Below are positions 1-64,000 of a stretch of 64,000 nt of DNA, piece by piece; within the stretch, counting starts at the first letter, position 1; the number at the start of each line of letters is the position of its first letter. The notes below the pieces were generated by a model, which saw only the letters and a list, made by a program, of their open reading frames with translations, did not search any database and was not told the origin of the DNA. Location: assembly GCA_029821755.1 (NCBI GenBank), contig JALGSV010000002.1, forward strand, positions 180,797 through 244,796. Reading direction: 5' to 3'. Position numbers and translations under genes: made by a program. Source of the stretch: Candidatus Zipacnadum vermilionense (GTDB lineage Bacteria > Armatimonadota > Zipacnadia > Zipacnadales > Zipacnadaceae).

Positions 1-1370
1 TCATCGACACCCCCGGCCACAAGGCTTTCACCGCCATGCGGGCGCGAGGGGCACAGGTCACCGACATCGCCGTGCTGGTGGTGGCGGCGAACGACGGGGT
101 CATGCCCCAGACGATTGAGGCCATCGGCCACGCGCGAGCGGCCGGCGTGCCGATAATCGTGGCCGTCAACAAGATTGACCTCCCCGACGCCGATCCCACC
201 CGCGTCAAGCAGCAACTGCTGGAGCACCAAATCGTCACCGAGGAGTGGGGCGGGCAGGAGATCGTGGTAGAGATCTCGGCGCTCACTGGCGACGGGCTGG
301 ATACACTGCTCGACACCATCCTGCTGGTGGCGGAGATGGAGCAGCTCTGGGTAGAGCCCGAGGCTCCCTTCTCCGGCGTGGTCATCGAGGCGAGCGTGGA
401 CTCGGCGCAGGGGGCGCTGGCGACGGTGCTGGTGCGGAGCGGGAGTGTCAAGGTGGGCGAGGTGGTATGGGCGGGTGGCGCGTATGGGCGGGTGCGACGG
501 CTGCGGGACTGGCGAGGCCGCTCGGTCAAAGAGATGGAGGCGGGCCGGCCGGTGAGCATCGTGGGCCTGTCGGAACCGCCGGAGGCCGGAGAGATCGTGC
601 GGGCCGTGGGCACCCCCAAGGAAGCCCGGGCGCTGGCGGAGGACTATCGCGTGCAGGCGCGGCAACGCGAGTTGCGCGGGGTGGCCGAGGTGCAACTGCA
701 GGAGCTGTATCGCGGCTTGAACTTGGGCGAGACCAAGTCGCTCAACCTGGTACTCAAGGCCGACGTCTCCGGGACGCTGCAGGCGCTGGAGACCTCGCTG
801 ATGGAGCTCTCCAAGGTGCTACCGGAGGTGGAGGTTGATATTGTGGCCTCCGCGATCGGGGATGTGACCGAGTCGGACGTGGTGCTGGCGGTGGCCTCGG
901 GGGCCATCGTGATTGGCTACAACGTGCTGGCCGAAGATCATGTGCTGCGGGTAGCAGCGGATGATAGGGTCGAGGTGCGCATCTACAACGTCATCTACCA
1001 GATTCTCGAGGACATCGAGAAGGCGGCGATGGGGATGCTGGAGCCGATCTACGAGGAGCAATTCATCGGTCGGGCGATGGTGCTACAGCTCTTCCGCATC
1101 TCACGGCTGGGCGTGATCGCCGGGTCGCGGGTGACGGACGGGAAGATGCAGCGGGGGGCGCGGATCGAGGTGAAGCGGGGCGACGAGGTGGTTTACGACG
1201 GGAAGCTGACCTCGCTGCGGCACATCAAGGACGACGTGCCCACGGTGGAAGCGCCCAACGAGTGCGGGCTGCTGGTCTCCGACTGGCGCGGCTGGCAGGA
1301 GAGCGACACCGTGGAGGCGTACGCGCAAGTCGAGGTGGAGCGCAAGCCGGTGGCGGTGGCGGCAGAGTAG
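1..1370 (+). CDS. infB: Translation initiation factor IF-2, 5'-truncated by window edge (frame starts at nt 3)
   Basis: [25 protein letters not shown]4 motif, [17 protein letters not shown]...ECG C-terminal motifs. Confidence 0.98.
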
Positions 1371-1516
1371 CCATCCCCGGGGACTGACGCCGAGCGCGGC
1401 GGGGCGCACGGTCGCCGTCCCCGCCAAATGCAACCCATCCGATTCCCACCTATCGACGGGGCAGGCATAGCTCGCGCAGAGGTGAGGCGGGCTTGTCCCC
1501 TACCCCACCTCCGCCT

Positions 1517-1804
1517 ATGTCTGTACACGTAGGCCTGCTCACTATTGATGTGCGGATTCCCGAAGCACGCACCCTCAAGGATAAGCGTCAGGTGCTGCAA
1601 AGCCTCCTGGACCGGGTAGGGATGCGCTTCAACGTGTCGGCAGCCGAGGTGGCTTACAACGACGAGCATACCCGCGCGCAGATTGCCGTGGCCTGTGTAG
1701 GCAACTCGGCCGCGCACTGCGGTGAGGTGCTGGATAGGGCGCTCGGGCTGATCGATGCGGAGGGACGGGCGGAAGTGGTGGTGGTGGAGAGGGAAGAGTT
1801 GTAG
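1517..1804 (+). CDS. DUF503 (YlxP-like) protein
   Basis: TLKDKRQVLQSL..R..FNVSAAEV motif; usual position between infB and rbfA; ATG at 1517. Confidence 0.85.
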   Translation: MSVHVGLLTIDVRIPEARTLKDKRQVLQSLLDRVGMRFNVSAAEVAYNDEHTRAQIAVACVGNSAAHCGEVLDRALGLIDAEGRAEVVVVEREEL

Positions 1805-1923
1805 GAGGCGGACGGGACACCGGTCTCCAGACCGGTGCCGGGGCCGGGAACACTGCGGCAGAGAACGCCCAGGGGTCCCACGCACGTCCAAGACTGCCTG
1901 CCGCCTCTACGAGAGAGATCGTC

Positions 1924-2331
1924 ATGCCCACCCAGCGCCAGGAACGCGTTAACTCGTTGCTGCAGGAAGAAATCAGCCGAATTCTCGTGCGGGAGTTGCA
2001 GGACGAGATTCTGAGCCTGGTCACCATCACGGGCGTGCAGGTCTCGCCGGACTTGCACCAGGCGCGGGTGTATGCGAGCGTGCTGGGGGACGACGAGCAG
2101 GTGCACGAGGCCATGAAGGTCCTGCTTAAGCGGCGCAAGGAGATTCAGCGCTACCTGGCAGAGAGCGTGGAACTGCGCTACCTACCGCGACTGAGCTTCA
2201 TCGCAGACCGCACCGCGTTGGGGGCGCAACGGATCGAGGTACTGCTCAGCAAGATCGCCGAGGAGCCGCCCCTGCCTCCCCTGCCCGAAGAGGAAGCAAC
2301 CGATATTGACTGGGACGACGACGAGGACTGA
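1924..2331 (+). CDS. rbfA: Ribosome-binding factor A
   Basis: RQERVNSLLQEEIS, VTITGVQVSPDL..ARVY, LRYLPRLSF. Confidence 0.97.
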   Translation: MPTQRQERVNSLLQEEISRILVRELQDEILSLVTITGVQVSPDLHQARVYASVLGDDEQVHEAMKVLLKRRKEIQRYLAESVELRYLPRLSFIADRTALGAQRIEVLLSKIAEEPPLPPLPEEEATDIDWDDDED

Positions 2332-2335
2332 CCTT

Positions 2336-3298
2336 ATGCCTGCCGACCCTCGTCCTGTCGTGGAACTGCTGGCCGGCTCCCCCGAGATTCTCCTTACCAC
2401 CCACGAGAAGCCTGACCCCGATGCTATTGGTTCCCTGCTGGCACTAGCCCTAGCGCTAGAGGCACTGGGTAAGAAGGTGCAGGCGGCCTGCGCCGACCCC
2501 GTTCCGCAGCGGGTTAGCTTCCTCCCCACCTCCGACCGCGTGACCTGCCAGCCGCGGCCCGCTGCGGTGGGCGTAATTGTGGACGCCGGGGAGCCCTCCC
2601 GACTGGGGGCGCTGAAGGAGGCGCTGATGCAGTGCCCCCGAATCGCCGTGATTGACCACCACCCCAAGCCGCGTTATACCGGGGACGCAGAGTATCTGGA
2701 CGATACCGCGGCGGCCGCCGCCCTGTTGGTGCGGGACGTCATCCGAGAGTTAGGCGCTAAGCTGACCGCGGAGATGGCCACGTGTCTGTTCTGCGGTTTG
2801 AACGGGGACACCGGAAACTTCGCCTATCAGAACACCGACGAGCAGGCCTTGCGGACGGCGGCGGACCTGGTGGCGGCGGGGGCCAATCCGTACGAGATTA
2901 ACCAGCACTCCGCAGCGCAGTTCTCGCTGCCCGCGATGCACCTGCAGGGACGCGGACTGGGGGCGACGCGGACGCGGTCCGAAGGGCGGCTGGTGTACTC
3001 GGTCCTGCGCGACAGCGACTTCCACGAAACCGGAGCGCTGGAGGAGGATACCGAGGGGATCGTGGACCTGCTTAAGGGGGTGGCGGGGGGCGAGGTGTAC
3101 GTGCTGTTTAAGCAGGCCGGGGAAGGCAAGTGGCGGGTGAGCTTCCGCTCGAAGCGACTGCCGGTGGGAGAGGTGGCGCGGGAGCTGGGCGGGGGCGGAC
3201 ATGCGGTGGCCGCCGGGTGCGAACTATTCGGCAGCGAGGAGAGCGTCAGGGAGCGGGTGCTGGAGCGGCTAGAGGAGCTACTGCGGGAGGGGCGCTGA
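2336..3298 (+). CDS. nrnA: DHH/DHHA1 phosphoesterase (NrnA-type oligoribonuclease/PAP phosphatase)
   Basis: THEKPDPDAIGS, DHH, DTGNF, GGGGH motifs; synteny rbfA-nrnA-truB. Confidence 0.9.
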   Translation: MPADPRPVVELLAGSPEILLTTHEKPDPDAIGSLLALALALEALGKKVQAACADPVPQRVSFLPTSDRVTCQPRPAAVGVIVDAGEPSRLGALKEALMQCPRIAVIDHHPKPRYTGDAEYLDDTAAAAALLVRDVIRELGAKLTAEMATCLFCGLNGDTGNFAYQNTDEQALRTAADLVAAGANPYEINQHSAAQFSLPAMHLQGRGLGATRTRSEGRLVYSVLRDSDFHETGALEEDTEGIVDLLKGVAGGEVYVLFKQAGEGKWRVSFRSKRLPVGEVARELGGGGHAVAAGCELFGSEESVRERVLERLEELLREGR

Positions 3299-3300
3299 GC

Positions 3301-4194
3301 ATGGACGGCGCGCTGCTGGTGGTCAAGCCGCCAGGGATGACCTCGCACGATGTGGTGGACTTCTTCCGCCGACTGACCGGAGTCAAGGCGGGGCATACCG
3401 GGACGCTGGATACGGCGGCGGCGGGGCTGCTGGTGCTGTGCGTGGGGCGGGCGACGCGGCTGGCGCAGTATCTGGTGGGCTGTGACAAGACTTACTGGGC
3501 CGAGGTAGCTTTCGGGCTGGGGACGGACAGCGGGGATGCGGAGGGGAGGATCGTGGCCCGGGGGAGCGCCGCAGGGCTGACGGAAGAGGCAGTGGCGGCG
3601 GCGATGGGGAGGCTGACGGGGAGACTGACGCTGCAGGTACCGCGGTATTCTGCGATCAAGTCCGGGGGCCGCCCGCTATACCGCAAGGCCCGTCGGGGCG
3701 AGGCGGTGGAGGCGCCGGAGCGGGAGATGCGGGTGGACCGGTGGGAGCTACGGGAGTTCCAGCCGGGCGCGGAGGCGGTAGCGCGGACCGAAATGGACTG
3801 CGCCAGCGGAACCTATGTGCGAAGCCTGGTGACGGCGCTGGCCGAGGCGCTGGAGGTGCCGGCCTACCTGTCGTTCCTGGTGCGAACGCGGGTGGGGAGG
3901 CTGCGACTCAGCGAGGCATGGTCGCTGGAGGGAATAGAACGGGCGGAGTCGGACGGGAGTCTGCAAGACCTGGTCCTGGCGCCCGCGGAGGCGTTGGAAC
4001 ATCTACCGGCGGTGAGGCTGGGGGAGGAAGAGGCGCGGAAGGTGGCGCAGGGGAGGACGGTGGACTTGGTGGAGGGCCGGTCGGAGGGGGCGGTGCGGCT
4101 GCTGGATGCGAGAGGGGCGCTGCTGGCGGTGGGACGGGTGGCGGAAGGGGAGGGGGTGATCCGGCCGGAGACGGTGCTTGCCTCCGAGCGGTGA
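3301..4194 (+). CDS. truB: tRNA pseudouridine(55) synthase
   Basis: KPPGMTSHDVV, GHTGTLD, VPRYSAIK, SGTYVRSL; ATG at 3301. Confidence 0.97.
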   Translation: MDGALLVVKPPGMTSHDVVDFFRRLTGVKAGHTGTLDTAAAGLLVLCVGRATRLAQYLVGCDKTYWAEVAFGLGTDSGDAEGRIVARGSAAGLTEEAVAAAMGRLTGRLTLQVPRYSAIKSGGRPLYRKARRGEAVEAPEREMRVDRWELREFQPGAEAVARTEMDCASGTYVRSLVTALAEALEVPAYLSFLVRTRVGRLRLSEAWSLEGIERAESDGSLQDLVLAPAEALEHLPAVRLGEEEARKVAQGRTVDLVEGRSEGAVRLLDARGALLAVGRVAEGEGVIRPETVLASER

Positions 4195-4228
4195 GGGCAG
4201 AACGCCCTCGCTAAGGACCCAAGGGTTC

Positions 4229-5179
4229 ATGAACTACTACGTCGGCCTGGAGAACGTGCCGCGGTCGGGACGGTCGCGGGCGGTTACGCTGGGGGCCTTT
4301 GACGGCGTACACCGCGGTCACCGTGCGTTGCTGGAGGTGGCGCGGGAGACCGCGCGCATGACCGGAGCGGAGACTTGCGTGCTGACCTTTGAGCCCACGC
4401 CGGTGGAGGTGTTCGGGCGGCTGGGGCGACCGGACGTACGGCTGACCCTGCCGGAGGAACGGCGGGCTCTCCTGGAGGCAGCAGGGGTGGATACGGTCAT
4501 CGTGGCCGCCTTTGATGAAGCGCTGCGCCAGATGCCGCCGGAGGAGTTTATGCGTAACCTCCTGGTCGACACGATCGGGGCGACCTCCGCGGTGGTCAGC
4601 GAGACGCATACCTTCGGGCGGGGCGGGCGGGGGAATATGAGTGACCTGATGCGCCTGGGGTGCGACCTGGGGTTTGCGGTGCGGGTGCTGCCGCTGGTCA
4701 GTCTGGACAGCGGGATCGTCTCCTCCACGCGGATCAGGGAGGCGCTGTGGGCGGGGCGGGGGGAGGAAGCCGGCGACCTGCTGGGGCGGGCGTACTCCTG
4801 CACCGGGCCGGTGGTGTCAGGCGAGGGGCGGGGGAGGAAGCTGAGTTTCCCCACGGCCAACGTGCAGGTCGCGGTGCCCAAGCTCGTGCCGGGTGAGGGG
4901 GTCTACGCCGGGAGGGCGGCCGTGGAGGGAGTGGCGCAGTCCTGGCCTGCGGCGGTAGTCGTCGGCCGCTCCCCCACCTTCCGAAATGACGGCGACCAGC
5001 GCAGGATTGAGGCGCACCTGCTGGGCTTCAGCGGGGACCTCCTGGGACAGCGGCTGACGGTGACCTTTGAGCGGTTCCTGCGGCCCCAACAGAGGTTTGC
5101 CGGGGAGGCGGAGTTGGGGGCGCAGATCGGGAGGGATGTGGAGGAGGTGGCGGGCAAGGGGCGTCACCGCCAACCGTAG
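4229..5179 (+). CDS. ribF: Bifunctional riboflavin kinase/FAD synthetase
   Basis: GAFDGVHRGH, SSTRIR, GRKLSFPTAN, EAHLL. Confidence 0.96.
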   Translation: MNYYVGLENVPRSGRSRAVTLGAFDGVHRGHRALLEVARETARMTGAETCVLTFEPTPVEVFGRLGRPDVRLTLPEERRALLEAAGVDTVIVAAFDEALRQMPPEEFMRNLLVDTIGATSAVVSETHTFGRGGRGNMSDLMRLGCDLGFAVRVLPLVSLDSGIVSSTRIREALWAGRGEEAGDLLGRAYSCTGPVVSGEGRGRKLSFPTANVQVAVPKLVPGEGVYAGRAAVEGVAQSWPAAVVVGRSPTFRNDGDQRRIEAHLLGFSGDLLGQRLTVTFERFLRPQQRFAGEAELGAQIGRDVEEVAGKGRHRQP

Positions 5180-5187
5180 GAGGGGAG

Positions 5188-5239
5188 CGGGCCGGATTCG
5201 CGGCGCACTTCGGGCGCAGCTTTCGCGACCCCTCCTGGG
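5188..5239 (+). repeat. Copy of a ~50-nt structured dispersed repeat (family A)
   Basis: cgggccggattcgcggcgcacttcgggcgcagctttcgcgacccctcctggg; related copies at 35978-36026, 55937-55988 (inverted), 56003-56045. Confidence 0.8.
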
Positions 5240-5262
5240 CCCATGGGTGGCCGCTGAAATCG

Positions 5263-5291
5263 TTGACAAGGGCCCCGGCCTGCCGTATACT
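5263..5291 (+). promoter_or_regulatory. Sigma70-type promoter for the ffh operon
   Basis: TTGACA (5263-5268), 17-bp spacer, TATACT (5286-5291). Confidence 0.85.
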
Positions 5292-5320
5292 AACTATCTG
5301 TCGTAACAAGCCCACCCGAA

Positions 5321-5379
5321 GCCGGCGTAGGGCAGGCGTATCACAGGGCTGGCGGATTTGACGCCGGCTCTTTTGTTGG
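5321..5379 (+). terminator. Terminator-like hairpin in the ffh 5' leader (candidate attenuator)
   Basis: GCCGGCGT (5321-5328) pairs with ACGCCGGC (5361-5368), followed by TCTTTTGTT; the loop is unusually large. Confidence 0.5.
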
Positions 5380-5436
5380 TGCGTGCGGGTCAAGCTATCT
5401 TCGGACGCAGGCGGGGAAGCCGGCGCTACCCAGACG

Positions 5437-6771
5437 ATGTTCGAGGCTCTAACTGAGAAACTACAGGGCGCTTTTAAGCGACTGAGCGCGCGGGGGAAGC
5501 TGGGGCCTAAGGAGATTCGCGAGGGCCTCAAGGAAATCCGCGTAGCTTTGCTGGAGGCCGACGTCGCCTATGACGTCGTCAAGGGTTTCATCAACCGCGT
5601 CCAGCAGGAAGCGCTGGGCGAGGATATTCTCAAGGGGCTCAACCCCACCCAGCAGATCGTCAAGATCGTCCACGCTCACCTGGTGGAGTTGCTGGGGGAG
5701 CAGGCGGTGAAGATCAAGCTGGCCTCCGAGCCGCCTACGGCGATCGTACTGGCGGGCTTGCAGGGGTCCGGTAAGACTACCACCGCCGGGAAGCTGGCGG
5801 TGCGGCTGCAGCGGGAGGGGCATCGGCCGCTGCTGGTAGCGACCGACGTCTACCGGCCCGCGGCCATTGATCAATTGCAGCAGATCGGGGCGCAGATTGC
5901 TGTGCCGGTCTTCTCCCTGGGCGACCAGAAGAGCCCGGTGGATATCGCCAAGGCGGCCCTCAAGCACGCCAAGGCCAATGGGCTGGATATCGCGATCATT
6001 GACACGGCGGGGCGGCTGCACCTGGACGAAGCGATGATGGCGGAGGTGCAGCAGATCGAGACGGCCCTGGGGCAGCCCGAGACGCTGCTGGTCATCGACT
6101 CGATGACCGGACAGGACGCAGTAAACGTGGCCCGGGAGTTCGGGCAGCGGCTGCACTTGGACGGGCTGATCCTGACCAAGCTGGACAGCGATGCCCGGGG
6201 CGGAGCGGCGCTGTCGGCGCGGGCGGTCAGCGGGTTACCGATCAAGTTCGTCGGCACCAGCGAACGCCCCGATGGTCTGGATGTCTTCTACCCGGACCGG
6301 ATGGCGCAGCGCATCCTGGGGATGGGCGACGTGTTGAGCCTGGTGGAGAAGGCCCAGGAGTCGATCAGCGCCGACGAAGCCGCCCAGTTGCAGCAGAAGC
6401 TGCTAAGCAAGAAGTTTAGCCTGGAGGATTTCCGCGACCAACTGCAGCGGGTGCGGGGGATGGGGCCGCTGGATCAGCTCCTGAAGATGGTTCCGGGTAT
6501 GGGGTCGATGGCGGGGGTGGGCGATATGGCGCTGGAGGAGAAGGAGTTGGACCGCGTGGATGCGGTGGTCAACTCTATGACGCCGGTCGAGCGCAAGAAC
6601 CCGGATATCCTCAACGCCAGCCGCAAGCGGCGGATCGCCCGAGGGTCGGGGCTGCAGGTGCAGGACGTTAATATCGTCCTGAAGGAGTTCCGCCAGTTGG
6701 CGCAGCTTATGGAGTCGATGGGGTCGGGGAAGCCAATGCAGATTGGCGGAATGAAACTGGGGCCGCGGTAA
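5437..6771 (+). CDS. ffh: Signal recognition particle protein
   Basis: GLQGSGKTTT, DTAGR, TKLD, M domain ASRKRRIARGSG; ATG at 5437. Confidence 0.98.
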   Translation: MFEALTEKLQGAFKRLSARGKLGPKEIREGLKEIRVALLEADVAYDVVKGFINRVQQEALGEDILKGLNPTQQIVKIVHAHLVELLGEQAVKIKLASEPPTAIVLAGLQGSGKTTTAGKLAVRLQREGHRPLLVATDVYRPAAIDQLQQIGAQIAVPVFSLGDQKSPVDIAKAALKHAKANGLDIAIIDTAGRLHLDEAMMAEVQQIETALGQPETLLVIDSMTGQDAVNVAREFGQRLHLDGLILTKLDSDARGGAALSARAVSGLPIKFVGTSERPDGLDVFYPDRMAQRILGMGDVLSLVEKAQESISADEAAQLQQKLLSKKFSLEDFRDQLQRVRGMGPLDQLLKMVPGMGSMAGVGDMALEEKELDRVDAVVNSMTPVERKNPDILNASRKRRIARGSGLQVQDVNIVLKEFRQLAQLMESMGSGKPMQIGGMKLGPR

Positions 6772-6886
6772 CAGCCGCGTGCGGCGGGCCTCCAAGCCCG
6801 CCGTGCCTGACGCGCGGGAGCGCGGGCGAGAGAATAGAGTGACCCACCGCCGGCGACTCGCCGGCTTTGAAAGGAGCAGGACAGTC

Positions 6887-7195
6887 TTGGCTACCAAGAT
6901 TAGACTCAAGCGCTGTGGCGCGAAGAACCAGGCGCATTACCGCGTGGTCGTGATGGATGCGGCCGCCCCCCGTGACGGGCGCGCCATCGAGGAGATCGGC
7001 TACCACAACCCGCTGAGCGATCCGACGACGACGGTGATCAAGGAGGACCGCGCGCTGCACTGGCTGCTGGTGGGCGCCCAGCCCTCCGACACCGTGGCCG
7101 ATTTGCTGCGCAAGCAGGGGATCATGGAGCAACTGCGGGTCGCCCGCGGCGGCGAGCCAGCGGCGAGCGAGGCCCCGGCCGAGTCTGCCGAGTAA
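6887..7195 (+). CDS. rpsP: 30S ribosomal protein S16
   Basis: KIRLKRCGAK..YRVVV.D...RDGR.IEEIGYHNP; TTG start after AAGGAG. Confidence 0.97.
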   Translation: MATKIRLKRCGAKNQAHYRVVVMDAAAPRDGRAIEEIGYHNPLSDPTTTVIKEDRALHWLLVGAQPSDTVADLLRKQGIMEQLRVARGGEPAASEAPAESAE

Positions 7196-7208
7196 GGAGG
7201 GCAGAGCC

Positions 7209-7439
7209 ATGGAAGAATTCGTGCGATACCTGGTCAGCCTGCTGGTGGAGGAGCCGGACAAGATCGAGATCCGGCCCCGCACCGCCGGGCAGACGAAGGT
7301 ATATCAAGTGTTCGTGGCCCAGAGGGACCTGGGCAAGGTCATCGGCCGGCGCGGCCGAACCGCCGGTGCCCTGCGCCTGGTGGTCGAGGCCGCCAGCCGT
7401 AAGTTCGATGAACGGGCGACAGTAGACATCATTTCGTAG
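7209..7439 (+). CDS. khpA: KH-domain RNA-binding protein (KhpA/YlqC)
   Basis: DLGKVIGRRGRTA GxxG motif; follows rpsP. Confidence 0.92.
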   Translation: MEEFVRYLVSLLVEEPDKIEIRPRTAGQTKVYQVFVAQRDLGKVIGRRGRTAGALRLVVEAASRKFDERATVDIIS

Positions 7440-7548
7440 GGGCGCTTTGCCTGCCCCGCGTGCAGTGGGCTTTGCCGCTCGCTGTCCGAGCTTTGTCATG
7501 CCGGGGAGCGCGGGCAAAGGCGTTCCCAGCCTTAGGAGGCTAGACCAC

Positions 7549-8046
7549 ATGGGCGTTATCATCAAGCGCAACGTGATCATGCGTGCTATCGTTACTCCGA
7601 CGCTGCGCCAGGATATTCTGGCGGAGTTGGAACACGCCATCGAGGACGTGGAAGCGCGCCTGCAGCAGATTGATTTTCAGACCAAGCCGTACCTGACCGA
7701 ACTGCAGCGCACCAATCTGCAGCAGGCTATCCAGATGCGCAAGCAGATCGAGGCCGAGAAGCAAAAGCATGAGGACCTGCGGACCACTCTCGCGGAGCGC
7801 AAGACCCAGGTCAGCGCGCTGCAAGACGGCGACGAGATCATCCGGGGGACGCTGGAGTCGTGGGTGGAGATCGACAAGGGTGACGACCTGAGCGAGGTCC
7901 TGGCCGGGACCGCGCTGGTGGTCAAGGATGACAAGGTCGTGGAGATCCGTAAGCAAACACCGCTGGAGTTGTCCGAGATGGAGGCCCTGTCGCTCAACGA
8001 GCAGCCGCAGGCCCCGGAGCGGCCGAGCATTATTACGGATATCTAG
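7549..8046 (+). CDS. YlqD-family coiled-coil protein
   Basis: IIKRNV.MRAIVT..., GTLESWVEI..GD..., VVKDDKVVEIR; position between khpA and rimM. Confidence 0.75.
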   Translation: MGVIIKRNVIMRAIVTPTLRQDILAELEHAIEDVEARLQQIDFQTKPYLTELQRTNLQQAIQMRKQIEAEKQKHEDLRTTLAERKTQVSALQDGDEIIRGTLESWVEIDKGDDLSEVLAGTALVVKDDKVVEIRKQTPLELSEMEALSLNEQPQAPERPSIITDI

Positions 8047-8061
8047 ACCCGCTTCCCCGTT

Positions 8062-8087
8062 ACGCGGGCTTTCCGGCCCGCGTTTCT
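8062..8087 (+). terminator. GC-rich hairpin after ylqD (weak terminator or REP-like palindrome)
   Basis: ACGCGGGC-TTTCCG-GCCCGCGT followed by TTCT. Confidence 0.45.
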
Positions 8088-8125
8088 CGTGAGCATTTGT
8101 TGCGAATTGGGCGGGCTGCGAGTCG

Positions 8126-8689
8126 ATGATTCGCTTAAAGCCCGCCTCACGCGGGAGGGATCCTGTGGACAGCGCTCCCGACTCCGAGGCCTATGACGTG
8201 CTGATCGGTATGATCGTCGGCGCGCATGCGCTGCGCGGAGAGGTGCGGGTGGCGCCGGAGACGGATTTCCCAGAGCGATTTGCGCGGCTGGAGATGATCT
8301 CGGTCGCGCCTAAGGGCGCGGCGGCGCGGCTGATGAAGCCAGTGGCGGCCCGGGCGCACACGGGCAAAAGCTTGGTGCTGTTGCGGCTGGAGGGCGTCGA
8401 AGACCGCGACACGGCCGAGGCCCTGCGCGGGGCGACGATGCACGTCCGCGAGAGCGACCTGACTCCGCTGCCCGAGGGGCGGTACTACGAGTTCCAGGTT
8501 TTGGGGCTTACAGTGGTCACGGAGGAGGGGCGAGACCTGGGGGAGATCGTAGACATCATCCACACCGGAGCCAACGATGTCTACGAGACGCCGGTGGCGA
8601 TGATTCCGGCCATCGCGCAGATTGTACGCGAGGTGGACCTAGAAGGCGGGCGGATGGTGGTGCGCTGGGTGGAAGGGCTGGAGAAGTAG
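8126..8689 (+). CDS. rimM: 16S rRNA processing protein RimM (start may be slightly downstream)
   Basis: IVGAHALRGEVRV, GVEDRDTAEALRG, HTGANDVY. Confidence 0.95.
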   Translation: MIRLKPASRGRDPVDSAPDSEAYDVLIGMIVGAHALRGEVRVAPETDFPERFARLEMISVAPKGAAARLMKPVAARAHTGKSLVLLRLEGVEDRDTAEALRGATMHVRESDLTPLPEGRYYEFQVLGLTVVTEEGRDLGEIVDIIHTGANDVYETPVAMIPAIAQIVREVDLEGGRMVVRWVEGLEK

Positions 8690-8691
8690 GA

Positions 8692-8758
8692 GGACAGGCT
8701 TGCCAGCCTGTCCCGGCCACTGGACACACACCGGCACAGGCTGAAAAGCTTGTGCTAC
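8692..8758. repeat. Pair of GTAG/CTAC-type REP-like palindromes between rimM and trmD
   Basis: GGACAGGC-ttgcca-GCCTGTCC and GCACAGGCtgaaaAGCTTGTGCTAC. Confidence 0.65.
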
Positions 8759-8762
8759 CACT

Positions 8763-9512
8763 ATGCGTTTTGACGTGGTGACCATCTTTCCGGAGTACTT
8801 TGCCTCGCCCCTGGAGTGCAGCATTCTGGGGCGGGCGCTGGAGGGCGGGATTGTCGAGGTGGGGCTGCACAACCTGCGGGACTACACCACCGACAAGCAC
8901 AAGGTGGTGGACGACTACCCCTACGGCGGGGGTGGGGGAATGGTGATGAAGCCAGGGCCGCTGTTTGCCGCGGTGGAGGCTCTGCAGGAGCAGGAACCGC
9001 GGGGGCATGTGGTGCTGCTGAGCCCACAGGGGAGGACGTTCAGCCAGAGCCGGGCCGGGGACCTGGCCGCGCGGGAGCGCGTGATCCTAATCTGCGGCCA
9101 CTACGAGGGCGTGGATGAGCGGGTGCGGGAGACGCTGGTGGACGAGCAGATCTCCATCGGGGACTACGTCCTGACCGGTGGAGAGCCGGCGGCGCTGGCG
9201 ATCATCGACGCGGTGACTCGGCTGCTACCGGGGGCGCTGGGGGATGAGCAGGCGCCGGATAACGATTCGTTCGCGGAAGGCTTGCTGGAGTACCCGCACT
9301 ACACGCGGCCCGCGGAGTTCCGGGGGTTGGCGGTGCCAGGGATGCTGCTGAGCGGGCATCATGAGCAAATTCGCCGTTGGCGGCGCAAGGAATCGCTGCG
9401 CCGGACCAAGACGCACCGTCCGGACCTGTTGGAACGCGCGCCGCTGACGCCAGAGGACCTTGAACTATTGGAGGAGATCGCGGAGGAGGAAGAAGTCGGG
9501 ATTGATGAATGA
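8763..9512 (+). CDS. trmD: tRNA (guanine-N1)-methyltransferase
   Basis: [43 protein letters not shown]. Confidence 0.98.
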
Positions 9513-9639
9513 GGATCGATAGGTGATAAACGGGTGCCGCGGGGCCGGTTGGTCACCAGCACAGCTTTCCCCTTATCGATTGTCAATTATCGACCATCAG
9601 TTTCTCTCCCCTCCCGACCCCCTCTTAGGAGGACGACCG

Positions 9640-10107
9640 ATGAACCGCATTATCGAGCAGCTGGAAGCTGAACAGATGAAAGAGGACCTGCCTCTAATCG
9701 AGGCGGGCGATACCATACGGGTGCACCAGCGCATTACCGAGGGCGAGGGTAAGGACCGGCGGACGCGCGTGCAGGTCTTCGAGGGCGTCGTCATCGGCAT
9801 CCGCGGTCAGGGGATTAACCGGATGGTGACCGTGCGCCGCGTGACCTACGGGATCGGCGTGGAGCGGATCTTCCCGCTGCATGCGCCGAACCTGGAGAAG
9901 TTCGAGGTAACTCGCAAGGGCGACGTGCGGCGAGCCAAGCTGTACTACCTACGGGATCGCGTAGGCAAGGCGGCGCGCGTCAAGGAGCGCGCCCGGGCCC
10001 CGCGGCCCAAGGTGACGGAGGAGGCGGCCGCTGCTGCTCCCGCGCCCGTGGCCGAGCCGGCGGCCGTGGAGCCGGTGGTGGCGGAGGCCAATAAGGCGGA
10101 GGAATAG
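9640..10107 (+). CDS. rplS: 50S ribosomal protein L19
   Basis: [31 protein letters not shown]; ATG at 9640 after AGGAGG. Confidence 0.98.
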
Positions 10108-10232
10108 GGATGGCCTGACCGGCCCCACCGTGAAGCCGGCCCCGGCCTCGCACCGCCGCTAGCCGAGAAGGCTAGCCGGCGAAGCGTGCGGGTGCAGGTG
10201 AGCAGGCGTTTGAAGGGAAGCGTCTAAGAGCC

Positions 10233-10937
10233 GTGAAGTTTCTGGCTTTCGATAATACCTGGCACATCATCGCCCTGGTGTGGGGACTACTGTTAGTCCG
10301 GGTGGCGGTGCCGCGCCTGCAGCAGTTGCGCCGGCAGCGTGGTGCGATTCTGGAAGTCGTCGATTCGCTCCTGGTCGCGGTGTTGCTGGTCTTCCTGATC
10401 CTGCGACCCTTTGTGGTGCAGGCGTTCTACATCCCCTCCGGGTCCATGATCCCCACGCTGGAGATCAACGACCGCATCCTGGTCAACAAGTTCATCTACT
10501 TCTTCCGCGAGCCCGAGCGCGACGACATCGTCGTCTTCGTTTCCCCGCCCCAAGCCGATATCGCGCAGAAGGATTTCATCAAGCGCGTCATCGGTCTGCC
10601 CGGTGACCGCCTGGCCGTTCACCATGGGTACCTGTGGCGCAATGGGCAGAAGGTAGTAGAGCCCAACATCGCCGATCCCATGCTGTACACCTTCCCCGGC
10701 CCACCGGAGTTCGGGATGGTCGAGCCCAACGGAGATTACAGGTTCAATGCCGGGAGCTATACCTTCGACATCCACCAGGGCGAGTACACGGTACCGCCGG
10801 GGTACCTGTTCGTGATGGGTGATAACCGGAACCTGTCGAACGACGGGCACAAATGGGGGCCGCTGCCGCGACAGAATGTGCTGGGGAAGGCCTTCTGCAT
10901 CTTCTACCCGCCGGCGCGGGTGAGGCTGCTGAGGTAG
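10233..10937 (+). CDS. lepB: Signal peptidase I
   Basis: IPSGSMIPTL (catalytic Ser), FIKRVIGLPGD (catalytic Lys), GDNRNLSND. Confidence 0.96.
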   Translation: MKFLAFDNTWHIIALVWGLLLVRVAVPRLQQLRRQRGAILEVVDSLLVAVLLVFLILRPFVVQAFYIPSGSMIPTLEINDRILVNKFIYFFREPERDDIVVFVSPPQADIAQKDFIKRVIGLPGDRLAVHHGYLWRNGQKVVEPNIADPMLYTFPGPPEFGMVEPNGDYRFNAGSYTFDIHQGEYTVPPGYLFVMGDNRNLSNDGHKWGPLPRQNVLGKAFCIFYPPARVRLLR

Positions 10938-10959
10938 CTTCACCCCAACAACCGCCACC

Positions 10960-11050
10960 GGGTGCCGCAAGCGGCACCCCTACGGGGGCAGCTCGTTCCC
11001 GCGCAGGTCGTCGTGTCGCCTCCGAGGGCGGGCTAGACAGCCCGCCCCAC
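10960..11050. repeat. Two REP-like palindromes between lepB and rnhB
   Basis: GGGTGCCGC-aa-GCGGCACCC-CTAC (10960-10983) and GGGCGGGCT-agac-AGCCCGCCC-CAC (11026-11050). Confidence 0.7.
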
Positions 11051-11074
11051 GCGGATCGAGGTGCCCGAAACGCC

Positions 11075-11815
11075 GTGTCCTCTCCCCCTCGCTCAACCCG
11101 CCGGCCGCCTCCCTTCTCCTGGCCCCAAGAGAAGCGCCGTCTGCGGGAGGAGGGGTACGAGCTGGTCGCGGGGGTGGATGAGGTGGGGGTGGGGGCGCTG
11201 GCGGGGCCGGTGGTGGCGGCGGCGGCGATTCTGCCGCTGGAGGCACGGTTCCCCGGGTTGCGCGATTCCAAGACCATGACTCCCGAGCAGCGCGAAGAGG
11301 TCTACGCGCGGGCGCTGCGGCGGGGCTTGACCTGTGCGGTGGGGCTGGCGTATGTGCAGGAAATCGACAGCCTCAACATCTTCCACGCGACGCGTCTGGC
11401 CATGAACCGGGCCGTGCACTGCCTCTCCCCTACCCCCGACTACCTGTTGATGGATGGCCACTTGCCCCCGGACTTCGGCTTGCCCTGCCGGGCGGTGGTG
11501 AAGGGCGACGCCCTGTGCCCGGCCATCTCCCTGGCTTCGATCATCGCCAAGGTCTACCGCGACCGCCTCATGTGCCGCCTATCCCTGCTTTTCCCGCACT
11601 ACTACTGGGAGGAGAACAAAGGCTACGGGACCGCCCCGCACTGCCGGGCGCTGGAGATGTACGGCCCCTGCCCGGTGCACCGACGCAGCTTCTCTCCCGT
11701 CGGACGCTTGCAGCAATTGTCGCTCGTCTTTGAGGAAACGGGGCCTGGGGAAACGTTAGGGGAAGTGGGAGAGGGTAGAATAGAGGAGGACTACGGCCGG
11801 GCAGAGGGGGAGTGA
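11075..11815 (+). CDS. rnhB: Ribonuclease HII
   Basis: AGVDEVG, DSK, LMDG, KGD...[24 protein letters not shown]; probable GTG start at 11075. Confidence 0.93.
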
Positions 11816-12459
11816 GAGGGATGAGGCGGGCGAGGGGACGGGGGTTCACGCTGATTGAGCTGCTGGTGGTGATCGGCATCATCGCCATCTTAGCAGCGCT
11901 GCTGTTTCCCGTGTTCGCCACGGCGCGGAAGAAAGCCCAGGCCGCGCAGTGCCAGTCCAACCTCAAGCAGATCGGGCTGGCCATCGAGATGTATGCCTCC
12001 GACTGGGACCAGCGCTTCCCCTTTGGCATTGACTGCGCCGACTACTACTGCCCCGAGATCTGGAACGGCTTCCCCCAGTACCAGGCGTGGATCCCCTACA
12101 TGGCTTTCGTGCATGTGGTGCTGGACCCGTATGTGAAGAACAACGAGATCTGGCACTGCTCGAGGGACAGCGGCTACGACATACTGGAGGACACCAGCCT
12201 GCCGCTCAACGGGCGGCCTACCTCGTTCGAGGCGCTGGGGAGCAGCTATCACTTTCGCACCGAGCTGGCCTTCAGCGGGGCGGGGCCGAGCACCATAGAG
12301 AACGCGACGGGGATCAATGTGATGTTCGACGCCTGGGGAGGCTGGCACGGGAGTGAGGGGTACAACCGGGGGCGCTGGAACATCCTGTTCGCCGATGGGC
12401 ACGTCAAGAGTGCAGATCGGAAGGCCTACGATGCAGCCTGGGCGACGCCAACGCAGTGA
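11812..12459 (+). CDS. Prepilin-type N-terminal cleavage/methylation protein with DUF1559-like and H-X9-DG processing motif
   Basis: G|[40 protein letters not shown]. Confidence 0.88.
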
Positions 12460-12464
12460 CGAGC

Positions 12465-12820
12465 CTCACCCCCTGCCCCCTCTCCCTCGCTACGCTCGGG
12501 AGGAGGGGGTTCCGAGGGGGAGACGCGCCGCCCTTGCCCCCGATAACCCGGAATGCTCCAACACCGCCGGAGGCGACCACGTTGGGTCGCCCCTACCTGT
12601 CAGGAGGTTCGGTCAGTGGCCCTTGGGGACGGATGCCGGTGCCCCCGGCGACGGGGTAGGGCGGGGAGGGCAGACCACAGTGCGGGCCACCCTGGCACCG
12701 GCGAGACGCTGGTGCCACCGGGAGCAGACCACAGTTCCAGCCACCGCCGGGCGGCACTGAAGTGCCGCCCCTACCGAGCGCGTCCCCTTCCACCTCTCGC
12801 TTCTCGCCTCCCGCCTCTAT
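12465..12820. repeat. Composite cluster of several REP-like palindrome types between convergent genes
   Basis: CCTCACCCCC-type at 12465, CTAC-ended hairpins at 12572-12596 and 12749-12774, GGCACCGGCGAGACG-type at 12693-12724, heptamer run near 12793-12820. Confidence 0.75.
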
Positions 12821-13527
12821 GACGGCTTCCCCAGGAAAACCATCAGCAGGTTGGTGTAGTCACCCTCCCAGCGGTACAGACTAGTGCCAGGCTCGTTCCA
12901 CGGCCGGCCTTCCGTGGCCAAGCCCCATTGGGCGGGGTCTATTCTGTCCGCCTGGGCGGGGTTGGGGGCGCCGAGCGCCAGGCCGTCGCGGCAGATGAGC
13001 ACCCCGCGGCCGTTGTAGTACATGTACCCGATCCCCACCATGCTCAGGCACTGCTTGGTGCGACCGTGGGCGAAGACGACGCCATGCTCGTCGCCGCGGT
13101 GGTAGGTGTAGGTGATGATGACCGGGCGGTTCTGCTTGATTCGGGCCACGTAGTCGCCGAAGGTGCAGGTCTCGCCGTACTGGTCGGAGTAGCGGCAGCG
13201 CTCCTTGACGGGGGTGCTGGGGTAGCCGCGGGCGTTGAAGAGCTTCTGCATACCGCCGGCGATATCCCAGTTGATGTCGGCGCCGCCGCAATCGCAGGCC
13301 TGCATGTAAACCCAGGCGGAGTGCATGAGGGTCTTGTCGCTCTCGGCGCGGCGGCGCAGGCCGTGGTAGTCGGTGACCCAGCCGCCAGCGGTAGCGTGGG
13401 AGTTGTACTGGGGGGAGAAGGCCGGGCCGGGGGCGTCAAGAACGCGCCAGGCGACCTCAGCGGCGGGGGCCGCCGAGGCCAGCGCATAGAGCAGGCCGAG
13501 TGCTATTCCCAGGGCGATTGGTCTCAT
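12817..13527 (-). CDS. Secreted hypothetical protein, possibly a degenerate papain/C39-like fold
   Basis: Signal peptide; ...GY...I...RPVII...VGIGY pattern; no clear catalytic Cys/His pair. Confidence 0.6.
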   Translation of the reverse strand: MRPIALGIALGLLYALASAAPAAEVAWRVLDAPGPAFSPQYNSHATAGGWVTDYHGLRRRAESDKTLMHSAWVYMQACDCGGADINWDIAGGMQKLFNARGYPSTPVKERCRYSDQYGETCTFGDYVARIKQNRPVIITYTYHRGDEHGVVFAHGRTKQCLSMVGIGYMYYNGRGVLICRDGLALGAPNPAQADRIDPAQWGLATEGRPWNEPGTSLYRWEGDYTNLLMVFLGKPS

Positions 13528-13589
13528 GATCGTCGCGTGGGCGAACGGGCGGATGTTTCGCGAGGTACGGCTTCGCGAAACATTCGCCC

Positions 13590-16500
13590 CTACTTCAACT
13601 CCACCCGCACCGTACTCATTTTCGGCACGGCGACCTCGACCTCCTGCTTGGCGGCGAGGAAGGTGGCTACCGGGAGGGTTACCGTCACTTGCAGGTCGGT
13701 GTCAGTGGGGTTGTGAACCTCTACGTAGGTCTTGCCGTCGGCGTTGCTGGGGAGGAGGGTGACCCAGACGTCCGGGTTGTCGGCGGTCACCACGTTCCCG
13801 ATATAGAGTTTCTGCTCGCCGGGCTTGGTGTCAAGGGTCGTGTACGCGGCGCCCTGCCAGACACCGAGCGGGTACCATTCGTTCTTCGCCAGATCCACCT
13901 TCGCCGCGGTCCACTTGTCGTAGATCCCTGTTACCTTGATCGGCAAGCGCTGGGGGAGGTCGGCCTGGCCGATAGTGCCGGACCAGCCGGAGTTGTCCGC
14001 GGCCAACTCCAGCAGGTAGCGACCGCTGGTGCCCTTGCCCTGGGTGGAGCGCAAGCTATAGGCCGGAGGCTGCCCGCCGATGCCATACTGGTCGCGGAAC
14101 TTGGTGAACTCGCCGATCGGATCCTCGCTGGGGGCCCCGCGGAACTTCACGTTGAGCACGCGCGCCCACGTCTTGGTCCCCGGCGCCAGGGCAGGTGTAT
14201 CGAACTGCCCCAGGTACAGGCGGAACCACTTCTTCGAGGGCACCGACTCCAGAACCACGTCCAGCTTTTCCGCCAGCAGGTACATACCCTCGCTGGCCGT
14301 AGGGAAGATGACGCAGTCCCCCGGGTGCAGCGTCCCCCGCCAGCCCTGCACCTTCTGGTCGGCGGAGGGGCCTTCCTCGTGGGTGCCGTCGGCCCGGAGG
14401 ACGATGTACTGGAACACCTTGCCGCTCCAGCTTGCCGTCCACTGCTGGGCGAAGCCGTTCCACCCCTGCTTGAGGGTGACGCCGGCGGGGTCGGTGACGG
14501 TAGTGGATAGCTCGGCCATGACCGGGGCGGGGTAGACGGGCTTGCGGTAGAAGTGCCACTGCGCCATCTCCGCCGCCACCTTCGGCTCGTCCAGGTCCAC
14601 GTAGGGGTTGTGCCCGAAGACCTCCTGGTGGGGGCCGTTGAGACTGCGCTTGAGGATGGGGGTGTCGAAGACGATGCCATCCGCTCCCTCCCAAGGACGC
14701 TGGATCCTGTGGATGGGCGGGCGGCTTTCGGTCTTAGTCGGGTCGGTGGCCTCCAGGTACATGTTGGGATTGACGCTGAACTCGGTGCCCCCGCCGGAAC
14801 CGTCAATGCCGGGCAGGCCCTCCGCCAGGGCCACGGTGCCGAAGTACAACCGCCCGGCCTTGTAGAGCATGCTGGTCGCCGGGACCAGGTGATTGCGGCC
14901 GTCAGCCTCACGGATCGTCGAGCCGCCGCTCATGATGTTGCAGCGATCCGAGCAGAAGTACTGGTACATGAGGGTGTCCTGGACCTCGGAGCTGCCCGTC
15001 ATCGCCCTATGGCCCTGCTCGTCCTCCACCACCGCGCAGAGAATGTGGCGCATGTCGTGCACGCCTTCGATGTTGATCTCCGCGGTGGTGCCAGTCAGGG
15101 CCAGGCGGCGGAAGACGCGGGTGCTGTCGTAGAAAGTCACCGACTTGAGCGGGACCTCGGAGGTCACACGCAGCGAGGCGCGCCAGCGCTCGGTGCCGGG
15201 GACGTAGAACTCGCCGTAGGTGTTGCGCATCCCGTTGGAGATGTACCAGTTGTGGATCTGTGGGCCGCTAGAGACGTAGCTGATACTGGAGCCGGAGAAC
15301 TGCGGGCGAGTGAAGGTCTCCTCCATCTGCGTGGCGTTGCCGGCGGAGATGTAGGTGTGCTCCGTTACCGCGGCAAGCTTGTCCGGGGCACTGAGCAGGT
15401 TCACCACGATGATCCGGCTGCGGTCGCCCTGCTCCTGGTTCTGCAGGAAGCCCTCGACCGCCTCGTCCACCAGCTCGCCGTCCTGGTAAGTGCGCACCGC
15501 AAAAGTGTCGTAGCCGCTGTGGAGCCAGGTAGGGTACTGGCCCTGCGAGAAGAGGAAGGGGGCGCGGCAGGGGAAGTTGCAGTCGCTCATCCAGTAGCCG
15601 AGGTGGTCCTGGACCCGCTGGGGGTCTTTCTTCGACAGGCGGCTGTCCTTGGGCCAGGACTGCGCGCCGCACTGGACAAAGTGGTTGTTCTGGTCGTCCA
15701 AGGTGATGAGGGCGGGGACGGCGACGAAGGTGTCGGTACAGGCGGCTTTGCACTCGGCGCAGAGTTGGTCCCAGGCGGCCCTGTCCATCTTGGTGAAGTC
15801 GCCGGTGAACACGAGCCAGGAGAGGCCCTGGGCCTGAGCGGCGGCGACCCATTCGGTCACGGTGCCGCTGCCGCCGCCGAGGGCGGGAGTGGCGCCGATG
15901 ACGCCCTTCCTATAGGGCAAGTCACCGCCAACTGCGCCGGGCGGGTCCCACTTGATCGGCGCGGCAACCTTAGGCTGGAAGGGCGGCTTGACCGGGGGGA
16001 CGAAGCCGCCGAACTGGCCGGCGCTGGGCTGAGTCAGCCACCTGAGGGAGGAAATCAGCAGGGGCAGGCCGTCGCTCGTGACCCCGTTCAGGCCGGCTTC
16101 CATACCAATGCGGCCCCACATGCGGTCGGCGTAGGGGGAGTAGCCGTAGCCGAAGAAGGAGATGGTGGACTCGCCGCCGTTCAGTACGACACGCCCCTGA
16201 CCAAACGGGCGGGCGGCGTAGATGACGGCGGTCTTGTCCTGGACGCCGGAGGCGAGGGGAGAGGGCGGGCCGTCCCAGGAGGGATCCTCGTAGGGGACGG
16301 ACTTGAAGCCCTCGGAGGTGCGGATGAGCGGGGTCCAGTCGGCGCTCAGGGAGAGCGGGCGGGTCCAGGGGCCGTAGGAGAAGGGGCCCACGGTATACCA
16401 GTAGTTCTTCACCCCAGCGGTGGCCGGATGGGCGGCGAGGCTGTCGGCGAGGGCGTAGAGCACCTTCTGCCCCTCCGGCTGGCGCTGTTCCTTCGGCTCG

Positions 16501-16967
16501 TCGCGCAGGAGCTCGAACAGGACCTCAGCGCCGAAGGGTTTGAGGAACTTGTTGAGGCTGTCATTGGCCCAGCCCTGGCCCATGTGGGTGAAGGAGACGC
16601 CATAGACATAGAGGCCGCCGCCCTCGGTCACGAAGCGCTGCAGTAGGTCGCTCACCCGCTTGAACCCCTCCGGGCTGATCTCGACGGCGTTGACGTCCCG
16701 CGTTCCCTCGTAGAGGCGAGACATGTCGAAGAGGATGACGGCGTTGAACTGGCTGAGCTTCTCCCAGGTGATCTCGTTGAAGCCGCAGGCGCCGACCGTG
16801 AAGCCGTAGTCCATGGTGAGCTTCTGCGGCAGGGCCCAGTCGGCCAGTTCCGAGCCCTGGTGGAGGAGCAGGACGGCGGGCCGGGCCGGGCCCTGGGCGA
16901 GGAGGGGAGCGGCCAGCAGGAGGGCAGTGAGAGAGAGCACCAGGGCGAAGGGCACGGCTCTAGGCAT
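13590..16967 (-). CDS. Large (~1125 aa) secreted multidomain hypothetical protein; possible GATase-like and PHP-like segments
   Basis: Signal peptide MPRAVPFALVLSLTALLLAAPLLA, GGAGG upstream of ATG 16967, host-like GC3. Confidence 0.75.
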   Translation of the reverse strand: MPRAVPFALVLSLTALLLAAPLLAQGPARPAVLLLHQGSELADWALPQKLTMDYGFTVGACGFNEITWEKLSQFNAVILFDMSRLYEGTRDVNAVEISPEGFKRVSDLLQRFVTEGGGLYVYGVSFTHMGQGWANDSLNKFLKPFGAEVLFELLRDEPKEQRQPEGQKVLYALADSLAAHPATAGVKNYWYTVGPFSYGPWTRPLSLSADWTPLIRTSEGFKSVPYEDPSWDGPPSPLASGVQDKTAVIYAARPFGQGRVVLNGGESTISFFGYGYSPYADRMWGRIGMEAGLNGVTSDGLPLLISSLRWLTQPSAGQFGGFVPPVKPPFQPKVAAPIKWDPPGAVGGDLPYRKGVIGATPALGGGSGTVTEWVAAAQAQGLSWLVFTGDFTKMDRAAWDQLCAECKAACTDTFVAVPALITLDDQNNHFVQCGAQSWPKDSRLSKKDPQRVQDHLGYWMSDCNFPCRAPFLFSQGQYPTWLHSGYDTFAVRTYQDGELVDEAVEGFLQNQEQGDRSRIIVVNLLSAPDKLAAVTEHTYISAGNATQMEETFTRPQFSGSSISYVSSGPQIHNWYISNGMRNTYGEFYVPGTERWRASLRVTSEVPLKSVTFYDSTRVFRRLALTGTTAEINIEGVHDMRHILCAVVEDEQGHRAMTGSSEVQDTLMYQYFCSDRCNIMSGGSTIREADGRNHLVPATSMLYKAGRLYFGTVALAEGLPGIDGSGGGTEFSVNPNMYLEATDPTKTESRPPIHRIQRPWEGADGIVFDTPILKRSLNGPHQEVFGHNPYVDLDEPKVAAEMAQWHFYRKPVYPAPVMAELSTTVTDPAGVTLKQGWNGFAQQWTASWSGKVFQYIVLRADGTHEEGPSADQKVQGWRGTLHPGDCVIFPTASEGMYLLAEKLDVVLESVPSKKWFRLYLGQFDTPALAPGTKTWARVLNVKFRGAPSEDPIGEFTKFRDQYGIGGQPPAYSLRSTQGKGTSGRYLLELAADNSGWSGTIGQADLPQRLPIKVTGIYDKWTAAKVDLAKNEWYPLGVWQGAAYTTLDTKPGEQKLYIGNVVTADNPDVWVTLLPSNADGKTYVEVHNPTDTDLQVTVTLPVATFLAAKQEVEVAVPKMSTVRVELK

Positions 16968-17139
16968 GGGAGGACCTCCATGTGGAGTATACCAACAACA
17001 GCGCCGCAGGGGTACTACGGGGTCCGGGGCACAAGGCAAGCGGGCAGGCCGAGGCCGCGGTGGTGAGCATGCAGGTGCCCGGTAGGCTAGTGGCTAATCT
17101 ATCTCCAGTTTCCCCATCCTCGCTGAGGTGAATCTCACC

Positions 17140-18672
17140 ATGCTTGCCAGGATCAACAGCGCTACCTTGCTGGGTATTGACGCCGTTGCGCTCCAGATAG
17201 AAGTGGACATAGCGCGCGGGTTGCGCAGCTTCACCATCGTGGGCCTGCCGGATGTGGCGGTGCGCGAGAGCCGCGAGCGGGTCGAGTCGGCTATCCGCAA
17301 CTCCGGGTTCGACTTCCCCATTGAGCGCATTACCGTCAACATGGCGCCGGCGGATATTCCCAAGCGCGGGCCGTCGTTTGATCTGCCCATTGCGCTGGGG
17401 ATTCTGGTGGCGACGGGGCAGGTGAGCATCGAGAACCTGGATGAAGTGGTGCTGGTCGGGGAGCTGTCGCTCGATGGGCGCATCCGGCGCATCTCGGGGG
17501 CGCTGCCGGCGGCGCTGGGGGCGAAGGAATGGGGGGCGCGAGCGCTGATCGTGGCCCCGGACAACGGGCGGGAGGCGGCGGTGGTGGAGGACCTGGAGGT
17601 GTACACCGCCGAGACGCTCTACGACTGCGTATCGCTGCTGGAGCAGGGGCTGCTGGAGGAGCCGGTGCACGTGGACCCGGCGGACCTGGCGCTGGATACA
17701 CCGCTGTATTCGGTGGACTTCGGGGATGTGAAGGGGCAGGAGCACGTTAAGCGCGCGCTGGAGGTGGCAGCGGCGGGAGGCCATAATCTCATTATGGTGG
17801 GGCCGCCGGGGAGCGGCAAGACCATGCTGGCGCGGCGGCTGCCGACCATCCTGCCGCCGATGTCGCGGGGCGAGGCGCTGGAGGTGACCAAGCTGTACAG
17901 TGTGTCGGGGCTGGTGGGGCGGGATACGGCGCTGATTACCACGCGGCCCTTCCGGCACCCGCACCATACGGTGAGCACCGCGGGGCTGGTGGGCGGGGGG
18001 AGCATCCCGCAGCCGGGGGAGGTGAGCCTGGCGCATCATGGGGTGCTGTTCCTCGATGAGCTGCCGGAGTTCTCGCGGAGCGCGTTGGAGGTGATGCGCC
18101 AGCCGCTGGAGGACGGGCACGTGACCATCGCGCGGGCGCAGCTCACACTGACCTTCCCGGCGCAGCTCCAACTGGTGGCGGCAATGAATCCCTGCCCGTG
18201 CGGGTACTTTGGGGACCAGGTGAAGCCGTGCTCCTGCACGACGGCGGCGGTGCAGCGGTACCGGAACCAGATCAGTGGGCCGCTGCTGGACCGGATCGAC
18301 ATCCACATTGAGGTGCCGCGGCTGACGCCAGATGAGCTGCTGAGCAAGCAGGTGGGGGAGCCGTCCGCGGCCATTCGCAGTCGGGTGATCGCCGCGCGAG
18401 AGCGGCAGTCGGCACGGTTTGCGGGCAAAGGGTTCTTCTGCAACGCGCAGATGGGCAGCCGGGCCCTGCGGGAGTTCTGCGGGCTGGACGGGGAGGCGGA
18501 AGCGCTGCTGCGAGCGGCGATAGACCAGTTCGCCCTCTCGGCAAGAGCGCATGACCGCATCTTGAAGCTGGCGCGGACCATAGCGGACCTGGACGGGAGC
18601 GAGGGGATAGGGGTGCCGCACCTGGCCGAGGCGGTGCAGTACCGGAGCCTGGATCGGAGGTTGTGGGGATGA
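17140..18672 (+). CDS. comM: ComM/YifB Mg-chelatase-like AAA+ helicase
   Basis: [73 protein letters not shown]. Confidence 0.95.
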
Positions 18673-18719
18673 CTGTCGGCCACTCGGACTGTTGCGTAGC
18701 GGACCCCCAAGGAGGGGAC

Positions 18720-20039
18720 ATGAACGACACGAGATCATTCACCAACATTGAATTGGGCTGGCATCTCCGCTCAGTTGACTCTCCCGTTCTTGTGCAGATT
18801 CCCACACCTAACATCGCCTACCACACGGCGGTACTAGCGCAATCTGGGGCCGGTAAGTCGTCCTTTCTCGGCAGGCTGGTTGAGGAGATATTGCTCAAGA
18901 CCAAGGCCAGGATCGTCATCATCGACTCGAACGGGGACTTTCGTAGTCTCTGGGATCCTGATGACAAGGCTTGGCAGCCCCGCGACACGGGTGAGGCGTG
19001 GCCCCGTGTGGGAGCGAACGACAAGAGCTTTGATGAATTCGGCGAAGCCTGGCACAGATGCGCAGAGGGCGACCGAACCGCCGGCGGTAGAGGCCAATAC
19101 CGCATCCACTGGCAGAGGCTATCGTCCCTCGACCAGGCCGCACTGCTAGGGATTGACCCCTCCCGTGAGCCCAAAGCGTGTGCGCTCCTCATGTGCTTGG
19201 ACGGGCACTTCAAGACGGAGATCGCCGAGAAAAAACTGGCCTTTTACGGCCCTAAGGAGGTTCTCAAGGAGGCGGCAGCCCGGCGCCATGGGGAGGCCAA
19301 GCACGATCCTGAGCTTGCAGAGGCGGCGGACCGTCTGTGGACGGCCCTCAGTATGGTCAGCGGCTGGGATGACGTATGGGCGACCGAGGACGGTGCTGGC
19401 GATTTGGGTGACATGGTCGGTTCGTCGGGCCGACGTCGGAACATAGTCGTGGACCTGCCCTCGATTGCCGCCGAAAGGGGGCGTTCTGTTACAGCTCTCC
19501 GGGTCCTCGACGCGGTGTGGAACCGCGCGCGCTGTGAGTGGGAACAGGCGATCAAGACGCGCGACACGCGTCGAGAGGGGGGTGAGGAGTGGCACGACAG
19601 GCGGACGCCCACCTTCATTGTTCTCGATGAAGCGCACAACTTCGCGCCCGACGTGGCCGCCGACCCTCTTACCGCGCTGGTATCGGATCGCGTACGCCGG
19701 ATCGCTGCGGAGGGCCGGAAGTATGGGCTGTTCCTCATTCTTGCCACGCAGCGTCCTCCAAAGGTGACGCCGGGCCTTCTCGCCGAATGCGAGAACGTCG
19801 CCTTGTTGCGCATGCAGTCTACGGTCGACCACTGCACCGCGGCGGACACGTGGGGGGTACCTTTCGAGGAGGTCGTCCGAACGCGGCACTTCGGGAAAGG
19901 GGACGGTCTGCTCTTTGGGCGATGGGTGCAAGCGGTGACACCCTTTCACAGTGCCTTCCGCCGCACCAAACAGGGCGGCAGCGACTTGGACAAGGAGTAT
20001 TGGGCTCGTCCGTTCACCCCCGAGGCAGGCGAGGAGTAA
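18720..20039 (+). CDS. HerA/FtsK-superfamily (DUF87-like) P-loop ATPase lacking an N-terminal HAS barrel
   Basis: Walker A AQSGAGKS, Walker B FIVLDEAH, EGRKYG, ATQRP; visibly lower GC3. Confidence 0.85.
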   Translation: MNDTRSFTNIELGWHLRSVDSPVLVQIPTPNIAYHTAVLAQSGAGKSSFLGRLVEEILLKTKARIVIIDSNGDFRSLWDPDDKAWQPRDTGEAWPRVGANDKSFDEFGEAWHRCAEGDRTAGGRGQYRIHWQRLSSLDQAALLGIDPSREPKACALLMCLDGHFKTEIAEKKLAFYGPKEVLKEAAARRHGEAKHDPELAEAADRLWTALSMVSGWDDVWATEDGAGDLGDMVGSSGRRRNIVVDLPSIAAERGRSVTALRVLDAVWNRARCEWEQAIKTRDTRREGGEEWHDRRTPTFIVLDEAHNFAPDVAADPLTALVSDRVRRIAAEGRKYGLFLILATQRPPKVTPGLLAECENVALLRMQSTVDHCTAADTWGVPFEEVVRTRHFGKGDGLLFGRWVQAVTPFHSAFRRTKQGGSDLDKEYWARPFTPEAGEE

Positions 20040-20041
20040 GC

Positions 20042-20782
20042 ATGCCTCGCACCATCCGCATCGCCGCTATTCCTGTCGCTACGCTGGATGGATTGGTGGA
20101 GTCGAACTATGCGCGGGCCTTGCGGCTGGGGGAGATTGCCTTGGAGGCTAAGCCCGACCTGATTCTGTTTCCGGAGGCCTATGCCTGCGGGTACTGCGGG
20201 ACGGAGCTTCTGCCCTATGCGGAGGAGCTGGAGGGGCCCTTCCAGGAGGCGCTGGGGGAGCTGTCGGCGCGGGGGAATTGCGTGGTGGTGAGCGGGCTAT
20301 TGGAGAAGGTGGCGGGAGGGGTGCGGAATACGGCGGCGGTGTTTGAGCGCGGGGTGCTGCGGGGGACGCATGGGAAGACGGCCATGTGGGCCGACGAGAA
20401 GCGGCCGTATCGGGATGAGGTCTCGCTGATGGTGCCGGGGACGGAGCTCGAAGTCTTCGAGACGCGGGCGGGGCGGTTCGGGGTGCTGATCTGCTACGAG
20501 AACCGCTTCCCGGAGAAGTGGGACGAACTGGCGCCGCAGGTGGACTTTATCCTCAGCCCCTACAACTGCGAGGGGGACCCCTCGTTCATCAACAAGGTGG
20601 AGTCGCCGCGGGTGGGGCGGCCCTCGGCATGGGCCTGCCGGACGGGGACGGTCTACCGCGGGCCGGACGGGTGGGGACCGAACCTGGGGACGGCGGGACT
20701 GATCGACGCGGCGGGTAACGTCATCGCCTGCTCGCGGGAGGGCGTGGAAGAGATCGTGACTGCGGAACTGCCGCTGGCGTAG
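20042..20782 (+). CDS. Carbon-nitrogen hydrolase (nitrilase superfamily)
   Basis: LFPE (Glu), HGK (Lys), ICYE (Cys) triad. Confidence 0.88.
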   Translation: MPRTIRIAAIPVATLDGLVESNYARALRLGEIALEAKPDLILFPEAYACGYCGTELLPYAEELEGPFQEALGELSARGNCVVVSGLLEKVAGGVRNTAAVFERGVLRGTHGKTAMWADEKRPYRDEVSLMVPGTELEVFETRAGRFGVLICYENRFPEKWDELAPQVDFILSPYNCEGDPSFINKVESPRVGRPSAWACRTGTVYRGPDGWGPNLGTAGLIDAAGNVIACSREGVEEIVTAELPLA

Positions 20783-20835
20783 GGTGTACAGGAGAGTCGC
20801 ATGGAGCTGGGCACGGTGATCCAAGGAGGCATACT

Positions 20836-21765
20836 ATGATCTGGCTAGGATTAGTGATAGCTTTGGCCGCGTTGGTCTGGAGCGGCGGAATGCTGGCGAC
20901 GGTGCTCGGACGGCTGGCGCGCTCGCTGCAGGTATCCTCCTTCCTGATCTCCTTCATGCTGATGGCCGCGGCGACCAGCGTGCCGGAACTGTCGGTGACC
21001 ATCGTCTCCTCCCTACAGCACCAGGGCAGCCTGGCCTTCGGAACCGTGGTGGGCTCCAACATCGCCAACATCGCCCTGGTCATGGGCGTACTGATGTTGC
21101 TGAGCGGGCGGATCAAGATCCGGAGCGCCATCCGGCGGCGCGAGGCGGCCTGGGCGGGCGGCCTGGCCCTGCTTCCCATACTGCTGGCCATGGACGGCAC
21201 GCTCAGCCGGGCGGACGGGGGCGCTCTACTGCTGGGCTTCGGCGCCTACGTAACGCAGTTGCTGCGCAACGCCCATTTCTTCCACAAAGCCGAGGCAGTG
21301 AAGGGTGACCCTACCTTCTGGCGCGACCTGGTGTTGTTCGCGCTGCTGGTGACACTCTTGCTGTTCTCGTCACGCTGGGTGGTCCACTTCGCAGTGGACA
21401 TCGCTCAACTGATGGGAATTCCCCTGTTCGTGATCGGTCTGTTTGTGCTGGCCATCGGCACCTCCCTGCCGGAGCTAGTCTTTGCCATTCGCTCCTCCCT
21501 GGCCCACGATCCCCTACTGTCGATGGGAGACATTACCGGCTCAATTGTGTTCAATGCGTCGGTCATCCTGGGCGTAGGGGCAATGATATCTCCGATCAAG
21601 CTGCAGAGCCCCTCGCACTACCTACTGTCCGCGGGGACGCTGGCGGTGCTGCTCGTGTACCTGTGGCTGGCAACGCACACCGACAAGGTCACCTCACGCC
21701 TGTGGGGGGGCATACTGCTGGTAGTCTACGCGGCATTTGTGGCCCTGGAGTGGATGAGAACCTGA
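20836..21765 (+). CDS. Ca2+/Na+ (CaCA, YrbG-like) antiporter
   Basis: Alpha repeats ATSVPEL..GSNIANI and GTSLPEL..GSIVFN; multiple TM segments. Confidence 0.92.
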   Translation: MIWLGLVIALAALVWSGGMLATVLGRLARSLQVSSFLISFMLMAAATSVPELSVTIVSSLQHQGSLAFGTVVGSNIANIALVMGVLMLLSGRIKIRSAIRRREAAWAGGLALLPILLAMDGTLSRADGGALLLGFGAYVTQLLRNAHFFHKAEAVKGDPTFWRDLVLFALLVTLLLFSSRWVVHFAVDIAQLMGIPLFVIGLFVLAIGTSLPELVFAIRSSLAHDPLLSMGDITGSIVFNASVILGVGAMISPIKLQSPSHYLLSAGTLAVLLVYLWLATHTDKVTSRLWGGILLVVYAAFVALEWMRT

Positions 21766-21811
21766 GAAGGCGCCGGGACCGGTGGGGTCCGGAGGCCCAG
21801 GAGAATACACT

Positions 21812-23122
21812 ATGGAACTTGACAACGTGCTTTCCGCACTCGGTCTGACCAGTTTTGGCGAGGCTCTCGCTAGGGAAGCGGACGCCGCCCAAGCGGCGCT
21901 GCCCGCGGGGGGGCCGTTCTTCCTCAAGCCCGGCTTCGTGGCGGAGGCCTGCCGGGCGTCGTTCCTGCCGGCGGAGCCAAGGGCGGCGGCGCTGGAAGGG
22001 GCGAAGCGGATCGCCGCTGATCCAGCGCGGGCGACGCTGACCTGGTACTTCTACTGGTGCCTGTGGGAGAGCCCGAGCTTTCCCGTAGGCGAGCAGGCGC
22101 GGTGGCCACGGCTGGACCAGGTCCCGGCAGAGCTGGTCGGCGACCTGGCGATGATGTACCTGCTGGCGATGATCGCGCGCTATCCCGAGATGGAAGAGTT
22201 ACACCGGGCATACGGGGTGGAGGCGGCCATCGCCGAGCACACGCTGCTGGATATTCAACTGGGAGGCTGGACCGCGCTGCACGAGCAGTGCGGATGCTGG
22301 GGGCTAGACGTGCCGCGGCTGCACTGGCTGCAGTACCACTTCCGGGGGGAGATCTACCGGCTGGGGCGCTTGCAGTTCCAGTACGGCAAGTTCGGCGGGA
22401 AGCTGCGCATGTACCAGCATCGGGAGACAGGGAAGGTACTGGCGCTGTCGGAGAGCGGGGTGCAGTACCTAGAGGACGGGAGACTGTGGAGCGAGACCCG
22501 GGAGGCGAAGAAGTACTGGACGGCGGAGCTGGGGACTTCGAGCGGACAGAGCGACGACCCCTCCTGCGCCCTGCGCGGGGCCACGGTTACCGGCCACCCG
22601 ATTACGGTGCAGGGCGTGGCGCGGCGGGAGCCGGTGGAGTTGGTGTGCGCCGACTGGTGGCAAGTGCTGGAGCCGGGCGACCCGGTGCTACACATACACA
22701 TCCCGGTGGGTGGGCCGATGGACCACGGGGAGTGCGGGGAGTCGATGCGCTGGGCGGCGGAGTGGTTTCCGGAGCACTTCCCGGAGTGGCCCTTCCTGGC
22801 CTACTGCTGTGATTCGTGGCTGCTGGATACGCAGCTTCAGGAATTCCTGCCGCCGGAGTCGAACATCGCGCGGTTCCAGCGGGAGATGTACCTCTTCCCC
22901 ACCATTCGAGGCGACGAAAACCTGCGGGGACCAATCTTCCACTGCGTGCCGGAGTTCACGGCGGCAATGCCCCGCAAGACGGCGCTCCAGCGGGCGCTGG
23001 CGGAGTACCTCGAAGCGGGGAATAAGCTGCGGGCGAGCGCCGGCGGGAGCATCATCCTGGCGGAGGATTTGGACTGGGGCGGGGAGGTGTATCTGAAGGG
23101 GAAGGCGGCGGCGCTCGGATAG
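21812..23122 (+). CDS. Acyltransferase/GNAT-like protein (DUF5596 type)
   Basis: YRLGRLQF, LHIHIP.GGP, C.SWLLD..L, SNI.RFQ motifs. Confidence 0.75.
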   Translation: MELDNVLSALGLTSFGEALAREADAAQAALPAGGPFFLKPGFVAEACRASFLPAEPRAAALEGAKRIAADPARATLTWYFYWCLWESPSFPVGEQARWPRLDQVPAELVGDLAMMYLLAMIARYPEMEELHRAYGVEAAIAEHTLLDIQLGGWTALHEQCGCWGLDVPRLHWLQYHFRGEIYRLGRLQFQYGKFGGKLRMYQHRETGKVLALSESGVQYLEDGRLWSETREAKKYWTAELGTSSGQSDDPSCALRGATVTGHPITVQGVARREPVELVCADWWQVLEPGDPVLHIHIPVGGPMDHGECGESMRWAAEWFPEHFPEWPFLAYCCDSWLLDTQLQEFLPPESNIARFQREMYLFPTIRGDENLRGPIFHCVPEFTAAMPRKTALQRALAEYLEAGNKLRASAGGSIILAEDLDWGGEVYLKGKAAALG

Positions 23123-23304
23123 GGATCCCGACCCCTGCCCAGGAACCAGCCATACCTTCGGCTGGGTGAGCAGGACCCGGAACCGCGGCCCAAGGTGCAG
23201 GACGCCTACGGGCGCTGCTCCAGGGCGGCGGTGGGGGGGGCGCGGGATCAAGTACCTGCCGGACCAGGCGCCGGCGGATAGCGCAGTGCCAGCCGCCCAG
23301 CCGC

Positions 23305-23334
23305 GCACCGGCGAGACGCCGGTACCACAGGGAG
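23305..23334 (+). repeat. Family B palindrome (GCACCGGCGAGACGCCGGT...) whose tail overlaps the SD of the downstream gene
   Basis: gcaccggcgagacgccggtaccacagggag; GGAGG at 23331-23335, ATG at 23342. Confidence 0.8.
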
Positions 23335-23341
23335 GACCCTC

Positions 23342-25324
23342 ATGGCAGATGAACTTCGTGCCCCCGCCGAGCGGCGGGTAGGGGTGGTGAATACCTCGCG
23401 TAGCCCCCACGCCCGGCTGCGCTCAGTGCCACTCGCGGCGGTGAAGCTGGGCGACGGCTTCTGGCGGCCGCGGCTGCAGGCCAATGCTGGCGTGGGCATG
23501 CCCACCTTCTACCGCGACATGGAGAGCCACGGCGTGGTGGACAATCTCCGGCGTCTGTCGGGGCGCAAGCAGGTGGACTACCAGAACGGCGGCTACGCTA
23601 GCGAGTCGGACCTGTACAAGTGGCTGGAGGCCGTCGGCTACGTCTTGCAGAGCGGCGAAGCCCCGGAACTGCGCGCCCTGGCCGAGGCCACCATCGACGA
23701 TATCGCGGCGGCCCAGGGCGAGGACGGCTACCTCTATGCGCGCACCGCCGTCGGCGGCGACCCCAACTACGAGCGCTTCAGCCGGCTGCAAGACTCCCAT
23801 GAGCTATACTGCGCCGGGCATCTGATGCAGGCAGGGGTGGCCTACTGGCGGGCGACGGGCGACGCGGAACTCCTGGGGGTGGCTACGAGGTTTGCTGATT
23901 ACCTCTGCGAGACCTTCGGGCCGAGGAAGCTGGAGACCGCCGACGGGCATCCGGAGGCGGAACTGGCGCTGGTGGAGCTGTACCGGGCGACCGGGGAGCG
24001 GCGGTACCTGGACCTGGCGGGGTTCTTCCTGACCCAACGGCAGTCGGTGGAGGACCTCTCCCCCATCGCTGAGCGGCAGGCGCTGGCCGGTCATGCGGTG
24101 CGGTCGGGGTACCTGTGCTCGGGCGGCACGGACTGGTACCTGGAGACCGGCGACGCGGCGATGCTGGAGAACCTGGAGCGGCTGTGGCAGGAGCTGGTGG
24201 CAGGGAAGATCTACCTCACCGGTGGCGTGGGGGCGCGGTTTGCGGGGGAGTCGTTCGGGGAGCCGTATGAACTGCCCAACGCGCGGGCGTATGCCGAGAC
24301 CTGTGCGGCGATTGCCCATGCCATGTGGGCCTGGCGGATGCTCCTGGCCACCGGCGAGGCCCAGTATGCCGACTGGCTGGAGACGATCCTGTACAACGGC
24401 TTCCTCTCCGGCGTGTCACTGGACGGGGGCGAGTACTTCTACATGAACCCCCTGACTGCCGGCGGAGGCTACGCGCGGCAGCCCTGGTTTGGCTGCAACT
24501 GCTGCCCGCCGAACATCCACCGGACGCTGGCCTCCCTCCCCGGCTACCTCTTCACCACCAGCGAGGAGGGGCTGTGGGTACACCTGTACGACGCCTGCGA
24601 GGCGCTGGTGACACTGCCGGACCACACGAGCGTGCGGGTGGAGGTGCGAACGAAGTACCCGTGGAAGGGGAGGGTGGAGATCGTGGTGACGCCGGCGGTG
24701 GCGACCGAGTTTACGCTGTTCCTGCGGATTCCCGCGTGGGCGGAGGGGGCGCGGGTGGAGATGCAGAGGGAACCGAGCACCGGCGAGACGCCGGTGCCAC
24801 CGGGAGAGTACCTGCCGCTCCACCGGCGCTGGGCGCCGGGGGACGTGGTGCGGCTGGAAATGCCCTTGCCGGTGCGGTTGACGGAGAGCCATCCACGGGT
24901 GGTGGAGAACCGCTGCGCAGTGGCGCTGCAGCGCGGGCCGCTGGTGTATTGCCTGGAGGGGACGGACAACCCAACTGACTCGCTGCCCGACCTGGCCCTG
25001 ACGGCGGTGGAGGGAGATCCCGAGGGCGGGTTCGGCGCGGAGGCGCAGTCGCTGCTCCTGCGGGGAGTGACCATCCTACGCGGGCCGGGGATGTCCGTCT
25101 GCGCGCCCGGCGCGGCTGGGGAGCACACGCCGCTATACCGGCCGTGGCGCAGCGGCCCGCCCGTCGCGCACCATCCTCTGACGGTGACCGCTATCCCCTA
25201 CTACGCCTGGGGCAACCGCGGGAGCGATGAGCTGGAGGTATGGATCCCGGTGACGGAGGGAGCCGCGGCGACCGCGGTTTCCCGCACTCTGACCCAACAT
25301 CACGAGGAGGACCATGGACACTGA
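23342..25324 (+). CDS. GH127 beta-L-arabinofuranosidase-family glycoside hydrolase
   Basis: SDLYKWLEA, HELYCAGH, GHAVR, AYAETCAAI, WFGCNCCPPN, IPYYAWGNR. Confidence 0.93.
   Translation: MADELRAPAERRVGVVNTSRSPHARLRSVPLAAVKLGDGFWRPRLQANAGVGMPTFYRDMESHGVVDNLRRLSGRKQVDYQNGGYASESDLYKWLEAVGYVLQSGEAPELRALAEATIDDIAAAQGEDGYLYARTAVGGDPNYERFSRLQDSHELYCAGHLMQAGVAYWRATGDAELLGVATRFADYLCETFGPRKLETADGHPEAELALVELYRATGERRYLDLAGFFLTQRQSVEDLSPIAERQALAGHAVRSGYLCSGGTDWYLETGDAAMLENLERLWQELVAGKIYLTGGVGARFAGESFGEPYELPNARAYAETCAAIAHAMWAWRMLLATGEAQYADWLETILYNGFLSGVSLDGGEYFYMNPLTAGGGYARQPWFGCNCCPPNIHRTLASLPGYLFTTSEEGLWVHLYDACEALVTLPDHTSVRVEVRTKYPWKGRVEIVVTPAVATEFTLFLRIPAWAEGARVEMQREPSTGETPVPPGEYLPLHRRWAPGDVVRLEMPLPVRLTESHPRVVENRCAVALQRGPLVYCLEGTDNPTDSLPDLALTAVEGDPEGGFGAEAQSLLLRGVTILRGPGMSVCAPGAAGEHTPLYRPWRSGPPVAHHPLTVTAIPYYAWGNRGSDELEVWIPVTEGAAATAVSRTLTQHHEEDHGH
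24777..24806 (+). repeat. Family B palindrome in frame within the first GH127 (reads STGETPVPPG)
   Basis: gcaccggcgagacgccggtgccaccgggag. Confidence 0.85.
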
Positions 25325-27167
25325 ACTGACCCCGTACAAAGTAGACCCGACCTGCGAGCCCACCCCGGCCGGCAGCCGCTTTGCCTTGGGAGGCGTGGTG
25401 GGGGATTGGCTGGACACGGTAGTGGAGAACTGGCTGCTGCCCTTCCCCCGAGCCAATCCGGCGATGACGCAGATGTTCCGGGACCGCGATAGGCGACCGG
25501 TGCGGAAGTTGCTGCAGTGGTCCGGGGAGTTCGCCGGAAAGTACCTGCTGGGGGCCCTGCACGTCTGGGAACTTACCGGGGATGAGCGGCTGCGGCAGAC
25601 AATCCAGGGGATGATCGAGGAGCTGGTGACTGCGCAGGGGCCGGATGGGTACCTGGGGCCGTTTCCGCCCGAGGCGCGGTTGACAGGGGATAACTGGGAC
25701 CTCTGGGGGCACTACCACACGGCATTTGCGCTGCTGCGCCACTACGCGCTGACCGGTGAGGAGAGGTCACTGGAGGCGGCCGTCCGCGCCGCCGACTTGC
25801 TTTGCGCCACCTTCGGCCCCGGCCGCGCGCGGATCCTCCACCAACAGCAGATGAACATGGGGCTGGTCCACGGCCTCGCCCTGCTCTACCGCTACGTACC
25901 CAAGCCGGAATACCTGGCGACCGCCCGGTGGATCGTGGAAGACTCGGACATTCCCGGCGGGGTGCAGTTCATGCGGGCGGCGCGGCAGGGGAAGGAGTTG
26001 TTCGAGTTCGGAAACATCGCCAACCGCTGGGAAATCCTGCATTTCACGCAGGGCCTGGTGGAGCTGTACTGGCTCACCGGTGCAACCGAGTACCGCGACA
26101 CTTTCCTGCGCGTGTGGGACAGCATCCGTCGCCTGGACCGGCACAACACCGGAGGCTTCTCTACCGGCGAGAGGGCGGTGGGGACGCCTTACATGCTCCC
26201 CGGGGAGGACAAACCGAACTGGCCCAACATCTGGCAGCGCTGCATCGAGACCTGCTGCACGGTGGCCTGGAACGCGCTGAGCGTGGACATGCTCCGACTG
26301 AGCGGCGACTCCACGGTGGCTGACGAGATCGAGCTGACGCTGTACAACTCGGCGCAGGGCTCCATGCACCCCTCGGGGCGCGCCTGGACGTACAACACGC
26401 CCATGCGGGGCTGGCGCCTCTCCTCCGCCGATCAGATCAGCGCTCACGCGCATCCGGGCGGGCCGGAGCTGAACTGCTGCAACGCCAACGCCCCGCGGCC
26501 GCTGGGGATGATCCGCGACTGGGCGCTCATGACGAGCGCGGAGGGGCTGACGCTCAACCACTACGGGGCGGGGGTGCTGGAGGCGCCGCTGGCGGACGGC
26601 GGGCAAGTACGGCTGGAGCAGGAGACGGAGTACCCGCTGGAGGGGGCGATATTGCTGCGCGTCACGCCGGACCAGCCGCGAAAGTTCACGTTGCGCCTGC
26701 GGATACCGTCGTGGTCGCGAGAAACGAAGGTGGAGGTAACCGGCGAGCCAAGCACCGGCGAGACGCCGGTGCCACCGGGAGCGTACCTGTCCCTCCGACG
26801 CCAGTGGCAGGCGGGAGACACCGTGGAGATCAGCCTGGACTTCTCACCGCGCTACTGGGCGGGGCGGGAGGAGTGCGCGGGCATGGTGGCTTTGTACCGG
26901 GGGCCGCTGCTACTAGCCTGGGACCAGCGGTTTACCGAGTTCGACGAGGCCGACCTGCCGGCCGTGGACGCGAGCGCGCTGCGCCTGGAGCGGATCGAGA
27001 GCGACGGGCCTGGGCCCCGGCCGCTGCTGCTGGTGCGGGTGGGAAAAGGGCCCTTAGTGCTGTGTGACTTTGCCAGCGCGGGCGGAGCGGGCAATCCCTA
27101 TACCTCGTGGCTGCCGGCGGTCAACGCCGATCCGGAGTGCGAGGGGCCCTTTGCGCGGAGCGAGTAG
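25314..27167 (+). CDS. Second GH127/GH146-like glycoside hydrolase
   Basis: GEFAGKYL, TGGFSTGE, ETCCTV.W, NCCNAN, LRIPSW, RGPLLL. Confidence 0.85.
   Translation: MDTELTPYKVDPTCEPTPAGSRFALGGVVGDWLDTVVENWLLPFPRANPAMTQMFRDRDRRPVRKLLQWSGEFAGKYLLGALHVWELTGDERLRQTIQGMIEELVTAQGPDGYLGPFPPEARLTGDNWDLWGHYHTAFALLRHYALTGEERSLEAAVRAADLLCATFGPGRARILHQQQMNMGLVHGLALLYRYVPKPEYLATARWIVEDSDIPGGVQFMRAARQGKELFEFGNIANRWEILHFTQGLVELYWLTGATEYRDTFLRVWDSIRRLDRHNTGGFSTGERAVGTPYMLPGEDKPNWPNIWQRCIETCCTVAWNALSVDMLRLSGDSTVADEIELTLYNSAQGSMHPSGRAWTYNTPMRGWRLSSADQISAHAHPGGPELNCCNANAPRPLGMIRDWALMTSAEGLTLNHYGAGVLEAPLADGGQVRLEQETEYPLEGAILLRVTPDQPRKFTLRLRIPSWSRETKVEVTGEPSTGETPVPPGAYLSLRRQWQAGDTVEISLDFSPRYWAGREECAGMVALYRGPLLLAWDQRFTEFDEADLPAVDASALRLERIESDGPGPRPLLLVRVGKGPLVLCDFASAGGAGNPYTSWLPAVNADPECEGPFARSE
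26752..26781 (+). repeat. Family B palindrome in frame within the second GH127 (reads STGETPVPPG)
   Basis: gcaccggcgagacgccggtgccaccgggag, identical to 24777-24806. Confidence 0.85.
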
Positions 27168-27172
27168 GGAAC

Positions 27173-27225
27173 CTCACCCCCTACGCTCTCTTTCTCGCTG
27201 CGCTCGGGCGAGGGGATTCGAAGAG
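27173..27225. repeat. CCTCACCCCC...GAGGGG-type REP-like element
   Basis: Similar to 12465-12506 and 49537-49578. Confidence 0.6.
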
Positions 27226-27292
27226 GAGGAACGGTTCTCGCAGTGCGTAGCGAGGGCGCGCTAATGACAAAGTAGAAGAGTAGGGAGGCAAG

Positions 27293-28057
27293 ATGATGTC
27301 CAACGTCCGTTATCACGAGATGCTGCCGTTTGAGATCGTCGCCGCGCGGGAGGCCTGTCCGCTGGCGTTTGTGCCGCTGGGGGGAATTGAGTGGCACGGG
27401 GAGCACCTGGCGGTGGGAAACGATGCGCTGAAGGCGGAGATGCTGGCGGTGCGGTGCGCCGAGGCGCGCGGGGGCCTGGCTTTTCCGCCGGTGTGGTGGG
27501 GCGAGCCGCGGGAAGCGTACCTGATGGATGCCAACGCCGCCGACCGGGAGCAGATCAACGAGAAGATGGGCCTGCCGCCGGAGAACTTCGCGCCGGGGTA
27601 CATGGGGCGGAGCGTGCATGACACGGACCGCGCCTACATCGAGCTGCTGCTGCATGTCTGCCGGCAACTGCGGAGCCTGGGGTTTCGGGTGGTCACGCTG
27701 ATCGCCGGACACTACCCCATCCGCCACCAGGCGCAGGCCGCGGCGGAGTGGTTCAACGTGTCGGAGCGGGGGCGGGCGCAGGCCTGGGCCTGCTCGGGGT
27801 ATGAGCTAGTGCACGGGGAGATACCCCTGGCCGGGGACCACGCCGGGCGCTGGGAGACCTCGCTACTCATGGCGCTGCGGCCGGAGTGCGTGGACTTGAA
27901 CCGGCTGCCGGCAGACCCGGAGGCCCCGCTGATCGGCGCGTCCGGCGGAGAGCGCCACCCGGCGGAGGCGGACGCGGAATGGGGCGAGGCCGGAGTGCGA
28001 GCGGTGGTGGCGGCGATCAATGCGCGGGCGCACGAGCTCATCACCGGTCTCGCGTGA
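27293..28057 (+). CDS. Creatininase/creatinine amidohydrolase family protein
   Basis: GGIEWHGEHL..GND, GHYP, DHAGRWETS. Confidence 0.9.
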   Translation: MMSNVRYHEMLPFEIVAAREACPLAFVPLGGIEWHGEHLAVGNDALKAEMLAVRCAEARGGLAFPPVWWGEPREAYLMDANAADREQINEKMGLPPENFAPGYMGRSVHDTDRAYIELLLHVCRQLRSLGFRVVTLIAGHYPIRHQAQAAAEWFNVSERGRAQAWACSGYELVHGEIPLAGDHAGRWETSLLMALRPECVDLNRLPADPEAPLIGASGGERHPAEADAEWGEAGVRAVVAAINARAHELITGLA

Positions 28058-28186
28058 ACCTTGCGGGCAGTGACCGGGTCAGTATACCGACGCCCCGGGG
28101 GAGCCTCGCCCCCTGCTCCCTCTTGGTCACGCTGGGCGTGCCCCTGGCAGGAGAGGGGGAACCAGAACAGCCACGGAGGGTAGACC

Positions 28187-28666
28187 ATGGCCAAGCTACT
28201 TGTGACTTACTACAGCCGCACCGGCAATACCGCGCAGATGGCGGACCTGGTGGCGCAGGGGGCCGCTACGGTGGAGGGGACGGAGGTTACCGCCCGGCCC
28301 GTGGAGGAGGTCACGCCGGAGGCCCTGCTGGACTTTGACGCGCTCATCCTGGGCAGCCCGGTCTACTACGGCGGTCCCGCCGCGGAGATCAAGGTGCTAC
28401 TGGATGCCAGCGTCAAGTACCACGGGAAGCTGGACGGGAAGGTGGGCGGGGCATTCGCCACCTGCGGAGTGTTCGGCGGCGGGGTGGAGACGACCATCCT
28501 GGACCTGATCGCGGCTATGCTGGTGCATGGGATGATCATCAAGGGCGAGTATGGGGGCGCCCACTACGGAGCGGTGGCGGTGGGCGGGCCCGACGAGCAG
28601 GCCGCCCAGGCGTGCGAACGGCTGGGGCGGAGCGTGGCCACGCTGGCGAAGAGGTTGTTTGGGTAG
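28187..28666 (+). CDS. Flavodoxin/WrbA-like NAD(P)H-dependent flavoprotein
   Basis: YYSRTGNT, GSPVYYG, GKVGGAFAT..GG.ET. Confidence 0.9.
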   Translation: MAKLLVTYYSRTGNTAQMADLVAQGAATVEGTEVTARPVEEVTPEALLDFDALILGSPVYYGGPAAEIKVLLDASVKYHGKLDGKVGGAFATCGVFGGGVETTILDLIAAMLVHGMIIKGEYGGAHYGAVAVGGPDEQAAQACERLGRSVATLAKRLFG

Positions 28667-28995
28667 CGCATGGCACGGGCTCCCGGTCCGCCCCAGATGC
28701 CAACGACAAGCCAGCGGGGACCGTAAGGCGCGCGCCACGCGTAGATGCCGTCGTAGGTACGCTCCTTACCTTCCGCTCCGCTCTCTCGACTATCGATTCC
28801 CCCCCCATACCCGCGTTCGAGTACACGATGGTGCTAAAGTGCAGGGCCTCGATCTCCGCCGGGGTCAGCAGGGCGACAAGCCATGACGCCAGACGCCTAG
28901 GTGCGAGAGTGGGTCTTCGGACGTGGCTGGCGCTGGGGGCGAAGGGTAGGGTCCAGGAGCGAAGACGCCCGGTGATTGAGGAGCGTGCGCAATGC

Positions 28996-29925
28996 CTACC
29001 GGCTCTCGCGGATCTGGGCGGCCAGGCGCGCGGAGAGGGCGGCGGAGGCAGTTGCCAAGTCGGGGACGGCGATCGGCCGGAGACCGGGTGGCGGGACGTA
29101 GTGGAAGTCCTCCGGGGGAAGGAAGGCGCTTAGGGCGGTGGTTTCGTAGGTAATCACGCGGCCGATATACTCGGTCTCCACAGCCGCTTGCCGCAGGAGA
29201 TGAGTGTGCCGGTCAATCCAGAGTACTACTGTGCCCTCCCGCCCAGCCTGCTCCACGGACAGCGCCCAAGCGCCGGGGGGGCCGGCGATACCCCTAAGCC
29301 ATTCCTGGTGCGGGTCCACCCCGAAACGCGCCCGGGTGACTCCGGCGCGGTCCGCCTCGCCAGCGACGAGCGCCAGGGGATCAGCCACCCCGCCGGCGCC
29401 GACCGTAGGAGGACCGACCAGCGGCGGCCAGACCCGGGGCAGACGCTTGGGTGCGGCGCAGCGGTAGACCGCCGACAGTCGGGCGACCGCCATGAAGGCG
29501 ACCTCCCCGTCGATCACCGTGACGACCCGGCCGGAGCCCTCGCCCGCCCGGCAGTAGTAGCGATTTGGTGCGGCATAGCCGAGGGAGAAGGGGACCGTGC
29601 GGCGGTAGCGCGCCGGGCCATTGTCGCCGCCCAGGCCGAGGTCCTCCCGCATAGTGGCGGTGATCTCCAGGGCCCGCGCACTAGCGTACTTGTGCGCCAT
29701 CTGACCCAACAAGAGTCGAGGACCGAAGTGCATCCAGCCGACCCAGATCAGGGGCGGCAGCACGATAGCCAGTAACAGCCCCAACAGGACCGGCCATTGC
29801 CGAGCGAAGCGCAGCCCCGGTCGCCAGGGCTTGAGGCGACGGTCCTCCGGCAACTCCGGGGCAGGGAGCTTCCAGCCGTCGCGCTCGGAGGCGGGTGCGA
29901 CGATTTCGTCCTCGTCGTCAACCAT
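28996..29925 (-). CDS. Membrane-anchored LolA/DUF2092-like hypothetical protein
   Basis: TM segment near aa 45-67; APNRY..., VIDGE, LWIDRHT.LLRQ, F.YVPPPG pattern. Confidence 0.55.
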   Translation of the reverse strand: MVDDEDEIVAPASERDGWKLPAPELPEDRRLKPWRPGLRFARQWPVLLGLLLAIVLPPLIWVGWMHFGPRLLLGQMAHKYASARALEITATMREDLGLGGDNGPARYRRTVPFSLGYAAPNRYYCRAGEGSGRVVTVIDGEVAFMAVARLSAVYRCAAPKRLPRVWPPLVGPPTVGAGGVADPLALVAGEADRAGVTRARFGVDPHQEWLRGIAGPPGAWALSVEQAGREGTVVLWIDRHTHLLRQAAVETEYIGRVITYETTALSAFLPPEDFHYVPPPGLRPIAVPDLATASAALSARLAAQIRESR

Positions 29926-29976
29926 CGGATCAGGATTCCCTTACCGCAGCGAGGGAGGGGCCTCCCCCGAGGCCGT

Positions 29977-32244
29977 CTATTCGCATTGGCTATACCCGCA
30001 ATCGTGACAGGTCACGCAGCCGCTCTCCGCGTGCAAGGCCCCGCCACATTCCGGGCAGGCGCCCAGGTGCCCGAAGCTGGAGCCGTTGAAGTCCATCGCC
30101 AACTGGTTGGCCTCCGGGAAGACCACTCGCTCCACCGCCTTGCCGAAGGCGTCGGCGCAGGAGAGGATCTTGCCGCCGCCCTTCTCCCAGGCCGGCATGT
30201 GGCAGCTGATCCCCTTGAGCTGCTTGATGATGTACTCCGGCTTGACCCCTACGCGGAAGGCCAGTGAGATTAGCCGAGCGACGGCCTCGGTTTGCGACGC
30301 CACGCAGCCCCCGGCCTTCCCCATGTTACCGAAGACCTCGAAGGGGCCGCGGTCGTCGGAGTTGATGGTGAGGTAGAGCTTGCCGCAGCCGGTCTTCATC
30401 TCGATGGTGGTGCCATGGACAGCGGCAGGGCGAGGGCGGGGCTCGGCCCGGGCCGGGCCGGGCTCAGCGGGCGGGGCCGCGGCCTGCTGGGCCCCCGTAC
30501 GCAGCACCTGCTCCTGGCGGGACATATCGCGGTAGATGGTCACGCCCTTGCAGCCTAGCTCGTAGGCCAGTCGGTAGACCTGCGCGACCTCCTCCGCGCT
30601 GGCCTCCGTCGGGAAGTTGACGGTCTTGGAGACGGCGTTGTCGGTGCACTTTTGGAAGGCGGCCTGAATGCGGATGTGATCCTCCGGAGTGATGTCGTGG
30701 GCGGTGACGAAGACGTGGCGCAGGTCCGCGGGAATCTCGGGTATCTCCTGGATGGTGCCGTGGGCCACGACCTGCTGGAGCAACTCCGGGGTGAGCAGGC
30801 CGCGTTCTTGCATGAGGGCCTCGAAGGCGGGGGTGACCTCCGCCAGGCTCTCGCCACCCAGAACGTGCTTGGAGTAGGCCACGGCGAAGAGCGGCTCCAC
30901 CCCGCTGGAAGCGGCCGCGATCATGCTGATGGTGCCGGTGGGGGCGATGGTGGTGACGGTGGCGTTGCGCTGAGGGAGGTTCATCCCGCGCGGGCCGTAG
31001 ATTGACTCCTCCCAGTTGGGGAAGACGCCGCGCTCCCCGGCCAACTCGGCGGAGGCCTTCCGCGCTTCCTCGCGGATGAAGCACATGGTCTCCTCAGCGA
31101 TCGTCTCGGCGCGACCGGAATTGTACGGAACCCCCAGGTGGATGAGCAGATCGGCAAAGCCCATGACCCCCAGGCCGATCTTGCGGTTGGCCTGCGTCCT
31201 CTCCTCGATCTGCGGCAGCGGGAAGACGTTCATCTCGATGACGTTGTCCAGGAACCGCACGGCTAGGCGCACCACCGCGGCCAGCTTCTCCTGGTCCAGG
31301 GTCCCCGAGAGCGGCTCGCCTCGCACTAGCTTGGCCAGGTTGATCGAGCCGAGGTTGCACGACTCGTAGGGCAAGAGCGGCTGCTCACCGCAGGGGTTGG
31401 TGGCCTCCATGTCGCCCACGAGGGGGGTGGGGTTGGCGGCGTTGATGCGGTCGAGGAAGACAATCCCCGGCTCGCCGGTGGTCCAGGCGGCGTGGACGAT
31501 CCGCTCCCAAACGTCGCGGGCGCGCAGCGATTTCCCCGGAAGGCCGTTGCGGGGGTTAACCAGCTCGTAGGCGCCGTCGCTGGCGACGGCGCCCATAAAG
31601 GCCTCGGTCAGCGCCACGGAAACGTTGAAGTTGGTCAGGACGGTCAGGTCCTGCTTGCACTCGATGAATTCCAGGATGTCGGGGTGATCCACGCGCAGGA
31701 TGCCCATGTTGGCGCCGCGGCGGGTCCCGCCCTGCTTGATGGCCTCGGTGGCCGCGTCAAAGACCTTCATGAAGGAGACGGGCCCCGAGGAGATACCGGT
31801 GGTGCTGGAGACAAGGTCGTTCTTGGGGCGCAGACGGGAAAAGGAGAAGCCGGTGCCGCCGCCGCTCTTGTGGATGATGGCGGTATGCTTGACGGCCTCG
31901 AAAATCTCCTCCATGGAGTCCCCCACTGGGAGGACGAAACAGGCGGAGAGCTGCTGGAAGTGGCGCCCGGCGTTCATCAGCGTGGGGCTGTTGGGGAGGA
32001 ACTCCAGCCGGGTCATGATGCCGTAGAAGGCGTCCTCGACCTCGCGGAGGCGGGCGGGGGAGGCGCCATACTTCTCCTCGGCGGAGGCGATGTTGTGGGC
32101 GACCCGCCGGAACATGTCGGTGGGCGTTTCGGTGGGCTGGCCGGTGGTGTCTTTCTTCAGGTAGCGGCGTTCGAGGACGGTCAGGGCATTTGCGGTGAGG
32201 AGAACTTCGTCAGTGGGAGCGGGGCCGGAAGCCATCAGAGCCAC
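29977..32244 (-). CDS. nrdJ: Adenosylcobalamin-dependent (class II) ribonucleotide reductase with C-terminal TSCPD and Zn ribbon
   Basis: PNSPTLMNAG, LSACFV, QGGTRRGANM, TNPCGEQ, SCNLGS, IAPTGTIS, GCKGVTIYR, CPECG..CHDCG. Confidence 0.95.
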   Translation of the reverse strand: MALMASGPAPTDEVLLTANALTVLERRYLKKDTTGQPTETPTDMFRRVAHNIASAEEKYGASPARLREVEDAFYGIMTRLEFLPNSPTLMNAGRHFQQLSACFVLPVGDSMEEIFEAVKHTAIIHKSGGGTGFSFSRLRPKNDLVSSTTGISSGPVSFMKVFDAATEAIKQGGTRRGANMGILRVDHPDILEFIECKQDLTVLTNFNVSVALTEAFMGAVASDGAYELVNPRNGLPGKSLRARDVWERIVHAAWTTGEPGIVFLDRINAANPTPLVGDMEATNPCGEQPLLPYESCNLGSINLAKLVRGEPLSGTLDQEKLAAVVRLAVRFLDNVIEMNVFPLPQIEERTQANRKIGLGVMGFADLLIHLGVPYNSGRAETIAEETMCFIREEARKASAELAGERGVFPNWEESIYGPRGMNLPQRNATVTTIAPTGTISMIAAASSGVEPLFAVAYSKHVLGGESLAEVTPAFEALMQERGLLTPELLQQVVAHGTIQEIPEIPADLRHVFVTAHDITPEDHIRIQAAFQKCTDNAVSKTVNFPTEASAEEVAQVYRLAYELGCKGVTIYRDMSRQEQVLRTGAQQAAAPPAEPGPARAEPRPRPAAVHGTTIEMKTGCGKLYLTINSDDRGPFEVFGNMGKAGGCVASQTEAVARLISLAFRVGVKPEYIIKQLKGISCHMPAWEKGGGKILSCADAFGKAVERVVFPEANQLAMDFNGSSFGHLGACPECGGALHAESGCVTCHDCGYSQCE

Positions 32245-32368
32245 CTCGCAGGGAATGGTGTAGAAAGTGGTTCCCGGACGGTGAGCGAGAGGTCCTTCGT
32301 GGTGAATCAGAAGGGGTGGCTGTGATGGATTTGTATAACTTTACCCTCCCCAACCTGTACGGGGCTAC

Positions 32369-32397
32369 ACTATAGCCAGGGAGGGGGAGGCTGTCAA
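32369..32397 (-). promoter_or_regulatory. Sigma70-type promoter for nrdJ
   Basis: Minus strand TTGACA (32397-32392), 17 bp, TATAGT (32374-32369). Confidence 0.85.
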
Positions 32398-32407
32398 GGG
32401 GGATTTT

Positions 32408-32434
32408 CCGGTGGCACCGGCGTCTCGCCGGTGC
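32408..32434 (-). repeat. Family B palindrome
   Basis: ccggtggcaccggcgtctcgccggtgc. Confidence 0.8.
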
Positions 32435-32487
32435 TCCCCGCCCCACCGTGTTCGGAGAGGCGGCGAGGGGTGGGGGCAGTGACTGCT

Positions 32488-32712
32488 TCACTCCAAGAGG
32501 CCCAGGAACTCCTCCACCGTGAGCCCCGCATCGCGGATCACGCCGCGCAGCAGGCCCGGTGCCAGATGGTCGTGCAGAGGGACGGAGAGCGTGTAGTCGT
32601 TCCCTGGTTTCTGGAGCATGGCGTGGCTGCCGCGGGTGCGAACCGACCTCCAGCCATCGGCCTCGAAGGCTCGAACGGCTTCGCGTCCCGACAGACCGCG
32701 GGGCAGCCTCAC
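32488..32712 (-). CDS. hicA: HicA-family toxin (dsRBD-like mRNA interferase)
   Basis: LSGREAVRAFEADGW...RGSH (catalytic His)...SVPLH..LAPGLL..VIRDAG; GTGA overlap with hicB. Confidence 0.88.
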   Translation of the reverse strand: MRLPRGLSGREAVRAFEADGWRSVRTRGSHAMLQKPGNDYTLSVPLHDHLAPGLLRGVIRDAGLTVEEFLGLLE

Positions 32713-32924
32713 GTCAGCGGAACCTCGAGCAAGCGTTGCCCCGGCTGCAATTGGGACGAGGCGCGCGCTTCTTCCGCCTCCAACCACCCTTCGATAGCCT
32801 CGCGGATGTTCGCCAGCGCCTCCTCCTCCGTAGTGCCCTGCGACCAGCACCCCTTGAGCGCCGGGGCGTGGGCTACGAAGAAACCCTCCTCGTCTTCCTC
32901 CACCACGATTGCCAACTGTCGCAT
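32709..32924 (-). CDS. hicB: Short HicB-family antitoxin (no DNA-binding domain), upstream of hicA
   Basis: VEEDEEGFFVA.AP.LKGC.SQG.T.EEAL.NI.EAI. Confidence 0.9.
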   Translation of the reverse strand: MRQLAIVVEEDEEGFFVAHAPALKGCWSQGTTEEEALANIREAIEGWLEAEEARASSQLQPGQRLLEVPLT

Positions 32925-32961
32925 GTCACAACTTCCTTTCCCGGTCCCGCGTGCTACTCCC

Positions 32962-32967
32962 ATTATA
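32962..32967 (-). promoter_or_regulatory. -10 element upstream of hicB
   Basis: Perfect TATAAT on the minus strand ~40 nt before the ATG; -35 only weak (TTCGAC); spacer holds C6-GA-G6. Confidence 0.55.
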
Positions 32968-33035
32968 CCCCCCGAGGGGGGCCGTCGAACAGGGATGAGG
33001 GCCCTCGCAGCAGACGCGGCGCCTCCCCCAGTTCT

Positions 33036-35957
33036 CTACCTCTCCCCTTCTACCACCGCGATCTCCTGCTCCGTCAGGCCGTATAGTTCGTATACCAGCG
33101 CGTCAATCTCGCGGTCGGTGGCCGCGATCTGCCGCTGGAGCAGGTGCTTGTCCGCCGGGGTGCGGGCCTGGGGCAGGCGCTGGTGCAGGTCCAGCATCCG
33201 CTCCACCAGGGCGACCATCTGATCGTGCCGTGCCACGTCGGCAGGGTCGGAGAAGTCAATGGTGCGGATGGGGAGCGAAGCCACGTTCGCTTTCTTGACC
33301 TCGGCCAGTGCCTCGCCGATCTCTGGGTTGAGCGTGTGATAATACCAGTCAAGAAGCTCGGAGTTGATGACCCCGAGGATGTACATCACAACAGGCGATT
33401 GGCTCTTGGGCACGACGACGTGCATATTGTTCAGGCAGAGAAGCTGGTCACGGTCGAGCATTGCCACCAAGCTATCGCCAGTCTGCCGCATCAGGATCTT
33501 CACGGGGGCGTCGAAGTTGGCTGCCGGACGTGGTTCCGCCAGCCAGGCCCCGTAACTAATGAACCTAGGCTTAACGGGCTGCAGGCAGTAGCGGCTGATG
33601 TCGGCCCCGCGCAGGTATGCACGGTATGTCTCATCCAGAGGGTGATCGCTGTCGAAAGGTCGCTCCGATACCACCTTCCTGGTCTGAGGAGGCTTCCCCT
33701 TCCCCGTTTGGTATGGCTTGATCCCGACGTTGATACTGCACGACTCCTCCAGTCGTCGCCCGACGCCAGCGCACTTCTCTGCCAGTGAGCGCGCCTCTTG
33801 GTCCAGGAAGATGTTGATCGGTGCCCCGCCTAGACTGATCCACTGCCGTTGCGAATGCTTAATCTTGCGCACCTGCGGCGCATCCTCTTGGCTGCGGAAC
33901 GAGGCCAGCGACGGCACTAGAGACACCAATGGCTGTGCTCCATCATGTGAGCCCGCCCGGAGCAGAACGATCTCCGTGTCAACCGTCACCTTGCGGAAGA
34001 CCGGGAACAGGAAGTGCACAATCTCGGTGACGGCCACAGAACCGGTAACCAGCTTCCGCACGGCTCCCTGCAACAGGTTCGTGAGCCAGGGGTTGGGGAT
34101 GATCATGCCGAACCTTCCGCGTGGGGCCATGAGTAACCCTATGGCTCGCTCAAGGAACAGGAGATAGCTGTCGAACTGGTAAGTCTGGCATTGGTAAGCC
34201 GAGCCGAAGTACCCTTTCTCAACTTCGCCGAAAAACGCCCCATACGGCGGATTGCCAATTACGCAATCAAACCCGCCCGCCTTCATGATCTCCGGGAATC
34301 CTCTCTCCCAGTCGAAGGGGTTCACCCGCCGCTGTTCCTCCTCGTCTATCGCCAGGCGGCCGGTGAAGTAGTCGCTGCCGATCAGGCTGTTGCCGCACTT
34401 GATGTTGGCGTCGATGTTGGGCAGCAGCCGCTCGTGCAGCAGGCGTAGGGTTTGGTCCGCCGTCTGCTCGGTGACCCCCTCCAGGCACTTGAGCAGCAGG
34501 TTGAGCTTGGTCACCTCCACCGCCTGCCGGTCAAGGTCCACCCCGTACAGGTTGTTGAGCAGGATCCGCTTGCGCTCGGAGATGGTCAGCCGCCAGTCGT
34601 CCTGCCCCAGGCGCACCACCGGCGGACGGCGTTTGCGCGCCAGCTTCTGCGGGTCGTGGGCGAGGTAGTACTTCAGGTGCCAGTCGAGCAGGAACTGGTA
34701 GGCCCCCAGGAGGAAGGAGCCGGAGCCGCAGGCGGGATCGAGAAGGCGCAGCTTGGCCGCCTTCTCCGGGGTCGCCGCCTCGGCCAGGGCCTCCCCCACC
34801 GTGTGCTCGACGATGTAGTCCACGATGTAGGTGGGGGTGTAGTAGACGCCGCCGGCCTTCTTGACCTCGGGCTTCTCCTCCACCTTGGCATAGCCAGCCG
34901 GGGTCAGGCGGATGACCTTGCCGAGGAACTGCTCATAGACCGCGCCGAGAATGTCCGCGCCGAGGACGGAGAACTCGTAGGGGCAGTCGGGGTAGTACAG
35001 GTGGCTGAGGATGGGCTTGAGGGTCTTGTCGGAGAGGGTCAGGCCGGGGCAGAGGGTATCGCCGGCGGGGCTGAAGTCGAACAGCCCGGCGTTGTACTTC
35101 TCATCGGCCTCCGAGAACAGATCGCAGAGGCCAGGATAGATACCGGGCTTCTCACCGAGTTCCCGCAGGCGGTCCTCATGCTCGACCCCCCGGTCCTCGG
35201 CGATGCGCAGGAAGAGAATCCGGTCGATGAGGGTCTGGACGGCGTAGTTCAGTTCGGGGACGGAAAGGTGGTTGTGCCGGGCGAGGTCCTTAGCCAGGCT
35301 CTCCCGCCACTTCTCGATCTCTTCCAAGAAGGCAGCGTCCACTTCCTGGGTGCCGCGGTGCTTGCGCTTGTCCTGGGCAAAGCGGTCGAAGGAGCCGCGC
35401 AGAATGCCCTCGCGGGAGAAGAGCGAGTAGAGTTCGTCGAGGTGGTCGAGGTACTGCTCGAAGGTGAAGAAGAGGATGCGGCCCAGGCCGGGAGGGTCGG
35501 TGGGCGCGGGCTTCTGGCGACAGTCGTAGACGGCGAATTCCTCGAAGTCGGTGAGGAGGGAGAGGGGGAGCTTGGCGCTCCAGGCGTAGCGCCGGAGCTG
35601 GTAAGCGGGACCGGGGTCGTCGTGGACGTTGACCGCGGGCTTCTTGGCTTCGAGGTAGAACTTGCGCTGGCCGCCGATGCGGAAGGAGTAGTCAGGGGCT
35701 TTCTTCTTCCCCTCCACGTTCACGGTGGCCTCGTGGATGACGTCTTTGTAGGCCTCGGCGTATCCCTGCCGGTTGGTCACATCCCAGCCGAGGGCCTCAA
35801 AGAAGGGGTTGAGGAATTGCAGTCGGAGTTGGGTCTCGTTGTACCCCTGGGCGCGGTACTGGTCGCGGTTGCGGCGGAAGTTGTCGACCAGTTCCTCGAC
35901 GCAGCGGCGGGTTTCGTCAGGTGCGACGAGCAGATCGGGATGGGGCGAGTCAGTCAT
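33036..35957 (-). CDS. Type IIG/IIL restriction-modification fusion (endonuclease + N6-adenine MTase + TRD)
   Basis: PDY...FYLEAKK nuclease, GVYYTP, LDPACGSGSF, VIGNPPY; start MTDSPHP at 35957. Confidence 0.92.
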   Translation of the reverse strand: MTDSPHPDLLVAPDETRRCVEELVDNFRRNRDQYRAQGYNETQLRLQFLNPFFEALGWDVTNRQGYAEAYKDVIHEATVNVEGKKKAPDYSFRIGGQRKFYLEAKKPAVNVHDDPGPAYQLRRYAWSAKLPLSLLTDFEEFAVYDCRQKPAPTDPPGLGRILFFTFEQYLDHLDELYSLFSREGILRGSFDRFAQDKRKHRGTQEVDAAFLEEIEKWRESLAKDLARHNHLSVPELNYAVQTLIDRILFLRIAEDRGVEHEDRLRELGEKPGIYPGLCDLFSEADEKYNAGLFDFSPAGDTLCPGLTLSDKTLKPILSHLYYPDCPYEFSVLGADILGAVYEQFLGKVIRLTPAGYAKVEEKPEVKKAGGVYYTPTYIVDYIVEHTVGEALAEAATPEKAAKLRLLDPACGSGSFLLGAYQFLLDWHLKYYLAHDPQKLARKRRPPVVRLGQDDWRLTISERKRILLNNLYGVDLDRQAVEVTKLNLLLKCLEGVTEQTADQTLRLLHERLLPNIDANIKCGNSLIGSDYFTGRLAIDEEEQRRVNPFDWERGFPEIMKAGGFDCVIGNPPYGAFFGEVEKGYFGSAYQCQTYQFDSYLLFLERAIGLLMAPRGRFGMIIPNPWLTNLLQGAVRKLVTGSVAVTEIVHFLFPVFRKVTVDTEIVLLRAGSHDGAQPLVSLVPSLASFRSQEDAPQVRKIKHSQRQWISLGGAPINIFLDQEARSLAEKCAGVGRRLEESCSINVGIKPYQTGKGKPPQTRKVVSERPFDSDHPLDETYRAYLRGADISRYCLQPVKPRFISYGAWLAEPRPAANFDAPVKILMRQTGDSLVAMLDRDQLLCLNNMHVVVPKSQSPVVMYILGVINSELLDWYYHTLNPEIGEALAEVKKANVASLPIRTIDFSDPADVARHDQMVALVERMLDLHQRLPQARTPADKHLLQRQIAATDREIDALVYELYGLTEQEIAVVEGER

Positions 35958-35977
35958 GGACAGGCACCTGCCTCCGA

Positions 35978-36026
35978 CGGGCCGGATTCCCCGCGCACTT
36001 CGTGCGCCGCTCATCCGGCCCCTCCC
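35978..36026 (+). repeat. Family A structured repeat between gyrA and the R-M gene
   Basis: GGGCCGGAT...GCGCAC-TTC-GTGCGC...ATCCGGCCC. Confidence 0.8.
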
Positions 36027-36034
36027 GACTTCCG

Positions 36035-38548
36035 TTATTCTTCCTCTTCGCTGTCGTTGGGCGGCGGTAGCACTTCGTCCTCTGGCTGCGGGCGTACTAT
36101 CTTGGCTATCGCCATTACCTTCTCGCCCTCGGTCGGTCGGACTACCCAGACCCCCTGCGCCGACCGGCGCGTGCGGCGGATGTTGCCTACCGGGACGCGG
36201 ATCAGCACCCCGTTGCTGGTCAGGGCCATGGCCTCGTCGTCGTCCTCCACCACCTTCGCCCCCGCCACCTGGCCGGTGCGGTCGGTGATCTCCAGGGTGA
36301 TGACGCCCTGGGTAGCCCGGCCCTTGGTCGGGTAGTCGGCCAGCGCCGTGCGCTTGCCCAGGCCATTCTCGCTGATCACCAATAGATCGCGCTCGTCGCC
36401 CTGGTTGACTACTACCATGTCGACGATCGCGTCGCCCGGCCGTAAGCGGATGGCGTGCACCCCGGCAGCGTTCCGGCCCATGGGACGAACGGTAGACTCG
36501 TTGAAGCGCACCGCCTTGCCGCCGCGAGTCACCAGGATGATGTCCTTCTCGCCGTCGGTCCAGGCCACCCACTTGAGCTTGTCGCCCGGGTGGAGGTTGA
36601 TGGCGATGAGGCCCTTGGAGCGCAGCGGGGTGTCGTAGTCCTGCAGGGAGGTTTTCTTGATCATGCCCTGCTCGGTGGCCATCAGCAGGTACCCGCCCTG
36701 GGCGAAGCCGTGGACCGGGATCTGGGAGGTGATCTGCTCGTCCTGCTCGACGGGGACGAGGTTGATCATGGGCGTGCCGCGGGCGGTGCGGCTGGCCATG
36801 GGGACCTGGTAGGCCTTGAGCTGGTAGGCCAGGCCCTTGTCAGTGAGGCAGATGATCAGATCGTGGGTGCTGGCGACGAAGAGGTCTTGCACGTCGTCCT
36901 CTTCCTTCTTGTTGAGGGCCAGCACGCCCTTGCCGCCGCGGTGCTGGACGCGGTAGGTATCGACCGGGAGGCGCTTGACGTACCCGTCGCGGGTGATGGT
37001 GATGGTCATGGCCTCGCGAGCGATGAGGTCCTCGGCGCTCAGGTCACCGGCTTCCTCCGGGATCAGCTTCGTGCGGCGCGGATCGCCCAGGTGCCTCGCG
37101 ATCGCTCGCAGCTCGTCGCGGATGATCTTGGACTTGTAGGTCTCGTCGCCCAGGATGTGCTCGTACTCGGCGATGTCCTTGAGCAGTTGGTCTCGCTCGG
37201 TGGCCAGCTCGTTGCGCGAGAGGCGAGTAAGGCGGGCCAGTTGCATGCTGAGGATGTGCTCCGCCTGCACCTCGGAGAAGTCGAACTCGGTCATCAGGCC
37301 CTGGCGAGCCTCGCCGCGGTTCTGGCTGGCCCGGATCAGGGTGATGATCTGGTCGATGATGTCCAGGGCGCGCAGCAGGCCGTCGACGATGTGGAGGCGG
37401 TCCTGCGCCTGGTTGAGCAGGTACTGGGTGCGGCGGGTAACGACGGTGCGGCGGTGCTTGAGAAACTCGCTGAGAAGGTCCTTGAGGTTGCACAGGCGGG
37501 GGACGATGACCCCACCGGGGCCCGGTACCAGGGCCAGCATGTTAGCCCCGAAGGAGGTGCGCATCAGGGTGTGCTTGTAGAGGTTGTTGAGCGTGACCTG
37601 CGGATTGGCGTCGCGCTTAAGCTCAATGACCACACGCATGCCGTTGCGGTCGGACTCGTCGCGCAGATCGGAGATGCCTTCGAGCTTGTCCTTGTCGACC
37701 AGGGAGGCGATCTGCTTGAGCAGGGCGGACTTGGAGACCTGGTAGGGCAGTTGCGAGACAATGACCGCGTTGCGCCCGCGCTCAAGGGGCTCGAGGACGG
37801 CGCGAGCCTGCATAATGATGGAGCCACGGCCGGTGGTGATGTAGTCGCGGATGCCCTTGGAGCCCAGCACCAGGCCGGCGGTGGGGAAGTCGGGGCCGGG
37901 GACGTGTTTCATCAGGTCCGCCGCGGTCAGCTCAGGGTTCTCCAGCACCGCCACAGCGGCATCGATGACCTCGCCGAGGTTGTGCGGCGGGATATTGGTG
38001 GCGTAACCCACAGCGATCCCAGCGGCCCCGTTGCAGATCAAGTTGGGGAAGGCCCCGGGCAGCACGGTGGGCTCCGTAGTCTTCTCGTCGTAGGTGGGCT
38101 GGAAGTCGACGGTGTCCTTGTCCAGGTCGGCCAGCATGGCCATGGCGACCTCGGAGAGGCGGGCCTCAGTGTAGCGGGCGGCGCCGGCCGGGTCCCCGTC
38201 CACGGAACCGAAGTTGCCCTGGGGGTCGACCTCCTGGTAGCGGGCGGCGAAATCCTGGCCCATGCGCACGAGGGTATCGTAGATGGGCGCATCGCCGTGC
38301 GGGTGGTAGGTCTTCATCGTCTCGCCGACGATGGCGGCGCACTTGGCGTGGGCGCGGTCGGGGGTGAGGCCCTCCTGCTCCATAGCCACCAGGATGCGGC
38401 GCTGGGAGGGCTTGAGCCCGTCGCGCACATCCGGCAACGCCCGCGCCATGATGGTACTCATGGCAAACTGCATGTAGGAACTGGCCATCTCCTCATGCAA
38501 GGCTACAGGCTCAATCTGGCCGATGTTCTGGTTCGGTTCGGTATCCAT
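36035..38548 (-). CDS. gyrA: DNA gyrase subunit A
   Basis: [26 protein letters not shown], GyrA-box-like QHRGGKG, beta-pinwheel repeats, acidic tail. Confidence 0.95.
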
Positions 38549-38809
38549 ACTGGTCTCCAGTCAAAGGTGTGTCTGGTGTCGTTGAGGGGGCGGACTGCAG
38601 CCCCCCGGTTCCTGCGTCATGCCACAGCGGGGGGGATCTCTCCCCCGGCCACTCCGAGACCGGCACCCCTCCCCGGCGTAGGCAGACGTGCGCGAGGGAA
38701 GGCCGATCAAGCAACGGGCTTTAGATATGGGAAACGGACGGGAAAAGGCGACGGGCCGGGGAACGGCACTTCGTCACGACCACGTCTCTGGGTCTGCAGG
38801 CCGCCTGCG

Positions 38810-39766
38810 TCAGCTCTCGCGTTCGGCCTCCAGCTCCCGCCGCCGATGCGGTTGCGGGAGGCGCTGGATCAAACGGTCGAGCGCTGTCACTCGCAGCGCC
38901 GCCTTGAAGCAGAACCGAGCACAGATCCCGCCGTACGCCACCAGGTTCACCACCGGATGATGGCGCTGGGCATAGTGCTTGCGGTACAACAGCCAGCCGC
39001 CCCGGTGGAAGTCCCAGAGCTGGCGCAGACTGAGCATCCCCATGGTGGCGCCGCCGTAATGGATGATCTGGACGTTCGCCAGTACCCAACGCTCCCATCC
39101 GGCCGCGGCCAGCCGCATGTTGAACTCGGTGTCGGAGAAGTTCGGCGGGAAGCGCTCGTCAAAGGGCCCGACCTCCTCGAAGCACTCGCGCCGCAGCAGC
39201 CAGCAGGTGCTGGCAATATGCTCCGCCTGGTTGTCCTGGCTGTAGTCGGTGTCAGTGCCATAGTACCGGCCGGTGAGGCGATTTCCGGGCAGCAGGCGGT
39301 GCAGGTCCAGCGTCTGGGCGATGGCCGCCCCGAAGTCGGGGAAGCGGCGCATGCAGGGCTGCAGGCTCTCATCGGCGTTCAGGATGCCGGGGGAGACCAC
39401 CCCGGCCCGAGGGTGGCTGTCCATGTACTGCAGACAACGATCGAGGGCTCCCGGGAGCAGCTTCGTGTCGTCATTGAGCAGCACGAAGCAACGCCCGCGG
39501 CTGACCTGAATGCCCTGGTTGTTGGTCACCGTCCAAGAGGAGCGCCGCGGGTTGCTGATCACGGTCACCCACGGGAAGCGCTCCCGCACCATGCCCCCAG
39601 TGTCGTCGGTGGAGGCATCATCTACCACGATCACCTCATGGGGAGTGTGGACGGTAGCCTGCACCGACTTCAGACAGTCGGCCAGCATCTCCCGCCGGTT
39701 CCGGGAGGCGATGATTAGGGATAGCTCCGGCTTTGCTGAGCTCTGCGGTGAGGGAGCTTCACTCAT
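38810..39766 (-). CDS. Glycosyltransferase family 2
   Basis: VIVVDDASTD, LLNDD, FDERF..FSDTE. Confidence 0.9.
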   Translation of the reverse strand: MSEAPSPQSSAKPELSLIIASRNRREMLADCLKSVQATVHTPHEVIVVDDASTDDTGGMVRERFPWVTVISNPRRSSWTVTNNQGIQVSRGRCFVLLNDDTKLLPGALDRCLQYMDSHPRAGVVSPGILNADESLQPCMRRFPDFGAAIAQTLDLHRLLPGNRLTGRYYGTDTDYSQDNQAEHIASTCWLLRRECFEEVGPFDERFPPNFSDTEFNMRLAAAGWERWVLANVQIIHYGGATMGMLSLRQLWDFHRGGWLLYRKHYAQRHHPVVNLVAYGGICARFCFKAALRVTALDRLIQRLPQPHRRRELEAERES

Positions 39767-40737
39767 AACTCAAGCCAAGTCCCCAAGCCCCTTTCCACCG
39801 CCCGCCGATAGACCAGCGGCGCAGTGGCCATATCGTCCAGCGCCAGACCCAGGTTGCAGGTCATGGTGCGCTCGCGATGCGTCTCTCGCCCCGGCTTGTG
39901 CCCAGCCACCAGTTCTCCTACCGTGGCGTAGATGCGCGGGAGGACCTGGAAGTACCCGAGGCTACGGTAGTGCTCCAACTGCCGTACGTCATCGGTACAC
40001 AGCTTGTCTACCTCGGCCAGCGCCGTCCGGTCCCAGTAGGTGTCGTAGTCCACCAGGGAAGCGAAGGCGCCCTCTTGCAGCCAACCGGCCTTGATCGAGG
40101 CATGCGGCTCCTTGAGGATCGGCCCGGCAGTCACCACTAGGTCGGCTTCGACGACCGCGTCGTGTGGTGAGTCAACGCAGGCAATTTCGAGACCGGTACT
40201 GGCCGCCATTTCGGTGGCGAAGCGCTGGGCTACGGCCGGGGCGGTGTCGTAAGCCAACACCCGCCGCAAGGGGAAGAGCACACACAGCGCCTCCAGGTTG
40301 CTGCGGCCCTGCACTCCACAGCCCAGGATGCCGACGGTCTCGGAGTCCGGGCGGGCCAGGTACTTCGCCGCGACGGCCGTGGCCGCGCCGGTGCGCTGGG
40401 CGGTGATCCAGGTGCAGTCCATGACGGCCAGCGGCCGCCCGGTCTCCTCGTCGTTGAGGAGGAGCAGGCCCATGATGTAGGGCTCGCCGCGCTGCTGATT
40501 CTCCGGGTAGCCGCTGACCCACTTGAGCCCCACAGAGTGTAGGGCGGGAATCCAGGCGGGCATGGCGTGCAGGAACGAATCCGGGCGCGGATGTACCCCC
40601 GGCTTGGGCGGCATCTCCACGCGCCCCTCGCCGTGCTCCCGGAAGCCGGCCTCCACGGCGTCGATGATCTCGGCCATGGTTACGCCAGCGGCCCCCACCT
40701 GAGCGCGGGAGAGATAGAGAAGAGATTCTCCGGACAT
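39763..40737 (-). CDS. Ornithine cyclodeaminase/mu-crystallin family protein
   Basis: HAMPA, GLKWVS, ITAQRTGA, GCGVQG, GLALDD. Confidence 0.92.
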   Translation of the reverse strand: MSGESLLYLSRAQVGAAGVTMAEIIDAVEAGFREHGEGRVEMPPKPGVHPRPDSFLHAMPAWIPALHSVGLKWVSGYPENQQRGEPYIMGLLLLNDEETGRPLAVMDCTWITAQRTGAATAVAAKYLARPDSETVGILGCGVQGRSNLEALCVLFPLRRVLAYDTAPAVAQRFATEMAASTGLEIACVDSPHDAVVEADLVVTAGPILKEPHASIKAGWLQEGAFASLVDYDTYWDRTALAEVDKLCTDDVRQLEHYRSLGYFQVLPRIYATVGELVAGHKPGRETHRERTMTCNLGLALDDMATAPLVYRRAVERGLGTWLEL

Positions 40738-40871
40738 GGAGATGACCGCCCTATGGAGGGGCGAACCAAGCCGCGGGCCGGGGGCGCGGGACGACAGGTT
40801 CTATCCGGCCCCTCCTCGTTGGATCCTTCTTCCCCCTCCTGTGCAAGGGTAGGGGGTGAGTCGCTCCTCCC

Positions 40872-43070
<2,199 letters not shown>

Positions 43071-43132
43071 CTAAAGGACCCAACGAAGGCCGAATGCATC
43101 CCCTTCTCGCACCGTCCCCATTTCTGTCTCTT

Positions 43133-43161
43133 ATGATACCAGAGACAGCCCGTTTTGTCAA
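43133..43161 (-). promoter_or_regulatory. Sigma70-type promoter for gyrB
   Basis: Minus strand TTGACA (43161-43156), 17 bp, TATCAT (43138-43133). Confidence 0.82.
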
Positions 43162-43369
43162 TTTTCAAGCGCCTTTCTAGGCCCTGGAAATGCCGTTTCT
43201 CGGGGCGGTTCTGTATAAGAAAGGCGGCCCGATCTTACACAAGGCTGCACTCAGACATTTGGCGGCGAAAGGTTTCTGGAAACAGCGGAGGATACCTCCT
43301 CCCCAGCGGCGAAACCCGCCCAAATTCCCACCATTTGAGACTCTCAACTTACGCCAAGGAGACTTCACC

Positions 43370-44389
43370 ATGACCACGCTGGACACTATCCGGATGGGCA
43401 TCATCGGGTGCGGAGGCAACGGGCGAGGGCACTTGCACTGCTACGTGAATGACTACCCGGGGGTCGTCGAGATCGTCGGGCTGGCCGACCCCAGCAAGGC
43501 AGCGCGCGAGCAAGCCTGGGAGATGACCGGCAAGCGCCCGGGGGTGAAGGTCTTCGCCTCACATGAGACCTTGCTCAAGCGTACCCGGCCGGACGCAGTG
43601 CTCATCAGCACCCCCCACGTCTTCCACACTCAGCAGATTCTGGACTCACTGGCCGCCGGTTGCCACGTGCTGGCGGAGAAGCCGATGGTGTGCTCGGCCC
43701 AGGACGCCAAGGCCGTTATCGCCGCGACGAAGAAAGCCGACAAGATCCTGGCCGTGGGCTACAGCCGCCGCACGATGGGGCCGTACCTCTACACCAAGCG
43801 CGTCATCGAATCAGGCGAGATCGGCGACGTCGTCTTCGTCTCTTGCTGGCAGTCACAGAACTGGTGGGCCAGCCAGAAAGGCACCTGGCGGCAGAAGCTG
43901 GCGCTGTCCTGCGGGGGCCAGCTCAACGACTCTGGCAGCCACCTGGTGGATATCATCCTGTGGATGACGGGCCTGGAGCCGGAGACGGCTTTCGCTTTCC
44001 AGGACAACTGCGGGACGGAAGTGGATATCCTGACGGCGGCGAGTGTGCGGGCCAAGAGCGTCGGCGCTCAGGGCGGAGCACTGATGAACTTCTCGGTGGT
44101 GGCCAAATCGGTCAACTTCGTAGAGGACATCACTATCTGGGGAAGCAAGGGGACCATCGCGATCCGCCAGGACGGGGAGGTGTGGCGCTGGGAGAGCGAC
44201 CAGAAGCAGTGGAAGGTGCCTAAGCGGCAGCTCCCCAAGTCCCGGCGCCCGGACGACAACTTCCTGGCGGTCCTGCAGGGCAAGGAGAGGGAGATCGCCG
44301 CCCCGGTGGAGTGCGGCCTGGCGGTGATGCGCCTGAGCGAGGCGGTGTGGAAGTCGGCGAAGAGCGGGAAGCCGGAGAAGGTGAGGTAA
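43370..44389 (+). CDS. Gfo/Idh/MocA family oxidoreductase
   Basis: GIIGCGGNG, ISTPH..H, VLAEKPM, D.GSHLVD. Confidence 0.92.
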   Translation: MTTLDTIRMGIIGCGGNGRGHLHCYVNDYPGVVEIVGLADPSKAAREQAWEMTGKRPGVKVFASHETLLKRTRPDAVLISTPHVFHTQQILDSLAAGCHVLAEKPMVCSAQDAKAVIAATKKADKILAVGYSRRTMGPYLYTKRVIESGEIGDVVFVSCWQSQNWWASQKGTWRQKLALSCGGQLNDSGSHLVDIILWMTGLEPETAFAFQDNCGTEVDILTAASVRAKSVGAQGGALMNFSVVAKSVNFVEDITIWGSKGTIAIRQDGEVWRWESDQKQWKVPKRQLPKSRRPDDNFLAVLQGKEREIAAPVECGLAVMRLSEAVWKSAKSGKPEKVR

Positions 44390-44400
44390 GCGCCGGCCTC

Positions 44401-44456
44401 CCCGGTGGCACCGGCGTCTCGCCGGTGCTCCGCGTGGGGCGGGCTTCCAGCCCGCC
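44401..44456. repeat. Family B palindrome plus GTGGGGCGGGC-ttcca-GCCCGCC REP-like element between convergent genes
   Basis: Direct reading. Confidence 0.8.
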
Positions 44457-44478
44457 GCTGGTGCCATGTCCCCGCTGC

Positions 44479-45453
44479 TCAGTCTCTGGGGATGTCCACG
44501 TTAATCTGTACCGGCGCCACGCCGAACGCAGCGACTTCCGCTCCGCCTGCTTTCTCGCGCACCACCACGTCGACCCAGACGAACGCGCTCCTCTGCTGGG
44601 CGGGCTGCGTCCCCTCAGGGTAGCCGGGCAGCGGCGTCCACGGCCGGAACCGGCAGACGTAGTAGCCCTCCCTGATCACCTGCTCCAGCGGCACCGGCGC
44701 GAGAGCCGTCTCCGAGTGGAATGACCCCTGCTCCGACATCAGCCCAATCGTGATCTCCAGCACGCGGTCGGGACCGGCCAGCTTGTCCAGGCCCACAGTG
44801 TCAAAGCGCAGGATTGCCCGCGCCTCCTCTCCCCGCCGGAAGGTGTCAGCGAAGTATACGGCCCCCACCTGTTTGACCCCTCCGCCGTACGGTGAAGAGA
44901 CCAGGTTCACCCCAAAGCGGGCGCTGGTTTCGGGGGCGATGGGATGCAGCAGCCCTGCTTCCTCCAGGCGAGCATGCAGGCGGGGTGAGAACCGCTGGTC
45001 CTGGGCCCCACTCGCATAGCCATTGGCGAGGGGGAAGAGAGTCGACGTCGTCCCCAAGGGGAAGAGGTCCATGAAGGTGGGACCGTTGTAGGACGCTGAG
45101 GAGAAGCTGCTGACCGTCTGGCCCCGGTAGATCACACCGTCGCGGTCCCTCAGCACGAAGGCTCGACTGAGCCCGGGGCGTGCGGCCCAACATAGGAAAT
45201 CGATGGCTGCCCGCTTCTCCAGCCACAGCACCTGACGGTCCCAGTCGAACTCGATCAGGTCGCTGCCCCGGAAGATGACCTCCCCGGTCTCGGCATCCAC
45301 CCACTCCAGGTCGGCGACCTTCTCGCGCTGCGGCCCCGGCTGTCCCTCGGCGGACGGATGCAGCGCCAGCACCAAGCCTACACCCATCACCGCGAGGAAC
45401 ACCGCGAGGGGCACCCGTCGCGGTCTCAGCCACCCGAACAGATCGGCTCGCAT
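44479..45453 (-). CDS. Exported/membrane-anchored hypothetical protein
   Basis: ATG at 45453, hydrophobic N-terminal segment, ~324 aa; no recognised family. Confidence 0.6.
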   Translation of the reverse strand: MRADLFGWLRPRRVPLAVFLAVMGVGLVLALHPSAEGQPGPQREKVADLEWVDAETGEVIFRGSDLIEFDWDRQVLWLEKRAAIDFLCWAARPGLSRAFVLRDRDGVIYRGQTVSSFSSASYNGPTFMDLFPLGTTSTLFPLANGYASGAQDQRFSPRLHARLEEAGLLHPIAPETSARFGVNLVSSPYGGGVKQVGAVYFADTFRRGEEARAILRFDTVGLDKLAGPDRVLEITIGLMSEQGSFHSETALAPVPLEQVIREGYYVCRFRPWTPLPGYPEGTQPAQQRSAFVWVDVVVREKAGGAEVAAFGVAPVQINVDIPRD

Positions 45454-45548
45454 GATCGGACCTCCGGCCCGGCACCGCCGCAGACTTGGTTGCTTTGCTG
45501 TCTCAACCAACGCTCGGTGGGGACCGGAAGTTCCCTGGCACCTCTCCC

Positions 45549-46340
45549 CTACCCCTTCCTCCCCGCCAACGCGGTGGATATACGGAAGGTCATGTCTCGG
45601 CGCGTTATCTCCTGGAACCCCACCCTCTCCATCTCCGCGGCCACCTCGTCGGCGGGGACGAAGCAGTCGATGCTGCGGGGTAGCCAGGCGTAAGCGGCCG
45701 CCTCGCCACTGATGGTCCGGCCAATCAGGGGGACGATGCGCTTGATGAAGAAGGCCACCGGCCAGGGCCAGGGCTCCTTGCACATATCCAGGATGAGGGC
45801 CTGCCCGCCGGAGCGCAGGACGCGGTGCATCTCGGCGATTCCCTGGCGCCAGTCGGCCAGGTTGCGCAGGCTGAATCCGCACAGGAGCACGTCGAAAGAA
45901 TCGGCGGGGAAGGGCAGGGCCAAGGCGTCGGCGACGACGAACTGGGCGGGAGGGATGGGCAGCTTGGCCGGGGCGCAGCGCAGCATCAGCTCCGAGAAGT
46001 CAGTCAGTACGAGGCGGCCGGCGTCGGAGTGTTCCTCCAGCCACAGGCGCGACAACTCCCCAGTTCCCGCACAGACATCCAGCACGCGGGCGGAGGGCGG
46101 GGCCGGGGCGCCCCGGAGCATCTTGCGTCGCCAGCCACCCTCCAGGCCCAAGGTCATGACCCGGTTGAGCTTGTCGTAATGGGGAGCGATGCGGTCGAAC
46201 TGCTCGTGGATCCAGGCAGGATGGGGGCAGGAGGGGTGCTGCTCTTCCTTCCGCGTGGAGCGAGCTTCCAGCCCGCCGCTCTGTCGCTGGGAGGAACTTG
46301 CGCTGTCACCGCGCCCCTCTTGCTGATGCGTCTTCCCCAT
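45549..46340 (-). CDS. ubiE: UbiE/MenG family SAM-dependent methyltransferase
   Basis: FDRIA..YD..N..MTLG, VLDVCAGTGE, DA..LPF, FSLRN, LR.GG; start uncertain. Confidence 0.88.
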   Translation of the reverse strand: MGKTHQQEGRGDSASSSQRQSGGLEARSTRKEEQHPSCPHPAWIHEQFDRIAPHYDKLNRVMTLGLEGGWRRKMLRGAPAPPSARVLDVCAGTGELSRLWLEEHSDAGRLVLTDFSELMLRCAPAKLPIPPAQFVVADALALPFPADSFDVLLCGFSLRNLADWRQGIAEMHRVLRSGGQALILDMCKEPWPWPVAFFIKRIVPLIGRTISGEAAAYAWLPRSIDCFVPADEVAAEMERVGFQEITRRDMTFRISTALAGRKG

Positions 46341-46345
46341 TTCCC

Positions 46346-46621
46346 CTACCCCGCCGCCAGCGGCGCGATGAGGGTTAGCTCATCGCCCTCGGCCACCAGC
46401 GTTTCCAGGCCCTGGTGCACGCGCAGATCATCGTTGTTGAGGTATACCCGCAACTCGCTGCGCAGCGCGCCGGTTCGGTCGAATAGTGCGGGAAGCAGGG
46501 AGGGATGTGCGGAGACGGCCGCCTCCAGCGCCTCCCCTGCGGTGGTGGCGGGGACGCAGAGGGTGTACTTCCCCTCGGCGAGCGGACGTAGGGGACTGGT
46601 TAGGCGCAGAGCTATGGGCAT
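46346..46621 (-). CDS. MoaD/ThiS/CysO-like ubiquitin-fold protein ending in ...AAG
   Basis: G.LR..LRVYLN..D...GL.T....GDEL..IAPLAAG. Confidence 0.85.
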   Translation of the reverse strand: MPIALRLTSPLRPLAEGKYTLCVPATTAGEALEAAVSAHPSLLPALFDRTGALRSELRVYLNNDDLRVHQGLETLVAEGDELTLIAPLAAG

Positions 46622-46652
46622 GGGTTTCTCTCCGCAGGTAGGCTGGCCCCGC

Positions 46653-47948
46653 TCAGGAGGTCAGCCGTCGGGCGCATTCATTGGCTTTGGCGATGACCTC
46701 GGCTTCGTCTATCTGGGTCAGCTTCCCGTCACGATAGACGATTTCTCCGTCTACCAGGGTCATGCTCACGTCGTCGGCGCGGGCGGCGTAGACCAGGTGG
46801 GAGTAGACATGGTACAGCGGCTGCAGATGCGGACCGGAGAGGTCTACTACCGCGAGGTCGGCGCGCTTGCCGGGGGTGAGGGTGCCGGTCATCTCCTCCA
46901 GGGCCAGTGAACGCGCGCCCTCGCGGGTGGCCATCGTCAGGGCAGTCTCGGCGGGAACGGTGGTGGGGTCGCCGGTGACGGCCTTGTCCACGATTCCGGC
47001 CAGCAGCATCTCCTGGAAGAGGTCCAGGTTGTTGTTGGAAGCGCAGCCGTCGGTGCCCAGACCAACCACCGCACCCGCCTTGAGCAGCCGGGAGAGCGGA
47101 GCGAAACCGGAGGCCAGCTTGAGGTTGCTCCCCGGGCAGTGCGCGACGCCCACCTGATTCTCGACCAGGATCTCAATGTCGCGGTCGGTCAGGTGCACGC
47201 AATGCGCGGCGCTGACTCGCTGCCGGAAGAAACCCAGCATCTGTAGGCGCTCCACCGGGGTATGGGCGTAGTCGCGCAGGCTGTCCTGCACTTCGCCTGC
47301 GGTTTCGGAGAGGTGAATGTGGATCGGCACGCCCAGCTCGCCGGCGTACTCGGCCACCTGCTCCAGCAGCGGGTCGGGGCAGGTGTAGGGCGCATGGGGG
47401 CCAAACATGGGGTGGAGACGGGAGTGACCGGTCTGCAGCGTCTCGGCCACGAAGTCGCGGGCCTGCTGGAGCATGTCGCCGGCGTTAGGCAGGAAGCCGA
47501 GCAGCACGCCGGAGGGACAGGCGCGAATGCCGCCGTCCACCGCGGCGCGAGTGGCGTCGCGGTAGAAGTGGTACATATCGCTGAAACAGGTCACGCCGCC
47601 GCGCAGCATCTCGCAGATGCCCAGCAGCGCACCCCAATAGACGTCCTCGCCCGTCAGCTTGGCCTCGGTGGGCCAAATCTTCTCCTCCAGCCAGGGCTGC
47701 AGCGGCATGTCATCGGCGAACCCGCGCAGGAGGGTCATGGAGACGTGGGTGTGGGCGTTAACCAAGCCGGGTAGGACCACGCAGCCCGAGCAGTCCAGGC
47801 GGGTGGCGTCCGGGGTCGGAGGCGCCGCGGCGGCGGGACCGGCGTAAGTGAGCAGGTTCCCCTCCGTCACGACGACGCCCGACTCGCTAACGGCCGCGCC
47901 GGGCTCCATGGTGAGGACGATTGCGTTTTCGAGGCGATAGCTGGTCAT
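46653..47948 (-). CDS. mtaD: Amidohydrolase, MTA/SAH deaminase (MtaD) type
   Basis: NAHTH, LLRGFADD.PL..WL...IWP.E, PHAPYT, HIHLSET, SNLKLASG, GTDG..SNN. Confidence 0.85.
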   Translation of the reverse strand: MTSYRLENAIVLTMEPGAAVSESGVVVTEGNLLTYAGPAAAAPPTPDATRLDCSGCVVLPGLVNAHTHVSMTLLRGFADDMPLQPWLEEKIWPTEAKLTGEDVYWGALLGICEMLRGGVTCFSDMYHFYRDATRAAVDGGIRACPSGVLLGFLPNAGDMLQQARDFVAETLQTGHSRLHPMFGPHAPYTCPDPLLEQVAEYAGELGVPIHIHLSETAGEVQDSLRDYAHTPVERLQMLGFFRQRVSAAHCVHLTDRDIEILVENQVGVAHCPGSNLKLASGFAPLSRLLKAGAVVGLGTDGCASNNNLDLFQEMLLAGIVDKAVTGDPTTVPAETALTMATREGARSLALEEMTGTLTPGKRADLAVVDLSGPHLQPLYHVYSHLVYAARADDVSMTLVDGEIVYRDGKLTQIDEAEVIAKANECARRLTS

Positions 47949-47987
47949 GGACCTCCCGATGATGGGCGCCCCACAAGGGCGCCTGCT

Positions 47988-48605
47988 CTATTTTAGCCAC
48001 GCGTTGGTCTGCAGCTCCTGGGTCAGAAGCGAGGAGGCGCCATGGCCGGGGTAGATCAGGGTGATGGGCGATAGCTCGGTGACCAGACGTTGGAGGCTGG
48101 CCGCCAGGTCCGCCTCGGCGCCGCCGGGCAGGTCGGTGCGGCCTACCGCTCCGGCGAAGAGGGTATCGCCGGTGAAGGCTACCTCCTCGCCGTACAGAAC
48201 GAGGGAGCCGGGACTGTGGCCGGGGGTGTGCAGCACCCGCAAATCGGCCTCCCCTACCTTCAGTACGTCCCCGTCACGCACCTCGCGGATCACTGTGCCG
48301 GGGCCGGCGGGGGGCTCGGCAACGAAGTACTCCGGCCAGGTATGCCGCAGTAGAGGGGCGTCGGCGGGGTGGATATGGACTGGAGCCCCGGTGGTCGCGA
48401 CGACCTTGCGCAGAGCGCCGGTGTGATCCGGGTGGCCGTGGGTGAGAACGATGCCGCGCAACGACATCTCCTCGGCTTCCAGGGTCATAAGAATGGTGTC
48501 TGCGTCCGCGCCGGGATCGATCAGCAGGGCGCCGGGATCGTCGTCCCCGCTAACCAAGTAGCAGTTGGTGGCCAGCGGGCCCACTATGATCTGGATGATA
48601 CGCAT
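47988..48605 (-). CDS. MBL-fold metallo-hydrolase (glyoxalase II-like)
   Basis: THGHPDH, TPGHSPGS, FTGDTLF, PGHG. Confidence 0.92.
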   Translation of the reverse strand: MRIIQIIVGPLATNCYLVSGDDDPGALLIDPGADADTILMTLEAEEMSLRGIVLTHGHPDHTGALRKVVATTGAPVHIHPADAPLLRHTWPEYFVAEPPAGPGTVIREVRDGDVLKVGEADLRVLHTPGHSPGSLVLYGEEVAFTGDTLFAGAVGRTDLPGGAEADLAASLQRLVTELSPITLIYPGHGASSLLTQELQTNAWLK

Positions 48606-48697
48606 AAACTAGTGTCTCCCCAGTCTGGGCCGAGTACTTCGCGGCACTCAGGCCGAGCGTCGCTCGTGGGCGGCCCCTCCGGTGCGCCGGAGAGCTC

Positions 48698-49501
48698 TCA
48701 GCGGCCGAACCGCCGCCGCACTTTCTCCAGGCAGTTCCGGTCGTAAGCGCCCAGATGTCCCGCCCCCAGGTACTCCCGCTCCGCCTCCTGCTCCCGGCCC
48801 ATGCGCACTAGCTGGTCGCCCAGGAGGTGCCGGTAGACGCGGTTGTCCGGAGATATCTCCACGGCGCGACGCAGGGCGCGGAGGGCGGGCGAGCGTCGGC
48901 GCTGGCGAGAATAGGCGGCGGCCAGGCGCATGTGATACAGGTCGTCGAGGCGGGCGCAAGCCACGGCGGCCTCGTACTCGGTGATGGCCGCGGCGTAGTC
49001 ACGCAGCGCGAAGTAGGCCTCGGCCAGCTTGAAATGGTAGAAGCCGTCCCAGGGGGCCAGGGCCACGGCGTGCTGCAGGTGCTCCAGCGCCTGGCGGTAG
49101 GCGCGGTCGCTGACGTACATTTGGCCCAGGCGATAGCGCAGGTAGGCGCGGTTGCGGTCGCAACGGATAGCCTCGGCCAGTCGGCGTCTGGCGGCCTGGG
49201 GGCGGCCCAGGTTGGCATACAGTTCGGCCAGCCCCAAATGTCCCTCGGCCTGACGGGGGGCGCGGCACAGGGCCCGGGAGTAAGAGGCGAGCGCGTCCTG
49301 CATCCGATCTTGCAGGCGGTAGGTCTCGGCAATTCCCAGGTGAGCCTCTACGTTGTCCTCGTCCAGGCGCAGGGCGCGTTGGTACTCGCGTAGGGCGGCC
49401 TCGCCTCGGCCGGCAGCGGCCACCATGCGCCCGCGCCGGCAGTGCAGGCGAACCTGGGCCCGGCGGGCTTGTTCTGTTTCGTTGGGTGTATGACTAGGCA
49501 T
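48698..49501 (-). CDS. Tetratricopeptide repeat protein
   Basis: Repeated A...Y..AL...P....AH..LA units. Confidence 0.85.
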   Translation of the reverse strand: MPSHTPNETEQARRAQVRLHCRRGRMVAAAGRGEAALREYQRALRLDEDNVEAHLGIAETYRLQDRMQDALASYSRALCRAPRQAEGHLGLAELYANLGRPQAARRRLAEAIRCDRNRAYLRYRLGQMYVSDRAYRQALEHLQHAVALAPWDGFYHFKLAEAYFALRDYAAAITEYEAAVACARLDDLYHMRLAAAYSRQRRRSPALRALRRAVEISPDNRVYRHLLGDQLVRMGREQEAEREYLGAGHLGAYDRNCLEKVRRRFGR

Positions 49502-49581
49502 CTCGAGTCTCTGCGAGCGTCTCGCAGCCGGGGGAGGCCTCACCCCCTGCCCCCTCTCCTTGCAGGAGAGGGGGGAGAGCA

Positions 49582-50040
49582 TCATAGGGGCGGATGTAGC
49601 GCCTCCTCGTCCAGCACCAGCGTTACCGGCCCGTCATTGGTCAGGGCTACGTGCATGTGGGCGCCGAATTCACCGGTTTCTACCGGGATTCCCCGGGCGC
49701 GTAGGGCGGCTACGAACTGGGCGAAGAGCGCCTCGGCTTGCTCCGGCGGAGCGGCAGAACTGAAGCTGGGCCGCCGGCCCTTGCGGACATCGGCCTGTAG
49801 TGTAAAGTTCGGCACCGCGAGTATCTTTCCCTCCACCTCCAGCACCGACAGGTTCATCTTGCCCGCGGTGTCCTCGAAGATGCGGAACTCAGGAATACGG
49901 CGGGCCCAGTAGTCAATCTCGACGGCGCCATCCCCAGGGGCAAAGCCGACCAGCAGCAAGAGGCCGCGCCCGATGGAACCGGTGACGCGGCCGTCGACCG
50001 TCACTTCCGCCTGAGAAACGCGTTGGAGGACGAGACGCAT
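49582..50040 (-). CDS. dtd: D-aminoacyl-tRNA deacylase
   Basis: [34 protein letters not shown]. Confidence 0.96.
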
Positions 50041-50077
50041 GGGCTTAAGAATCGATAGTCGACTATCAATGCCTTTC

Positions 50078-51154
50078 CTACCGCAACCTCCTCACCGCCA
50101 CCGACCAGTCGACGATATCCACCGCGTTCTTCTGCGCCGGGGTGACCGGGCCCTGGAGGGTGGTGTCGCCGGGGCCCTCCGGGACGAAGGCGTCGGCGTT
50201 GGTCAGGGTCAGGAATTGGCGGGGATCGAAGCGGCGGATGGCGTCGTTGCCCAGTGGCCCCAGGCCGTCGTAAGTGTGCTGCCGGGGGTCGGTGATGGTG
50301 GGGTCGAAGATGAGTTGAGTCGTGGTGATGAAATTGAAGCCCACATTGCTCGGGCTTGCCCCCAGCGACGCCAGGTCGAGGGAGAAACTTAGCTCCGTGC
50401 CTCCCGCGGGCAAGACGTAGTCGAATAGCGTAGGGCTCAGCAGCAGGCCGTTAGGCGCGAACTGCACCTGGATGGTAGCCGCGTCGCCGACCGATAGGTC
50501 GCCGGTGGTGATGATCAGCCCCGGCACCGGCGGGGTGGCGGTGGGCGTGCTGGTATTGGCCAGGAGCGTCCCCGTCGTAGTGGTGGTCTGGCTGGTGCTA
50601 GAGGAGGTGAAGACGACCGTCACCTCATATACGGGTGGAGTGTCGGTGGACACGGAGGTTACCGTCAAGACGTAGGTGCCTGCCTCGAAGCCCGTCACGT
50701 TGCCGGCGATGCTGAGAATCCCGCCGATGTGGGAGCTGAGGAAGGCCTCCAGTTGGGTCTGGAAGAGGTTGTACTGGCCCAGGTGGTACTCGACGTAGTG
50801 GGTGATGGCGCCGGCGCCCCAACCGTTGCCCCAGTAGGGCCCGGCGGCCACCGGCACAGGGAAGCTGTTGGTGTCCGCACTAGCGTTGAAGGCGACGAAG
50901 TAGTAGGAGTTCTCATCCACCGGCCCAGCCAGGCGTAGGACCACGTCAATGACGGAGGTGGGGATGGTGAGGTCGCCCAGGGAGCCGGTGTTGGCACAGC
51001 CGGCGAGGAGTAGGAGGCACACCAAGCCCAGAGCGCCCAAGGAGGGGCCGAATACGAGCGCGGCGCGCAAGCCCCGTCGGGGGAGGGGCATACGAGCGCC
51101 GCTCCGGCGAAGCGGCGCGAAGTATCCGGCCCAGGGAGCGCGCGCTCGTCTCAT
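50078..51154 (-). CDS. Putative lipoprotein of unknown function (Thr-rich central segment); start uncertain
   Basis: Hydrophobic stretch followed by lipobox LLAGC. Confidence 0.65.
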
Positions 51155-51156
51155 GC

Positions 51157-51888
51157 TTACTGCGACTCCTCCCGGCGCCGAATTCGTTCGAGCATGGTCT
51201 CGGCATTGTCGCGCAGGATGCCGGGCAACTCGTGCTGCTTGACCCCCGCACCAAGCAGGACGGTGCGGGCGAAGTCGGGACTGAGTAGGCCGCCGGGGTC
51301 GTGGGCATCACTGCCCAGGAGGACCCTCGCGCCGGCCTGCCGGGCCAGCTCCACCACGCGGCCATTGCCCAGCGAGTGGCCGAACTTGGCAGTGACCTCC
51401 ACGAAGACGTTGTTCTCAGCGGCGAGGCGGGCCTCCGTCTCGGTGAGGAGGCCGGGATGGGCGAGCAGATCCACGTTGGGGCAACTCACGGCAGCCAGGT
51501 TGGTGCCCGGCTCGGTCGGCTCCACCGGCGTCTCGCCGTGGACGACCACGTACAACGCGCCCGAGCGGCGGGCCAGGGCGGCCAACTCGGCAATCGCCGA
51601 GGCGGGGACATGCGTGAGCTCCACGCCGGGGTAGACGGGGAAGTCCCAGCGTTCGCGGGCCAGGCGGCAGTCGGCGGCGGCCTCGTGCAAGCGTCGCTCC
51701 AGGCCACCAGCGCCGCTGTGGTCGCTCAGGCCCATGCCCGCATACCCGGCCACCACCGCGCGGCGGAATAGCTCTATCGGCACCAGCACGCCGTCGCTGA
51801 GTAGACTGTGGGTGTGGAAGTCGTACAGGGGCAGGGCACCCTCCGGCGCCGCGGAATCCCAGCTCAGGTCTCCTGGGAGAATAGCCAT
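51157..51888 (-). CDS. PHP-domain protein (histidinol-phosphate phosphatase domain-containing type)
   Basis: DFHTHS..SDG, SDH, GVELTHVP, VHGETPVEP, LAHPG, SDAH. Confidence 0.88.
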   Translation of the reverse strand: MAILPGDLSWDSAAPEGALPLYDFHTHSLLSDGVLVPIELFRRAVVAGYAGMGLSDHSGAGGLERRLHEAAADCRLARERWDFPVYPGVELTHVPASAIAELAALARRSGALYVVVHGETPVEPTEPGTNLAAVSCPNVDLLAHPGLLTETEARLAAENNVFVEVTAKFGHSLGNGRVVELARQAGARVLLGSDAHDPGGLLSPDFARTVLLGAGVKQHELPGILRDNAETMLERIRRREESQ

Positions 51889-53246
51889 CTTATCCCTTCC
51901 TTGAGGTCAGCCCGGTACTCGGTACTGTCCAGCAGCGGGTGGGCATCCAGCACCAAGAAGCGCCCGTTGCCACGTTTGGCCGTGGACATCGCCGCGCTGC
52001 GGTCTACCATCAGCGCCTTCATGCCCCCGTCACCGCCCACCTGAATCCCCGCCGGCAACTTCTCCGGGCCGTGTAGGGCGCCCTTGAGCGGAGAACCGGG
52101 GTAGACGGCGGTTGCCCCGCCCGGTCGGCCCAGGGAGACGAATACCGAAAAGGCGTTGAGCGCCGTGTTGAGGTAAGTCAGCCGCACCTGGGTGGCCGTG
52201 GTGGCGTGGGCCAGGGCCAGCAAGCGCCCGCCGCCCAGCACGTAGTAGTAGACGGCCACCGTCTCGGCCTCGGAGAGCTCCCGCCAGGTGCCCAGCACCG
52301 CCAGCTTCGGCTCGCTCTGCAGCGCCGCTACCAGGGACGAGGCGCCGGGCTTGACGTCCAGGGCCTTCACCTCGAAGCCCTCGTCCTTGAGCAGCCCTTG
52401 CACGAGGGCGTTGATCTGCGGCCAGGAGTCGTCGGTGGCGCGGCAGTCGTAGAGCGTAATCCCAGCGAAGTCGGTGGTCTCCAGCGGGAGGCTGGTCGCG
52501 GCCGCCGGCGGGAGGGCGGGGACATGCGCCGAAGGCACGGGCGGGAGCGGCGGTGTCGGCAGGGGACCCCCGGCGGCGTCAAAGGGGCGGTTGGCCCAGG
52601 CGGTAGCGCGAGCCGCAAGGGTCAGCGGCGTCGCTTCCTGCGGCTGCGACCGCACCGCCGCTACCAACAGGGAGGCGGGCAGCACGATCACGCCGCCCTG
52701 GTCCGCGCGAATCTGCGCCAGCGCCGCCCGGTTGCCGGCCCAGCCCAAAGCGAGGACGGCGGCGCCGGTGATCTCCATGCGCACGCTGACCGGGTGGCCC
52801 AGCTTGAGCCCGCCGGTGACGGGATTATTGCCGAGAGTCAGCACGTTGTCGCCCTCCGCGGGCAGGGCGTTGACCTGCGCACCCAGCGGCTGGAGGAACT
52901 CAGTGGCCTGTGCGTAGTGGGACGTCGAAGGCCCCACCAGCAGCACCAGGCCGCCGCCCTGCCTGACCCATTCCTGCAGACGCGTCCGCAGGCCCGCGTC
53001 GGTGAGGTGATCGTCGTTGATGACCAGCACGTCCTGGGCGCCCAACTGCTCAGGGAGCTTGGTGATGACGGAGGCAGTCGCCCCGGTCGCCGTCACCTGG
53101 GGCAGCAGGGCGTTGGTTACGTCGGCCAGTGGCCCGCCCGCCGGGGTCAGGAGGAACACGGCCCGCTCCTGCGCCGCCGCGCCGCTCAGCGCGAGCAACG
53201 CCAGCGCCAAGCAGATCACGCTCACTGCTCGATTGCGCACGGTCAT
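51864..53246 (-). CDS. Secreted hypothetical protein with two GATase/DUF4350-like modules joined by a Pro-rich linker
   Basis: Signal peptide; two ..V..GGGL(V/L).L motifs; PLPTPPLPPVP linker; GGAGG SD. Confidence 0.6.
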   Translation of the reverse strand: MTVRNRAVSVICLALALLALSGAAAQERAVFLLTPAGGPLADVTNALLPQVTATGATASVITKLPEQLGAQDVLVINDDHLTDAGLRTRLQEWVRQGGGLVLLVGPSTSHYAQATEFLQPLGAQVNALPAEGDNVLTLGNNPVTGGLKLGHPVSVRMEITGAAVLALGWAGNRAALAQIRADQGGVIVLPASLLVAAVRSQPQEATPLTLAARATAWANRPFDAAGGPLPTPPLPPVPSAHVPALPPAAATSLPLETTDFAGITLYDCRATDDSWPQINALVQGLLKDEGFEVKALDVKPGASSLVAALQSEPKLAVLGTWRELSEAETVAVYYYVLGGGRLLALAHATTATQVRLTYLNTALNAFSVFVSLGRPGGATAVYPGSPLKGALHGPEKLPAGIQVGGDGGMKALMVDRSAAMSTAKRGNGRFLVLDAHPLLDSTEYRADLKEGIRWLFSQET

Positions 53247-53326
53247 AGTCGCCAACCTCCGAGTGCTTTGACAACGCGGAGCGGGGAGAGGTTTCGTCGC
53301 GAGAGGGTGAGGGACCTTGCGGAAGT

Positions 53327-53351
53327 GATAAACGATAAACGATAAACGATA
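53327..53351. repeat. Heptamer tandem repeat (GATAAAC)3-GATA
   Basis: Direct reading. Confidence 0.85.
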
Positions 53352-53425
53352 GATGGGGGGCAGAGGTCATCGGCCTCGGCGGAGGGGCCGTGTCGCACCC
53401 TCCTCACCCCTACTTATCAGTTTCC

Positions 53426-55135
53426 TCACAACACCAAGTTCAACACCGCCCCCACGCTAAACGATACTACCACCATCAGAACCGAGGCCTTGAACATATC
53501 CTTGACGCCGAATTCCTTGAGCAGGACCACGAAGCTGGCGGCGCAGGGGAAGAAGGTGGTCAGGACCACACACGCTATCACGAGCTGCTTGAAGTTCAGA
53601 CCCAGCGGAGCGAGCATGCCGACGGCCACGTCCTTGCGCAGGAAGCCGATGAGCAGGGCGGTGATGGCCTCCGGCGGCAGACCCAGCACGTGAGTGAGCA
53701 CCGGTGCCAGCACTGCCTTCAACGCGTCGATGACGTGGAGCATGTTGAGCACGCCCACGGCGAGGACCCCCAGGATGACGAAAGGGATCGCGTCCAGGAG
53801 GAACTGCTTGGTGCGCAGCCAAACCTTCTGGGCGACGGCCCTGGGGTAGGGCAGGCGGTAGGGCGGGATCTCGGTGAAGATCTCGGGGGCCTCGCCCGGC
53901 AGGAAGCGCTTGAAGGCCAGGGCCAGAATCAACCAGAGCAGGGCGAGCGTGCCGAAAACGAGTCCCAGGCCCGCCACGCCGTACTGGCCGAGCAAGGCCA
54001 CGATCATGGCGCTCTGGGCCATGCACGGGATGCAAATGGCGATGAGCACGGCGGAGATGAAGCGCTGGCGGCGGCTCTGCAGGATGCGGGTCGCCAGGAC
54101 CCCCGGCACGCCGCAACCCAGCCCAAGCAGAGTGGGGATGATGGTGAGGCCGTGCAGGCCCAGGCGGTGCATGATGGTGTCCACCAGGACGCCCAGACGG
54201 GGGAGGTAGCCGAGGTCCTCTACGACGCTGAGCACAATGTAGAAGGCAAAGACGTAAGGGAAGACCTGGGCGAGTGGGATATAGAGGGCGGTGGTGAGCA
54301 GGCCCATGGACTCCCTGAAGTTGATCTGGCCAGCGGGCGTGACCTGACCGATGAGCAGCTCGTGCAGAATGGTGCCTGGCCCCAGATGGACCGACAGGCG
54401 CTCCATCAGCGGCAGCCAGTAGGTGTCGAAGAGGGGGTCCAGGACGAAGTTGATGAGCCCCTCGCCGATCAGGCGGATGAAGGCGAAGCAGGCGGCGGCG
54501 GCCAAGAAGGCCAGGGGAATCCCGGTCCACGGACGCAGGGAGAGGTCGGCGAGGTTGTCCAGGAAGCTGTGGTGGCGGTGCAGAACCCGCTGGACCTGCT
54601 CGACAATATGCCCCACCCGGGCCCAGCGAGTAGCGGGATCATGGGGCAGGGAGCCGGGGCGAGCCTCCTCCAGGCGCGAGACGACGGCCTTGATCCCCTC
54701 GCCGCTGAGGGCACAGGTGGCCACCACCGGCACGCCCAGCAGCTTCTCCAACTCCTCCACATCGATCTGCACCCCCTGGTGGGCCGCCTCGTCGCACATG
54801 TTGAGAGCGACGACCACGGGCTTGTCGGTGCTCAGTAGTTCCAGGGTGAGGTTGAGGTTGCGCTCAAGGTTGGTGGCATCCACCACGTTGAGGATGACGT
54901 CGCCCTGGGAGAGCATCTCGGTAGCGACCTGCTCGGCCTTGTTGGTGGGGGTGAGGGTGTAGGTGCCGGGGACGTCGATGACCTCGGTCGACTCACCGCT
55001 CAGGGCGGCTTTGCCCTTGGTGTATTCGACCGTGGTGCCGGGATAGTTGGAGACGATCACCCGCGCGCCGGTGAGGCGGGAGAAGATGACGCTCTTGCCG
55101 ACGTTGGGGTTACCGACCAGCAGCAGGCGCTTCAT
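53426..55135 (-). CDS. feoB: Ferrous iron transporter B
   Basis: GNPNVGKS, NYPGTT, DVPG, NMCD, GLGCGVPG, PC motif, multiple TMs. Confidence 0.95.
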   Translation of the reverse strand: MKRLLLVGNPNVGKSVIFSRLTGARVIVSNYPGTTVEYTKGKAALSGESTEVIDVPGTYTLTPTNKAEQVATEMLSQGDVILNVVDATNLERNLNLTLELLSTDKPVVVALNMCDEAAHQGVQIDVEELEKLLGVPVVATCALSGEGIKAVVSRLEEARPGSLPHDPATRWARVGHIVEQVQRVLHRHHSFLDNLADLSLRPWTGIPLAFLAAAACFAFIRLIGEGLINFVLDPLFDTYWLPLMERLSVHLGPGTILHELLIGQVTPAGQINFRESMGLLTTALYIPLAQVFPYVFAFYIVLSVVEDLGYLPRLGVLVDTIMHRLGLHGLTIIPTLLGLGCGVPGVLATRILQSRRQRFISAVLIAICIPCMAQSAMIVALLGQYGVAGLGLVFGTLALLWLILALAFKRFLPGEAPEIFTEIPPYRLPYPRAVAQKVWLRTKQFLLDAIPFVILGVLAVGVLNMLHVIDALKAVLAPVLTHVLGLPPEAITALLIGFLRKDVAVGMLAPLGLNFKQLVIACVVLTTFFPCAASFVVLLKEFGVKDMFKASVLMVVVSFSVGAVLNLVL

Positions 55136-55368
55136 TTCTCGACATCGACCAAGATTCTCCCGGCCATGCGGTGGCCGACGGCGATCTCGGTACTACCGAT
55201 CCGCAGGGTGACCGGGCCGCGCAGGGGCTGGCCGCTGGTCTTGGTGATGCTCACTCCGGGACGCAGGCCCATGGCCCGCAGTTGCTGGTTCAGGGCCCGG
55301 CCTCCCTCGAAAGAGACAACGATTCCGCTCTGGCGAGATCTCATTTGGGCTGCAGTGGATGTCGACAT
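55132..55368 (-). CDS. feoA: Ferrous iron transport protein A
   Basis: QLRAMGLRPG..I......GPV.LRIG..EIAVG. Confidence 0.9.
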   Translation of the reverse strand: MSTSTAAQMRSRQSGIVVSFEGGRALNQQLRAMGLRPGVSITKTSGQPLRGPVTLRIGSTEIAVGHRMAGRILVDVEK

Positions 55369-55394
55369 ATATAAGCCTCCGGCACCGGCGCGGT

Positions 55395-55826
55395 CTACGC
55401 GCAACGATCGCAACAGCGAACGGTTATCTCCAGGGCCAGGGCCTGGGTGCCGAAGCCTTGCTCGCGGGCCAGCCGGCGAGCCTGTCGCTGCAGAGCCGAG
55501 GAGGGGACTTCCTCTACTCGCCCGCAGCCGGCGCAGACCAGATGGCAGTGCTCGCGCTGGGTCTCGGCGAACTCATAGTGACTATGCCCCTCGGCCAGTT
55601 GCGCTCGGCGCAGGACACCGAGGCGCTCCAATTGCCCGAGGAAGCGGTAGAGCGTGGCCCGCGAAACGGGCGCGCCCTCGCCGGTATTGACCTCGCGCAG
55701 GGCTTCCTCCGCAGAGAAATGCCGTGGCAACCCCGCTAGAAAGCGGGTGAGCCGGAGTCGGGGAGCGGTGCAACGGAGCCCGGCCTCGCGCATGGCCTCG
55801 GTGACATGCTGGGCGCGCGCGTCCAT
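55395..55826 (-). CDS. fur: Fur-family transcriptional regulator
   Basis: GLRCTAPR, HFSAEE, SRATLYR, H.HLVC.GCG, C-terminal CxxC; upstream of feoAB. Confidence 0.9.
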   Translation of the reverse strand: MDARAQHVTEAMREAGLRCTAPRLRLTRFLAGLPRHFSAEEALREVNTGEGAPVSRATLYRFLGQLERLGVLRRAQLAEGHSHYEFAETQREHCHLVCAGCGRVEEVPSSALQRQARRLAREQGFGTQALALEITVRCCDRCA

Positions 55827-55843
55827 GGTAGTCCTCTCGTTAT

Positions 55844-55893
55844 TGCGACGATGTCTCAGGTGAGATTGTTTCATAGTCGGGCGGGAATGTCAA
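55844..55893 (-). promoter_or_regulatory. fur-feoAB promoter with overlapping palindromic boxes (candidate Fur operator)
   Basis: TTGACA (55893-55888), 17 bp, AACAAT; TGAGA-ttg-TTTCA (55861-55873) and TGCGA-cgatg-TCTCA (55844-55858). Confidence 0.55.
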
Positions 55894-55936
55894 GGGGGAA
55901 GGGCAGTCGGGTGTGACCTCAGATTGTGGGTGGCTC

Positions 55937-56045
55937 CCAGGAGGGGCCGTGATGAGTTGCGCACGAAGTGCGCGGCGAATCCGGCCCGTTCTGCGCCGGC
56001 AGCGGGGCGGATTCCCGGCGCAGACGCCGCTCACCCGGCCCCTCC
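55937..56045. repeat. Inverted doublet of family A repeats (REPIN-like)
   Basis: 55937-55988 is the reverse-complement copy; 56003-56045 is a degenerate forward copy. Confidence 0.75.
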
Positions 56046-56234
56046 TTGTGTCGTCCCCTCCTCACCGACAAATGGAGGTTACACCCGTGCAGTCGACGGT
56101 GGCGGTGTCAGTGGGGAAGGCATCCCCTCCGCTCCCCACTGACACTGCCGACTGACACTGACACGGGTCCGGCAGGCATTTCCCCGAGCGTGTGGAATCT
56201 CTCTCCGGGGTATACTCTCCTCCGAGGGGGGCCT

Positions 56235-56960
56235 ATGCGACTCACAGACTCTCAAGAGCGGAAACTGCTGCTGGCGGCGTGGTGCCGGAGGTTGGCCCTG
56301 TTGCTGGAACTGGGCGTACCGGTGGTGCAGGCGGTGGAGATCGCCGGGCAGAGCGTGGGGGAGTTGAGCGAGGTCCTGCTACCGCTGTGTACGCGGGTGC
56401 GGGCCGGAGAGACACTGGGCGAGGCGATGAACGAGCAACCGGAGGACTTTCCCATCATCGCGCGGGCGGCGGTGCTGGCCGGGGAGCACATGGGACGCTT
56501 GCCGCAAGCGCTGCAGGGATTGGCGGAGTGCCTGGAGGCGGAGCGGTACCTGGAGATCCGCCCGGCAGCGATGGATCTGTGCGAGGGGATGCGGGAGCCG
56601 CCGGCGATTGAGGCGACGCGGGAGATGCTGGCGCAGGCGGCGCGGGAGGGGGCGGCAGAGCTGCAGCTAACGGCCGAGGAGGGGCGGGTGGAGGTGCGGC
56701 ACAAGCTGCACGGGCGCTGGCAGGAGGCGCCGGCGGTGGAGTCCCCCGACCCCGAGGCGATCCTGCGGCGGGTGCTGATGATGGCGGGCATCCCCTACTG
56801 GATCAAAGACCCGGCGGTGGGGACGATGCGGGTGTGGATCGAGCAGCGCAAGTACGAGATAGGGGTGCGAGCGATCCCGGCGGAGGAGGGCGGCTGGGAG
56901 AGCCTGGAGCTAAGCCTGCGGCCGGTGTCGCCAGGGACGGAGGGGGAGGAGTGGGCTTGA
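56235..56960 (+). CDS. Soluble fusion: PilC/GspF cytoplasmic domain + degenerate PilB/GspE N2 domain
   Basis: RRLALLLELGVPV.QA...GETLGEAM...PEDF...V.AGE.MG.LPQ.L..LA..LE; then PPAIE..REML.QA..EGAAELQL..E...VEVRH.LHG...; no TM, no Walker A. Confidence 0.75.
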   Translation: MRLTDSQERKLLLAAWCRRLALLLELGVPVVQAVEIAGQSVGELSEVLLPLCTRVRAGETLGEAMNEQPEDFPIIARAAVLAGEHMGRLPQALQGLAECLEAERYLEIRPAAMDLCEGMREPPAIEATREMLAQAAREGAAELQLTAEEGRVEVRHKLHGRWQEAPAVESPDPEAILRRVLMMAGIPYWIKDPAVGTMRVWIEQRKYEIGVRAIPAEEGGWESLELSLRPVSPGTEGEEWA

Positions 56961-56965
56961 GGGGG

Positions 56966-57019
56966 AAAAGGGGGCAGACACTATTCTCCGTCGTGGAAGA
57001 TAGTGTCTGCCCCCTTTTT
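56966..57019. terminator. Bidirectional intrinsic terminator-like hairpin between convergent genes
   Basis: Perfect 19-bp stem AAAAGGGGGCAGACACTAT (56966-56984) / ATAGTGTCTGCCCCCTTTT (57000-57018). Confidence 0.8.
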
Positions 57020-58381
57020 CGGACCGGCAATCGCCTTCGCCGCCGCGAGCCCCGACGCCGAGGCCTGCATTAGGCCGCGGGTGAGGCCGGCGCCGTCGCC
57101 ACAGGCATATAGACCCAGGACCTGCGTCTCCAGTTCCGGCGTGACCCGCAGGCGCGAGGAGTAAAGCTTCACCTCGATGCCGTAGAGAAGCGTGTGGGCG
57201 TCCGCCACCCCCGGCATGAACTGGTCGAGGGCCCCCATCATCTCCATGATCGTGCCCAGGTGCCGGTAGGGCAGGACGTAGCTGAGGTCGCCGGGCGTGG
57301 CCTCGGCGAGGGTGGGGACTACGTTGCTGTTGCGCAGGCGCGAGGGAGTGCTGCGATGGCCGGAGCGCAGGTCGCCCAGGCGCTGCACCAACACCCCTTC
57401 CCCCAGCAGATTAGCCAGGCGAGCGATGTACTGGCCGTAGGCGATGGGGTCGTCGAAGGGCTCCGTGAAGCGGCTGGTGACCAGCACCGCGAAGTTGGTG
57501 TTGTCGCTCAGTTTGACCGAGGTGGAGTGGCCGTTGACGGTGATCACGTCGCTCTGCTCAACCGTGACCACCTCGCCGTAGGGGCAGACACAGAAGGTGC
57601 GCACCAGGTTGTCGAACTGGCGCGACCAGTAGCGCAACTTGAACTCAAAGAGGACGTCGGTGACCTCGGAGGTGAGCGCGGCGGGGACCTCCACGCGCAC
57701 GCCCAGGTCCACCGGCCCCGGCTGGGTCTCCAGGCCCAGCCGCTGGGCCTCATGCCACAGCCACTCCGCCCCGCTGCGGCCCGGGGCGAGGATGACTGCC
57801 CGCGCGCCCAGGCGGCCCGAGGCGGTGACGACGCCGGTGACCCGTCCGTCGGTGACCTCCACCTGCTCCACCTCGGTCTCCAGGAGCACGTCCACGCGGG
57901 AGGCGAGGTACTCCCGCATGGCCCCGAGGACCAAGGGTGTGCGGTCCGAGCCGATATGGCGCAGGGGCATCGGGGCCAGGCGCATTCCGGCCCGCGTCGC
58001 CCGTCGGGCCAGGTCCTCCGTGGCCGAGGTGGTCTCGCCGAAGACCTCCACCGGAGAGCCGTACTCCAGCCACAGGCGATCGGCCTCGGCCAGGAGCGCG
58101 GTCGCCGGGCCGTCGCCGACCATCTCCGGGAGCTGCCCGCCTACCTCGGGACTGAGGGTCAGCTTTCCATCGCAGAAGGCCCCGGCCCCGCCGAAGCCCT
58201 CCAGCATGGCCTTGCGCTTGCTGCCGCCGGCCCAGTGGGTTTCGCGCGCGGTCACGCGGCCGGGGAGGTCCAGGCCGCGGTCGAGGAGGGCCACGCGGAG
58301 GCCCGGCTGGCGGGACAGCTCCAGCGCGGCGAAGATGCCGGCCGGTCCGGCGCCCACGATGATAACGTCGTAGTCAGGCAT
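56981..58381 (-). CDS. NAD(P)/FAD-dependent oxidoreductase (COG2509-like)
   Basis: IVGAGPAG, GFGGAGAFCDGKL, GVRVE, RTFCVCP.G, GDGAG.TRGL. Confidence 0.9.
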   Translation of the reverse strand: MPDYDVIIVGAGPAGIFAALELSRQPGLRVALLDRGLDLPGRVTARETHWAGGSKRKAMLEGFGGAGAFCDGKLTLSPEVGGQLPEMVGDGPATALLAEADRLWLEYGSPVEVFGETTSATEDLARRATRAGMRLAPMPLRHIGSDRTPLVLGAMREYLASRVDVLLETEVEQVEVTDGRVTGVVTASGRLGARAVILAPGRSGAEWLWHEAQRLGLETQPGPVDLGVRVEVPAALTSEVTDVLFEFKLRYWSRQFDNLVRTFCVCPYGEVVTVEQSDVITVNGHSTSVKLSDNTNFAVLVTSRFTEPFDDPIAYGQYIARLANLLGEGVLVQRLGDLRSGHRSTPSRLRNSNVVPTLAEATPGDLSYVLPYRHLGTIMEMMGALDQFMPGVADAHTLLYGIEVKLYSSRLRVTPELETQVLGLYACGDGAGLTRGLMQASASGLAAAKAIAGPKKGADTIFHDGE

Positions 58382-58416
58382 GGTAACCTCGCAGGCCGGC
58401 TGCACGCCGGCCGTCC

Positions 58417-59688
58417 CTATCTGTAGAACAACTCCTTCGCGTTCTCGCGCAAGATTCCCTCCACCAGCCTCCTCGCTTGCTTCTCGCTGAACTTCCCGGC
58501 CTCCGCCCGGCGGGCCACGGCTTCCACTACCGTCCGCCGCCCGAAGATGGTCGCGCCCAGCGTGATCACCGGGTTGACGCAGTCGCTGCCCCATAGGATC
58601 TTGTTGCCGGGGAGTATGTCGATCCATTCCTCGAGAATCTGCACCGCCGCCGCCTCACTTACCAGCGGCACCCAGCAGATATCCGCCCAGACGTGGGGAA
58701 ACTCCAGCGCCATCACGGTCAACTCCCGGGCGTAGGGGAAGCCAGCGTGGAAGAGATCGAAGCGTGCCTGGGGGTAGGCGGTGATCAGGGGCACCAGCAG
58801 CGTCGGGGAGACGTGGGTCGGCTGGTAATTGCGCAGACCCTCCAGGATGCCGGTGTGAATCTGCACCGGCAGGCCTCGCCGGGTGGCCTCGCCCACTGCG
58901 TAGTAGCACAGGTAGTCCTGCAAGACTGTCTGCTGCTCGGGGGTGGCGGCCTGCGGGCCGGCGAGCCAGATCCGCTCGGCGGTGGCGCGGTCCACGGGGA
59001 GGAACTCGATCCGCCGATCGTAGGCCATGGCCAATTTGATGGCCTTGGCCCCCGCCCGGCAGTGGCGGTCGAGCATGGCGTCGTACAGGCCCAGGAAGCT
59101 GGGGAAGTCGGTGACCTCCACCCCCAGCAGGTCCAGGTAGCGCCAGTAGGAATTGTCGTTGTGGTCCACGCTCCCCTCCCACGAGCACATGACGAAGCCG
59201 TTGATGCGCAGAACCGGGTCGAAGAGGTCGGTGTTCTCGTCCAGGTATGTGGGCTCCCAGAAGCTGTCCAGCAACGCGCGCTCCACACCGGCAGTCTCCT
59301 GCAGCAGGCGTTTGCCCCAGCCGGGCTGGGCTTGGGCGGCTCGCAGCAGGGCGTCTACCTCGGCGTAGACCTCCCCTGTCAGCTCCGGGGCCTCGATCCC
59401 CAGGGCCATCTGCGCGCCCTCCCAGGTGTGCCGGAAGTAGCAGCAGGTCTCCACCGCCGGGACGTAGGGCGCAAAGACCGCCCACTCCTCGGCGACCGTC
59501 TCGGGCTGGGTGGCGAAGGCGTCCAGGGGCGCCCCGGCCAGGTGGAAGGAGGCGTATACGTAGGGCCCGGTCAGCAGTCCCCACATCCCCGGCCCCCCGG
59601 GCGGTTGGGGCTCCAACTGGGTGTGCTGGTGGGTGTCATACAGGGCTAGGGAAGCGGCATATTCGGTCAGCGACGCGCGCAGGGACAT
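58417..59688 (-). CDS. Amidohydrolase-family (Amidohydro_2) protein
   Basis: DTHQH, AIKLA.AYDR, QIHTG, LFHAGFPY, KILWGSD. Confidence 0.8.
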   Translation of the reverse strand: MSLRASLTEYAASLALYDTHQHTQLEPQPPGGPGMWGLLTGPYVYASFHLAGAPLDAFATQPETVAEEWAVFAPYVPAVETCCYFRHTWEGAQMALGIEAPELTGEVYAEVDALLRAAQAQPGWGKRLLQETAGVERALLDSFWEPTYLDENTDLFDPVLRINGFVMCSWEGSVDHNDNSYWRYLDLLGVEVTDFPSFLGLYDAMLDRHCRAGAKAIKLAMAYDRRIEFLPVDRATAERIWLAGPQAATPEQQTVLQDYLCYYAVGEATRRGLPVQIHTGILEGLRNYQPTHVSPTLLVPLITAYPQARFDLFHAGFPYARELTVMALEFPHVWADICWVPLVSEAAAVQILEEWIDILPGNKILWGSDCVNPVITLGATIFGRRTVVEAVARRAEAGKFSEKQARRLVEGILRENAKELFYR

Positions 59689-59813
59689 GGGGCAGACCTC
59701 CCGGTGAGGCAGTAGACATGGAAAAAGTGCGGGCCTCGAAGGGATAGTTCGGGAGGGGGTAAGGAGGTTCCTTCCCCGGCCCAGGGAGGGGGGGACGGCC
59801 GGGAGCGCTGGAG

Positions 59814-60767
59814 CTACATCCTCGGCAGGGCGCTACGCAGAATCTCCATCACCAGGTCATCGTATGACATTCCCGCCGCTTCCGCCGCGGCGGGCAGGTC
59901 GCTGGTTTCGGTCAGGCCGGGGCTGCTGTTGATCTCGGTGATCCATAGCCGCTGGTCGGGGTCCAGGTGCATGTCCACGCGGCTCACTCCTCGGCAATCC
60001 GTGGCCACGTGCGTCGCTACAGCCAGGCGCTGGGCCTCGGCGGCGGCCTCCTCGCTGATGCGGGCGGGGACGATCAGGTCCGTGAGACCCTTGGTGTACT
60101 TGGCCTCATAGTCGTAGAACTCGTGGTGCGGGACCAGCTCCAGCACCGGCAGGGCCTGCAGCCTCTCCCCTACCCCGATGACCCCCACGGTCAGCTCGGC
60201 GCCAGCGATGAACTCCTCCACCAGCGCCTCGCCGTACTGGCCCACCAGCGCGGCCAGGTCCGTGTGCAGGTCCTCTTTCGTCTTGGGGATTGACACCCCG
60301 AAGCTGGAGCCCTCCGACAGCGGCTTGAGCACCACCGGCAGGCCCAGCTCCTGGCAGAGCGTCTCCACCGCCAACTCCAGGTCGTGCTCCGGCCCGAGCA
60401 CCGCGTATCCCGGCGTAGGCAGACCCTCCGCGGTCAGGATGCGTTTGGTCTGGACCTTGTGCATGGTCAGCGCGCAGCCCAGGACGCCGCTGCCGGTGTA
60501 GGGGATCCCGGCATACTCCAGCACTGCCTGGATCGTCCCGTCCTCGCCGGGTCCGCCGTGCAGGGCGATGTAGGCTACCTCTACGCCTGCCTTCCGCAAC
60601 TGCCCCGGCAGGTCGAGCCCGGGGTCCACCTCGACCGCGTCAAAGCCCTGGCGCTGCAGGGCGGCGATCACCCCGCGCCCGCTGCGGAAGGATACCTCCC
60701 GCTCGCTACTGGATCCCCCGCAGAGGACGCCGATTCGTTGGGCTCTGAGAGCGTCCAGGTCGCTCAT
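59814..60767 (-). CDS. ddl: D-alanine--D-alanine ligase
   Basis: GG.SSEREVS, ALHG.PGEDG, GSS.GV, FYDYEAKY, RVD, EIN..PG. Confidence 0.96.
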   Translation of the reverse strand: MSDLDALRAQRIGVLCGGSSSEREVSFRSGRGVIAALQRQGFDAVEVDPGLDLPGQLRKAGVEVAYIALHGGPGEDGTIQAVLEYAGIPYTGSGVLGCALTMHKVQTKRILTAEGLPTPGYAVLGPEHDLELAVETLCQELGLPVVLKPLSEGSSFGVSIPKTKEDLHTDLAALVGQYGEALVEEFIAGAELTVGVIGVGERLQALPVLELVPHHEFYDYEAKYTKGLTDLIVPARISEEAAAEAQRLAVATHVATDCRGVSRVDMHLDPDQRLWITEINSSPGLTETSDLPAAAEAAGMSYDDLVMEILRSALPRM

Positions 60768-61789
60768 GGACGCTTATCTTCCGGTGAGTTGGCGGAGGCA
60801 TCCCGCCGGGCGCGGGGCCAGGCGACGGCGATCACGACAGCGGCCGCTACGGTCATCACGATGCTGGCTACCTGTGCCCAGGTGAGGAAGGGCAGGCCGG
60901 GGAAGGAGCGACCGCTGGCGCCGTGCCGCCAGAACTCGACCACGAAGCGCTCGATGCCGTACAGCCCTACGAAAGCGATGAACAGATGCCCGGGCCGCTG
61001 GAGCACCCGCCGCAGTCTCAGCAGGACGAAGAAGACCACTAGCGCCAGCGCGCAATCCAGGAGTTGCGCGGGATAGAGCGGCTCCCCCCAGGTGGTAGCG
61101 GGCTGGCCAGGAGGCAAGCCCAGGCTCCAGGCAGCCGCCTCGCTGCCGGGGGCGAAGCGCACCCCCCAGAAGCTGTCGCAGTGTCCACCGAAGCAGCAGC
61201 CGTTGAGGAAGCAGCCCAGCTTGGAGATGGCATAGGCCAGCGCCACGGCCGGGGCGGCGGCGTCGGCCAGGGAGGAGAACCGTATGCGCCGCCAGCGGGC
61301 CAGCAGGTAGGCGGCGAGGACGCCCCCGGCCAGGCCACCGTGGAAGGATAGCCCGCCCTCCCAGACCCTGAAGATGCTGCGAGGCGAGCCGGCGAACTGG
61401 TCCCAGTCTAAAGCCACGTAGAGCAACCGCGCGCCCAGGATGCCGCCCACCAGACAGACCAAGGCGACGTCCACCAGCATCGTCCGCTCAATACCGTAGC
61501 GCCAGCCGCTGTGGGCCATAAAAATCAGCCCCGCCACCATCCCCACCAGGAGCATGAATCCGTAGGAGCGGATGGGCACCGGGCCGAAGCGGTTAACCAG
61601 GTAGTAGATGAGCAGCGCCCCGATGACCGCCCCTCCGAGGCTGAACGCGAAGTCCAGCAGCCGCGCGCGCGCGCCACGCTGGCGGGTGTCCAGCCAGGTC
61701 CACAGGCACAGCAAGACGCCCAGGACCGCGACGAGCAGGGGTATGGCCACCGGGGACCAGGGGCCGAGTTGGAGGAGGATGGGGCGCAT
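60764..61789 (-). CDS. lgt: Prolipoprotein diacylglyceryl transferase with an N-terminal 2-TM insertion
   Basis: IRSYG, GARL.YV, GGLSFHGGL, GCFLNGCC.G, RF.VEF.R. Confidence 0.88.
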   Translation of the reverse strand: MRPILLQLGPWSPVAIPLLVAVLGVLLCLWTWLDTRQRGARARLLDFAFSLGGAVIGALLIYYLVNRFGPVPIRSYGFMLLVGMVAGLIFMAHSGWRYGIERTMLVDVALVCLVGGILGARLLYVALDWDQFAGSPRSIFRVWEGGLSFHGGLAGGVLAAYLLARWRRIRFSSLADAAAPAVALAYAISKLGCFLNGCCFGGHCDSFWGVRFAPGSEAAAWSLGLPPGQPATTWGEPLYPAQLLDCALALVVFFVLLRLRRVLQRPGHLFIAFVGLYGIERFVVEFWRHGASGRSFPGLPFLTWAQVASIVMTVAAAVVIAVAWPRARRDASANSPEDKRP

Positions 61790-61883
61790 GATGTTGTGAG
61801 TGCCTGCGTGAGCAGTCGTACGGGCCCACCGCCGGGGGCGGGGTCGGCGGGCCAGCACGCCAATATGCTCCCCGGCGAGGCTG

Positions 61884-62429
61884 CTAGCCGGCCCGCTCCG
61901 GCGAGCCCGCGCTGGAGCGGATCAGCCGCCATGCGGCGCAGGCTACCCCCAAGGTCAGGGCGATATCGGCAACGTTAAAGACGGGCCAGAAATGGAAGTC
62001 GAGGAAATCCACCACCAAGCCGCGGGCCAGGCGGTCGACGACATTGCCGAGCGCGCCGCCGAGAACCAGCGCCAGGGGGACGACCATCTCCGGCTGGTGC
62101 TGGGCCGCCCGCCAGCCCCAGACCAGCACCACCGCCACCAGCAGCACGCCCACCACGGTCAGCACGCCGGAGGCGGAGGCGAAGAGGCTGAAGAAGGCGC
62201 CGGTGTTATGGGCGCGGGTGAAACTCAGCACCGGCCCTAGCACCGGGAAGGATTCGCCCAGAGCCATGCGGTCCACGACAAGGGCCTTGGTGTACTGGTC
62301 CAGGGCGACAATCGCTAGCGCGGGCAGAAGGAAGCGCCCCACCGCCGGCCGGCAGAAAGGACAACTCGGGGTGACGCAGGTCTCCAAGCCTGTGCTACCC
62401 TTCTTCTCTTCAGCCACCTCGCCACTCAT
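61884..62429 (-). CDS. lspA: Lipoprotein signal peptidase II
   Basis: DQYTK, NTGAFF, GGALGN..DRL, VVDFL, FNVAD; ATGA overlap with the upstream gene. Confidence 0.93.
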   Translation of the reverse strand: MSGEVAEEKKGSTGLETCVTPSCPFCRPAVGRFLLPALAIVALDQYTKALVVDRMALGESFPVLGPVLSFTRAHNTGAFFSLFASASGVLTVVGVLLVAVVLVWGWRAAQHQPEMVVPLALVLGGALGNVVDRLARGLVVDFLDFHFWPVFNVADIALTLGVACAAWRLIRSSAGSPERAG

Positions 62430-62806
62430 CTTCCCAACACGCGCGAGCGGCAGTCGGTGCACATGGTGGCGTGGGGAAGCGCTTCCAGGCGCTTCTTGGG
62501 GATCACCTTGCCACAGACGTCGCACTTCCCGTAGGTGCCGCTGTCTATCTTGGCGAGGGCCTCGTTGACCGAGTCGCGCATGTCACGGAGGTTACCGACG
62601 ATGGCCAGCACCCGGCTGCGCTCCACGGTCTCGGAAGCGGCATCGCCGCCTTGTTCGTCGAAGTCCTCGTCGGCGACGTTGACGTGGAAGCCCTCGCGCC
62701 GATCATACTGGCTCTCGGTCCGCCGGATCTCGCTTTCGAGGTCCCGGCGCATCTCCAACAGTTTCTTGCGGTACTTCTCTATTTCCAGAGCTTTCTTTGA
62801 TGGCAC
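62426..62806 (-). CDS. TraR/DksA C4-type zinc-finger protein
   Basis: Coiled coil with GDAASE tip, AL.KI..GTYGKCDVCG..I...RLEA.P....CTDC; GTG start after GGAGG. Confidence 0.88.
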   Translation of the reverse strand: MPSKKALEIEKYRKKLLEMRRDLESEIRRTESQYDRREGFHVNVADEDFDEQGGDAASETVERSRVLAIVGNLRDMRDSVNEALAKIDSGTYGKCDVCGKVIPKKRLEALPHATMCTDCRSRVLGR

Positions 62807-62937
62807 TTGCGCTATCCTCCAGACGTGGAGATCCCTCGCAATAACCCGTAGAACGATGGGCCGAACACTTGCGAGCGACGCGTTGTGCAGGAGACTGCAC
62901 TGGGCGCGCCCTTCTCGTATTCTGCCCCTTCCGGGCC

Positions 62938-64000
62938 TCACGACCCGAGTTCCACCAGCGTCCGCACCCGCCCCGCGCACCGCGGGCACAAGTCGGGGTA
63001 CTCCTGGTCGCTGCCGACCTCCGGCAGGACCATCCAGCAGCGGGCACACTTCTCTCCCTCGGCCGCCTGCGCCTGCACCTGAAGCTCCCCGGCACCTTCC
63101 TCTATCCTCACTTGCGAGACGATGAACAGCTCCGGCAGTGGGGATGGTGATGGACTTGGCGACGGCGCAGGGCCGGGACTTGGCGACGCCGAAGCGCTGG
63201 GACTCGGCGATGCCGAAGGGCTCAGTTCTGCTTCATATTCCCGCAGCAACTCCAGGTCCGCCCCCGCGGCAGTCAGGGTGACGTGCGCCTCCAGGGGCTT
63301 CTTCACCGTCCCGGCCTGTTTGGCCTCCTCCAGGGCGACCATGACCTGCTCGCGGATAACCATAAGACGGTCCCAGCGCGCCATCAGTTCGGCGTCGGCG
63401 ACAGTCGGGTCGGGCACCGGCCAGTCGGCCATCTGCACGCTCAGCGGCTGGCTGGGGTCCAATCGGCGGCACTGCTGCCAGGCTTCCTCGGCGGTGAAGG
63501 TCAGCACCGGGGCGCTCATGATGACCAGCCTCTGCAGAATCTGCCAGAGCGCGGTCTGCGCCGACCGCCGCGCGGGGGCGTCGGGCAGGTCAGTATAGAG
63601 GGTATCCTTGAGCACGTCCAGATAGAACGAGCTTAGCTCCCGCGCGCAGAAGGCGTGCAGGTGGTGGTAGAACAGGTGCAGGTCCCAGTCGTCGAAGCCG
63701 TGGGTCACGCGCTCGACCAGCGCGGAGGTCTGGCCCAGCGCCCAGCGGTCCAGCGCGCGCATCTCCTCCACCGGTACGCTGTCGGTGGCCGGGTCGAAGT
63801 CCTGCAGGTTAGTGAGCAGGAAGCGGAGGGTGTTGCGGATGCGGCGGTAGGCGTCGGCCACCTGCTCGAAGATCGCCTCCGAGCAGAACATCTTGCGGCG
63901 GAAGTCCGCGTAGGTGAACCATAGGCGCAGCACATCGGCGCCGTACTTGTCCTGAATCTCCTGCGGCGCGATGATGTTGCCCTTGGACTTAGACATCTTG
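62938..64000 (-). CDS. ileS: Isoleucyl-tRNA synthetase (type 1), C-terminal part; 5' end beyond the window
   Basis: KMSKSKGN, YRRIRNT.RFLL.N, LSSFYLD..KD.LY, LFIVSQV, KCARCW..LCPRC. Confidence 0.97.
   Translation of the reverse strand, partial: KMSKSKGNIIAPQEIQDKYGADVLRLWFTYADFRRKMFCSEAIFEQVADAYRRIRNTLRFLLTNLQDFDPATDSVPVEEMRALDRWALGQTSALVERVTHGFDDWDLHLFYHHLHAFCARELSSFYLDVLKDTLYTDLPDAPARRSAQTALWQILQRLVIMSAPVLTFTAEEAWQQCRRLDPSQPLSVQMADWPVPDPTVADAELMARWDRLMVIREQVMVALEEAKQAGTVKKPLEAHVTLTAAGADLELLREYEAELSPSASPSPSASASPSPGPAPSPSPSPSPLPELFIVSQVRIEEGAGELQVQAQAAEGEKCARCWMVLPEVGSDQEYPDLCPRCAGRVRTLVELGS
63139..63222. repeat. Imperfect tandem repeat encoding a 28-aa Ser/Pro insertion in IleRS
   Basis: ggact(t/c)ggcga(c/t) recurring at ~24-bp period; peptide SPSASPSPSASASPSPGPAPSPSPSPSP. 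Confidence 0.9.

Follow-up and report, generated by a model that had tools for sequence, protein, structure and literature searches.

Two tandem GH127 genes, A and B, carry one and the same palindromic repeat unit, which we call REP1, in frame and at homologous codons of a middle-domain loop. Between the two genes the unit is identical over 31 nt, and both proteins share the ten residues STGETPVPPG. Judging from the orthologs, the copy in A is apparently old and that in B younger. We lean towards the view that B obtained its unit by a short templated copy from A. The genes and all copies of the unit in the window, i.e., the 64,000 nucleotides analysed, are the following:

23342..25324, + strand: gene A, GH127 (beta-L-arabinofuranosidase-like), 660 aa, three domains (ORF, Pfam, AF2 model)
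25314..27167, + strand: gene B, diverged GH127 paralog, 617 aa (ORF, Pfam)
24776..24806, + strand: REP1 unit in gene A, exact match, STGETPVPPG at residues 479-488; apparently the old copy
26751..26781, + strand: REP1 unit in gene B, exact match, STGETPVPPG; apparently the younger copy
12695..12724, + strand: intergenic REP1 copy, 1 mismatch (window pattern search)
23305..23334, + strand: intergenic REP1 copy upstream of gene A, 2 mismatches (window pattern search)
32405..32434, - strand: intergenic REP1 copy, 2 mismatches (window pattern search)
44399..44428, - strand: intergenic REP1 copy, 2 mismatches (window pattern search)

One repeat unit in two diverged GH127 genes

The 30-mer GCACCGGCGAGACGCCGGTGCCACCGGGAG is present without mismatch at 24777-24806 and at 26752-26781, each time on the + strand. 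The initial annotation had reported this identical palindrome; it is exact and in full extends to 31 nt (24776-24806 versus 26751-26781). Directly 3' a single mismatch is followed by GTACCTG in both genes. The copies are read in frame, one in ORF 23342-25324, the other in ORF 25314-27167, and the homologous codons of B are located 1975 bp downstream of the copy in A. Translation yields EPSTGETPVPPG(E/A)YL in both cases, flanked by (L)RIPxW and RxWxxGD, which bears out the earlier reading of STGETPVPPG(E/A)YL after LRIPxW and before RxWxxGD. Equally, the two paralogs are otherwise highly diverged, as had been claimed: identity amounts to 30% at the protein and 51% at the base level. In the A/B alignment the REP stretch is the only run of identity of at least 11 nt. 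A longer conversion between A and B is ruled out by the lack of a second such run. In three relatives the identity runs between A and B reach at most 16 nt.

Searching the window for the 30-mer at up to 3 mismatches returned 6 matches compared to 0.00 expected from 100 shuffles. The four copies outside of A and B are all situated between long ORFs. Additional copies had been announced at 12693, 23305, 32408, and 44401; their intergenic position holds, whereas three of these coordinates were off by 2-3 nt. The copy at 23305..23334 has a GGGAGGA tail about 6 nt 5' of the ATG of gene A (23342).

The end of gene A and the start of gene B have 11 nt in common, and the A-B tandem is kept in the related contigs L040, L043, and L044. 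Gene A matches PF07944, PF20736, and PF20737, i.e., the GH127 catalytic, middle and C domains; gene B matches PF07944 and PF20736, the catalytic and middle domains. The AF2 model of A has a pLDDT of 90, and its best Foldseek matches in the PDB are 6ex6, 4qjy, and 3wkw (TM 0.82-0.85). E319, C321, C387, and C388, which constitute the E-x-C and CC motifs, do not vary across an alignment of 54 sequences; gene B keeps IETCC and LNCCN. We take these residues to have the zinc-binding and catalytic roles known from HypBA1. The features which define GH127 proteins, a catalytic (alpha/alpha)6 domain, beta-sandwich domains and the Glu-x-Cys and Cys-Cys motifs, are all present.

The position of the loop follows from the AF2 model. 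In A the REP1 segment forms a coil which links strands 471-474 and 489-497 of the middle beta-sandwich, and its pLDDT is about 80 compared to 96-98 on both sides. Probably, the REP1 peptide is a neutral passenger of a surface loop without functional gain, and the consequence for the GH127 enzymes themselves is probably slight.

REP1, its sister families and RAYT genes

The REP1 unit consists of a 9-bp stem, GCACCGGCG/CGCCGGTGC, an AGA loop and a CCAC/GTGG tag. In the consensus of the genome copies CCAC is conserved immediately 3' of the stem; on the opposite strand this is a GTGG head. In 50-nt contexts the minimum free energy is -23 to -24 kcal/mol. The assembly, a 4.39-Mb Armatimonadota draft of 115 contigs which is 95% complete, contains 115 copies when up to 4 mismatches are allowed. 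Of these 19 are exact, and the copies are spread over many contigs and both strands. Some copies in this assembly (G000) and in the relative G002 form inverted pairs 46-58 nt apart; the GH127 copies and many more are singlets. A short GC-rich stem-loop palindrome, many mostly intergenic copies and a GT[AG]G end are hallmarks of a REP which REP1 displays. When relatives are compared, G000 has 89 copies, G002 97, G003 6, and 38 others have 0-1. REP1 is restricted to the genus.

The copy count and the in-frame fraction, which the initial annotation had singled out as informative, support its notion of a selfish palindrome read in frame: REP1 is a REP-type family of about 115 copies in a RAYT-bearing genome, and only about 14 of the 115 are in open frames that score as coding. 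At least 10 copies besides those in A and B are translated within real genes, and the share of REP1 copies read in other genes is about 12%; the hosts include MutS2, a UvrD-like helicase and RecQ. None of the six reading frames of REP1 contains a stop codon, so in-frame copies in tolerant loops can persist as translated passengers.

The genome contains at least five sister REP families besides REP1. These other hairpin families have 24-174 copies each, and sister families carry GTGG or GTAG heads. Four intact ORFs match the RAYT model NF047646; the match is above cut-off for two, and two of the four are bracketed by REP3 or REP4 units. All told, what flanks the four ORFs in this draft assembly (95% complete) is REP3, REP4, a unit like REP2 and one further hairpin. 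A search of G000 and of G001-G003 yielded no RAYT with REP1 at its flanks; in G002 a REP1 unit is near one RAYT, yet outside of that gene's own flanking hairpins. The RAYT/IS200-type transposase flanked by the palindrome, for which the initial annotation had suggested looking, is only half realised: RAYT genes are present, but none in this assembly is flanked by REP1.

Age and origin of the two copies

All REP-free orthologs possess a loop, ...VNGEPxxxxxxPGxYL..., already at the position of the REP. This loop is shorter than the REP1-bearing one by 2 aa in A and by 4 aa in B, and REP1 is therefore counted as a replacement. It takes the place of 6-8 loop codons, so that on balance A has become longer by 2 aa and B by 4 aa. 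The spacing from W to YL, 21 residues in A and 19 in B without the unit, is 23 residues in both REP1-bearing loops. A plain insertion is ruled out by the near-equal length of the loop in all REP-free orthologs. Alignment with GH127 orthologs, which had been proposed in order to see whether their loop lacks TGETPVPP, confirmed the absence of STGETPVPPG from REP-free orthologs, not an insertion as such. A conserved GH127 motif is ruled out as well: distant homologs have unrelated residues and codons at the site, and an occasional E-PVP-G similarity in G005 and G017 is devoid of the REP nucleotide signature. STGETPVPPG was not found in distant GH127 proteins or in genomes without the repeat. Its conservation there is what the initial annotation had held to be fatal to its reading; the REP reading stands. 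Degenerate pattern scans of metagenome and genome contigs returned 0 matches to further REP-bearing GH127 loops.

A graded picture emerges when the orthologs of A are aligned. P0003-P0008, all from metagenomes, carry REP1 in an unchanged register, and the number of substitutions in the unit ranges from 1 to more than 7; over a 27-mer of the unit the mismatches number 1 in P0004, 3 in P0006, 4 in P0003, and 7 in P0005. The REP1-bearing orthologs form one clade (SH-aLRT 98). P0009 is nested among them, but the unit at this position is a REP2, and the loop of P0012 has 14 extra residues. REP1 is absent from the B orthologs P0122, P0123, P0124, and P0125, from more distant ones, and from the B genes which share contigs with P0004, P0006, and P0007. 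The copy in A is presumably old because it is common to a clade of orthologs in the same register and is decaying; the copy in B is presumably younger because B orthologs adjoining REP1-bearing A genes have none. The age of the B copy is bounded only loosely, since for the closest lineages, those of P0003 and P0008, the contigs L042 and L047 stop short of the B loop.

The REP1 stem is kept in G000, P0004, and P0006 (via a G.U pair) and lost in P0003, P0005, P0007, and P0008. Third-position identity in the REP codons is 8/10, 7/10, 10/10, and 8/10 compared to 0.55-0.66 gene-wide. With the stem lost in four orthologs and a small third-position excess, selection on the hairpin is not convincing.

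The templated copy from A to B, which we regard as somewhat more probable than its alternatives taken together, would comprise three steps. According to the phylogeny REP1 replaced 6-8 codons of the middle beta-sandwich loop of A in the ancestor of the species clade. Thereafter, again judging from the phylogeny, the unit was inherited, decayed in most lineages and was exchanged for REP2 in one. In the third and least certain step the same 31 nt would later have arisen at the homologous codons of B in the lineage of the present genome, by homology-poor template switching or patch conversion from A to B, for which the hairpin may have been the trigger.

Such a copy would automatically reproduce frame, register and final loop length. 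Indeed, frame, orientation and register are alike, and the final loop lengths are equal despite unequal starts. The two copies share base -1 (A) and bases +1 to +3 (GAG), a combination present in 1 of 17 other exact copies, and the donor is 2 kb away in a tandem paralog. Of the marks of gene conversion, an identical tract with an older donor and a younger recipient is found (31 nt; shared within the clade in A, not in B). Donor-specific flank variants or flanking homology are both missing from the A/B alignment. Without a flanking A/B run of at least 11 nt and without a second conversion patch a classical RecA-type conversion is implausible. Missing flank transfer and homology weaken classical conversion, not a template switch at microhomology.

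An independent gain of REP1 in B from elsewhere in the genome, RAYT-mediated or guided by microhomology, at a loop that is preferred and/or exceptionally permissive, is the main rival, although we consider it rather unlikely. Several findings favour it at the expense of a copy from A. The ends of the identical tract coincide with the REP unit itself, distinguishable flank bases of A (CCG, GAG) were not transferred to B (CCA, GCG), and an unrelated REP1 at G000:C83:28843 matches B over 33 nt, more than the 31 nt over which A matches B. The ancestral loop ends, GAG CCN ... CCG GGN, are similar to the REP1 flanks, a likeness that could steer separate events towards identical junctions. Loop length is hypervariable, as P0012 and P0009 illustrate; REP2 at the same loop in the latter means that the site can be repeatedly hit or re-templated, and different REPs at one site have been reported for recB of Xanthomonas (PMC3733652). 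Translated REP1 copies in other genes point in the same direction. Yet an independent event would have to arrive at the frame, orientation, junctions and final length of A from loops of unequal length (19 versus 21 residues). If untargeted, its odds of striking the homologous codons of a paralog are tiny, and for REP1 no target-site signature was found, nor a cognate RAYT in G000 or G001-G003. The choice left by the initial annotation, two targeted insertions or a short conversion, is thus narrowed in favour of the copy from A to B.

That both copies are held at a master sequence by ongoing REP-to-REP homogenisation, in which the direction could even be from B to A, is improbable. The copy in A agrees with the consensus at 30/30 positions while the orthologous copies decayed, the third-position identity of the REP codons is somewhat elevated, and REP2 took the place of REP1 in P0009. 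However, homogenisation leaves the first REP in a formerly REP-free B unexplained, the sample is just 10 codons, P0004 is near-perfect without such an assumption, and the hairpin was lost in the four orthologs named above. Even less credible, indeed very improbable, is that the shared stretch is unreal, be it an assembly artefact at a repeat in a 115-contig draft or an ancestral GH127 motif. On both sides of either copy the sequence aligns in frame with the orthologs expected for A or B, the A copy recurs in relatives that were assembled independently, misjoins that preserve the flanks would take a repeat longer than 30 nt, and distant GH127 proteins have neither the motif nor its nucleotide signature.

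It is a rather doubtful idea that the middle-domain loop of GH127 is a landing pad or exchange site, written repeatedly by a REP-specific, homology-independent mechanism. Candidates for this mechanism are template switching primed by the hairpin and integration by a RAYT at a target like GAGCC...CCGGG. Three events would be in keeping with it: the ancestor of the A clade gained REP1, one lineage exchanged REP1 for REP2, and B gained REP1. If true, the locus would hold a datable natural record of how REPs integrate and are replaced in vivo and would show a route by which REPs remodel protein loops across paralogs.

Relation to known repeats and to gene conversion

REP/REPIN-RAYT systems have reportedly been described by Nunvar in 2010 and by Bertels and Rainey in 2011. 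REP1 resembles REP/RAYT systems in that RAYT genes are in the genome and some units are in frame, including those in MutS2, the UvrD-like helicase and RecQ; it differs in that the search of the present assembly revealed no REP1-flanked RAYT.

RPEs are 100-150 bp long, encode 30-50 aa and occur in obligate intracellular Rickettsia, according to the work of Ogata et al. (2000, 2002) as cited in PMC3733652 and PMC10969869. Like these, REP1 is a selfish palindromic repeat which lasts in frame at exposed protein surfaces and does not destroy the proteins. Unlike these, it measures 30 nt and 10 aa, is a RAYT-type REP and resides in a free-living Armatimonadota lineage. Size, host and REP nature thus set REP1 apart from the RPE family, and the likeness is functional only.

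Gene conversion has been proposed as the way in which REPs evolve (Higgins et al., 1988, as listed in PMC3733652). The A/B stretch shares with ectopic gene conversion an identical short tract, linked paralogs and, in phylogenetic terms, an old donor and a new recipient. It deviates from the usual case by a tract of 31 nt and by flanks which are 51-65% identical without runs of at least 11 nt. Homologous recombination usually requires far more than this. A template switch driven by microhomology or a hairpin would be needed.

The closest relatives are the intragenic GTAG/GT[AG]G-tagged REPs of Di Nocera, De Gregorio and Rocco (2013; PMC3733652). Among these a minority of units is in frame within genes whose function is known, often those of DNA repair, and different REPs have been reported from one and the same site of orthologous genes (PMC3733652). 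Similarly, REP1 is a short, tagged, GC-rich palindrome with many copies, most of which are intergenic and some of which form inverted doublets. The GH127 locus departs from the documented intragenic REPs in three respects: one unit is present at equivalent codons in both members of a tandem pair of paralogs, loop codons were replaced and not merely residues added, and a decay series as well as an exchange of REP type at a single codon position is traceable across species. The locus joins codon-by-codon REP decay in at least 7 related lineages, a swap of REP families and the arrival of REP1 at the homologous loop of a tandem paralog of 30% identity. As such it is a small natural experiment on the entry of REPs into coding sequence, i.e., replacement of loop codons versus insertion, and it bears on their persistence in genes and on spread by own mobility versus templated copying. 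In-frame REPs have been documented before, mostly as isolated snapshots; here a known kind of event is seen in unusual evolutionary detail.

A repeat shared by two tandem GH127 genes

The initial annotation reported a palindromic 30-mer as identical in two neighbouring paralogs. It is indeed exact at 24777-24806 and 26752-26781, and both copies are located in frame in tandem overlapping ORFs which read it as STGETPVPPG:

23342-25324, gene A, 660 aa, GH127 (beta-L-arabinofuranosidase-like) by Pfam and AF2 model
25314-27167, gene B, 617 aa, GH127 by Pfam

At ≤3 mismatches the window contains six copies of the 30-mer, shuffled sequence none. The high divergence claimed for the two genes is equally evident: residue identity is 30%, 51% of aligned bases agree, and the sole aligned identity run of ≥11 nt is the repeat. 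This identity comprises 31 nt (24776-24806 and 26751-26781), followed by a single mismatch and GTACCTG. The AF2 model of A (pLDDT 90) aligns structurally with solved GH127 enzymes (6ex6, 4qjy and 3wkw; TM 0.82-0.85). The repeat-encoded residues 479-488 are modelled as coil in the middle beta-sandwich, between strands 471-474 and 489-497; the pLDDT of these ten residues is about 80, compared to 96-98 on either side.

The window belongs to contig C38 of a 4.39-Mb, 66% GC draft genome (G000; MAG-like assembly), which the names carried by its homologs assign to Armatimonadota. The 27-nt core of its palindrome family REP1, GCACCGGCGAGACGCCGGTGCCACCGG, occurs 19 times exactly and 115 times at ≤4 mismatches, on both strands and many contigs. 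Its 9-bp stem closes on an AGA loop and is followed by a conserved CCAC tail; read from the opposite strand, this tail is the GT[AG]G head that characterises REPs. Frequent flanks are GGGGA or CCACCCC (5') and GGGAGG (3'). A k-mer census yielded at least five further hairpin families of 24-174 copies each. REP1 is restricted to the genus: at ≤2 mismatches it is present 89 times in G000 and 97, 6 and 0 times in the congeneric genomes G002, G003 and G001, with 0-1 copies per genome in the other 37 relatives.

Some observations concern the neighbourhood. Synteny departs from that of relatives: at 23123-23341 the polysaccharide deacetylase gene which precedes GH127-A in contigs L040, L043 and L044 is missing, and at 27168-28186 a creatininase-family gene (27293-28057) lies between B and the flavodoxin gene. 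In the NAT_N/GNAT_C gene upstream of A (21782-23122) the 142-position GNAT_C profile match spans 231 residues, pointing to an internal insert; its ortholog on the contig of the A homolog P0004 contains an inverted pair of the hairpin REP4 (L040 2237-2302). The REP1 copy upstream of A (23305-23341) ends with GGGAGGA about 6 nt ahead of the ATG, thus the Shine-Dalgarno-like sequence is provided by the REP tail. In G000, a start codon is preceded in the same way by several more REP1 copies.

Replacement of loop codons and age of the two copies

A and B orthologs from 40 related genomes and from metagenomes were compared at the loop, and all of them keep the segment ...RIPxW(8-9 aa)VNGEPxxxxxxPGxYLxLxRxWxxGD. 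From W to YL there are 23 residues in A and B, 21 in the nearest REP-free A orthologs, and 19 (nearest) or 20 (more distant) in REP-free B orthologs. In A, REP1 substitutes for 18-24 nt and in B for 12-19 nt, and the surrounding GAG CCN and TAC CTG codons are kept; therefore, the REP has replaced loop codons. The initially proposed in-frame element is translated in both genes, but it is not a plain insertion: on balance A has gained 2 aa and B 4 aa. Simple insertion is ruled out because REP-free orthologs already possess the loop. Separately, the A homolog P0012 carries a 14-residue extra segment (ALPQPGDRERSLPAATAQ) in this loop, which points to a general tolerance of insertions.

The closer metagenome A homologs (74-81% identity) carry the same REP1 unit in the same register at varied stages of decay.

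Loop sequence and mismatches to the 27-mer in A homologs
P0004, STGETPVPPG, 1 mismatch
P0006, GAGGTPVRPG, 3 mismatches, stem kept through a G.U pair
P0003, YTGETPVLPG, 4 mismatches
P0005, SPRETPAFPG, 7 mismatches
P0007, AIGESPP-PG, further decayed
P0008, LGGEQPVTPG, further decayed

A maximum-likelihood tree unites these orthologs with the window's A in a single clade (SH-aLRT 98); P0010, G001, G002 (P0011) and G003, without the unit, lie outside. Hence, the A copy goes back to the clade's ancestor. P0009, sister to P0004 (support 99), is also nested in this clade, but at the same codons (L045 1430-1480) has the 43-nt GGGGAGCCTCACCCCCTGCCCCCTCTCCTTGCAGGAGAGGGGG, the consensus of the REP2 family of G000. 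In that lineage, REP2 has thus taken the place of REP1, an exchange of REP families within a coding loop. Four lineages have lost the stem, and synonymous sites of the REP codons show only a weak excess of conservation; by these two measures among orthologs there is no sign of a function of hairpin or peptide.

The B copy has a different history. Directly downstream of P0004, P0006 and P0007 are the B genes P0124, P0122 and P0123, 73-80% identical to B and free of REP (e.g., VNGEPVSAQAGTYL). As these stand next to REP-bearing A genes, the B copy arose after the A copy and, going by these three loops, apparently on the branch leading to G000.

Other coding copies and RAYT genes

By direct reading the core is stop-free in all six frames. 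In 14 of 115 copies the frame is open and both flanks score as coding.

In-frame REP1 hosts by Pfam
MutS2, G000:C21:71957-74530 (L063), ~30-aa insert including the unit (GGTGVSPV) in ATPase domain V, where the Pfam match breaks
UvrD-like helicase/PD-(D/E)XK nuclease, G000:C26:73889-74017 (L064), three tandem units in the UvrD_C-PD-(D/E)XK linker, 51-nt period, in frame (AGVSPV... three times)
MnmG, C-terminal domain
Zn-dependent alcohol dehydrogenase (ADH), G000:C69:75820-76968 (L066/L075), ADH_N (GroES-like) loop
PMT_2 glycosyltransferase
GH2-like protein
GDSL hydrolase
RecQ-HRDC ORF, G000:C61:6550-8922 (L074), runs through REP1-derived sequence into a DUF559 domain

The RecQ ORF encodes DEAD, Helicase_C, RecQ_Zn_bind, two HRDC and DUF559 domains in a single open frame with the REP1-derived joint GETPAVPGG...STGETPVPLE; this may be a gene fusion or read-through enabled by the stop-free REP. 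The ADH copy is at the same place in the G002 ortholog (G002:C4:40722-41804, L076), and thus predates the split of both genomes. In the REP-free G001 ortholog the loop is about as long, thus GH127 is not alone in showing a replacement-like pattern. The peptides used are TGETPVPP (7 loci), GGTGVSPV (4), PVAPASRR (2) and HRRxAGATG (1), while the Arg/Cys/Trp-rich APARRRCHR and RWHRRLAG are used at none. The frames in use are the mild ones, in line with selection limiting which peptides are tolerated. Two homologous proteins of unassigned family (G000:C74:50391-52370 and C85:17025-19433) also each carry REP1 (PVAPASRRYG at aa 533 and STGETPVPPG at aa 104, respectively), yet, unlike in the GH127 pair, at different positions and in different frames.

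Four intact ORFs match the REP-associated tyrosine transposase model NF047646 (NCBIfam), two above cut-off and two just below; all have the HUH and Y..NP motifs.

RAYT genes and flanking hairpins
G000:C71:182680-183183, bracketed by inverted REP3 pairs (REP3 REPINs)
G000:C22:120-656 (C22a), flanked by another hairpin, GGTGGGGCAGGC
G000:C22:1992-2537 (C22b), bracketed by REP4
G000:C75:52074-53060, flanked by a REP2-like hairpin

The RAYT genes envisaged initially thus exist, but none is flanked by REP1, and neither a REP1-specific RAYT nor a target site was found in G000 and the congeners examined. The C22 genes are <2.5 kb apart, and C22a is adjoined by three 39-nt tandem repeats.

Acquisition by gene B and comparison with known REPs

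Two targeted insertions or a short conversion between A and B had been proposed at the outset. The choice has narrowed to a short, homology-poor templated copy from A into B, which we consider somewhat probable, and an independent, targeted or selected acquisition by B, which is rather unlikely. The copy from A would explain why both loops are 23 residues long in spite of unequal starting lengths, and why they agree in frame, register and orientation. The donor would be the tandem paralog 1975 bp upstream. Further, A and B share the bases adjoining the core, A at -1 and GAG at +1 to +3, a combination present in only 1 of 17 other exact copies. However, the flanks have no homology, no flank base distinguishing A from B was transferred, and B agrees over 33 nt with the unrelated copy C83:28843. 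As the ends of the ancestral loop (GAGCC..., ...CCGGG) are similar to REP1 flanks, independent events could be guided to identical junctions by microhomology. P0009 also demonstrates that a different REP family has overwritten this site. Continuing homogenisation by the REP1 family itself is improbable. No additional GH127 loop with a REP turned up in pattern scans of public contigs.

The GH127 feature is real and of a known kind, an artefact being most improbable. Intragenic GTAG-type REPs are enriched in repair genes; Xanthomonas recB carries different REPs at the same site, and in Opitutus terrae the two uvrA paralogs were hit at different sites (Di Nocera et al., 2013, PMC3733652). In function, the classic analogue is provided by the RPEs of Rickettsia, yet these form a family separate from REP1. 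The evolutionary context of the GH127 pair is unusually informative: it adds to these systems one and the same unit at the homologous codons of both tandem paralogs, its decay traced through orthologs and the exchange of REP1 for REP2.

Follow-up and report, generated by a model that had tools for sequence, protein, structure and literature searches.

To our knowledge, the grip of PilB/GspE motors on the PilC/GspF platform is known from models only. A gene of Candidatus Zipacnadum vermilionense raises the question of what a soluble protein does when it carries, on a single chain, one domain related to each of these two partners. The gene lies in a 64-kb window, by which we mean the whole stretch of 64,000 nucleotides that was analyzed, and it encodes a protein of 241 aa. 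A first-pass annotation, made from the sequence alone, had described this protein as a stand-alone fusion of a T2SSF helical bundle with a PilB/GspE N2 domain.

Domain make-up and gene structure of the 241-aa protein

The features of the locus, and one distant gene of the window that bears on its interpretation, are as follows.

56211..56231, + strand: putative -10-like box TATACT (56211-56216) and Shine-Dalgarno GAGGGGGG (56224-56231), read from the sequence
56235..56960, + strand: coding sequence of the 241-aa soluble two-domain protein (ATG 56235, TGA 56960, stop codon included)
56280..56561, + strand: T2SSF (PilC/GspF cytoplasmic helical-bundle) domain, residues 16-109 (Pfam PF00482; PDB matches EpsF/OutF/PilC; AF2)
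56553..56597, + strand: flexible inter-domain linker of ~15 residues, residues ~107-121 (low pLDDT, highest dN/dS)
56598..56930, + strand: PilB/GspE N2-like domain, residues ~122-232, made up of alpha1, beta1-3, alpha2 and beta4-6 (family profile, Foldseek, TIGR02533)
56751..56822, + strand: alpha2 helix and alpha2-beta4 loop, residues 173-196 (RRvLMMAGIPYWIkdPAVG), where conservation within the N2-like half is strongest
56964..57020, no strand assigned: long GC-rich hairpin (57 nt) between convergent genes, with a T run after it (RNA fold)
11812-12459, strand not given: DUF1559/N_methyl pseudopilin

The N-terminal half was recognized directly, in agreement with the first-pass annotation: Pfam PF00482 (T2SSF) matched residues 16-109 with E=1.8e-15 and 57.5 bits, against a cut-off of 25.2. 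Local NCBIfam matches fell on the first cytoplasmic domain of GspF/PilC/HofC, and in a PDB sequence search residues 13-106 aligned with cytoplasmic domain 1 of EpsF, OutF and PilC at 25–28% identity. As a single sequence, the C-terminal half gave weak matches, namely GspE TIGR02533 with E=1.2e-5 (profile positions 86-205) and EpsE 1p9r with E=1.3e-3, and Pfam T2SSE scored 10.5 bits over profile positions 7-104 of 370, below its cut-off of 24.9. A profile built from 13 family sequences covered the whole EpsE N2 domain (E=5.5e-12) and matched three PilB proteins with E values of 3e-10 to 2e-9. The Pfam check that had been proposed for the two halves was therefore borne out for T2SSF, but for the C-terminal half the single-sequence score stayed under the threshold, and the N2 identity was shown by the family profile. 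No known PilB regulator (the c-di-GMP modules PilZ, FimX and MshEN, or the phage proteins Tip/Aqs1) was matched by Pfam, which recognized T2SSF and T2SSE alone, and PADLOC and PHROGs returned no match to defence or phage families.

The AF2 models are consistent with these assignments. The mean pLDDT was 82.6, and 86.7 in a second run with a 36-sequence alignment; the T2SSF half was predicted as six helices with pLDDT mostly >90. A Foldseek search with the first model paired its C-terminal half with EpsE, PilB and PilF N2 domains (E=4e-7 to 1e-5); for the N-terminal half, the matches were cytoplasmic domains of EpsF and OutF (E ~1e-4). The C-terminal half is thus an N2 fold by both profile and structure comparison, and not the unrelated fold that would have undermined the first description. 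Despite the two confident domains, pTM was only 0.49 and 0.51 in the two runs, so the relative orientation of the domains is undefined. Neither run gave a defined inter-domain packing or a docking of the bundle on N2 in cis, and the linker had pLDDT <50 at residues 107-119 in one run and 109-116 in the other.

The claims that the protein has no membrane anchor and stops before the ATPase domain also held. The maximum of a Kyte-Doolittle scan with a 19-residue window was 1.73, located within helix 1 of the bundle, as compared with ~3.0 for real PilC transmembrane (TM) helices. All predicted helices that precede the N2-like domain lie inside the T2SSF half (residues 5-106), and neither the scan nor the AF2 helices revealed a TM helix. 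The chain ends ~10 residues past beta6, the last N2 strand, with no ATPase domain. The motif readings of the first-pass annotation were likewise correct in the family alignment and profile: AAELQ stands at the ASDIH position and KLHGRW at the RxRxDG position, while IPYWIKDPAVGTM stands at the (E)RRxPQDGR position. In a comparison set of ten canonical N2 domains, ASDIH and RxRxDG were kept in all ten and PQDGR in nine, the tenth having PLDGR. We consider it almost certain that the 241-aa protein and both its domains are real.

The gene is monocistronic and of native base composition. Its upstream neighbor is the divergent fur gene of a fur-feoA-feoB set, and its downstream neighbor is a convergent gene for an FAD-oxidoreductase. 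A promoter scanner made no call for the putative TATACT box 5' of the gene. The hairpin at 56964-57020 had a free energy of -42.7 kcal/mol by direct RNA folding (z=-8.0), and none of 200 shuffled sequences was equally stable; it is likely a bidirectional terminator for the two convergent genes. A consensus terminator scan found nothing at the locus, and Rfam gave solely sub-threshold matches to miRNA models, on the hairpin, across positions 55300-57300. The gene layout and this hairpin agree with the earlier description of a monocistronic gene that has a strong terminator and is divergent from fur-feoAB.

Conservation, selection and genomic neighborhoods

About 30 full-length orthologues of the 241-aa protein were found, down to 35% identity, and nearly all came from MAGs labeled Armatimonadota. 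The protein database held 18 further full-length homologues, with identities from 87% to 36–37%, of which 14 were exactly 241 aa long. In a genome scan that sampled one genome per species, the gene was found at 14 loci; ten were labeled Armatimonadota, Armatimonadia or Candidatus Zipacnadia, the last being a class of Armatimonadota, and two were labeled candidate division WS1. Some members carry the automated pipeline labels “GspE/PilB-like” or “TadA, partial.” The family alignment contains 42 invariant positions spread across both halves, and the densest invariant block is R178-R179...A184-x-IPYWI190...V195-G196, within which R178, R179, A184, I186, P187, Y188, W189, I190, V195 and G196 of the N2-like half are invariant. 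The query and the 18 homologues have in common a length of ~241 aa, collinearity, W16/R18, G58, RR178-179, IPYWI186-190 and VRA211-213.

Six orthologous coding sequences, which were gap-free and had no frameshifts, gave dN/dS values of 0.15–0.40 at dS ~0.8–1.5. By half, dN/dS was 0.09–0.27 for T2SSF and 0.20–0.61 for N2, the bundle being the more constrained half, and the linker segment had the highest dN/dS in the protein. Both halves are under purifying selection. The loss of the canonical N2 motifs and the sub-threshold T2SSE score might point to a gene remnant in decay, a chimera made in assembly or a mis-called reading frame. Against this stand the identical 241-aa architecture across many independent assemblies without frameshifts, the low dN/dS at dS near 1, the confident AF2 folding of both halves and the native base composition. 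A remnant, chimera or mis-called frame was rejected on conservation and dN/dS, and we regard it as extremely improbable; the absence of intact homologues, which the first-pass annotation had named as fatal to its proposal, is contradicted by the ~30 full-length orthologues.

The neighborhoods of the gene differ between clades. In the close clade (60–87% identity), it is divergent from fur-feoA-feoB at all six loci, even where the outer flanks differ (L003, L006). The spacer between fur and the 241-aa gene contains the palindrome TTGAGAC-N3-GTCTCAA (55843-55859), which is invariant in the close clade and has no second copy in the 64-kb window. A sigma-70-like minus-strand promoter immediately precedes it and fur closely follows it, and from this position it resembles an operator on the fur side. 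Toward the 241-aa gene, the spacer shows no conservation. In the distant clade (35–38% identity), the gene is flanked by SPFH/Band-7 and FMN-reductase genes on one side and a Bac_transf sugar-transferase gene on the other, without fur-feoAB beside it, and one member is found in yet another context. No adjacent pilus or T2SS/secretion gene was seen at the ~20 loci examined, and the 64-kb window contains no homologue of PilB, PilC or PilT. The pseudopilin at 11812-12459 suggests that the organism uses prepilin-type substrates.

Longer relatives and comparison with known systems

We searched 1.84 billion representatives exhaustively with profiles and mapped the domains of the relatives by Pfam and by our own mapping. 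Several relatives (P0023, P0024, P0028, P0047 and others) align with the query in a single stretch across bundle, linker and N2 (query residues ~9-230). Long forms of ~600–750 aa, typically ~610, contain two soluble T2SSF domains, N2 and a full T2SSE ATPase, i.e., (T2SSF)2-N2-ATPase (examples P0177, P0180 and P0028). Middle forms of ~353–391 aa (~360) have the arrangement (T2SSF)2-N2 without the ATPase (P0289, P0287 and P0023) and constitute a conserved family, with 34–53% identity to P0023 as the query. There are also a few other short forms (P0051, P0025 and P0029). The longer forms come from metagenomes, and only one carries a taxon label, Armatimonadetes. The first-pass annotation knew of no described architecture like that of the 241-aa protein. 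In the literature, we likewise found no account of T2SSF fused to N2 or to an ATPase, of a GspF domain in soluble form or of a link of these to ECF sigma factors, and the lineage is apparently undescribed; the protein is not isolated, however, since longer members of the same lineage exist.

The catalytic motifs of the long forms fall into two sets. The intact set (P0177, P0180, P0182, P0206, P0276 and others) has GSGKTT as Walker A and GE(I/V)RD as Walker B, together with the greater part of the His box. In the degenerate set (P0026, P0028, P0033, P0046, P0047, P0057 and P0131), Walker A Lys is replaced by Arg, Walker B Glu is replaced by Asp or the His box is lost, in varying combinations. 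Among the long forms, those with the highest scores against the profile of the 241-aa family belong to the degenerate set. The alpha2-beta4 loop forms a graded series, from canonical LNVAERRLPQDGRI through LNVGEWCVPQRGLI in degenerate long forms and INPFVREVCTGQI in middle forms to IPYWIKDPAVGTM in the 241-aa family, and an aromatic residue in the rewritten loop is common to the 241-aa family and the ATPase-less double-T2SSF forms. Based on these comparisons, we infer that the 241-aa protein is the shortest, minimal form of a wider motor-platform fusion lineage, having lost the ATPase and the first T2SSF domain, and the loop series would reflect the progressive reduction of such a fusion. Neighbor-joining trees had too little support to establish the direction of such a change. 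The tree of the N2 domains grouped all ATPase-less forms on long branches, where descent of the 241-aa family from the fused long forms and mere resemblance to them are indistinguishable. In the corresponding tree of T2SSF domains, whose deep nodes had bootstrap values <30, there was a weak hint that the 241-aa bundle lies beside a cluster of the N2-proximal bundles of longer forms and PilC domain 2.

Most longer relatives with readable flanks are encoded as the third gene after ECF sigma and zf-HC2 anti-sigma genes, which they abut or overlap. This arrangement was found for two intact-motif long forms (L018 and L019/L020) and three middle forms (L022-L027), in three genomic backgrounds (L018; L019/L020; L022-L027); at L026/L027, the gene calls upstream of anti-sigma included no product with a sigma domain. 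The linked zf-HC2 anti-sigma factors are soluble, with no TM segment and Kyte-Doolittle maxima of 0.3–1.2. The long form at L021 has no sigma/anti-sigma pair, and the contig of P0028, the closest long relative, begins at the gene, so its context is uninformative. No sigma or anti-sigma homologue was detected in the 64-kb window or beside any 241-aa family member examined, and neither the longer relatives nor the 241-aa family members were seen inside a pilus cluster.

The 241-aa protein is a domain-level relative of both PilC/GspF and PilB/GspE. It shares with PilC/GspF domain 1 (EpsF 2VMA/3C1Q, OutF 5NBG and Thermus thermophilus PilC 2WHN) the helical-bundle fold, the Pfam family and the signature residues R56, G58-E59, F72 and A82-G83-E84. 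In contrast to these proteins, it has one T2SSF domain instead of two, lacks TM segments and has N2 at the position of TM1. Its scores against the equivalog models, obtained over one local stretch, are far under the cut-offs (48.5 bits vs. 424 for TIGR02120, and 28–32 vs. 700 for the PilC models), and these differences place it outside the PilC/GspF platform family. The N2-like half has the alpha/beta N2 fold of PilB/GspE over its full length (EpsE 1P9R/4KSR, PilB 5TSG/5ZFR and PilF 5IT5) and retains the Arg of the beta5 xRVSTxP motif as R212, which is invariant in the family. Unlike PilB/GspE, it has no N1/GSPII domain and no CTD, hence no Walker A/B, Asp box or His box, and it has replaced ASDIH, RxRxDG and ERRxPQDGR as described above; it is therefore outside the PilB/GspE ATPases as well. 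The collinear bundle-linker-N2 junction is shared with the (T2SSF)2-N2(-ATPase) proteins, whereas the extra N-terminal T2SSF domain, the ATPase and the ECF sigma/anti-sigma partners are absent from the 241-aa form. TadB and TadC, which arose when a two-domain ancestor was split (PMC6668835), likewise carry a single T2SSF domain each, but these are polytopic membrane proteins without an N2 domain.

Candidate functions of the 241-aa protein

In a high-confidence AF2-multimer model of PulE6:PulF3, each platform Cyto domain is paired with one N2D, and the contact is made by the N2D alpha2 helix and alpha2-beta4 loop through conserved surfaces of both partners (PMC10790770). This model backs the premise of the first-pass annotation that platform cytoplasmic domains touch motor N2 domains. 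Within a PilB/GspE hexamer, each N2D packs against the CTD of the adjacent chain (PMC5424180). The 241-aa protein contains the same Cyto and N2D pair; in the PulE6:PulF3 model the two domains belong to different proteins, a membrane protein and a subunit of an active hexamer, whereas here they are tethered, soluble and motorless. Its N2-like half has been rewritten precisely at the helix and loop that the model uses for platform binding.

Our tentative preference, possible rather than probable, is that the 241-aa protein is a non-enzymatic binder at the interface between motor and platform of a type IV filament system, acting as a decoy or adaptor. It is preferred because the bundle keeps its signature and the N2-like half has its own invariant platform-facing loop, and the pseudopilin encoded in the window also speaks for it. 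The protein would act purely by binding, at the place where type IV filament motors engage the platform. The T2SSF half, which plausibly still binds motor N2 domains, would occupy the N2 domains of the PilB/PilT-type ATPases of the cell and displace membrane PilC. The loss of ASDIH, RxRxDG and PQDGR may mean that the canonical contacts of the N2 half are gone, and since its platform-facing loop has been replaced by the invariant IPYWI, an altered but conserved partner would be expected. Through this loop, the N2-like half might bind a platform-type domain, another copy of the 241-aa protein or a protein specific to the lineage. Motor and platform would thereby be uncoupled, gated or bridged in pilus or pseudopilus assembly. 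Several observations weigh against a decoy or adaptor: there is no adjacent pilus/T2SS gene and no PilB, PilC or PilT in the window, the AF2 models have no fixed cis arrangement (pTM 0.5), and the longer relatives with readable flanks are mostly found beside ECF sigma/anti-sigma genes and not beside pili.

This last observation makes a pilus-independent role a serious rival, because the longer relatives are mostly in operons with ECF sigma/anti-sigma pairs. The motor and platform domains would then have been co-opted as modules for protein binding in a regulatory circuit of the cytoplasm, in which the protein serves in signaling or as a scaffold and the 241-aa form acts on an unlinked regulator; we consider this somewhat unlikely. 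It gains from the recurrence of the third-gene position among long and middle forms in three backgrounds, from the lack of a TM segment in the linked anti-sigma factors and from the absence of family members from pilus clusters, and the degenerate catalytic motifs of many long forms (Walker A K to R, Walker B E to D, lost His box) point to a non-motor use. However, other long forms keep every catalytic motif, L021 is without a sigma pair, the window and the examined 241-aa loci have no sigma or anti-sigma gene, and the T2SSF half retains the signature expected for motor binding. A broader proposal, which we judge unlikely, is that the 241-aa protein and its longer relatives together form a cytoplasmic signaling system derived from a pilus machine and no longer part of a pilus. 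The fused motor-platform pair, deprived of its membrane part and in many cases of catalysis, would be the third component of ECF sigma/soluble anti-sigma modules, with the 241-aa form as a minimal sensor or adaptor that stands on its own within that system.

In a head-to-tail self-assembly, each chain would use its bundle to engage the N2-like domain of its neighbor, and the resulting ring or filament would make the protein a cytoplasmic scaffold that, for example, replaces missing motor-docking parts. Both halves of a predicted heterotypic interface are present on one flexible tether (AF2; PMC10790770), and they co-vary as one family with its own invariant motifs, but the N2 loop is far from the canonical platform-binding loop, and such an assembly seems quite unlikely. 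An iron-linked function, in which co-regulation with the divergent fur-feoAB genes would make a surface or uptake process responsive to iron status, is suggested by the pairing retained at every close-clade locus despite differing outer flanks, and by the conserved palindrome in the shared intergenic region. However, the palindrome is at the fur promoter and start, the spacer near the 241-aa gene is not conserved, and the distant clade lacks fur-feoAB; because of the fur-side palindrome and this absence, the linkage may be inherited synteny only, and we regard a role in iron response as very unlikely.

Whichever of these applies, the 241-aa protein brings neither a new fold nor a new chemistry; as a natural fusion, it is relevant to a structural question that is still open. 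The joining of Cyto and N2 on a single chain, and likewise in relatives with a complete ATPase, provides independent evolutionary (“Rosetta-stone”) support for the one-to-one Cyto:N2D pairing. For structural and binding work on the motor-platform interface, the family is also a source of small soluble constructs. From active-looking ATPase to degenerate ATPase, to none, and finally to a single bundle, the lineage presents a series in which a machine appears to have been whittled down to a binding protein, and the ECF sigma and soluble anti-sigma genes that share operons with the longer forms suggest an undescribed form of sigma-factor control.

The fur–241-aa gene intergenic region

The palindrome upstream of fur, in the form TTGCGACGATGTCTCAG in the window, has a core that is unchanged across six orthologous spacers, namely those of the window and of the close-clade loci L001–L004 and L006. 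It is located between a sigma-70-like promoter on the minus strand and the fur start, and no second copy was found elsewhere in the window. The palindrome is probably this lineage's Fur auto-operator; it is dissimilar to the classical Fur box, which is AT-rich. The features of this region are as follows.

55395–55874 (−), fur ORF as listed, 159 aa
55843–55859, 17-bp palindrome TTGAGAC-N3-GTCTCAA
55893..55865 (−), sigma-70-like promoter, TTGACA-17-AACAAT
56140–56164, TGACAC(TG) repeated three times at short intervals, in the 241-aa gene's long 5′ spacer

The listed fur ORF starts upstream of the gene's own predicted −10 box. Translation probably begins instead from an ATG at 55826 (MDARAQ...), which gives a product of approximately 144 aa; fur homologues elsewhere are 151–153 aa long. 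The TGACAC(TG) repeats are missing in the orthologous loci, whose spacers are shorter.

Gene neighborhoods and longer relatives

In the distant clade of the 241-aa family (loci L007, L008, L010, L014, L017, and L028), gene order is kept, and the neighborhood is wholly unlike the fur-feoAB setting of the close clade. The order is an SPFH/Band-7-zinc-ribbon protein, an FMN reductase, the 241-aa gene, and a Bac_transf polyprenyl-phosphate sugar transferase; no FMN-reductase ORF was found at L010 and L017.

Several longer relatives are encoded in three-gene operons, found in three distinct genomic backgrounds, that combine an ECF sigma factor, a zf-HC2 anti-sigma factor (107–155 aa, soluble, with no transmembrane segment), and a (T2SSF)2-N2 protein that in some cases also carries an ATPase domain. 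These operons, listed below by locus, may represent an undescribed kind of sigma-factor module.

L018, 8974–11842
L019/L020, 8975–11848
L022/L023 and L024, 7116–9128
L025; L026/L027

Among the full-length T2SSF-fused GspE-like proteins from metagenomes, P0026, P0028, P0033, P0046, P0047, P0057, and P0131 are degenerate, with varying combinations of Walker A Lys to Arg, Walker B Glu to Asp, and loss of the His box. Judged by these motifs, they look like pseudo-ATPases; all motifs are intact in the sister proteins P0177, P0180, P0182, P0206, and P0276.

Other ORFs in the window

No pilus motor or platform gene was found in the 64-kb window. The prepilin-type ORF listed first below indicates that type IV pilin-like substrates are present in the organism; the two large ORFs with no Pfam match are neighbors.

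11812–12459 (+), prepilin-type protein, N-terminal methylation motif and DUF1559 domain
13590–17039 (−), 1148 aa, no Pfam match
16960–18738 (−), 591 aa, no Pfam match
33036–36572 (−), Eco57I/MmeI-type fused restriction-modification enzyme, 1177 aa
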